Shown here one piece after another: positions 1 through 32,000 of a DNA stretch of 32,000 nucleotides. Position numbers and translations under genes: made by a program. This DNA is from Candidatus Saccharimonadota bacterium (GTDB taxonomy: Bacteria > Bacillota_I > Bacilli_A > Mycoplasmatales > Hepatoplasmataceae): contig AP027133.1 of assembly GCA_027925325.1 (NCBI GenBank), positions 420,001-452,000 on the forward strand, in the 5' to 3' direction. How positions within the stretch are numbered: position 1 is the stretch's first letter; every line of letters starts with the position of its first letter. The notes under the pieces were generated by a model. That model saw only the letters and a list, made by a program, of their open reading frames with translations. It ran no database searches and was not told where the DNA came from.

Positions 1-382
1 CATGAACGCCCCCATCTGAGCAAAGACCCATAATGTGAAAATTGCTATTATTTTTTTTAGCATGATCGATGGCTTTTAAAAGAATCTTATTATCTTTTAA
101 ATTATCTTCTTCAATTTCTTTATTAATAAGCGCAAGTGATTGATAAACAATTCTTCCTGCCCCTATATTCATATGACCAACTTCTGAATTACCCATCTGT
201 CCATCAGGAAGACCGACAAATTTTCCTCCTGTATTCATTAAAATATTTGGAAATTCCTTTGTTCACTTATCGATATTTGGTGATTTAGCAAGCTTTACTG
301 CATTTCCTTTTCCTGCAGGCGCTTGTCCATAACCATCCAAAATAATTAAAGCAACCGGTTTTTTATTATTTCTTGTATTCAT
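1..382 (-). CDS. gpmI: 2,3-bisphosphoglycerate-independent phosphoglycerate mutase, N-terminal 127 codons (gene runs off the window start)
   Basis: From ATG 380-382 the minus strand reads [83 protein letters not shown]...[13 protein letters not shown]. The ILDG.G and MGNSEVGH motifs are typical of iPGM. It contains one in-frame TGA (DKWTKEF). Confidence 0.9.
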
Positions 383-401
383 ATTAATATCTATTTTATC
401 A

Positions 402-1106
402 TTATCCTTTCTTATTTAAATTTTCTATCTTCCAATCGGCAAAAACACAATTTAATTCAAAGATTTTTTCATTTAAAATTTTGCTATCAACTTGTTTTGG
501 ATAAGAACAGGGATCTTTTGGAATCTGTTGTAATCAATGAAAATTATTTTTTTCATAAACTTCATTTAAATAAATTAAATTTGTTTTGGTCGTCTTTTCA
601 AAAATTTCTTTTGCAAGATAAACTGTTTTGTTGATTGTGGCAAGCGTTTTTTTACGTTTATTAATTTCAATAATCGAGAAAAATTCAATTCCCGTAAGTA
701 GAACAATTTTATAATTAATCTTAAAAGGTAAATTACTTAAAAAACTATTAATTTCAATCGCAGCCGTAAGTAAATTACCTTCCGCAAAACTATTAGCTTT
801 GTAGTGTTCAATAAATCCATAGATTTCTGTTCCAAATAAATGATAGTTATCAATTAAATAATAATTAAAAATTTTTAAAATACTCTCAGCATAAAGATTT
901 ATAAATTTTAATTTTTCTTTTTCTTTTAATTTTTGCATTAACTTTTGATAATTTTCAATATTTATATAAATTGTTGTAATTTTAGTTTTATAATGACTGC
1001 TAATAGGAAAATTTTTAATATTAGGAAAATTATTATTAATATTTATTTCAGCATCCTCAATTGTTCTAATCTTTTTTTGAATATTTAAACGCAAAGAACG
1101 AATCAT
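402..1106 (-). CDS. hypothetical protein (234 aa)
   Basis: Track ORF 534..1106 ends at TGA 534-536. Read as Trp, the frame continues (HWLQQIPKDPCSYPKQ...ADWKIENLNKKG) to TAA 402-404. I recognise no family. Confidence 0.6.
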
Positions 1107-1201
1107 GAATTTTTAGTTTATTTCCTTATAATTTTTCAATATAGAAAATTATAAACTTTATTATCATTTTAATAAAGTTTGCTCTCTTCCAAAATTAAAA
1201 A

Positions 1202-1774
1202 TTATTCTAAAGCATCACTTGAAATAGTAAATGAATTTATAAGAAGAAGATAAATTCCACTTAATGCCAATGTAATGAAAGCAAAAACCAGCATTATAAT
1301 ATCATCAGTTGTATATTTCTCAACAATTTCTACTCCTGAAATTGAATTGATAATCGCTCAAGCCGGATCATTTTGATATAAATTAGCATAATATAAAAAA
1401 TTCTCTGCATATAAAAAATATAATGTAACGAAAAGAACAATCACAGCGGCAAGAAATATTCCATAATAAATATTTTGAAATATCTTCTTCTTAAAACTTA
1501 AAATCAAAAATAAAATTGTAACCGCAAAGACAAAGGCAAAAATAAACATAAAAATAATCGGTGTATAAGTTTCTGCTTTTAACGCTCCTGTATTAACGAA
1601 AAAATCAATATCATTATTAAATTTAACGGTATCTGAAAGTTTAATCGCTGCGACCGTAAAAAAGGCGATTAATGTAATAATTGAAAAAATTAAAAAGATA
1701 AATTTAAAAATAAAAAACTTATCTTCGGTTGTTAACTCTCTTTTTTGTTTTGCTTTTTGTTTTTTCTTTACCAT
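1202..1774 (-). CDS. membrane protein, about 4 predicted TM helices, unknown function
   Basis: Track ORF 1358..1780 continues through TGA 1358-1360 to TAA 1202-1204. ATG at 1772-1774 (TTG at 1778-1780 is also possible). It has a basic N-terminus (KKKQKAKQKR) followed by long hydrophobic runs. Confidence 0.65.
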
Positions 1775-1788
1775 AATCAAATTATAAA

Positions 1789-2382
1789 TTAAAGATATTC
1801 TAAAAATATTTTTTTAACTGCTAATAAATTAAATTTATTGATTGAGGAATATAAAATAACTTCATCAAGATCTAAAATTTGCTTAATATTTTTTTTAAAA
1901 GCAGCTTTTTCTTTTTGTGTAACTTTATCTAATTTTGTTCCAATAATTTTAAATTGTAAGTTATTTTTTTTAAAATAATCAATCATTAATAAATCATCTT
2001 GAGAAATTTTTCTTCTAATATCTAAAAGCAAAATTGCTAATTTTAAATTTTTTCGTTCACTAAAATATTTATCTAATAAAATTGCAAATCTTTTGATTTG
2101 ATCTTTACTTACATTTGCATATCCATAACCAGGAATATCAACCAAACGAAATTTATCATTAACACTAAAAAGGGAAAGAGCACGTGTTTTCCCTGGCTTA
2201 TTTGATTTCTTCGCAAGTTTTTGGTTATTACCGATTGTATTTATAAAAGTCGATTTTCCGACATTTGATCGTCCGACTATCACAATCTCTTTAAGATTAT
2301 CGTTTGGCAATTTACTAAGGTCACTTGTTGTAAATAAATATTTTATATTTTTTAAATAAAAATTATCTGATTGATCATTCAA
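1789..2382 (-). CDS. engB: ribosome-biogenesis GTPase EngB/YsxC
   Basis: G1 motif GRSNVGKST, G3 motif DIPGYG and G4 motif TKLDK are present, with typical length. The only usable start in the open frame is TTG 2380-2382, because TAG lies at 2401-2403 upstream. Confidence 0.9.
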   Translation of the reverse strand: MNDQSDNFYLKNIKYLFTTSDLSKLPNDNLKEIVIVGRSNVGKSTFINTIGNNQKLAKKSNKPGKTRALSLFSVNDKFRLVDIPGYGYANVSKDQIKRFAILLDKYFSERKNLKLAILLLDIRRKISQDDLLMIDYFKKNNLQFKIIGTKLDKVTQKEKAAFKKNIKQILDLDEVILYSSINKFNLLAVKKIFLEYL

Positions 2383-3535
2383 AACGCTTCACCCCGATTC
2401 CTAGAAAAAAAATGATCATGATAAGAGGGGTAAATGAATAAAGAATTGATGTTTTATCTGATATATCAAATAAAACAAATGGATCGATGAAAAATTTAAG
2501 TCATCTTTCTCCCCCTTCTGAAAATACTGTTGTGATAAAATTTGATAATGGTTCAACATTTTTAAAGACAATAATTAAAGAAACATCATTTCCAAGAAAA
2601 GAGACCGTAGTATCTTTTAAATCATTAAAAAAAGTACTCAAGTAAATTTGATCAGCGACATTTGTTCTTGTTGCATCAGTAAAAGTTTGTGCATCAATTA
2701 TCAAATTATCCCATTCTCAATTTTGTACATTTCCTAGTTTATTAAATAAAAGATCGGTAACTTCTGTTGCCTGTTGTGGTGTAAGTCCTGCTTGTGCTAA
2801 TAAATCATTAATAAAATCATAACTCGCATCATTTGATAATGCCATTACCATCGTTTGATTTGAATAGTAATTGGGAGCGATATATCTTAAATCTAATAAA
2901 AACTCAATTCCGGGAACGGCTTCACTTTTCCCAAAAACAAAAAAATTAGGAATTGAAGTATATGTACCAAACATAAAAAATAATAGATAAAAAAATGACC
3001 ACAGATATAAGGTAGTACTTGATTTTGAAAATGAAATCAAAAGAAAAGTTAATCCATAGGCTAACACAATTGCTAAGATAAGTGAATATAAATAAAGTCC
3101 TCAATTTACATCTGCTCAATAAATATCACCAGAAAGTAATTCTAAAAATTTTTGATCAGATCAAAATGTTCAATCTGTAGCAAGAAAAGTATTATCACCG
3201 ATCGTAAGTAAAAAAACAATCAATGAGATAATTACAATCAAAATTAACGTAAACAAAAAAGCAACAAAAAGATTGACCATAAAAACCCTTGTCTTGCTTA
3301 AATTTGTAAGTGACATCGATTTTATCATCGATGTCTTTCTAATCTCAAGAATTGTCCCACCAAAAAGAAAAAAGGCAATCATGATAATCGAGATGGAAAG
3401 CGTAGTCGCATAAATGTAACTAACAGGAACAATTTGTCCCAATCCAAATAAAAAGGCCACTGGAAAGATAATTGAAATATAAGTAAAAGGTGATTTTAAA
3501 TATTGTTTTAATAATGTTTCAAAATAATATCACAT
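2363..3535 (-). CDS. ABC-2-type transporter permease, paralogue 2 (390 aa)
   Basis: Track fragments 2501..2704, 2717..3067 and 3170..3460 share one frame. All gaps contain only sense or TGA codons. Start is ATG 3533-3535 (MWYYFETLLKQYLKSPFTYISIIFPVAFLFGLGQ) and stop is TAA 2363-2365. The N-terminus and the EIRKTSMIKSMSLTNLSK loop match the neighbouring permease. Confidence 0.8.
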
Positions 3536-3591
3536 TTTATTTCCGCTCCAAATATTTCCCTATATGTATTTTATATTATAAATTATAAATT

Positions 3592-5028
3592 TTATCTTAT
3601 CGATCATTTAAAGTAATGAATGCCGATTCAACCAAAAACAATTATCAATGCTAACGGTAAAAATGCATTTAACATTGAATCTACATTTCCTCAATTTCAT
3701 GGCTCCGTACTTGAAAATACTCGTGCCAATCCATCTAAATTCTCGAGAACAAGTCTTAAATATAAACTAATATTTTCTGACATTTCAGCACTAATTTGTC
3801 CACTTCCATCAATCATAATTGCTAGTTGACGTGAATCTGGATCACCTATTATCTGATAATTAAGATCAAAAATAGAAACGACAATATTACCTGATAATTC
3901 TCCTTCTGGAATTAAGCCTCCAGGACCAGGAATTAAAACAATATCAATTTCAACTTGATTTATTAAAAATGTTTGCGAATCAGGATTTAAAATAAACATT
4001 AAGAGTGAATCATCTAATTCGCCCGATAAGGTTGCACTAGAAATTGCAATGCTAGCGGTATTTGCGATTGTTTCGCCAAATTCATAATCGATAACTGTGA
4101 TTATTAATGGTTCGATATCGAGATTTTGCAATTGTCCATGCGCACTCAATAATTTAAATAAACCTGAATCAAATCCTAGTGCTGAAATATCATCACTTGT
4201 TATTTTGGTAAGATCACCATCCAAACTTAAAACATAATTTCCTAATGTACTGATATCATCTCTTACTAATGGAATATTAATATATTTTTTTAAAGTCTCA
4301 ACAAAATCTGATTCTAAAAATTTAGCAAGATATGAATTATTTGATGCTAGAGCTGATGACATTAATTGATTTGTATAATAATGAGGGATAAATTTATAAA
4401 CATTTTGCGCCGGTGAATTGACAAACATTCCTAAAACAACCGGAAGAATAACCCCTCCTAAGATTAAAATCAAAAGAAAATATAAAATCGAAATAATATA
4501 AAGAGCATTTGTTGTTTTCGTAAAGGAAATAATTACAAAGGTAATAGAATAAGATAGACAGACAGTAAGAATTACGGCATAAATAAAGGTAAATCAATAA
4601 ATTTGATCTCAATTAATATCAAAATTTAGTAATATAAGTGGATTCGGATAATCTCTTAAAAAATTTGAAAAATCAACCGCAAGATATCCGGCCTGATATA
4701 TGCCATAAGAAAAAGCTAAAATCACAATCGTTGTAAAAATTGCAAAGGAAGTTGCAACAATAACATTTATTGAAAAAATCATTGATTTTGATAATTTTGT
4801 AAGCGACATCGATTTTATCAATGAGGTTCGCCTAACCTCTTGAATCGATCCCCCAAATAAAAATAAAATTGTAATTACAATTGCAATTGTAATTGCTGAT
4901 GGAATAACAATCGCAGCTGGAATTAACTTTCCTAATCCTAAAATTAAAATAAAAGGAAAAAGAAACGCCGAATAGGTATATGGTGATTTTAAATACTGCT
5001 TAAATAAGATCTTTGTATAATAATACAT
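3592..5028 (-). CDS. ABC-2-type transporter permease, paralogue 1, with a ~240-aa extracytoplasmic domain (478 aa)
   Basis: Fragments 3697..4473 and 4609..5028 are in frame. The 4474-4608 gap and the 3' extension were checked codon by codon, with TGA at 4609, 4594, 3697, 3691, 3628 and 3604. Stop is TAA 3592-3594. N-terminus: MYYYTKILFKQYLKSPYTYSAFLFPFILILGLG. Confidence 0.8.
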
Positions 5029-5045
5029 CTATGATTCCCTTTATT

Positions 5046-7553
5046 TTAATTTTCTATCTTCTTATCTTTAATTTTTTCTGAAATATTATAACTATTTTCT
5101 GTTGTGTCTGTTTTAAAATTTAAACTATTCAGATTAATTAATTTATCATTGATATCCTTATAAATATCAACAAAAATTTTTCTCACATTTGCAAGTGTCA
5201 TCTTTTTAACATTATGAATTTGAACAACTTTACCTTCTTTTAAAATTATAAGTTTATCAACCAAGCGATAAACCTCTGCTGGATTATGACTTATCAAAAC
5301 AAGGTTGGCATTTGTTTGATCTAAATAATATTTAATATACTTATTGATCTCTTCGATCGATTCTACATCAAGCCCGGTTGAAATTTCATCTAATATTAAT
5401 AAACTCGGTTGTTTTAAAAGAGCGATAATTACATTTAGTCGTTGTCTCTCTCCTCCTGATAAGATATCTCCATTTGATTTTAAAATATGATCTAATTTAA
5501 AGATATTAACTAATTTTCAAAGCTCTTCCTCTGAAATAGCTCACATTGATGTATTTAAAAATAACAATAAAATATCTTTTACATTTAAATCAGAAGGAAA
5601 TTTAGATTCTTGAAACTGCATTCCAATTTCATGTTTTGCGATTGATTTTGTCGGTGCAAAATAATATTTAATTCTTCCTGTCGTACTTTTTAAAGTTGTC
5701 GCTAAAATCTCAGTAAGCGTTGTCTTTCCGCTTCCATTCGGACCGGTAATTGCAACCCTTTCTCCTTTATTAAAATTAAGCATCACGCCATCAACAGCCG
5801 GTTTTATTCCAAAATATTTTTTAACATTGATAATTCTTATCTGTTCTTTTTGATAATTTCGATAAAGTTCATTATTAAAAATTTGTGGATATTGCGAAGG
5901 AATTTCTTTTAATAAATTATATTGATTATTTAAATAAATTTTATCTTCTTCAATAACATCTTGTTTATGAGAAATATCTTTTTTGATTGTATTTAAATAT
6001 TCCTCATTTAAAATTATTTTCTTGTTTTTTTTAGCAATTTTTTTATTTTTAGCTAATTCTTCTTTACTTTGTTTTTGTCTGTGCAGCAAGCGTTTATTTT
6101 GATCTTTATCTATGCTCAAAATTTCGATTAACCTTTGATAAATATCGATTGATTTTTCTTGAATTTCATAAATTTTATCTTCGATTTTATTTAATTTTGA
6201 ATTTTCTCTTCAAATCTTACGATCGATTCGATTAATTTTACGATCGATAAGATTCTTAGTACGTTTTTTCGATTGATTTAATTCAATCGTCTGTTCAATA
6301 AATTTATCTTTTTTTTCATTTAAAGAATCAATCTTGTCTTGATAATAATCAATTCCGGTTTTTATTTCAATAATTTTTGTATTTTTTCGATCGATGTAAA
6401 GTTTAAATTTTAAAACTTCGTTATATTTTTTCTTAATAGCTTCTCTAAAGCGATAAATTGAATTATAAAACCGTCCACGAATATATTCTTTTTCGATATT
6501 AAATTTAAATTCGAAATCTATTTCTTCTTCATTTCGCTTGATAAAATCATAAAAATTACTTTCATTTAAATTATTAGAAGGCATTTCAAGCAAAATTTTG
6601 CCATTTTTTAATAAAAAAACCTTATTTGTAAGATTCTTAATTTCATCTAAATTATGTGAAATTAAAATAACGGTAACATTATTTTTTTCGATATATTTTT
6701 TAAATAACTTAACAACTCTTTCATAAATATTAATATCAAGACCGGTTGATAATTCATCTAAAATTAATAATTTTGGTTTTTTAATAAACGCAAGAAAAAG
6801 ATTGACTCTTTGTTTTTGTCCACCTGAAAGTGAAATTAGATTTTTATTATAAAATTTATCAATTCCAAATTCACGAATTAAAATTTTAAGTTCTTGATTC
6901 GTATATCTTATTTTTTTATTAACCATTCGATTAAAAAAAACAATAATCTCGCTAACCTTATATCCCTCAGGATAATTTAATTTTTGAAACTGAATTCCAA
7001 TGCTATCACCCAAATCCTCTCTTGATTTACCAAAGTAATAAATCAGTTCACCCGAAGTTGCATTTTTAACACCAGAAATAATATCTGCAAGCGTTGTTTT
7101 TCCTGAACCATTATGACCGATAATTGAAACTCGCTCCCCTTTTTTTATTTTTAAATTAACACCTTTTAAAACTTCTTTTTTACCAAAATTTTTATATACC
7201 TCTTTTAATTCGATAAAATAATCATTTTTAAAAATACTTTCAAATTCTTTAATTCTTGCAAAATATTTATTTTCTTCTTCATTTACCAAAACAAGTTTTT
7301 CTTCTAATGCATCAATTTCTTTTACAAAATTTTCAAAATCTTTTTTATTATTTAAACTATCTAATTGATCTTTTTTTTCGATCGTTTTACTAATTCGTTT
7401 TTTTAAACGATCTTTATCATCAATTATTAATTTATATTTATTTATAACTCTTAGATATTCAACATTTAAGAAAGTAGTCTTAAAATCAACTTTTGAAATT
7501 TTTCTACTTTCACTTTGTTTATCTTGCTTTGAATTATCAAATTTATTTTCCAT
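5046..7553 (-). CDS. ABC transporter ATP-binding protein with two complete NBDs in one polypeptide (835 aa from ATG 7551-7553)
   Basis: Track ORFs 6210..7577, 5541..6119 and 5046..5297 share one frame. The 6120-6209 linker has no TAA or TAG. NBD1 has GHNGSGKTT, LSGGQKQRV, LLILDELSTGLD and ISHN. NBD2 has GPNGSGKTT, LSGGERQRL, LLILDEISTGLD and ISHN. K/E-rich coiled-coil-like segments precede each NBD. Confidence 0.85.
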
Positions 7554-7624
7554 TTTCTTAAAATAATAGAATACCAATTAGTAAATATTTTACATTTTTT
7601 AAAATTTTTATATAAATAAAACAA

Positions 7625-8953
7625 TTAATATTTTTTTAAGTAGGCGATAGCAAATCCTAGACATCAATAAAAAATTATATTGACATAAGGAAAAGTTAGC
7701 ACTAATCATCAACCAGCATTTGTCGCTCTAAAAGGTAAAAATTCTATTTTTGTAATCACATCAGGTGAATTAAGGGCAACAACTTGATTATCATAAACTG
7801 TAAAAACAAAAATATCTGTAAAATCAGGGAAATCAGGATTGTTAATAGGCGGAACATAATTAGGATCATATGGAATAATATCCATATTAGCGTAAAAGGC
7901 ACTAAAAAGCATTTGATTTACATGATAAAAAGGGAAAATTTGTGACAATACTCATAAAAATGATCGTGTATCTAAATCACCAAAATTTGTTACCTCATAA
8001 TATCGATAATTAATAATTGTTTTCTCATCTTCAGAAATATATGACATATCATGAATATACATCTGTGTCGGTGCGATTTTTATTACATAAGGATCAATTT
8101 CTGTTCCACTTCCGCTTATTCTTACATAATCAGAATTTAAATTAATAAAAAAACCTTTGTATTCAAATTGTGAAATTCCATTATCATAAAATTTACTAAA
8201 ATCAACCTTTGTTCCCTCAATGTTTGGTCCGAAGGCAAAAAATAGACATCCACCAAAAATTAAATTTAACAAAATTATCCCTGATGTAATCACAAAAAAA
8301 CCTTTAATTGTATTTAAATTTGCTTGAATTGCAAATGATAAGGCAAAAGTAATTGATGTGATTAAAAATAGACAATAAACAATTATTCCTCAGCCAATTG
8401 ATGTAAATGAATAATTAACTGCAAAAAATTGCTGTCCTTGAAACCTAGGCACACCTGTAGGATAAGGAAAAACGGGCCATATTACATTTATTCAATACAT
8501 CAAAAGCGTAAAAAACATCGTAAAGAGCATTACGATAATATTAGAAAATAACATTAATAAAAAAATTGATGTATAGATATAAAAACGATATTTAATATTA
8601 ATTGAAAAACTATTATAGAAAGTGGAATTCCGAATATTATAAAAATAAATTCCGTAAACCAAAAAACCACTAATTAAAAAATTAAATGATAAAGTTGGTG
8701 TAACCGAAAAATAGGGGGGAAAAACAAGACACATCGTAATTAACATGATTGAACAGATTAATAAAATATAAATTGTTGAAATCGATGTAAAATATTTACG
8801 AAAAAATAATCACAGAATATTTAAGAAACTCTGCTTTATAGCATGAAAATCTTTATAAACTTTCATCTCTGAATCTAATTTTAATGAAATTTTTTGTTCT
8901 GCCGTTAACCCTTTTTTATTTTTTGAATTTGCCTCGCTTGTTAACTTTTCCAT
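7625..8953 (-). CDS. ABC-2-like permease paralogue 3 (442 aa)
   Basis: Fragments 7709..7948, 7952..8293 and 8492..8746 share one frame, and all gaps were checked. Start is ATG 8951-8953 (MEKLTSEANSKNKKG...FRKYFTSISTIYILLICS) and stop is TAA 7625-7627. It has multiple TM runs and a large loop before the last helices. Confidence 0.75.
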
Positions 8954-8955
8954 AG

Positions 8956-10098
8956 TTACCACTTACGTTGATAATAAAAGTATTTTAACATTTTGTATTG
9001 TTTTTTTACAAAAAAGAGTTCAATCAAAAATAAATAGACAAAATTAAAGATAAACGATCCAAATAAAACAAAATCTCAAAGAATATTATCAAAATAAAGA
9101 TAATCGATCTTTACAGATTGATTTAAATATGAACTGCCCACAAGATCAGGATTTTGTAATAAAAGGTTAATATAATCTTGCACATTGTTATAAGACATTG
9201 TTATATTTGCAAACATAAATCTTGTAACCGTATTTATATATCAAAATGGATTAAGTAGCGAAAAAACAAACGGAGCGATCTGATCTTGATATTCTATTTC
9301 TGATTTAATTACAATTAAACCACTCGTAGAATCATAGTAACTATTAGCATTAGTAAGAGGACTAGGATAAAATCAAAATTGGAGTACACTTCCAAAACAA
9401 AATGAGTAAAAAAGGATAAAAACACTAACATATAGAAATTTAGATTCTTTTTTGATAAAAATACTAAAAAATAAAGCAATCAAAAAAGTCGTAATTGTCG
9501 TTTGAAAGAAAAAAAAGAAAAAAAGAATTCAATTAATCGAATTAAAATTTAACGTAATATTTGTAAGTGAAATACTAAAATTAAAAAATCATTCATTATA
9601 AACAAACCCTATTTGAATCAAAATAAATATTAAAAGCGAAACATAAATCGTAATCAAAATATTTGAGATAAAAACCATCAATAAGGTTGATGCATATAGA
9701 TTTTTTAATTTTACTTTATGATATTTAACTAAAGAAGATGATTTAATTCGAAAAAAAGAGGTAGCAAAAATAAAAAATGTCGATAAAATTAAAGAAACCG
9801 AATATACACCTGCTGTAAGTATATACATCGGTGCGATTGTGCCAATAAAGACGATAAATAAAACGGGAATAAAATATAAAAAAATAGTTGTAAATGAAGT
9901 AAAATACTTTTTTAAATGAAAATAGAACATCTCAAAAAAATCAATATTTTTATCGATATACAGATTAGATTTTATAATCTCTTGTAAATAAGGAATATCA
10001 AAATCGACTTTTCATTGATCTATTTTACGATTAATTTTGTCAAATGATTTATTTTTCTTACCTTGTTTTTTATTTTTATTATTTTTAATTATATTCAC
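8956..10098 (-). CDS. ABC-2-like permease paralogue 4 (380 aa from GTG 10096-10098; 324 aa if ATG 9928-9930 is used)
   Basis: Track ORF 9589..9930 continues through TGA codons to TAA 8956-8958, and 8959-9588 was checked for stops. The frame is open upstream to TAA 10099-10101, with GTG 10096-10098 as the only start codon there. That start would add a basic cytoplasmic N-extension like that of paralogue 3. Motif: HLKKYFTSFTTIFLYFIPVLFIVFIG. Confidence 0.7.
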
Positions 10099-12058
10099 TT
10101 ATAAAAGATGTCTCTTCTCTTGTTAATAATTCAAAATTATATTCATAATTCTCTACAAATTGTTTTAATCTTTGAAAAATTGCAACCATTAATAATGTAT
10201 CATAACAGCAATATTCAAGCATCGCTTTTCTTATCTCTAATCATTTTTTATCATAAATATCACTATTTTCAATCAATCAAATTTTTGCTTGTTTTGCTGA
10301 TTGATCTCCCTTTTGGACTCTTTTATCTAAATTTTTATAATTGATATCAGGGACAAAATGCGGCCCAACTACCTTGATCGAATAAGAACCTAAAAAATCA
10401 GGCGAATAATACCAATAATTAGCAAATGAATCCATCATATCTAAAGTTTCTTCTCATATTTTTTGTAAAAAAATATAATCAGTACTTTTCTCTGCTTTTT
10501 GAATGCGGTTGAGATAATTTAATATAATACTTTTTTCAAATTGCTTATTATATGAAACATAACTTCCTTCACCATATTTTTGCATATCCTTAATAAAATT
10601 AGTTCAAAATTGTTCATAAAAATCTTTATCATCAGAAGCTAATCATTCTAGATGAATAATATTTTTCATTGTTTTAAAATCGAAATCATCGCGATCTAAA
10701 ATAATATGAATTGAATATTGATAAGGAACTTGTTCATAAGTTGAAATATTCTTAATACGTGGAATGGCTTGCGAAATAGTTTCAAAATCATACATATAAA
10801 TTACTTTTTTATAGTCATTTAAATGTAGTTTTATTTTATCTAATAAATTAAAATTCTTGTTAGTGATAATTGCATTTTTTTGAATTACTCGTTTAAATTT
10901 TTTGGCATTATTATTATTTTTCAAAAAATCTATAAAATCATTATTTTGTAAAAGGGCATAATTATCATTTTGTAAAAGTGGTTTAATTTTTGAATCGATA
11001 TTTTTAAATAAAGTCGGTGAAATAAGATCGATATTTTTAATTTGTTCAAGTCTTGTTGTTTTTTGATTAAATAATTGTCCTTTCTTTTTATTAGTAAATC
11101 AACTATCTCCCCCCAATAAAAATACCCCTTTATAATTTGGGACACCCATATATTTAAGGAAAAAAGGAAAATATTCTGAATCTAAATAACTAAAATTTCT
11201 ATCTTCAAAATAATCTGCTTTAGGTAACTCTTCTTTTCTTTGATTAATTTTTATTTTCTCTAAAAAATCATCAAAATCAGCAAAAATATCGTAATATTTT
11301 TCATCATTAACAATCTCTTTTATTAAGAAGCCTTTCCCTTTTGTAAGTGCCATCTTCAAATCCTTTGGTTTTGATTTAAAATAATAGCTATGCTCACTAA
11401 ATAAATTTAATAAATTAAAATCTATTAATTGATCTATATTTTGTCTATTTTCACTTTCATAAAGTTTAAAATCATTATTAAGAATTGTTAATTTTAAGAT
11501 TCAATCTTTTATTTTATAACCGATTTTCTCTAAAATCTTTGTTTGAAAGATAATATCTAAGGCATGATAATCCAAACAATTGGTAACGGCTTTTACTTCA
11601 CAAAGTTTAAATTTATCATTTTGCTTAATAATTACATCGGTTCTTATTTTAAAATCATTATAAATAAAAGCCCCTTCAAATATAATCGCTTTTTTTTCTT
11701 TCTTTAAAATACTTGCGGTCTTTTTAACCAGATTTTCAAAAGTTGTTTTTTCTAAACTTAAATCATATATCTTAAAATTTTGCCCTTGATATTTTTTAAT
11801 ATAATATTTTTTTGATCAAAAAGAAACATCATTTCCATCGATTATTGTTGTAGGAAGATCTAATTGTGAAATAATTAAATTTTTATTTTTTAATTTCTTA
11901 TATCGGTAATAAGATAATTGTTTTAATTCTTCATATTTAGATACCGCTTTTAAATAATTATTATCATCTGTAAGTCAAGCAAAAAAATCCCCTTTTAAAT
12001 AATTTAAAAAAGTATATTTGGTAAAACTTTGTTTTTTATTATTAAAATTGGATTTCAT
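10085..12058 (-). CDS. DUF2779 domain protein: PD-(D/E)XK-like N-terminal half plus DEDD-exonuclease-like C-terminal half (657 aa)
   Basis: One frame runs from ATG 12056-12058 to TAA 10085-10087 and was checked throughout; track pieces 11099..11359 and 10643..10924 are in it. Motifs: RTDVIIKQNDKFKLCEVKA, VIYMYDFETISQAIPR...YEQVPYQYSIHI, SYNKQFEKS and EYCCYDTLLMV. They match my recollection of the DUF2779 (PF11074) pattern. Confidence 0.75.
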
Positions 12059-12161
12059 TATATTTTCTTTCAAAATTTAATTATAATTAGTATTAATTAT
12101 AATAAAATTATTTTAGCAACTTAAAATTTTTAGATTTAAAAAAATTAGAAAATGAACAAAT

Positions 12162-12166
12162 GGAGA
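12162..12166 (+). promoter_or_regulatory. Shine-Dalgarno-like GGAGA upstream of rpsT
   Basis: The sequence tGGAGAattaATG places GGAGA 4 nt before ATG 12171. TATAAT hexamers lie at 12082-12087 and 12098-12103 in the divergent intergenic region. Confidence 0.55.
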
Positions 12167-12170
12167 ATTA

Positions 12171-12422
12171 ATGGCTAATATAAAATCAAAAGAAAAACGA
12201 AGAAAACAAGATGACAAAAAATATTTAAGAAATAAAGCTCAAAAATCTAAGATTAAGACAGCAATTAAGAAAGCCAAAATGGAGCCGACTGCACAGAATA
12301 AAAATTATGCGGTTAAATTAATTGATCAATCTGTAACTTCAGGATTATTTCATAAAAATAAAGCAGCAAGACTTGTTGCAAAAATACAAAAATTAGAAGA
12401 AACAAAAAAGCAAGATAATTAA
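12171..12422 (+). CDS. rpsT: 30S ribosomal protein S20
   Basis: MANIKSKEKRRKQDDKKYLRNKAQKSKIKTAIKKA...FHKNKAARLVAKIQKL has the typical S20 sequence pattern and size (83 aa). It is the only plus-strand gene. Confidence 0.92.
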   Translation: MANIKSKEKRRKQDDKKYLRNKAQKSKIKTAIKKAKMEPTAQNKNYAVKLIDQSVTSGLFHKNKAARLVAKIQKLEETKKQDN

Positions 12423-12434
12423 TATCTTGTTTTT

Positions 12435-13109
12435 TTAAATCATTTTAATTTGATCAATTTGATAGTAATTAGGAAATATTTTTATTAAACTTATTCCTAG
12501 AAACTCTTCATTTTTATCAAAATAATAATAAAATATCGTTGGATAATATTCTTTTTCACTATTAAAAAGAGATTTATCAAATTTAGTAGCCTTTGTAAGA
12601 ATACTTTTTTGATAAATTTTTTTTATTATATTATTTTCAAAGAAGTATTTTTTACCATTTTTAATTAGTTCTTTTTCTGTTAAATTTAAATTTTGTTTAC
12701 AAACTCAATTTATCGTATAAAAAATTATTTTATTATCTCTAAAATATAATTTAATGTATTTTAAAAATTTTTCATTTTCATAATTAAAAACAAAGGGAAA
12801 ATTTTTCTTTACAATTTGTGGAATTTCATAACTTATCGGATGACGAGAATAGCTATTTAATTTTAAATTAGAAATAATTGATTTTATATCAAAATTTAAA
12901 TTAGAGAATTGAGAGACAAAAACCCCTTTTCCTTGTATCGAAAAAAGAATATTTTGATTCACCAATTTAAGTATAGCTTTACGAACCGTTTCTTTTGAAC
13001 AAAAAAAAATTTTTATTAATTCTTTTTCTGTTGGGATTTTTTCTCCTATTTTATACTTGTTATTTCTTATATCACTAATTATTTTCTCTATAATCTCTTG
13101 TTGCTTCAT
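12435..13109 (-). CDS. GntR-family transcriptional regulator, HutC-like (wHTH plus C-terminal effector domain), 224 aa
   Basis: N-terminal wHTH: GEKIPTEKELIKIFFCSKETVRKAILKLVNQNILFSIQGKGVFVS. Track ORF 12705..13109 continues through TGA 12705-12707 to TAA 12435-12437, checked codon by codon. The length fits a UTRA-type C-terminal domain. Confidence 0.8.
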
Positions 13110-13167
13110 ATTTAATTTTCCAAAATCTAAATTTTATTTTTTAATTTATATTTCAAAAGCAAGATAA

Positions 13168-13176
13168 ATTATAACA
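13168..13176 (-). promoter_or_regulatory. extended -10 box TGTTATAAT, candidate promoter of the GntR gene
   Basis: The minus strand reads TGTTATAAT, about 59 nt upstream of ATG 13107-13109 and just downstream of the PTS terminator hairpin. Confidence 0.4.
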
Positions 13177-13187
13177 TTATGAATAAA

Positions 13188-13220
13188 TAAAAATAGCCTC
13201 GAATAATGAGGCTATTTTTA
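13188..13220 (-). terminator. Rho-independent terminator after the PTS gene
   Basis: Perfect 12-13 bp stem (aaaaatagcctc / gaggctattttt, 13189-13200 and 13208-13219) with a 7-nt loop gaataat. On the minus-strand transcript it is followed by TTTTTATTTATT. It starts 9 nt after the PTS stop. Confidence 0.8.
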
Positions 13221-13228
13221 AATTTTAA

Positions 13229-15184
13229 TTAATTCTTATGAGTTTTTTCTCACTCTTTATATGTAAATCCCTGTTTTTTTAACATCATTAATTCTGTTTT
13301 AAATATATCTGCTTCTGCGCCAAAGATAATTTGCATTGATCTTCCGCCAGAAAATTTAACAATTCCTTTTGCCCCTAATTTTTTCTTAATATTTTCTTCA
13401 TCAACTTTTGTTGGATCAGAGACAGAAATTCTTAATCTTGTGATACATGCATTAATTGAAGGTAAATTATCAAAATCACCCAAATAACCAAGCAAGCTAA
13501 CTGTTCTTAAAAAACGTGGATTACTTTCATCAAATTGACCTTTTTTAGCTGCTGGAACAACATTTTTTTGTTCCTTCTTCGATTCTTTCGCTTCAAGATA
13601 ATCTTTTTTGCTCACAAGTTTCATTTCTTCTTCACTATCTCCTCTTCCTGGTGTTTGTACATCAAATTTTAAAATATATCAACGGAAGAAGAAGTAATAA
13701 ATAGGCATATAAATTATTCCAATTGGGATAACAATTCAAGCCGCTGTATTATATCCTGTTGCTAAAGGTAAAATTCCATATAAAATATAATCAATTATTC
13801 CGCCTGAAAAGGTCATTCCTACCGATACTTTTAAAAGGTCATCGACTCAAAATGAAATTCCGGCCATAAAAACATGGAAAATATATAGCATTGGTGCTAA
13901 AAATAAGAATGTAAATTCAATCGGTTCGGTAATTCCTGTTAAGAATGTTGTTAAAACAGCTGCCCCGATTAATGATGTTGCCATCTCTCTATTTTCTTTT
14001 TTTGCACACATAATCATCGCAAAACCAGCAGCAGGTAATCCAAAAATCATAAATTGATACTTACCTTGTAAATATTGTCCCGGATGCGCTCCTGCCGTAA
14101 TACAATAGACACATTGATCCGCTCCTGATGAAAAATCTAGATTTTGCGCAGGTAAAAGATATTCATTAATATCGGTCGATGCTCCGCCATTACCGCTAGG
14201 ATCAAATACTCAATATCCATTGATATTAATAATATTTTCAATTGTGTCATTTGGTGTTACTCAAAATTCTGTTGTAAGTGAATTATAATCAAGTCCATAA
14301 TTTTGAATTGCAAACCACATACTTTCATCACCGGCAGCAACAACAAGTTGTTCACCTGAACCTGGATCAATAGCAATTATTTGCCCCCCCACCGATGTAA
14401 ATCATAACGGTGTATAAAAAGCATGATGTAACCCAAAAGGAACCAAGGCTCTTTCAATTATTCCAAAAAGCAAGGCATCAAATCCATAATTCATCCCTAG
14501 TAATAATTGACCAAATGAATCTAATCAAGTTCCTATTAAAGGTCAAGTTGCCAAAAATATAAAAGCAACTAATGGCATAAACATAAAGGCAATAATCGGT
14601 ACCGATCTTGTTCCATTAAAAAATCCTAAAAAATTCGGTAATCTCAAAGTACTAAAACGATTGTATAATCATGCAGCAACAAACCCTACCGTTATTCCAC
14701 CAAAAACTGATGTTTGTAAAGATTTTATCCCCAATGTTTGGCCGACGACGGAGGTTGGTACCTCATCATATCAAAGAATTTGATAACTTGTTAAAATTCC
14801 ATTCGAATCTACATTATCAAAGATTAAAATAGATTGCGTAACCGCAAAAACAACATAACCTAAAAATCCCGTAAATGCTGCAATCCCCGCATCATCCGTA
14901 TAAGCAATAGCGATGGCGACAGCAAATAAAGCTGGTAAAGTTGCAAAAATAATATTACCTATATCTCTTAATATTATTGGAATTAAATACCAAGGATTAG
15001 TATTTTTATCTAAACCAACCGTATCCATAATATTAATGATTCCAGAACCTATTCCTAAAAATAATCCCGCTATCGGAAGAACAGCGATTGGAAGCATTAA
15101 TCCTTTAGAAAGTTTAGATAAAAATCCTCGTACTCCTTCCCCCTTCGAATCTTTCGCTCGGGTGTATTCTATTTTTTGATCCAT
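13229..15184 (-). CDS. PTS glucose/N-acetylglucosamine/maltose-family transporter subunit EIICB (651 aa)
   Basis: Fragments 14771..15184, 13847..14050 and 13250..13624 share one frame. EIIC motifs are LMLPIAVLPIAGLFLG, ERALVPFGLHH, GLPAAG and GITEPIEFTFLF. The C-terminal EIIB has the phospho-Cys motif NACITRLRISV. Stop is TAA 13229-13231 after TGA 13250-13252. No EIIA domain is present. Sugar specificity is not determinable from the sequence alone. Confidence 0.88.
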
Positions 15185-15208
15185 TTTCCCTATATCCTTT
15201 TATAAAAT

Positions 15209-15655
15209 CTAATTAATTTCTTTGCTTTTTTGTTTTTCAATTTTTTTTTGTTTCTTTTCTGATTTCTTTTCTAATTTCTTTTCTTGTTTAGAATTAATTT
15301 TAATAATTGAATAATTTCTTCATTTTGCAAAATATTTTTTCATAAATATTGCAAAAAATTGTAAAACAATCCAAAAAACACCGCAAACTATTATTGCAAC
15401 AGTATACATCTCTGCATCATCATTTAAAATAACATTATAAGAATTAACTCCGACCAATATAATAAATATTGGAAAAATTAACATAAATAAAATTCGTGAT
15501 AAAAAAGTAAAAAAACGATATCAAAAATAACCAACATTAGGTTTAATTTTAACATCTATTTTTGAAGTAAAATTACTGATTGAACTTTTTATTTTTTTAT
15601 TTATTTTAGCTATTTTTGCTTTTAATTTAATAAAAAAATTTTTAATTTTTGACAC
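15209..15655 (-). CDS. small membrane protein (148 aa), absent from the ORF track because of two internal TGA codons
   Basis: GTG 15653-15655 is preceded by AAAGGA (15661-15666) at 5-nt spacing. The frame is open to TAG 15209-15211, checked codon by codon. It has a basic N-terminus, two hydrophobic helices (RILFMLIFPIFIILVGV, VAIIVCGVFWIVLQFFAIF) and a K/E-rich tail. Confidence 0.5.
15251..15286 (-). repeat. 3 x 12-nt in-frame tandem repeat encoding x-E-K-K units in the tail of the small membrane protein
   Basis: tttcttttctga / tttcttttctaa / tttcttttcttg are consecutive and differ only in the last two bases. On the coding strand they read QEKK LEKK SEKK. Confidence 0.85.
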
Positions 15656-15669
15656 TTTATTCCTTTCTA

Positions 15670-15720
15670 TAAACTTAAGTTAATATTTCTATTTTTCTAA
15701 AAAATATTAACTTAAGTTTA
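15670..15720. repeat. 19-bp perfect inverted repeat with a 13-nt spacer (strong RNA hairpin or protein-binding palindrome)
   Basis: taaacttaagttaatattt (15670-15688) and aaatattaacttaagttta (15702-15720) are exact reverse complements. The repeat lies between the two small membrane-protein genes, ending 4 nt before the AAAGGA Shine-Dalgarno of the downstream one. Confidence 0.9.
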
Positions 15721-15769
15721 AAGATTAATTGTATTAATTTCTCAAAATTTAATATTTATTTTCTTTGGT

Positions 15770-16075
15770 CTAAATTAATTCAATTATCGCGATATAAAAA
15801 AGCCCAAGTGATATCAATAAAAATACAAATCCTGTAAAAATTATTATATTGTATTTATATTCATATCAAAATCCTTTAAAAGACCCGATTGATTTATTTT
15901 CTCTGTCTCTTCTAACTCTTGAATTTCATTGATTTCTTTTTTGTGAAAAATACATCCAAAAAAACCAAAAAGTTAAAGCAAGAAACAAAACCCCTACAAT
16001 TAACTCTACAATCGCAACAGTCTGATCTTGCTCTGCTGTTAAATTTTCTGCAACAAATAATCAATTAACACTCAT
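15770..16075 (-). CDS. small membrane protein (101 aa, two TM helices), absent from the ORF track because of internal TGA codons
   Basis: The frame runs from ATG 16073-16075 to TAG 15770-15772, checked codon by codon: MSVNWLFVAENLTAEQDQTVAIVELIVGVLFLALTFWFFWMYF...IIIFTGFVFLLISLGLFYIAIIELI. Confidence 0.5.
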
Positions 16076-16169
16076 AGTTAGATATAGATTTATTTTAATT
16101 ATTAAAATTCTCTTTTCTATATTTTAAATAAATATTTATTTATTTAAAATAAAAAAAACAAAAAATAAA

Positions 16170-16185
16170 ATTTGTATATACAAAT
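16170..16185. promoter_or_regulatory. 16-bp perfect palindrome ATTTGTATATACAAAT: candidate HutC/GntR operator, or alternatively a weak intrinsic terminator stem
   Basis: The core GTATATAC fits the HutC-subfamily GT-N-TA-N-AC operator signature. It lies 1 nt after the stop of the upstream gene and about 95 nt upstream of ATG 16075. On the minus-strand transcript it is followed by TTTATTTTTTGTTTTTTTT. Confidence 0.35.
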
Positions 16186-16186
16186 A

Positions 16187-18427
16187 CTATTTTATATTAT
16201 TTACAATATGATTATTTTCTAACTTTTTGTTTCGATTATTTTTATAACTAATTGTTCTAAATCTTTCTCCTACCGGTTTATAAACATTAAAAAAATTATG
16301 ACTTTTTAAAGAATTTTTTGAAATATAAAATAATAAATCTTTGCTTTTTGAACTTTTTAATTTATTGATTCAATCTTCTGTAATATTTATTGTTTCAAGA
16401 TATTTACCATCATAAAAAAAAGTAACTCTTTTTGTAAATAATTGGATAAATTTTAAATTATTTACGAAGACAAAAATCGTAAATTTATAATCTTGATTTA
16501 TTGTATTTAAATTACGGACGATCTCAGATAATTTAATATCATAATTATCAAGTAAATAATCATCAATTATTATTAATCTGCTATCAATAATAAGTAAATT
16601 TAATAATTGCACTAAAATTTTGCTATTTATATCTAATTTTTGATATTTAAGTCTTAAATTATCATCCGAAAAATTTAAATATTTTGAAAATGTTTTTAAT
16701 CTCTGATTAAATAATTCTTCCTCAAATTTATTGAATTTTTTTGCTCTAAAATCATCATATTTTTTGTAAATTTCTTTTAGTTCATTTTTTAATTGTATAA
16801 CTTGTTGATTTTGCTTTAAAATTGCTTTTTCATTAAATTCAATTTCCTGATTTTGATTCTCTTGCAAAATGTTTCTTAAAAATAATTTTTTTTGTTCCTT
16901 GAAAAAACGTTCACTTTTATTTAAAGTTAAATTATTTTTAAAAAGTATCTCTTTTAAATAAGATTTTCTCTTTTGATAATCAATTATTTTATCTTGCATT
17001 TCTTTTTTATAAACATATTTTTGCAGTTTTTCACGATCTTTTGAACTTTTGATCTGCCAATCATAATAATTTTTATATTTGCCATAAATTTCATTTATTT
17101 TCTCAGCAATAATTTTATGAAATTTTTTTAAATAAGAAATATCATAAAAAAAATAAGCACTGCCAAAAAAGTCAATTAAACCGATAAAATAATTATGTAA
17201 ATTTTCCAAAATAAAAATTTGGTAATTATAATGTTTAACATCGGCAAGATAAAGATTTATTTCAAATTTACCTTGTTCTTTTAATTTTATATCCTCTCTT
17301 ACTTTTTTGATATCAAATATTAAATATTCGATTTCTTTAATATTATTTCTAACATATAAGCTAAGATAGTTATATGTTATGCGATTAATTTTAGTATTTA
17401 TAATACTTTTTTCAAATAAAAGATTATTAATATAATTCTTAAATTCTTCAATTTTAAATTTGATATTTTCTTTAATTTTATCTTGATTTTTATTAATAAT
17501 ATTTAAAACATTCTCTCAAACAGATTCAATTTTTATTTCTGTTATATTATTTTTTTCTAAATTTTTAATCTGTAAGAATAAATGCATTCTAATAGGGTTT
17601 GTAAGCAAAAAATTATGTTTTTCTCCACTTTCTAAAATTAATAGACGGATAAATCTTTTGATTTCATTTTTAATATTATTAAAATCTCTCTGATCAAGAG
17701 AGTATTTCTTAATTAAATTAAATTCTCTTAAACTAAGAAAATATCATACTTTATTGATATCTTTAAAAAAATGTAAAGTTTTTTTTCATTCTCTTTTCTT
17801 TTCTTTTAATTGATAAATATTAAAAAAATATTTTTTATCAAGATATTTGATATTTCTTTGATAAATATTTTTTTCGCGTGCAATTTTTATTTTAATTGCC
17901 TTGATTTCTTCTAAAATTTCAAAAAAGTCAAAATTATCATATTTAAAAAATTTCTTTTTTTCTTCATTAAAAAAATCTTCTGTTAATTCTTTTAATGAAA
18001 AATTTGATTTTGGTAATTTATTTTTAATCTCTTTTATTTTATTTTCAAGATTATCTATTTTTAATTTAAAATCCTTTATTTTTGTTTTAAATTCATTTTT
18101 TGCATAATCAGATTTTACAAATTTATAAAATAAATTAAGATAAACATCATGTCTTTTGGAATAGTTTTCATTCAATAATAAATTAGCTTTTGAATATCTT
18201 CCACCCTGATCAAAAATAAATTCTTCTTTTTTTCTTGATTCATTTAAATTATCAATAAATAATCATTTTAAGCGCTTTAATTGCTCTTGATCATTACTTA
18301 AAAAAGAATGAATCTCACCTTTTTTAATATTTAAATTAAAATCATTAATTACTAAATTAAGATTCTTATCACGCAATGCAAGATTATTAATTTTTAAAAA
18401 CAACGATTCATTTAATTTTTGTTTCAT
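16187..18427 (-). CDS. degenerate OppF-like ABC nucleotide-binding-domain homologue split by a ~550-aa coiled-coil-like insertion (746 aa); catalytic motifs absent
   Basis: A single frame runs from ATG 18425-18427 to TAG 16187-16189. All of 17210-17785, 18176-18427 and 16187-16369 was checked, and track ORFs 17786..18175 and 16370..17209 are in it. The N-terminus LKINNLALRDKNLNLVINDFNLNIKKGEIHSFLSNDQEQLK lacks a P-loop. The C-terminus reads KLDINSKILVQLLNLLIIDSRLIIIDDYLLDNYD...FTIFVFVNNL...RVTFFYDGKYLE. Confidence 0.6.
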
Positions 18428-18438
18428 TTAATTTTCCG

Positions 18439-19341
18439 TTAATATATTTTTGGTTTAATAAATTGTGTTAAATTCAAATCACTATATAATCAAGAATAAA
18501 CAAAATGATTTTTATTTATATGTTTCTTTAGTGGGAGTAATAAAAGTTCAATATTTAAAATATAATTTTTATTAAAATCAAATAAATTTTTATTAAAATC
18601 ATATTTTAAATATTGAAAATATGAAAAAAAGTTATCATAAACTAAATCTTGACTTTTTAGAATAATTTCTCATGTGATTGGATGATAAGGATTCTCAACA
18701 ATTTCTTTGATATCTCCTCCTTCTACAATTCTATTATCAAAAATAATCGCACACTCATCAACTATCGAACTAAGTAAAGCAATATTATTCGATATCATCA
18801 ATACTGTTAATTTATCATGAAAAGAATTAATAAATAATTTTAAATCAAGAATCTCATTTGCATTTAATTTTTGATCAATATTTTCAATAATAACTAATTC
18901 TGTTTTTAAAATTAATGCTTTTAAAATTGATAATTTGATAAGCTCAATTTTTTTAAGTTCCTTAAATTTTTTGTAATGATAAATCGTTCCGATTTCTCAA
19001 TTAATCATCGTATAAAAATCAATTAGATTTTTATTTGCAAAATCCTTATTAAATTTAGAATTTATTAATAAATTTAAATAAATTTGTTTTCCAATCGAAA
19101 TTCTTTTATTAAATGAAAAATTATTTTTTTCTGAAATATAAATAAGAGAGATGTTTTTAAATACCTTCTCATTTTTATTCAATTCAAAAAAATTGACAAA
19201 AAAATTATCGTTATCAATTTGTAAAAAACCAAAATAAGAATTTTTTTTAACTTTAAAATCAAGATATTTAATTATCTTTGTTTTATCTTTAAAATCATAA
19301 TGTTTATAATCGATTACTTCCAAGATAAATTTTTTTTCCAT
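18439..19341 (-). CDS. degenerate OppD/DppD-like ABC nucleotide-binding-domain homologue (300 aa); catalytic motifs absent
   Basis: Track ORF 18997..19341 continues through TGA 18997-18999 to TAA 18439-18441, checked codon by codon. It is collinear with the OppD-type NBD, including ENPYHPIT (the P.HPYT motif). However, it has QIDNDNFF for Walker A, LKKIELIK for the signature, LVIIENID for Walker B and MISNN for the His switch. Confidence 0.6.
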
Positions 19342-19399
19342 ATGTAATTATTTCAAAAATTAATGATACTATAATTATCCTTAAAAACTAATTTTATTC

Positions 19400-20257
19400 T
19401 TAATTATTTTCAATTTTTAATTTCATTGCATAATTACAAGCGACAATAAATAAGAAAGTGACAAAAATTTTACTTGGAACCAAATATGTTGAGCTAAATA
19501 ATCTTTCATAAAATTCTAATTTAAAAGGAATATTAAAAGCATAAAATTGCGAATAAGGTCTTATAATAAAACCAGTAAAAATTCTTGCAATAATGAAAAT
19601 GATCGTGAGATAAACAAGTAGCATTAAATTCTCTTTTTTATATTTATATACATAAAAAAATAATAATTCAAGTAAAACTATGAAAATTGGTGAAATTATC
19701 ACAAGAACAAGTAATGAATTCTTTAAAAATTCCTGTTCTTCTCCTTGCTGACCAAGAAAATAAACAAGAATAAAACAAATTGCCAAGAAAGAAAATAGAG
19801 CGATTTGAAAAATCCAAAATTGTGTTTTTATATTCAAATCTTTTTTTCGATTACGATAATTTTCTCCCAAAACACCTGCCACAAGACCTGTAAAAGGAAA
19901 AATTAAAAAAGGTAATGGAAGCGGAACTCAACCATTTAATAGTGTTCTTGATAAATCAGCAATCGCACCATAAATTATCGCTTCTACCGGTCCAAATAAA
20001 ATTCCTGTTGCAACAATTGTTGCATCATCAAAACTTAATGGAATTAAATCTGCTGCTTGTGGAATAATCCTTGTAAGAAATGCTTGAAATAAGAATATTC
20101 CATAAAAAAAAGCAAAAATAGGAATTTTATAAATCGTAATAGCTTTACGATTTTGCTTTTTATAAAGAATAAAGTAATAAATTAAGGCAAAGATAATGAT
20201 AGAAGCAAAGGAAAGAAATAATATTCATCAAATTACAGTGTAGTTTACATCTGTCAT
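19400..20257 (-). CDS. ECF-transporter S-component-like membrane protein (285 aa)
   Basis: The frame runs from ATG 20255-20257 to TAA 19400-19402, and 19883-20257 was checked. There are about 6 hydrophobic helices. ATGILFGPVEAIIYGAIADLSRTLLNGW resembles the conserved core of ECF S components. The family assignment is by eye only. Confidence 0.5.
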
Positions 20258-20264
20258 TTTAATC

Positions 20265-21143
20265 CTAATTCTTAGTCATTTTCTCGATTTTTTTTAATCA
20301 ATTATTTATCGTTGCTTTTGAAATATTTTTTCGATAATTAGTATAAAAATAATATTTTAAATCTTCAAGCGAACTATCATGATATTTAATTCTTAATTTT
20401 GCCAAATTAATTTGATCTAATGTTAATTTATTTAAATAATTTATATTTTTAAAAGCAATCATAATTGCTTCTATTTGTTTTGTAGAATTTTTTGTGATTT
20501 TTGTCTTGTTGAATTTTTCAATTACCTCTGCTCGTTTTAAATTTAGATTCATATCTTTGATAATTCGATTCTCTTCAAAATCAATCAATGAATCTGTTGC
20601 TTTTATATATTTTAAAAAATCAGCAATATAAATTGCTTTTTTTAAATAAAAACGATTATTTTTTGCTGTTAAATTAAATTTAAAAGTTAATTTATTATTA
20701 ATTTTATAAAAAAGTTTATAAATTTGATAATAATTAATTTTATTTACCCTGATTTCTAAATAATTATTTTTAGCAGCAAAATTATTAATTGATCCTTTAA
20801 TTAAAAATAGTGCAGCTAGAAAAGACTGATGTAAATTTTTATCATTAAGAATAATTTCTTTTAATTTTAAAAAATTATTCTTCAAGACTGAAAAAAAAGC
20901 ATAATCAAAAAATATTTTATTTTGTTCTTCTGAAAAATTTAAAAAATATTTTTTATTATTAATCTTTTTTAGATTTAAATAAAGAAATTTTAAAATTTCT
21001 CGATTATTTAATCTTAAAATAATATTTAAATTTGGTTCTGTTTTAATTAAAAGAAATAATGAAATATAAAAAATAACATCCTGTTCTTTTTTATTTCAAT
21101 TAAAATTTAATATTTCATTTTTAATTTGGTTAGAAAAATTCAT
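20265..21143 (-). CDS. whiA: DNA-binding protein WhiA (292 aa)
   Basis: ATG 21141-21143 overlaps the trxB stop by 1 nt. The 20886-21143 region was checked. Stop is TAG 20265-20267 after TGA 20298-20300. Supporting features are LAALFLIKGSIN (degenerate LAGLIDADG-like), a C-terminal HTH region (LAKLRIKYHDSSLEDL) and the usual trxB/hprK neighbourhood. Confidence 0.8.
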
Positions 21144-22072
21144 TATAAAGAATCAAGATATTTTTTTGCTGATAGAGCAGCATTTGTTCCATCAGAAATC
21201 GCTCCACTTACCTGATGAAAATCTTTTGTTACGATATCACCAGCTGCAAAAACCCCTCTAATTTTTGTTTTTCCTGTTTTAAAATCTATTGTAACAAAAT
21301 TATCTTTATTCAAAATTTTGCTATCTTGCAAAAATTTAGTCGCCGGAATTCATCCAATATATGAAAAAACACCGCTTACATTAATGTTTTCAATTTCGTT
21401 TGTTTTTCTATTTTTAATTGTAATAGAAGAAATATCTTTCCCATCGCCATTTATTTTAATTAATTCATAATTATATTTAATATGAATATTTTTGGCTTGA
21501 ATAATTTTTTCTTTTACACTATCAACAACATCTAATTTATCAAAAAGATTAATAATATAAATATTTCTTACAATTTTCGATGCAAATAAACTTTCTTCTG
21601 ATGCCGAAGTTCCACCACCGATTACCGCAATATCTTTGTTTCTATAAAAAACACCATCACAAACAATACATGTTGAAAGACCATGGCCAAAATAAGTTTG
21701 ATACTCTTTTATTGGTAATTTTTTTGGATTCATTCCCATCGCCAAAATTATCGATTTTGTCTGATATTTTTTATTAGATTTTAAGATTACTGTTTTAATT
21801 TCATCTTCAATATTTTCAATCTTTGAAACTTCATCACCCTCAATTTTTATTCCTAAAGATTCAGCATGATCGATAAATTTAATCGCTAGATCGGTTCCTG
21901 AAAGTTCTTTAAATCCTGGATAATTATCAATTTTATGTGTATTTAATAATTTTCCTCCAGGGACGCTTTTTTCGATTAAAATTGTTTTTAAATTTGCTCT
22001 TGCTCCATAAATTGCAGCAGCGAGACCAGCTGGTCCGCCACCGATAATAATTAAATCTACTACTGCTTCCAT
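21143..22072 (-). CDS. trxB: thioredoxin-disulfide reductase (309 aa)
   Basis: FAD motif IIIGGGPAGLAAAIYGAR, redox CIVC in STCIVCDG, NADPH motif VIGGGTSASEE and C-terminal GVFAAGD. Fragments 21350..22072 and 21143..21331 join through TGA (SYIGWIPATKF). Confidence 0.92.
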
Positions 22073-22093
22073 ATATTTCCTTTTTAAAACTAA

Positions 22094-23092
22094 TTAGTAT
22101 TTTATTTTATATTTTAAAACGATATCTAAATATTCATTTTGTGGATATAATTTCTTAAAATTATTATAATTTAAATTATTATTATCTATTAAATTTTTAT
22201 ATTTTTGCTGATCTTTATGATTAAAAAAAGTAAGAACTTTTATCTTAAAATTTTTGATTTTTGTTTCATAATAAAATTTTCCATAGGTATGATTAAAAAT
22301 TGCAATTTTTTCAAAAAATCATTGATAATAAATTATTAAAATAAGCCCATAAAAAAGAAAAAGAAACGATAAGACAAATGAGGTTGGAACATCCCCTATT
22401 TTCATAATATATTTATCATCTCGTAAAAGTTCCAAACTTGCCCTTACTGCTCCATATCAAAATAGATAAAAACCACCATGAACGCCGGGTTTTATCTTCG
22501 TATTTGTTTTTAGAAAAAAAGCAATTATTATCCAACCTAAAAAATCTAAAATTGCTTCATATAAAAATAAAGGTTGCCGATAAAATCCATCAATTAACAT
22601 ATGCTCACTGATAAAACTAGGTAAAAACTGCAATTGATTTGTAGCAATCTGTCCATAGACATTTTGATCAAAAAAATTCCCTCACCGACCGATCGCTTGA
22701 CCAATCAAAATATTAGGAAGAATAATTGAAAAAGAGACTCTAAATTCAATATAACTTGCAAAATAAGTCGTATAAACATAAAGCCAAATTAAGATAGCAA
22801 AGATTGATCCTAAAATTGATCTTCCTTCACTAATTTGAAAAAGGGAGATAAAACCATTAAAATCTTTTGGATTAAATAATAGATATCATCATCTCGCTCC
22901 AAAAATAGCAACAATTACACCGACAAAAAATAATAAAAAAAGATCAAATGTCTTATATTTCTTTTTTTTTCATTCAATGTAGGTAATTAAAAAAACAGCT
23001 ATAAACCCAAATAAAAGCATTAACCCATATCATGGAATTGGAATTGGTCCAATTCAAAAAGCAATTGCAAAATCGGAATTAGCTTCGGTCAT
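22094..23092 (-). CDS. lgt: prolipoprotein diacylglyceryl transferase (332 aa)
   Basis: From ATG 23090-23092: MTEANSDFAIAFWIGPIPIPWYGLMLLFGF...GQAIGRWGNFFDQNVYG (the Lgt GR.GNF motif; the W is TGA 22682-22684)...GGFYLFWYGAVR. Stop is TAA 22094-22096. It is absent from the track because it contains many TGA codons. Confidence 0.88.
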
Positions 23093-24005
23093 TTTTTTTA
23101 TTGTCTAGTCTTATACGATTATTTAGATCCTCAAGTGGGAAATATTTATCATATTGTTTTTGTTTAAAATTCATCACAGCAATTTCAACAAGTTCTGCAA
23201 TATTACGACCGACTAAAATAGGTAACTTGATCATCGGAATACTTATTCCTTTGATTGTTTTTTCAGAAAAATTATTTCCTAAGCGATCAGAATCTTTGGC
23301 TTTTGTTGAATTTGTAAAATTTATTATAAAATCTATTTTTGATTCTGGTTTAATAATTTGCGTTCCTAGAAGCTTTTTGATATTTATAATTCCAATCCCT
23401 CTTACTTCTAAAAATTCCCGCGTAGTTCTTGGACTTTTGCCATAAAGTTCTCCCATTATTCGAAAGACATCAATTGCATCATCACCGACAAAAAGATGTT
23501 TGCGACTAATTAATTCAAGTGCAACTTCACTTTTACCGATTCCACTTTCACCTGTAAGCAAAACTCCCATTCCATAAACGATAAGCATCGTAGCATGAAT
23601 TCGTTCTGGATTTTGCGTGATCTTTACAAGATAAGGTTCAATTGATGCTCTTATTTCGGCAGGAGATTGATTTGTCTCTAAAATAATAAAACCAATTGAT
23701 TTGATTATTTTAAAAATATCAGATTTAATTTGTTTTTTATTTAAAATAATAATTTTATTATTTTCAAAAGTCTTTTTAAGTCCTTCAATAAATTTTTCTT
23801 CACCCAAAAATGAAAAAGTTTGGTTAATTTTTGCATCAAGAACGATTAATTTATCTTGTGCTTTCGCAATTAATAAAATCTCTAAATTTCCTGAGGTTGT
23901 TCCTGTTGCAATAAATTGATAATCTTGCAAATTTTTAATTTGCAAAGAATCATCAATTTTTAAGTTAAATTTATTAATAAATTTTTTTAAATCTATTTTA
24001 CGCAT
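23079..24005 (-). CDS. hprK: HPr kinase/phosphorylase (308 aa from ATG 24003-24005)
   Basis: P-loop GESGIGKSE, LVGDD, EVRGIGIINI and the C-terminal region are typical of HprK/P. The track start at 24020 is a TTG, and ATG 24005 (MRKIDLKKFINKF) is preferred. Its 3' end overlaps the lgt start by 14 nt. Confidence 0.9.
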   Translation of the reverse strand: MRKIDLKKFINKFNLKIDDSLQIKNLQDYQFIATGTTSGNLEILLIAKAQDKLIVLDAKINQTFSFLGEEKFIEGLKKTFENNKIIILNKKQIKSDIFKIIKSIGFIILETNQSPAEIRASIEPYLVKITQNPERIHATMLIVYGMGVLLTGESGIGKSEVALELISRKHLFVGDDAIDVFRIMGELYGKSPRTTREFLEVRGIGIINIKKLLGTQIIKPESKIDFIINFTNSTKAKDSDRLGNNFSEKTIKGISIPMIKLPILVGRNIAELVEIAVMNFKQKQYDKYFPLEDLNNRIRLDNKKNDRS

Positions 24006-24024
24006 AATAAAATTATACAATTTA

Positions 24025-25206
24025 TTAACCTAATTTAATTTTTCTTATATACCTTTGCGCAATATCATTTAAGATTTGATCATAATTTATTATTTTATTT
24101 TCAAAAAAAATTACTTTCTCATTTGAAGGTTTTGTTTTCGGATTTTTAGGTGTAAAAAGAGAACACATATCTTCACCTTTTAAGATCGAAATTGGATAAG
24201 TATCTATTTTTTTTGCTAAATTAATAATATCTTCTTTCGCAAAAGTAATTAAAGGTCTAACCGTAAATAAATCACTTGCTTGATTAATTGATATAAGTGA
24301 TTCTAAGGTCTGACTTGAAACTTGTCCTAATGAATCTCCTGTTACAAGTAATTTTTGCTTTTCCTTTGTCGCAATGATATTAGCAAATTTAAAAAAAGCT
24401 CTTCTTAATAAAATTGTTCGATATTCAATAGCTTTTAAATTTGCAATTTCTGCTTGCATTTTTTCAAAATTTACTAAATAAAGAAAGCGATCTTTTCCAT
24501 TAAATTTATTAATTTTTTCTGCTAATAATTTTATTTTATTTAAAGTCTCTTTTGTCGATGTTCTTGAAGTAAGAAAAGAGATAAAAGAAAGATTTATTCC
24601 TCGACAAATTGTAAGATAACTTGCAACCGGTGAATCAATTCCTCCAGAAAGCATCGCCAATCCTTCACCATTTATTCCCGCTGGTAGACCAATTATCCCT
24701 TTATATTTAATCACACTTAAATAATATTTATTATCTTCTGTAAAATTTAAAGTAAAATCATAATCAAAATTTTTAAGATCAACTTTTAAATCATTTTTAA
24801 TTTTAAAAATTTCTGCTGCAACAAAAATTGTAGCATCTTGATTTGATAAAAATAAATCTTTTGCAAATTTGGAATTTCTTATCGTAACTCTAAATTTAAA
24901 ATTAAAATCAATATTAGCAATTATCTTTTTTAAATCATTTATGATCATTTCTTTTGATAATTTTTGGATATAGATCGGATAAAAAGTATTGATTCCAGGA
25001 ATATTTTTTAAAATATCATAAGTTTTATCTTCGTGCTTGTCATCTTTTAATCTTAAAAGTAAATGATCATATTTTTTGATAATAAAATAATCAATTTGCT
25101 CTTTTTTCAAGCGATATTTTATATTATCAATTAACCAATTAATGAATTGATTACGATTTTTACCTTTTAATGTTAATTCTGAATATTTAATTAAAATTGT
25201 TATCAT
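24025..25206 (-). CDS. thiI: tRNA 4-thiouridine synthase ThiI (393 aa)
   Basis: N-terminal ferredoxin-like/THUMP region (IKYSELTLKGKNR), PP-loop LSGGIDSPVA and GDSLGQVSSQT. Confidence 0.9.
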   Translation of the reverse strand: MITILIKYSELTLKGKNRNQFINWLIDNIKYRLKKEQIDYFIIKKYDHLLLRLKDDKHEDKTYDILKNIPGINTFYPIYIQKLSKEMIINDLKKIIANIDFNFKFRVTIRNSKFAKDLFLSNQDATIFVAAEIFKIKNDLKVDLKNFDYDFTLNFTEDNKYYLSVIKYKGIIGLPAGINGEGLAMLSGGIDSPVASYLTICRGINLSFISFLTSRTSTKETLNKIKLLAEKINKFNGKDRFLYLVNFEKMQAEIANLKAIEYRTILLRRAFFKFANIIATKEKQKLLVTGDSLGQVSSQTLESLISINQASDLFTVRPLITFAKEDIINLAKKIDTYPISILKGEDMCSLFTPKNPKTKPSNEKVIFFENKIINYDQILNDIAQRYIRKIKLG

Positions 25207-25216
25207 TTCAATCTAT

Positions 25217-26842
25217 TTATCTGCTTATATGATAAGTAATTACCGTCTCATGTGCGATTCTTAAAGCCTCAATTAAATTATCTTTTTGGTAAAAATATTC
25301 CACCTTATTTTTAAGAGATGTAATTTTTTTATCAAAACGATATTTATTAACTATCAAAATTATCTCATTTAAATAAGAAATTAAAAAAAGATCCTTAAAA
25401 ATTTGTTGATAAAAAATTGTAATCTCTTCTTTAAATTTAAAATATTTATCTTTTCATCTTTTATTTTTTAAATTCTTAATTTGATTTAAAAGTAAAGCAA
25501 AAAAATCATTAATTTGTTTGAATTTTTCTTGATACTTTTGTTGATATTTATTTGGTAATTTAAAAAATAAACTTTCAATTTTATAAAAAATAAAATTTAA
25601 TTTTAAGAGATCATCTTCTTTTTTTTGTAATTTTTGTAATTCACTCTTATCTAAAATTATTTTTTGGTATTTTTGTAAATATTCACTTATCAAAAATAAT
25701 TTTTGTAATTTTTTTGCAAAAATATTTTGATTAACTATCTCTTTATTAAGAATATCTTGCTTAAAATTATCAACAATTAATTTTTCAAGCGATAAACTTT
25801 CCTTTATTTTTAAATTGTCATCCTTTATAAATAAAGAATAATTATATCTAATTATTTTTTGATAATCTTTAATTTTACTAATAAAAAAAAGTAAATTTTT
25901 TGTCATTTTATCGATAAATTCTGATTTATTAATAATTTCTCTCATTTTAAAACTAAGTAAATTTAAATTAAAAAAAAGTTTGTCATTTAATTTTTTAACT
26001 TTATTAAAATTTAAATTTGAAAGATATATTTTTAATTTAGTAAAATCATATTTAATTTCTTGGAATTTCTTTTCAAAAATCTTTAAGTAAAAAAATGGAA
26101 TTTTTTGATCTTTAAGTAATTTTTTAATATTTTTAAAAAGAACTTTATATTCAATGTTTATTGATTTATTAATATCTAAGTAAAAAACAAAATTTTGCTT
26201 TAAATTAACTATTTCTTTATTAATTAATGTAATTTTTTTGATAAAATCATCAAGATCAATTTTTGCTGTTGATAATTTTTTGATATTTAAATCGACTTTA
26301 TTAATTTTTTCAAGATATTTACCTTTCAATAAATTTTTTTGATAAATTGAATTTTTTATCTCTTGCAAAAAATTAACAAAAATTTGATTAATTTTGGAAA
26401 TAAGATTTGTTTTTATTTCATTTATTAAATTAAATTCATTAATTTTAAATTTTGTTTTAGCATAGGTAATTTTATAATCAAATTGTAATTGATCAAGTTC
26501 TTTAAGTTTATTTTGAAATTTTTTCTTTCCAAAATAAAATTTTATTTTATTTTCTTGATCTAACTTTTGATATAAAATTTTTAATTTATTAAATGTAACA
26601 TAATTTAAATTTTTAATCGTATCTTCAAGATCATTAAAAATCTCTTGCTCAAAAAAATTATTTTCTTTCTTAAATTGCAAGAAAATTTTATATAGATATC
26701 TAATTTGATATTTATATAAATCATGATAATAAATATTTAAAATTCGTTTACGATTCTGTCTTTCTAATAAAAGAAAGAATCAAAAACTTATAATTAAAAA
26801 TAAAATAAAAATTAATAATAATAAAATTGCCAATATTTCCAT
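25217..26842 (-). CDS. N-terminally membrane-anchored coiled-coil protein, candidate EzrA-like septation regulator (541 aa)
   Basis: The frame runs from ATG 26840-26842 to TAA 25217-25219, and the junctions at 26681-26842 and 25217-25456 were checked. It has a single N-terminal TM helix (MEILAILLLLIFILFLIISFWFFLLL) followed by about 500 aa of K/E/N/L-rich heptad-like sequence. The C-terminal IILIVNKYRFDKK...YFYQKDNLIEALRIA resembles the EzrA C-terminus as I recall it. The gene is adjacent to thiI. Confidence 0.45.
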
Positions 26843-26859
26843 AATTACATAAAACTTTT

Positions 26860-29400
26860 TTAAATTTTTAGCTTCAAAATTTCTTCAATATCTAATTTTT
26901 CAACTTTACTTCTACTTTTCAAAATCTCTTCTTTTAAAAACTGTTTAAAATTTATATAAAGATCATTTTGAATTAACTTTATCTTCTTATTACTAAATTT
27001 AGAAAAACCACTTATAAGATCAGATAGTATAATTTCATTTGGATTTTCAAAAAGTTTAATTTTATTATTGCTATACATAATATTAACTTTTTCTTCAAAA
27101 TCTGTTTGATAAACGCCAATCAATTTATCTTCATATGCCTTAACTTGCCTCAAAATTAAATTACCTCTCAAATTTCTCTTACCTTCTTTAAGATCTTTTG
27201 CCCTAATCCTTTTACCTTTTCCCAATTTTGTAAAAATTAAAAACTTACTCTTTCCTTCTGAAAAATCTTTTTGCAAAATGACAAAATTATTAAGAACATA
27301 ATCAAATGGTAGTAATTTAATATTTTTAACACCGATACTATTAAAATTTGTTGTTGGAATTTTATCTAAATTATATTGTAAATAATAACCATTTTCCGTA
27401 AATGTTATTACAACATATTTTTGATTGGTTTTAACAAAATTAATCGCCACAACAGAATCATCATCTTCTAATTTAATAAATTTTTGTCCTGCTTTAGAAA
27501 CATTAAAATTTAAATTAGAAAATTTTGTTTGCTTAATTACCCCTCTTTTGGTTGCGATCACAAAATTTAAATTTAGATTATCGATATTTTTTTTAGTAAG
27601 AGTAAAGGAAATAATTGTCTCATTTGTTGTGATTGAAATATACTTTGAAAGATGATCACCGATATCTTTATATTTATGTTGATTTAATTTATAAATTGGT
27701 ATTCGATAAAATTTCCCTTTTGAAGTAAATAAAAAAAGATTATTTAAATTGGAAACTTTAATTTCTTTTGAAATCGGAATATCACCATCTAAAAAGGTAA
27801 AATGTTCAACATTTGAACTACTCTTTGATTTAGTACTTACAAGTTTTATATATCCTTTTTTAGTAAGGCAAAGATAGAAAAAATCCTCAATTACTAATTC
27901 CTTTTCGCTAATTGAAATTTCTTCAATTTTATCTTTTATCAAACTTCTTCGTTTAATCTTAAATTGCTCTTTAATTTTATTTAAATCTGTAATAATAATT
28001 GCAGCAAGATATTTTTTATCTTTTAATCCCTTTTGATAATGATTTATCAGATTTAATAATGATTTATGTTCATCAATTAATCTACCAATATCTGTTGCTG
28101 TCAATCGATATAAACGCAGATTAACAATAGCTTCTGCTTGATAATCATTAAATTTATATTTTTTAATTAAATTTAATTTAGCTTCACTTTTATTCAATGA
28201 ACTTTTAATAATATCAATAATCATATCGATATCAGAACTTATTTGAATTAAAGCTTTAATAACTAATAGTCTTTTTTGATACTTATCTAATTCATATTTA
28301 AATAAATTTTGATAAATTAAAAATTGAAATTCTTTAAAATCATCAATTATATTAACCAATGTAACTAATTGTGGTTTTTTATCCTTTATTACGATCATAT
28401 TGATGTAATAATTTTTTCTTAAATCTGTATTTTTAAAAAGAAAATTAATTATCGCATCATGATTTACATTTTTCCTTGTCGATAAAGTCATCTGTAATCC
28501 ATTACGATCGGTATCATCACGAATTGAAATTAATCCTGGAATTTTATCTTGAATAATAAATTCATCAATTTTACGAACAAGATCGGCTTTATTTACCTCA
28601 AAAGGAATTTGATCGATTATTATCTGATTATTATTTTGATCTGAAATAACATTTGCTTTAATTACGATTTTACCTTTTCCAGTATGGTAAGCTTCCTTAA
28701 TTCCTAATTTTGATTCAATAATTCCACCGGTTGGAAAATCAGGTCCATGAATTATTCTTCTTAAGTCAGAAACAGAAAAATTTTCATTTTTAAGAGCATA
28801 AATCAAAGCGTTTATCACTTCGGTAAAATTATGAGGAGGGATATTTGTTGAATATCCTGAAGCAATTCCAATTGCGCCATTTATTAAAAGATTAGGAATT
28901 TTAGCCGGTAAAATTACCGGCTCTAATTCAGAATCATCGAAATTATTGGTAAAAGGAACTATTTTTTTTTCGATATCTTGCATTAAGAAAAAACTAATTT
29001 TAGAAAGTCTTGCTTCTGTATATCGCATTGCAGCCGCTGAATCACCATCAATCGATCCATTATTACCATGCATATCAATCAAGGGGATTGATGATTTTCA
29101 TCCTTGAGACATTCTTATCAATGCATCATAAACTGAAGTATCGCCATGGGGATGATATTTTCCAATTACATCACCGACAATTCTTGCTGATTTCTTATAG
29201 TTTGTATCATAGTTTAATTTCAATTGATTCATTGCAAAAAGAATTCTTCGTTGAACCGGTTTTAAACCATCTCTTAAATCAGGAAGAGCTCGCTCTTGAA
29301 TAATATATTTAGAATAATCACCAAATTTTTCACCAATTAATTTATCCAAATTTTTAATAATAATTTTTTCATTTTTAAATGATGAATGTTTATTTTTCAT
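26860..29400 (-). CDS. parC: DNA topoisomerase IV subunit A (846 aa)
   Basis: [44 protein letters not shown] (ParC-type MHGNNGS; the W is TGA 29098-29100) and active-site [10 protein letters not shown]. No GyrA-box is seen in the C-terminal domain. It lies immediately downstream of parE. Confidence 0.88.
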
Positions 29401-31309
29401 TTAAATAAATATCCTCCAAACCAAACTCAACATTATCTTCAATTCATCTTCTTCTTATATCGACATCTTGACCCATCAATATCTCAATTATCTTTTGTGC
29501 TGTTTCTGTATTTTTAACTTGAATCAATGTTCTTGTTTTAGGATTCATTGTTGTTTCCCATAATTGCTCATAATTCATCTCACCCAAACCCTTATATCTT
29601 TGTATTTCATAATTAACAATTTTATCTGTTTGTGATTTTAATTCATTTAATGATCATGCATATGAAAATTTTTTGTCACTTTTGTTTGTAATTTTAAAAA
29701 GCGGCGGAAGAGCAATATAAACCCTTTTATCATTGATTAAATCTTCCATAAAATTATAAAAAAAAGTTAATAATAAAGCTTGAATATGAGCACCATCGGT
29801 GTCGGCATCGGTCATGATGATTACTTTTCCATAATTTGATTTAGAAACAGAAAAATTATCAGCAAACCCTGCACCGATCGAATTAATGATTGTTGATAAT
29901 TCATCATTTGCCACAATTGATTTTAATGTTGCCTTTTCAGTATTAATGATTTTACCTTTTAATGGAAGGATAGCTTGAATTTTACGATCTCTTCCTAATT
30001 TAGCACTTCCTCCCGCTGAATCTCCTTCGACAATGAATAATTCACGCTCGAGCGGATTTTTTGATTGGGCTAATACTAATTTTCCTGCAAATGATTTCTT
30101 TGCTTTTATATTTAATTCTCGTGTTACTTGTCGAGCTTTTTTTGCTGCTTCTCGCGCTTTTTTTGCCGCATATGCATACTTAATAATCTCTAATGCTTCT
30201 TTTTTATTTTGATATAAATAATCCTTAATTACTTGATATAAGTTTTTTTCAAAAAAATTACGAATCACCGGAGAAGCTAATTTTGTTTTTGTTTGCCCTT
30301 CAAATTGAACAATTGATTCAACCAAATAAACAGAAATAATACAATAAATCCCTTCACGAACATCTTGTCCGTCTAAATTTTTACCATTCTGTTGTAATTT
30401 TTGCTCTAATGCATATTCATTAATTGCACGAGTAAGAGCAATTTTAAAACCAGCTTCGTGTGATCCACCATCTAAAGTTGGAATATTATTTGCAAAAGAA
30501 ATAATATTTTCATAAATTGATTTTGTATAACAAAAGGCAATATTAGCTTTCACTCTTTTATCTGTATTTAATTTAAAATTTGCAATACTTGTAAATTTTA
30601 TTTCACCTTTTGTTAATTCTTCAAGATAAGAAGTAAGACCTCTAGGAAAATGAAAGACAAATTGATCCTCATTTTTTTGATCATAATATTCAATTATAAG
30701 ATTTGGATTTAAATAAGCAACTTCTTTAATTCGCTCAATTATCTCATGAGAATTAAAATTTATCGTTGAAAAAATATTTTTATCAGCCTTGAATTCAATC
30801 TGTGTTCCGGTTTGATTTGTATTTCCTAATATTTTTAATTTACTTATGCTTTTTCCGCCGTTTTTAAAATCAATTTGATATTCTTTATGATCTTTTCAAA
30901 CATTAACAATTAAATATTCAGAGAGCGCATTTACAACCGAAGCCCCAACCCCATGTAAGCCCCCAGAAATTAAATAACCAGAATTTTTACCACCAAATTT
31001 CCCACCAGCATGAAGGATAGTAAAAATCGTTTCAATTGTTGTTTTATTTGTTTTTGGATGGATATCAATCGGAATTCCTCTTCCGTTATCTCTAATGATG
31101 ATAGAATTTTTTTTTGTAAGTGTTATTTTAATTTTATTGGCAAACCCAGCAAGATATTCATCGACAGAATTATCAAATATTTCTTTAAATAAGTGATGTA
31201 ATCCTTTTGCACTAGTATCACCTATATACATTCCCGGACGTTTCCGTACAGCCTCTAAATTTTCAATTACTTCAATTGAATTTGCATTATAATCCTTTAT
31301 TTTTTTCAT
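29390..31309 (-). CDS. parE: DNA topoisomerase IV subunit B (639 aa)
   Basis: GHKL ATPase N-terminus ([43 protein letters not shown]), Toprim EGDSAGGSA and [12 protein letters not shown], and C-terminal [20 protein letters not shown]. Fragments 30896..31309 and 29654..30553 are in frame. Stop is TAA 29390-29392, overlapping the parC start by 11 nt. Confidence 0.88.
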
Positions 31310-31320
31310 ATAAACTCAAA

Positions 31321-31812
31321 CTAAATAAATTTCGCTACTTTATTATTATAAAAAGATTTATTAATTAATATTAATAAATAATTAAAATTTCTTACTCTTT
31401 TTTTTAAAAGAGAATCTTTTAAATCAAGATAAAATGATAATAATTGACTTTGATCATCTAAAGTAAATTTTTGCGCATTTTTGCAAGTAAAATAAATTTG
31501 TAAAAAAGAATTAAGATTATTAATATAATCATAGTCCTTATAATAATATTTGAATAATTTTGCAATAAAATTAACTTTATTTGCGGTATCGATCATCAAA
31601 ATTTCTTTTGAAATTAAATCTGCAAAATTTTCTTTTGTACTACTTTTTGTTTCAAGTGCAAAAAGATAATATTCGAAAAAATATTTAGAAAATTTTTCTT
31701 TATAAATAAAATTAATAACATTTGTAATAAAAGATTGTTGATAAAATTTATCATTTTTTTGTAATCATCTTTTAAAATGTTGATCTTTTTTGATCTTTTT
31801 TAGATTATCCAT
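31321..31812 (-). CDS. hypothetical protein (163 aa)
   Basis: The frame runs from ATG 31810-31812 to TAG 31321-31323, and 31600-31812 was checked (one TGA). I recognise no family. Confidence 0.55.
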
Positions 31813-31814
31813 TT

Positions 31815-32000
31815 TTATTTTCGTTTTTTATAAGTTTGACGATTTTTCCCTTTTAAAGCATTCATCGTATTTCGAATCTGCGCTTCTGATGGTTTTCTTC
31901 CCATTGATTGAAACATTGCTCTTATTTGTTGTTCACTGATCGGTGGGTTTTTTTTAATCTGTCTTTCAATCAATTTTTTTGTAATATAAAATGTGAAAAA
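31815..32000 (-). CDS. UPF0154 (YneF-like) small protein, C-terminal 61 codons (gene runs off the window end)
   Basis: FFTFYITKKLIERQIKKNPPISEQQIRAMFQSMGRKPSEAQIRNTMNALKGKN ends at TAA 31815-31817. The NPPI..e..R.M..QMGrKPSe motif is characteristic of the UPF0154 family. Confidence 0.75.
   Translation of the reverse strand, partial: FFTFYITKKLIERQIKKNPPISEQQIRAMFQSMGRKPSEAQIRNTMNALKGKNRQTYKKRK

Follow-up and report, generated by a model that had tools for sequence, protein, structure and literature searches.

Two adjacent genes of a Hepatoplasma genome encode proteins, A and B, which profile and residue alignments showed to be homologues of the ATP-binding subunits of Opp/Dpp-type transporters, A being OppD-like including the C-terminal extension and B standing in the position of OppF. 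The same alignments showed that both proteins have lost every residue class for ATP binding and hydrolysis, and it is highly probable that the pair is a pseudo-ATPase. Yet both genes have stayed intact in the genus Hepatoplasma, where purifying selection acts on them; this points to a job that is probably non-enzymatic. We give a probability of about one half to our overall reading, in which A and B would form a pseudo-ATPase heterodimer that acts as a non-motor module and has its likeliest partner in a neighbouring membrane protein, S. The core of an earlier note on this DNA, a catalytically dead pair derived from OppD/OppF that selection has kept intact, stood; its description of a large insert in B as a coiled coil did not.

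RESULTS

The window, meaning the whole 32-kb stretch of DNA that was analysed, comes from the 606-kb genome of Candidatus Hepatoplasma scabrum, an isopod gut symbiont that uses genetic code 4. The genes and segments given with coordinates below lie on the minus strand. Gene A (HPPSJP_3960; 18439..19341) encodes an OppD-derived pseudo-NBD (nucleotide-binding domain) of 300 aa, 100 % identical to a Ca. H. scabrum protein, and gene B (HPPSJP_3950, BDV03674.1; 16187..18427) encodes 746 aa, a pseudo-NBD in the OppF position that is split by a large insert. Gene S (HPPSJP_3970; 19400..20257), co-oriented with both, encodes a polytopic, ECF-S-like membrane protein of 285 aa. The coordinates, strand and lengths given earlier for A and B were exact under code 4, and the in-frame TGA codons (three in A, five in B) are read as Trp. 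From the base composition of the window a TAA or TAG would be expected about every 13 codons, so open frames of this length are not due to chance. S lies 7 nt downstream of whiA and 58 nt upstream of A, and 11 nt separate A from B. An AT-only hairpin with a T-run directly follows the stop codon of B (16151..16185) and is a possible end of the transcription unit; its fold of -7.4 kcal/mol has a z of only -1.35, and hairpins are also found 3' of B in three orthologous loci, which together is weak evidence for such an end. The spacing of whiA, S, A and B and the hairpin after B look like an operon. Collinearity extends over the whole region within the genus Hepatoplasma, so the conserved adjacency of S, A and B says little.

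Searches with the Pfam models PF00005 and PF08352, which the earlier note had proposed, gave no match to A or B at E <= 10, and PF00005 likewise gave none for six members of the A family; neither protein reached an NCBIfam cut-off. Similarity to OppD/OppF-type NBDs, which had been noticed by eye, was significant for the C-terminal halves of A and B by sensitive methods only (hhalign, HMMER profile searches and NCBIfam models). A complete lack of significant ABC matches, which the earlier note had named as a result that would overturn it, was not what these methods gave. In a HMMER search of the PDB, residues 74-228 of A matched E. coli DppF (8z1w_D) with an E of 9e-7. The A profile gave ten PDB matches; eight of these, the six best among them, were Dpp/Opp chains, with DppF, DppD, OppD and OppF represented. 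Comparison of the A family with a canonical Opp/Dpp-type NBD gave 95 % in hhalign. The same value (E 4e-8) was obtained for A residues 136-299 against OppD of a canonical oppABCDF operon (locus L009), whereas OppF of that operon gave a weaker match of 75 %; within this locus A is thus closer to OppD than to OppF. Residues 226-300 of A (18442..18666) correspond to the OppD-type C-terminal extension and align to positions 437-537 of the 561 in NF043079, the M. mycoides-type OppD model (E 6e-6), and to the OppD of L009 up to its residue 518 (HFVYSWLY with HYASTWLL). TIGR01727 scored 14.2 bits on A against a cut-off of 37.6 bits, with PYHPIT kept and the alignment running through the extension; no motif of this type (oligo_HPY, PF08352 / TIGR01727) was present in B. 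A single A-family member of six matched ECF_ATPase_2 (E 7e-4).

For B, residues 538-679 matched the canonical NBD at 96 % in hhalign (E 3e-9) and gave an E of 1.8e-5 in a search of a library of 1.84e9 proteins. The B-family profile retrieved the canonical PKHPYT-bearing Opp/Dpp NBDs P0012 and P0013, and NikE was the best match for all five B-family members (E 4e-5 for B itself). The N-terminal halves gave weaker results. Residues 19-41 of B aligned with residues 13-35 of the canonical NBD at E 4e-4, colinear with the C-terminal match. Residues 27-46 of A aligned with residues 24-43 at E 0.39, which is not significant alone, and the alignment is the expected one.

Residue alignments bore out the motif replacements listed in the earlier note. 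In A the Walker A position, canonically GESGSGKT, is occupied by QIDNDNFF (residues 41-48; 19198..19221) in the N-terminal register just described, and this segment is kept as LQ[IV][DE]ND.FF in all orthologues. Alignment to DppF and P0012 placed LKKIE at the signature and LVIIENI at Walker B (residues 129-155; 18877..18957), where Asp is Glu or Asp and the catalytic Glu is Asn, some orthologues having LIILDN. ISNN stands at the H-loop (residues 183-186; 18784..18795). The Q-loop stretch of A, YISEKNN, is without Gln, as had been said; the exact residue in its place is I69 with one position of the alignment gap and E71 with another. The N-terminal NBD part of B (residues 1-76; 18200..18427) has SNDQEQLK at the Walker A position. 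Its C-terminal part (residues 538-700; 16328..16816) has LDINS at the signature, a Walker B-like LIIIDD(Y), with Asp kept and the catalytic Glu changed to Asp, and FVNN at the H-loop, the H-loop His being replaced by Asn in both proteins. B residue Q545 was aligned to the Q-loop Gln and is not conserved, orthologues having I or K. The substituted motif positions are themselves conserved among orthologues. Intact motifs elsewhere in the two proteins would have told against the earlier note, and a regular-expression scan of seven genomes found neither a Walker A (GxxxxGK[ST]) nor a signature (no SGG) nor an H-loop in A, in B or in the other frames of the region. The control, an 835-aa tandem ABC ATPase also encoded in the window, showed two complete motif sets and matched PF00005 at E 7e-51 (172.9 bits).

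The state of these motifs bears on whether A and B could still be the motor of an Opp-type importer, using a non-canonical nucleotide site and OppB, OppC and OppA encoded elsewhere. The public annotation of orthologues as ABC ATP-binding proteins and the hhhhDD Walker B-like element kept in B would agree with such a motor. However, A and B are both without the P-loop Lys/Ser, the signature, the catalytic Glu and the H-loop His, and by the established mechanism of ABC transporters one consensus ATP site is needed even where the other site is degenerate. We therefore disfavour a motor function and hold it to be very improbable.

Orthologues were compared in seven genomes, this one and six others, over 20-kb orthologous loci. 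A, B and S were intact and full length in all seven, the B orthologues being 70-74 % identical to B, and the A and B families were found only in Hepatoplasma. dN/dS was 0.22-0.28 for A and 0.24-0.31 for B (bootstrap upper limits <= 0.42), 0.09-0.15 for S, 0.21-0.30 for thiI and 0.39-0.46 for whiA; as dS of ~0.6-0.9 in a 24 % GC genome is possibly saturated, these absolute values are rough, and the robust part is the comparison with neighbouring genes, in which A and B equal thiI and are lower than whiA and GntR. Under neutral decay each lineage would be expected to have gained about 13.5 stop codons in A and about 37.6 in B, and none was observed. Since dN/dS is low and the expected stops are missing, A and B are not pseudogenes; decayed orthologues with dN/dS near 1, which the earlier note had named as a finding that would overturn it, were not seen in the six further genomes, where both genes are full length at 0.22-0.31. 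The idea that A and B are recently decayed pseudogenes, or chance reading frames with a spurious ABC similarity, could draw on the complete lack of a Pfam ABC_tran match. It is refuted by the intact genes in seven genomes differing at such dS, by dN/dS well below 1 and by the independent significant homology from HMMER, hhalign and NCBIfam.

Constraint was also distributed unevenly along the proteins. Residues 191-225 are the most constrained stretch of A (18667..18771; dN/dS 0.03-0.11); they are nearly invariant across the genus and end in the kept OppD/F motif PYHPIT, aligned to PKHPYT / PRHPYT. In B, dN/dS was 0.16-0.24 for residues 1-76 and 0.15-0.28 for the core of the insert, against 0.28-0.56 for the arms that flank this core. 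A and B might in principle be what is left of a lost Opp permease, under weak selection and with no specific new function, for example still partly required for the folding or stability of a remaining partner, or required for operon expression. The window is without an opp permease or binding-protein gene, the two families are restricted to one genus and their dN/dS is moderate and not very low, all of which would suit relics. The level of constraint, equal to that of thiI, its patterning by domain in both proteins and the count of zero stops in seven genomes, where dozens are expected, make this account improbable.

The insert of B, bounded by the two hhalign matches, comprises residues ~77-537 (16817..18199) and separates the Walker-A subdomain from the Q-loop strand. 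It had been described as a ~550-aa coiled coil. Instead, this lineage-specific helical insert is ~460 aa long, a crude scan found heptad-like segments in B only at residues 105-140, 236-264, 320-354 and 533-563, and residues 201-470 (17018..17827) make up a conserved, non-heptad core of ~270 aa in which 66-74 % of columns are invariant. No homologue of the insert was found among families, in the PDB or in the library of 1.84 billion representative proteins. In a low-confidence AF2 model it was mostly helical; the structure models were too poor to be used (pLDDT 40.9 and 38.5).

An NBD split by a helical insert of this size, with heptad-like segments close to where the insert begins (105-140) and where it joins the C-terminal NBD part (533-563), recalls SMC/Rad50-type proteins. 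A and B could then be soluble and have nothing to do with S, forming a structural or adaptor complex in which B acts like a miniature protein of that type in cell architecture or host attachment. Coiled coil and hook of Rad50 were matched weakly (E 0.12), and synteny is uninformative on the link to S. Against this, the Rad50 matches are not significant and are probably compositional, the bulk of the insert is not heptad-like, neither A nor B matches SMC or RecF families (no SMC_N), and the spacing of S, A and B is operon-like. We regard a soluble complex of this kind as rather unlikely, although less so than the relics considered above.

S matched PF07155 over residues 41-180 with 30.9 bits (gathering score 26.7) and thus scored as an S component; its score against TIGR04518 was below the cut-off. 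With 285 aa and ~8 hydrophobic segments it is atypical, and even a profile search found no sequence relative of it in the PDB. The earlier statement that no OppA, OppB or OppC genes are near A and B was confirmed within the window, and none was found in the 20-kb orthologous loci; nor is an EcfT-like gene present near A, B and S. The functional link of A and B to S could not be upheld as it had been put, from adjacency in genomes that are collinear throughout, and Opp-type NBDs are not known to partner ECF S components. We consider this link rather improbable.

DISCUSSION

In solved Opp/Dpp transporters the C-terminal domain packs the two NBDs together. The kept NBD core and the near-invariant C-terminal domain of A would suit a permanent, nucleotide-independent heterodimer of A and B, for and against which we see the chances as evenly balanced. 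The insert of B would leave the NBD at the site that K/E-rich helical insertions occupy in the Opp ATPases of related bacteria, and it would display its conserved helical domain on two helical arms that vary more. From the kept core, the heterodimer and this layout we infer that A and B may form a non-motor module, a scaffold, adaptor or regulator, whose likeliest place would be the membrane. Its likeliest partner would be S, as a facilitator whose cytoplasmic face A and B would hold or gate. The most specific form of this proposal, a fully pseudo-enzymatic ABC heterodimer that has both subunits without an ATP site, bears the new domain of B on its arms and has been re-used as the lasting partner of a solitary ECF-S-like protein on the cytoplasmic side, we think unlikely. 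If true, dead motor subunits would here have been built into a transporter-associated scaffold or gate, and no module of this type has been described so far.

The best sequence relatives of A and B are OppD/OppF (DppD/DppF, NikD/NikE; for example E. coli DppBCDF, 8z1v, and M. tuberculosis OppABCD, 8j5q). The pair shares with these a colinear NBD core and the gene order, D-like then F-like, and A keeps the (P)xHPxT motif and the OppD-type extension. Unlike them, A and B have every catalytic motif replaced, match no Pfam model and have no adjacent OppA/B/C. Dpp/Opp structures show an Fe-S site in the C-terminal domain; that domain of A has a single Cys instead of a Cys cluster and so could not hold such a site.

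ABC transporters with one degenerate site, such as heterodimeric type I exporters, have non-consensus Walker B, H-loop and signature residues in an otherwise conserved NBD fold (PMC7756269). These transporters always keep one consensus ATP site and an intact Walker A in both NBDs, whereas A and B are both without a P-loop. With ECF transporters the locus shares an S-component-like protein encoded beside two NBD-like proteins. It differs from them in having no EcfT-like gene and in A and B being of the Opp/Nik type, not the CbiO/EcfA type, and dead; S is also ~100 aa longer than typical ECF S components. In SMC/Rad50-type proteins a long antiparallel coiled coil with a hinge or hook splits the ABC head; B has a split head, only four short heptad-like segments, a hook match at E 0.12 and no SMC_N match, and its model is too poor for a judgement on the coiled coil.

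Insert-bearing Opp ATPases are known from Mollicutes and their relatives, namely the MMSYN1_0167-type OppD of NF043079 and, in L009, an OppD of 538 aa and an OppF of 541 aa; the extension of A aligns to both OppD types. OppF of M. genitalium and M. pneumoniae is ~850 aa long. The L009 proteins carry K/E-rich helical insertions inside the NBD, that of OppF lying, like the insert of B, after the Walker-A subdomain and before the Q-loop. The insert of B is much longer than these, and its conserved core is without a detectable homologue. In contrast to A and B, Opp ATPases of the L009 type have Walker A, signature, Walker B and H-loop intact and lie within oppABCDF operons.

The claim that such proteins had not been described is true in part. 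Orthologues already carry the automatic annotations 'oligopeptide/dipeptide ABC transporter, ATP-binding protein' and 'ABC-type antimicrobial peptide transport system, ATPase component', and NCBIfam contains NF045976, the 'MAG1360 family OppF-related protein' of the Mycoplasmopsis agalactiae type (777 positions), a family of which a literature search found no mention. Among curated models it ranked first for each of the six A-family members (best E 3e-10), and no other match spanned A residues 9 to 250. The family has ~460 extra N-terminal positions, and A scores 33.8 bits against a cut-off of 200 bits and so is not a member. NF045976 belongs to the lineage that is sister to Hepatoplasmataceae, and the name given to it suggests an OppF derivative of a non-standard kind.

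Gene locus and annotation

The window has a G+C content of 23.8% and lies on AP027133.1, a 606-kb MAG whose host is the woodlouse Porcellio scaber (PMC10928387). The minus-strand genes form a continuous array across it only when TGA is read as Trp. ORF translation with genetic code 4 gave exactly the coordinates that the earlier note had assigned to two adjacent OppD/OppF-like genes, A (19341..18439, minus strand, 300 aa, three TGA; HPPSJP_3960, 100% identical to the Candidatus Hepatoplasma scabrum Ps-JP protein) and B (18427..16187, minus strand, 746 aa, five TGA; HPPSJP_3950, BDV03674.1), and to the ECF-S-like membrane protein gene S located 5' of A (20257..19400, minus strand, 285 aa; HPPSJP_3970, BDV03676.1). 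All three are annotated as 'hypothetical protein' in H. scabrum. Along this array the genes run parC, a gene for a 541-aa helical membrane protein, thiI, hprK, lgt, trxB, whiA, S, A and B; beyond B come two genes for small membrane proteins, followed by PTS EIICB and GntR genes. The intergenic gaps are 7 nt (whiA-S), 58 nt (S-A), 11 nt (A-B) and 111 nt (B to the next gene). An AT-only hairpin with a T-run lies right after B (z only -1.35), and similar hairpins were also found 3' of B in three other genomes; the tight spacing and the hairpin hint weakly that (whiA-)S-A-B are transcribed as one unit. The promoter/terminator scan, with 94 promoter-like sites found and 68 expected, was uninformative in this AT-rich DNA.

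Several neighbouring genes were recorded. The 541-aa protein between parC and thiI (25217..26842, minus strand) begins with a TM segment, which is followed by a long helical body rich in K and N; it has no Pfam match, is only 49-59% identical within the genus, and its dN/dS (0.38-0.67) exceeds that of every other gene in the block. The two small conserved membrane proteins downstream of B, one directly adjacent (15770..16075, minus strand, 101 aa) and one with a K-rich tail and here a GTG start (15209..15655, minus strand, ~148 aa), have no family assignment and could be candidate members of an S-A-B functional unit. At a Hepatoplasma assembly locus (L004:6239-8188, Logan ERR14048305) lgt and trxB, separate in the window and in the other loci, were called as a single 649-aa product; the cause may be fusion of the genes, loss of a stop codon or an error of assembly.

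A and B are related to Opp-type nucleotide-binding domains

No Pfam match at E ≤ 10 was obtained for A, B or five further A orthologues, and neither the PADLOC defence models searched with A and B nor NCBIfam searched with the B insert alone and the B N-terminus alone gave a match. In the PDB, A aligned with E. coli DppF (8z1w_D) over residues 74-228 (E 9e-7), and Dpp/Opp chains accounted for nine of the ten best matches of A alone and eight of the ten best of the A-family profile. This profile aligned with P0012, a canonical Opp/Dpp-type nucleotide-binding domain (NBD), at an hhalign probability of 95%; the N-terminal match of A to the canonical NBD lay in the expected register but was not significant by itself (E 0.39). 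The C-terminal part of the B family (residues 538-679) matched canonical positions 68-209 (96%, E 3e-9), and B residues 19-41 were colinear with the first NBD strands and the 'KxGE' turn (hhalign E 4e-4). Searched exhaustively against 1.84 billion representatives, the B-family profile found itself, three weak C-terminal NBD matches and nothing else; two of the non-self NBD matches of B carry PKHPYT (E 1.8e-5 and 3.9e-4).

The last 108 residues of A matched positions 437-537 of 561 in the OppD model NF043079 (Mycoplasma mycoides type; E 6e-6). Residues 136-299 matched residues 349-518 of the OppD encoded at L009, a metagenome locus with a canonical oppABCDF operon (95%, E 4e-8), in an alignment that takes in the post-HPYT extension (HFVYSWLY~HYASTWLL). 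The match to L009 OppF was weaker (75%). A is therefore OppD-derived. B occupies the place of OppF, and NikE models were its best curated matches. The direct comparison of A with B gave an hhalign E of 0.03, which rules out a recent duplication of A into B; both resemble canonical NBDs more closely than they resemble each other, and the two are therefore old paralogues. These alignments demonstrate the descent of A and B from OppD/OppF-type NBDs.

The ATP-site motifs are lost in both proteins

Motif positions were read from the PDB and hhalign alignments of A and B to canonical NBDs. Walker A (canonical GESGSGKT) is QIDNDNFF in A and SNDQEQLK in B, the signature (LSGGE) is LKKIE and LDINS, Walker B (LVILDEP) is LVIIENI and LIIIDDY, and the H-loop (ISHD) is ISNN and FVNN, so that the replacements proposed in the earlier note coincide with the aligned positions. 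That note had also allowed for intact motifs elsewhere in the proteins; a regex scan of A and B in seven genomes and of the other frames of the region found no Walker A, SGG or H-loop, and the sole remnant was the hhhhDD of B. The replaced positions are conserved among orthologues, for example as LQ[IV][DE]ND.FF.NFF in A. All ATP-site residues have been lost in both proteins. Judged by the known functions of the P-loop Lys/Ser, the signature, the catalytic Glu and the H-loop His, neither A nor B should be able to bind or hydrolyse ATP (probability about 0.9). That the pair is still an active motor, with the hhhhDD of B as its only recognisable motif, is very improbable.

Motif loss through AT bias was ruled out by an 835-aa tandem ABC protein in the same window (5046..7553, minus strand), which has two perfect motif sets (PF00005 E 6.6e-51). 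This protein is itself of unusual architecture, with K/E-rich helical regions of ~120 aa before the first NBD and ~230 aa between the NBDs. Genes for four polytopic membrane proteins without a Pfam match flank its own (2363..3535, 3592..5028, 7625..8953 and 8956..9930).

In public records an A orthologue (P0005 / WP_025208832.1) was named 'oligopeptide/dipeptide ABC transporter, ATP-binding protein', which RefSeq later changed to 'hypothetical protein', and a B orthologue (P0009 / CRX36983.1) 'ABC-type antimicrobial peptide transport system, ATPase component'. With the ATP-site motifs missing from the sequences, both functional names are unjustified, and labels such as 'ABC transporter ATP-binding protein' on the orthologues mislead metabolic reconstruction.

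A and B are maintained by purifying selection within Hepatoplasma

Six further Hepatoplasma genomes or MAGs, among them H. crinochetorum Av, Tokyo2021 and Ps, carry S, A and B, all of full length and with unchanged gene order. Nei-Gojobori (NG86, code 4) dN/dS between three divergent lineages was 0.22-0.28 for A (bootstrap upper limit 0.42; 0.09 in a closer pair), 0.24-0.31 for B (upper limit 0.39; 0.14 in a closer pair) and 0.09-0.15 for S; because dS (0.6-0.9) may be saturated in such AT-rich DNA, the robust statement is the comparison with the neighbours thiI (0.21-0.30), hprK (0.13-0.24), whiA (0.39-0.46) and GntR (0.26-0.46). With 135 (A) and 376 (B) single-nucleotide paths to a stop and a neutral divergence of 0.3 per site, ~13.5 and ~37.6 stops would be expected per lineage under neutrality, and none was observed. 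The constraint is patterned by domain: dN/dS was 0.03-0.11 in A residues 191-225 (last strands and PYHPIT), within an almost invariant stretch (residues 185-300), and in B it was 0.16-0.26 in the two NBD parts, 0.15-0.28 in the middle of the insert and 0.28-0.56 in the flanking arms.

These data demonstrate purifying selection on A and B. Instead of the stops and dN/dS near 1 by which the earlier note would have recognised decayed pseudogenes, the genes are full length in seven genomes at dN/dS 0.22-0.31. The full-length orthologues, dN/dS and absent stops rule out pseudogenes, and we give hardly any credence to the view that the pair represents pseudogenes or a chance similarity. That A and B are weakly selected relics is unlikely.

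Searches with A, by single sequence and by profile, retrieved no protein from outside Hepatoplasma at E ≤ 10, and both families were found only in this genus; the scan of genome contigs returned H. crinochetorum Ps only, that of metagenomes gave a single distant OppD of canonical type, and the homologue searches recovered no Tyloplasma or other intermediate form. Within the genus A and B show 70-78% identity, compared with 49-66% for whiA and the 541-aa neighbour, a pattern that fits rapid change preceding the radiation of the genus and stabilising selection thereafter.

The insert in B

The two profile matches place the insert at B residues ~77-537, between the Walker-A subdomain and the Q-loop strand, and so reduce its length from the ~550 aa of the earlier note to ~460 aa. 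Its proposed heptad-like character held for part of it only: a crude scan against shuffles flagged residues 105-140 (strong), 236-264, 320-354 and 533-563 and left the remainder unflagged. Residues 201-470 are I/F/Y-rich, with 66-74% of columns invariant, and searches of Pfam, NCBIfam, the PDB and the 1.84-billion library yielded no homologue of this region; internal repeats were sought in B and not found. AlphaFold2 modelled the insert of a B orthologue as nearly all-helical at low confidence, and pLDDT (A 40.9, six-sequence alignment; B orthologue 38.5, four sequences) was too poor for a fold search. The conserved insert core also contains a perfect palindrome, CTCTCTGATCAAGAGAG (17686..17702, both strands; codons ~242-248, SLDQRD), which is terminator-like on both strands in a consensus scan and probably coincidental.

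The operon at L009:2018-8146 lies on a fermentation-metagenome contig (39% G+C, code 11), and its OppD (538 aa) and OppF (541 aa) have K/E-rich helical insertions inside the NBD; its OppC is unusually long (633 aa). The OppF insertion is K-rich, ~50-70 aa, at the same site as in B, and that of OppD is ~200 aa, after the Q-loop, both with motifs intact. The curated mollicute OppD model has 561 positions, and OppF of M. genitalium and M. pneumoniae is ~850 aa. Against this background B has the look of a lineage habit taken to an extreme and remodelled.

A possible function for the pair

Genomes of such small size seldom retain 1,046 unused codons, and the A/B pair therefore points to a function of its own. 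The conserved NBD core, above all the invariant C-terminal domain of A, may keep a constitutive A-B dimer, with the conserved insert core of B as the new functional surface. S matched Pfam ECF-ribofla_trS over residues 41-180 (30.9 bits; gathering score 26.7), fell below the cut-off of TIGR04518 and has about eight hydrophobic segments; its residues 233-263 are invariant (RPYSQFYAF.IPFKLEFYER) and would be a candidate cytoplasmic helix for contact with A/B. No sequence relative was found in the PDB by single sequence or profile, and no EcfT-like gene lies nearby. The adjacency of S, A and B is uninformative, given the genus-wide collinearity. We tentatively propose, with low confidence, that the A/B module works at the membrane with S; a soluble SMC-like scaffold is a slightly less probable reading.

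Comparison with known systems

ABC nucleotide-binding domains rank among the most strongly conserved enzymes known. Two partners without P-loop, signature, catalytic base and H-loop, yet kept by selection in a genome of ~600 kb, would clearly exemplify the conversion of a motor into a pseudoenzyme and provide a natural experiment on the capabilities of an NBD dimer without ATP, in an uncultured, ecologically widespread isopod symbiont. Degeneration of a single site is well documented among ABC systems (PMC7756269). Our literature search turned up no report of a conserved pair in which both ATP sites are abolished, doubly dead Opp NBDs included, or of inserts in mycoplasma OppF. The Hepatoplasma genome papers do not discuss the A/B genes, and one of them calls the amino-acid transporters 'as-yet unknown'. 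Of the curated families, NF045976 ('MAG1360 family OppF-related protein') comes closest, and no paper on it was found; it was the best match for six of six A members, A reaching only 34 bits against a 200-bit cut-off, and the family may be a precedent in the sister lineage. The finding is real, clean and unusual: A and B descend from the Opp/Dpp NBD family, yet they depart from it in every catalytic feature of its members and score below all curated cut-offs.
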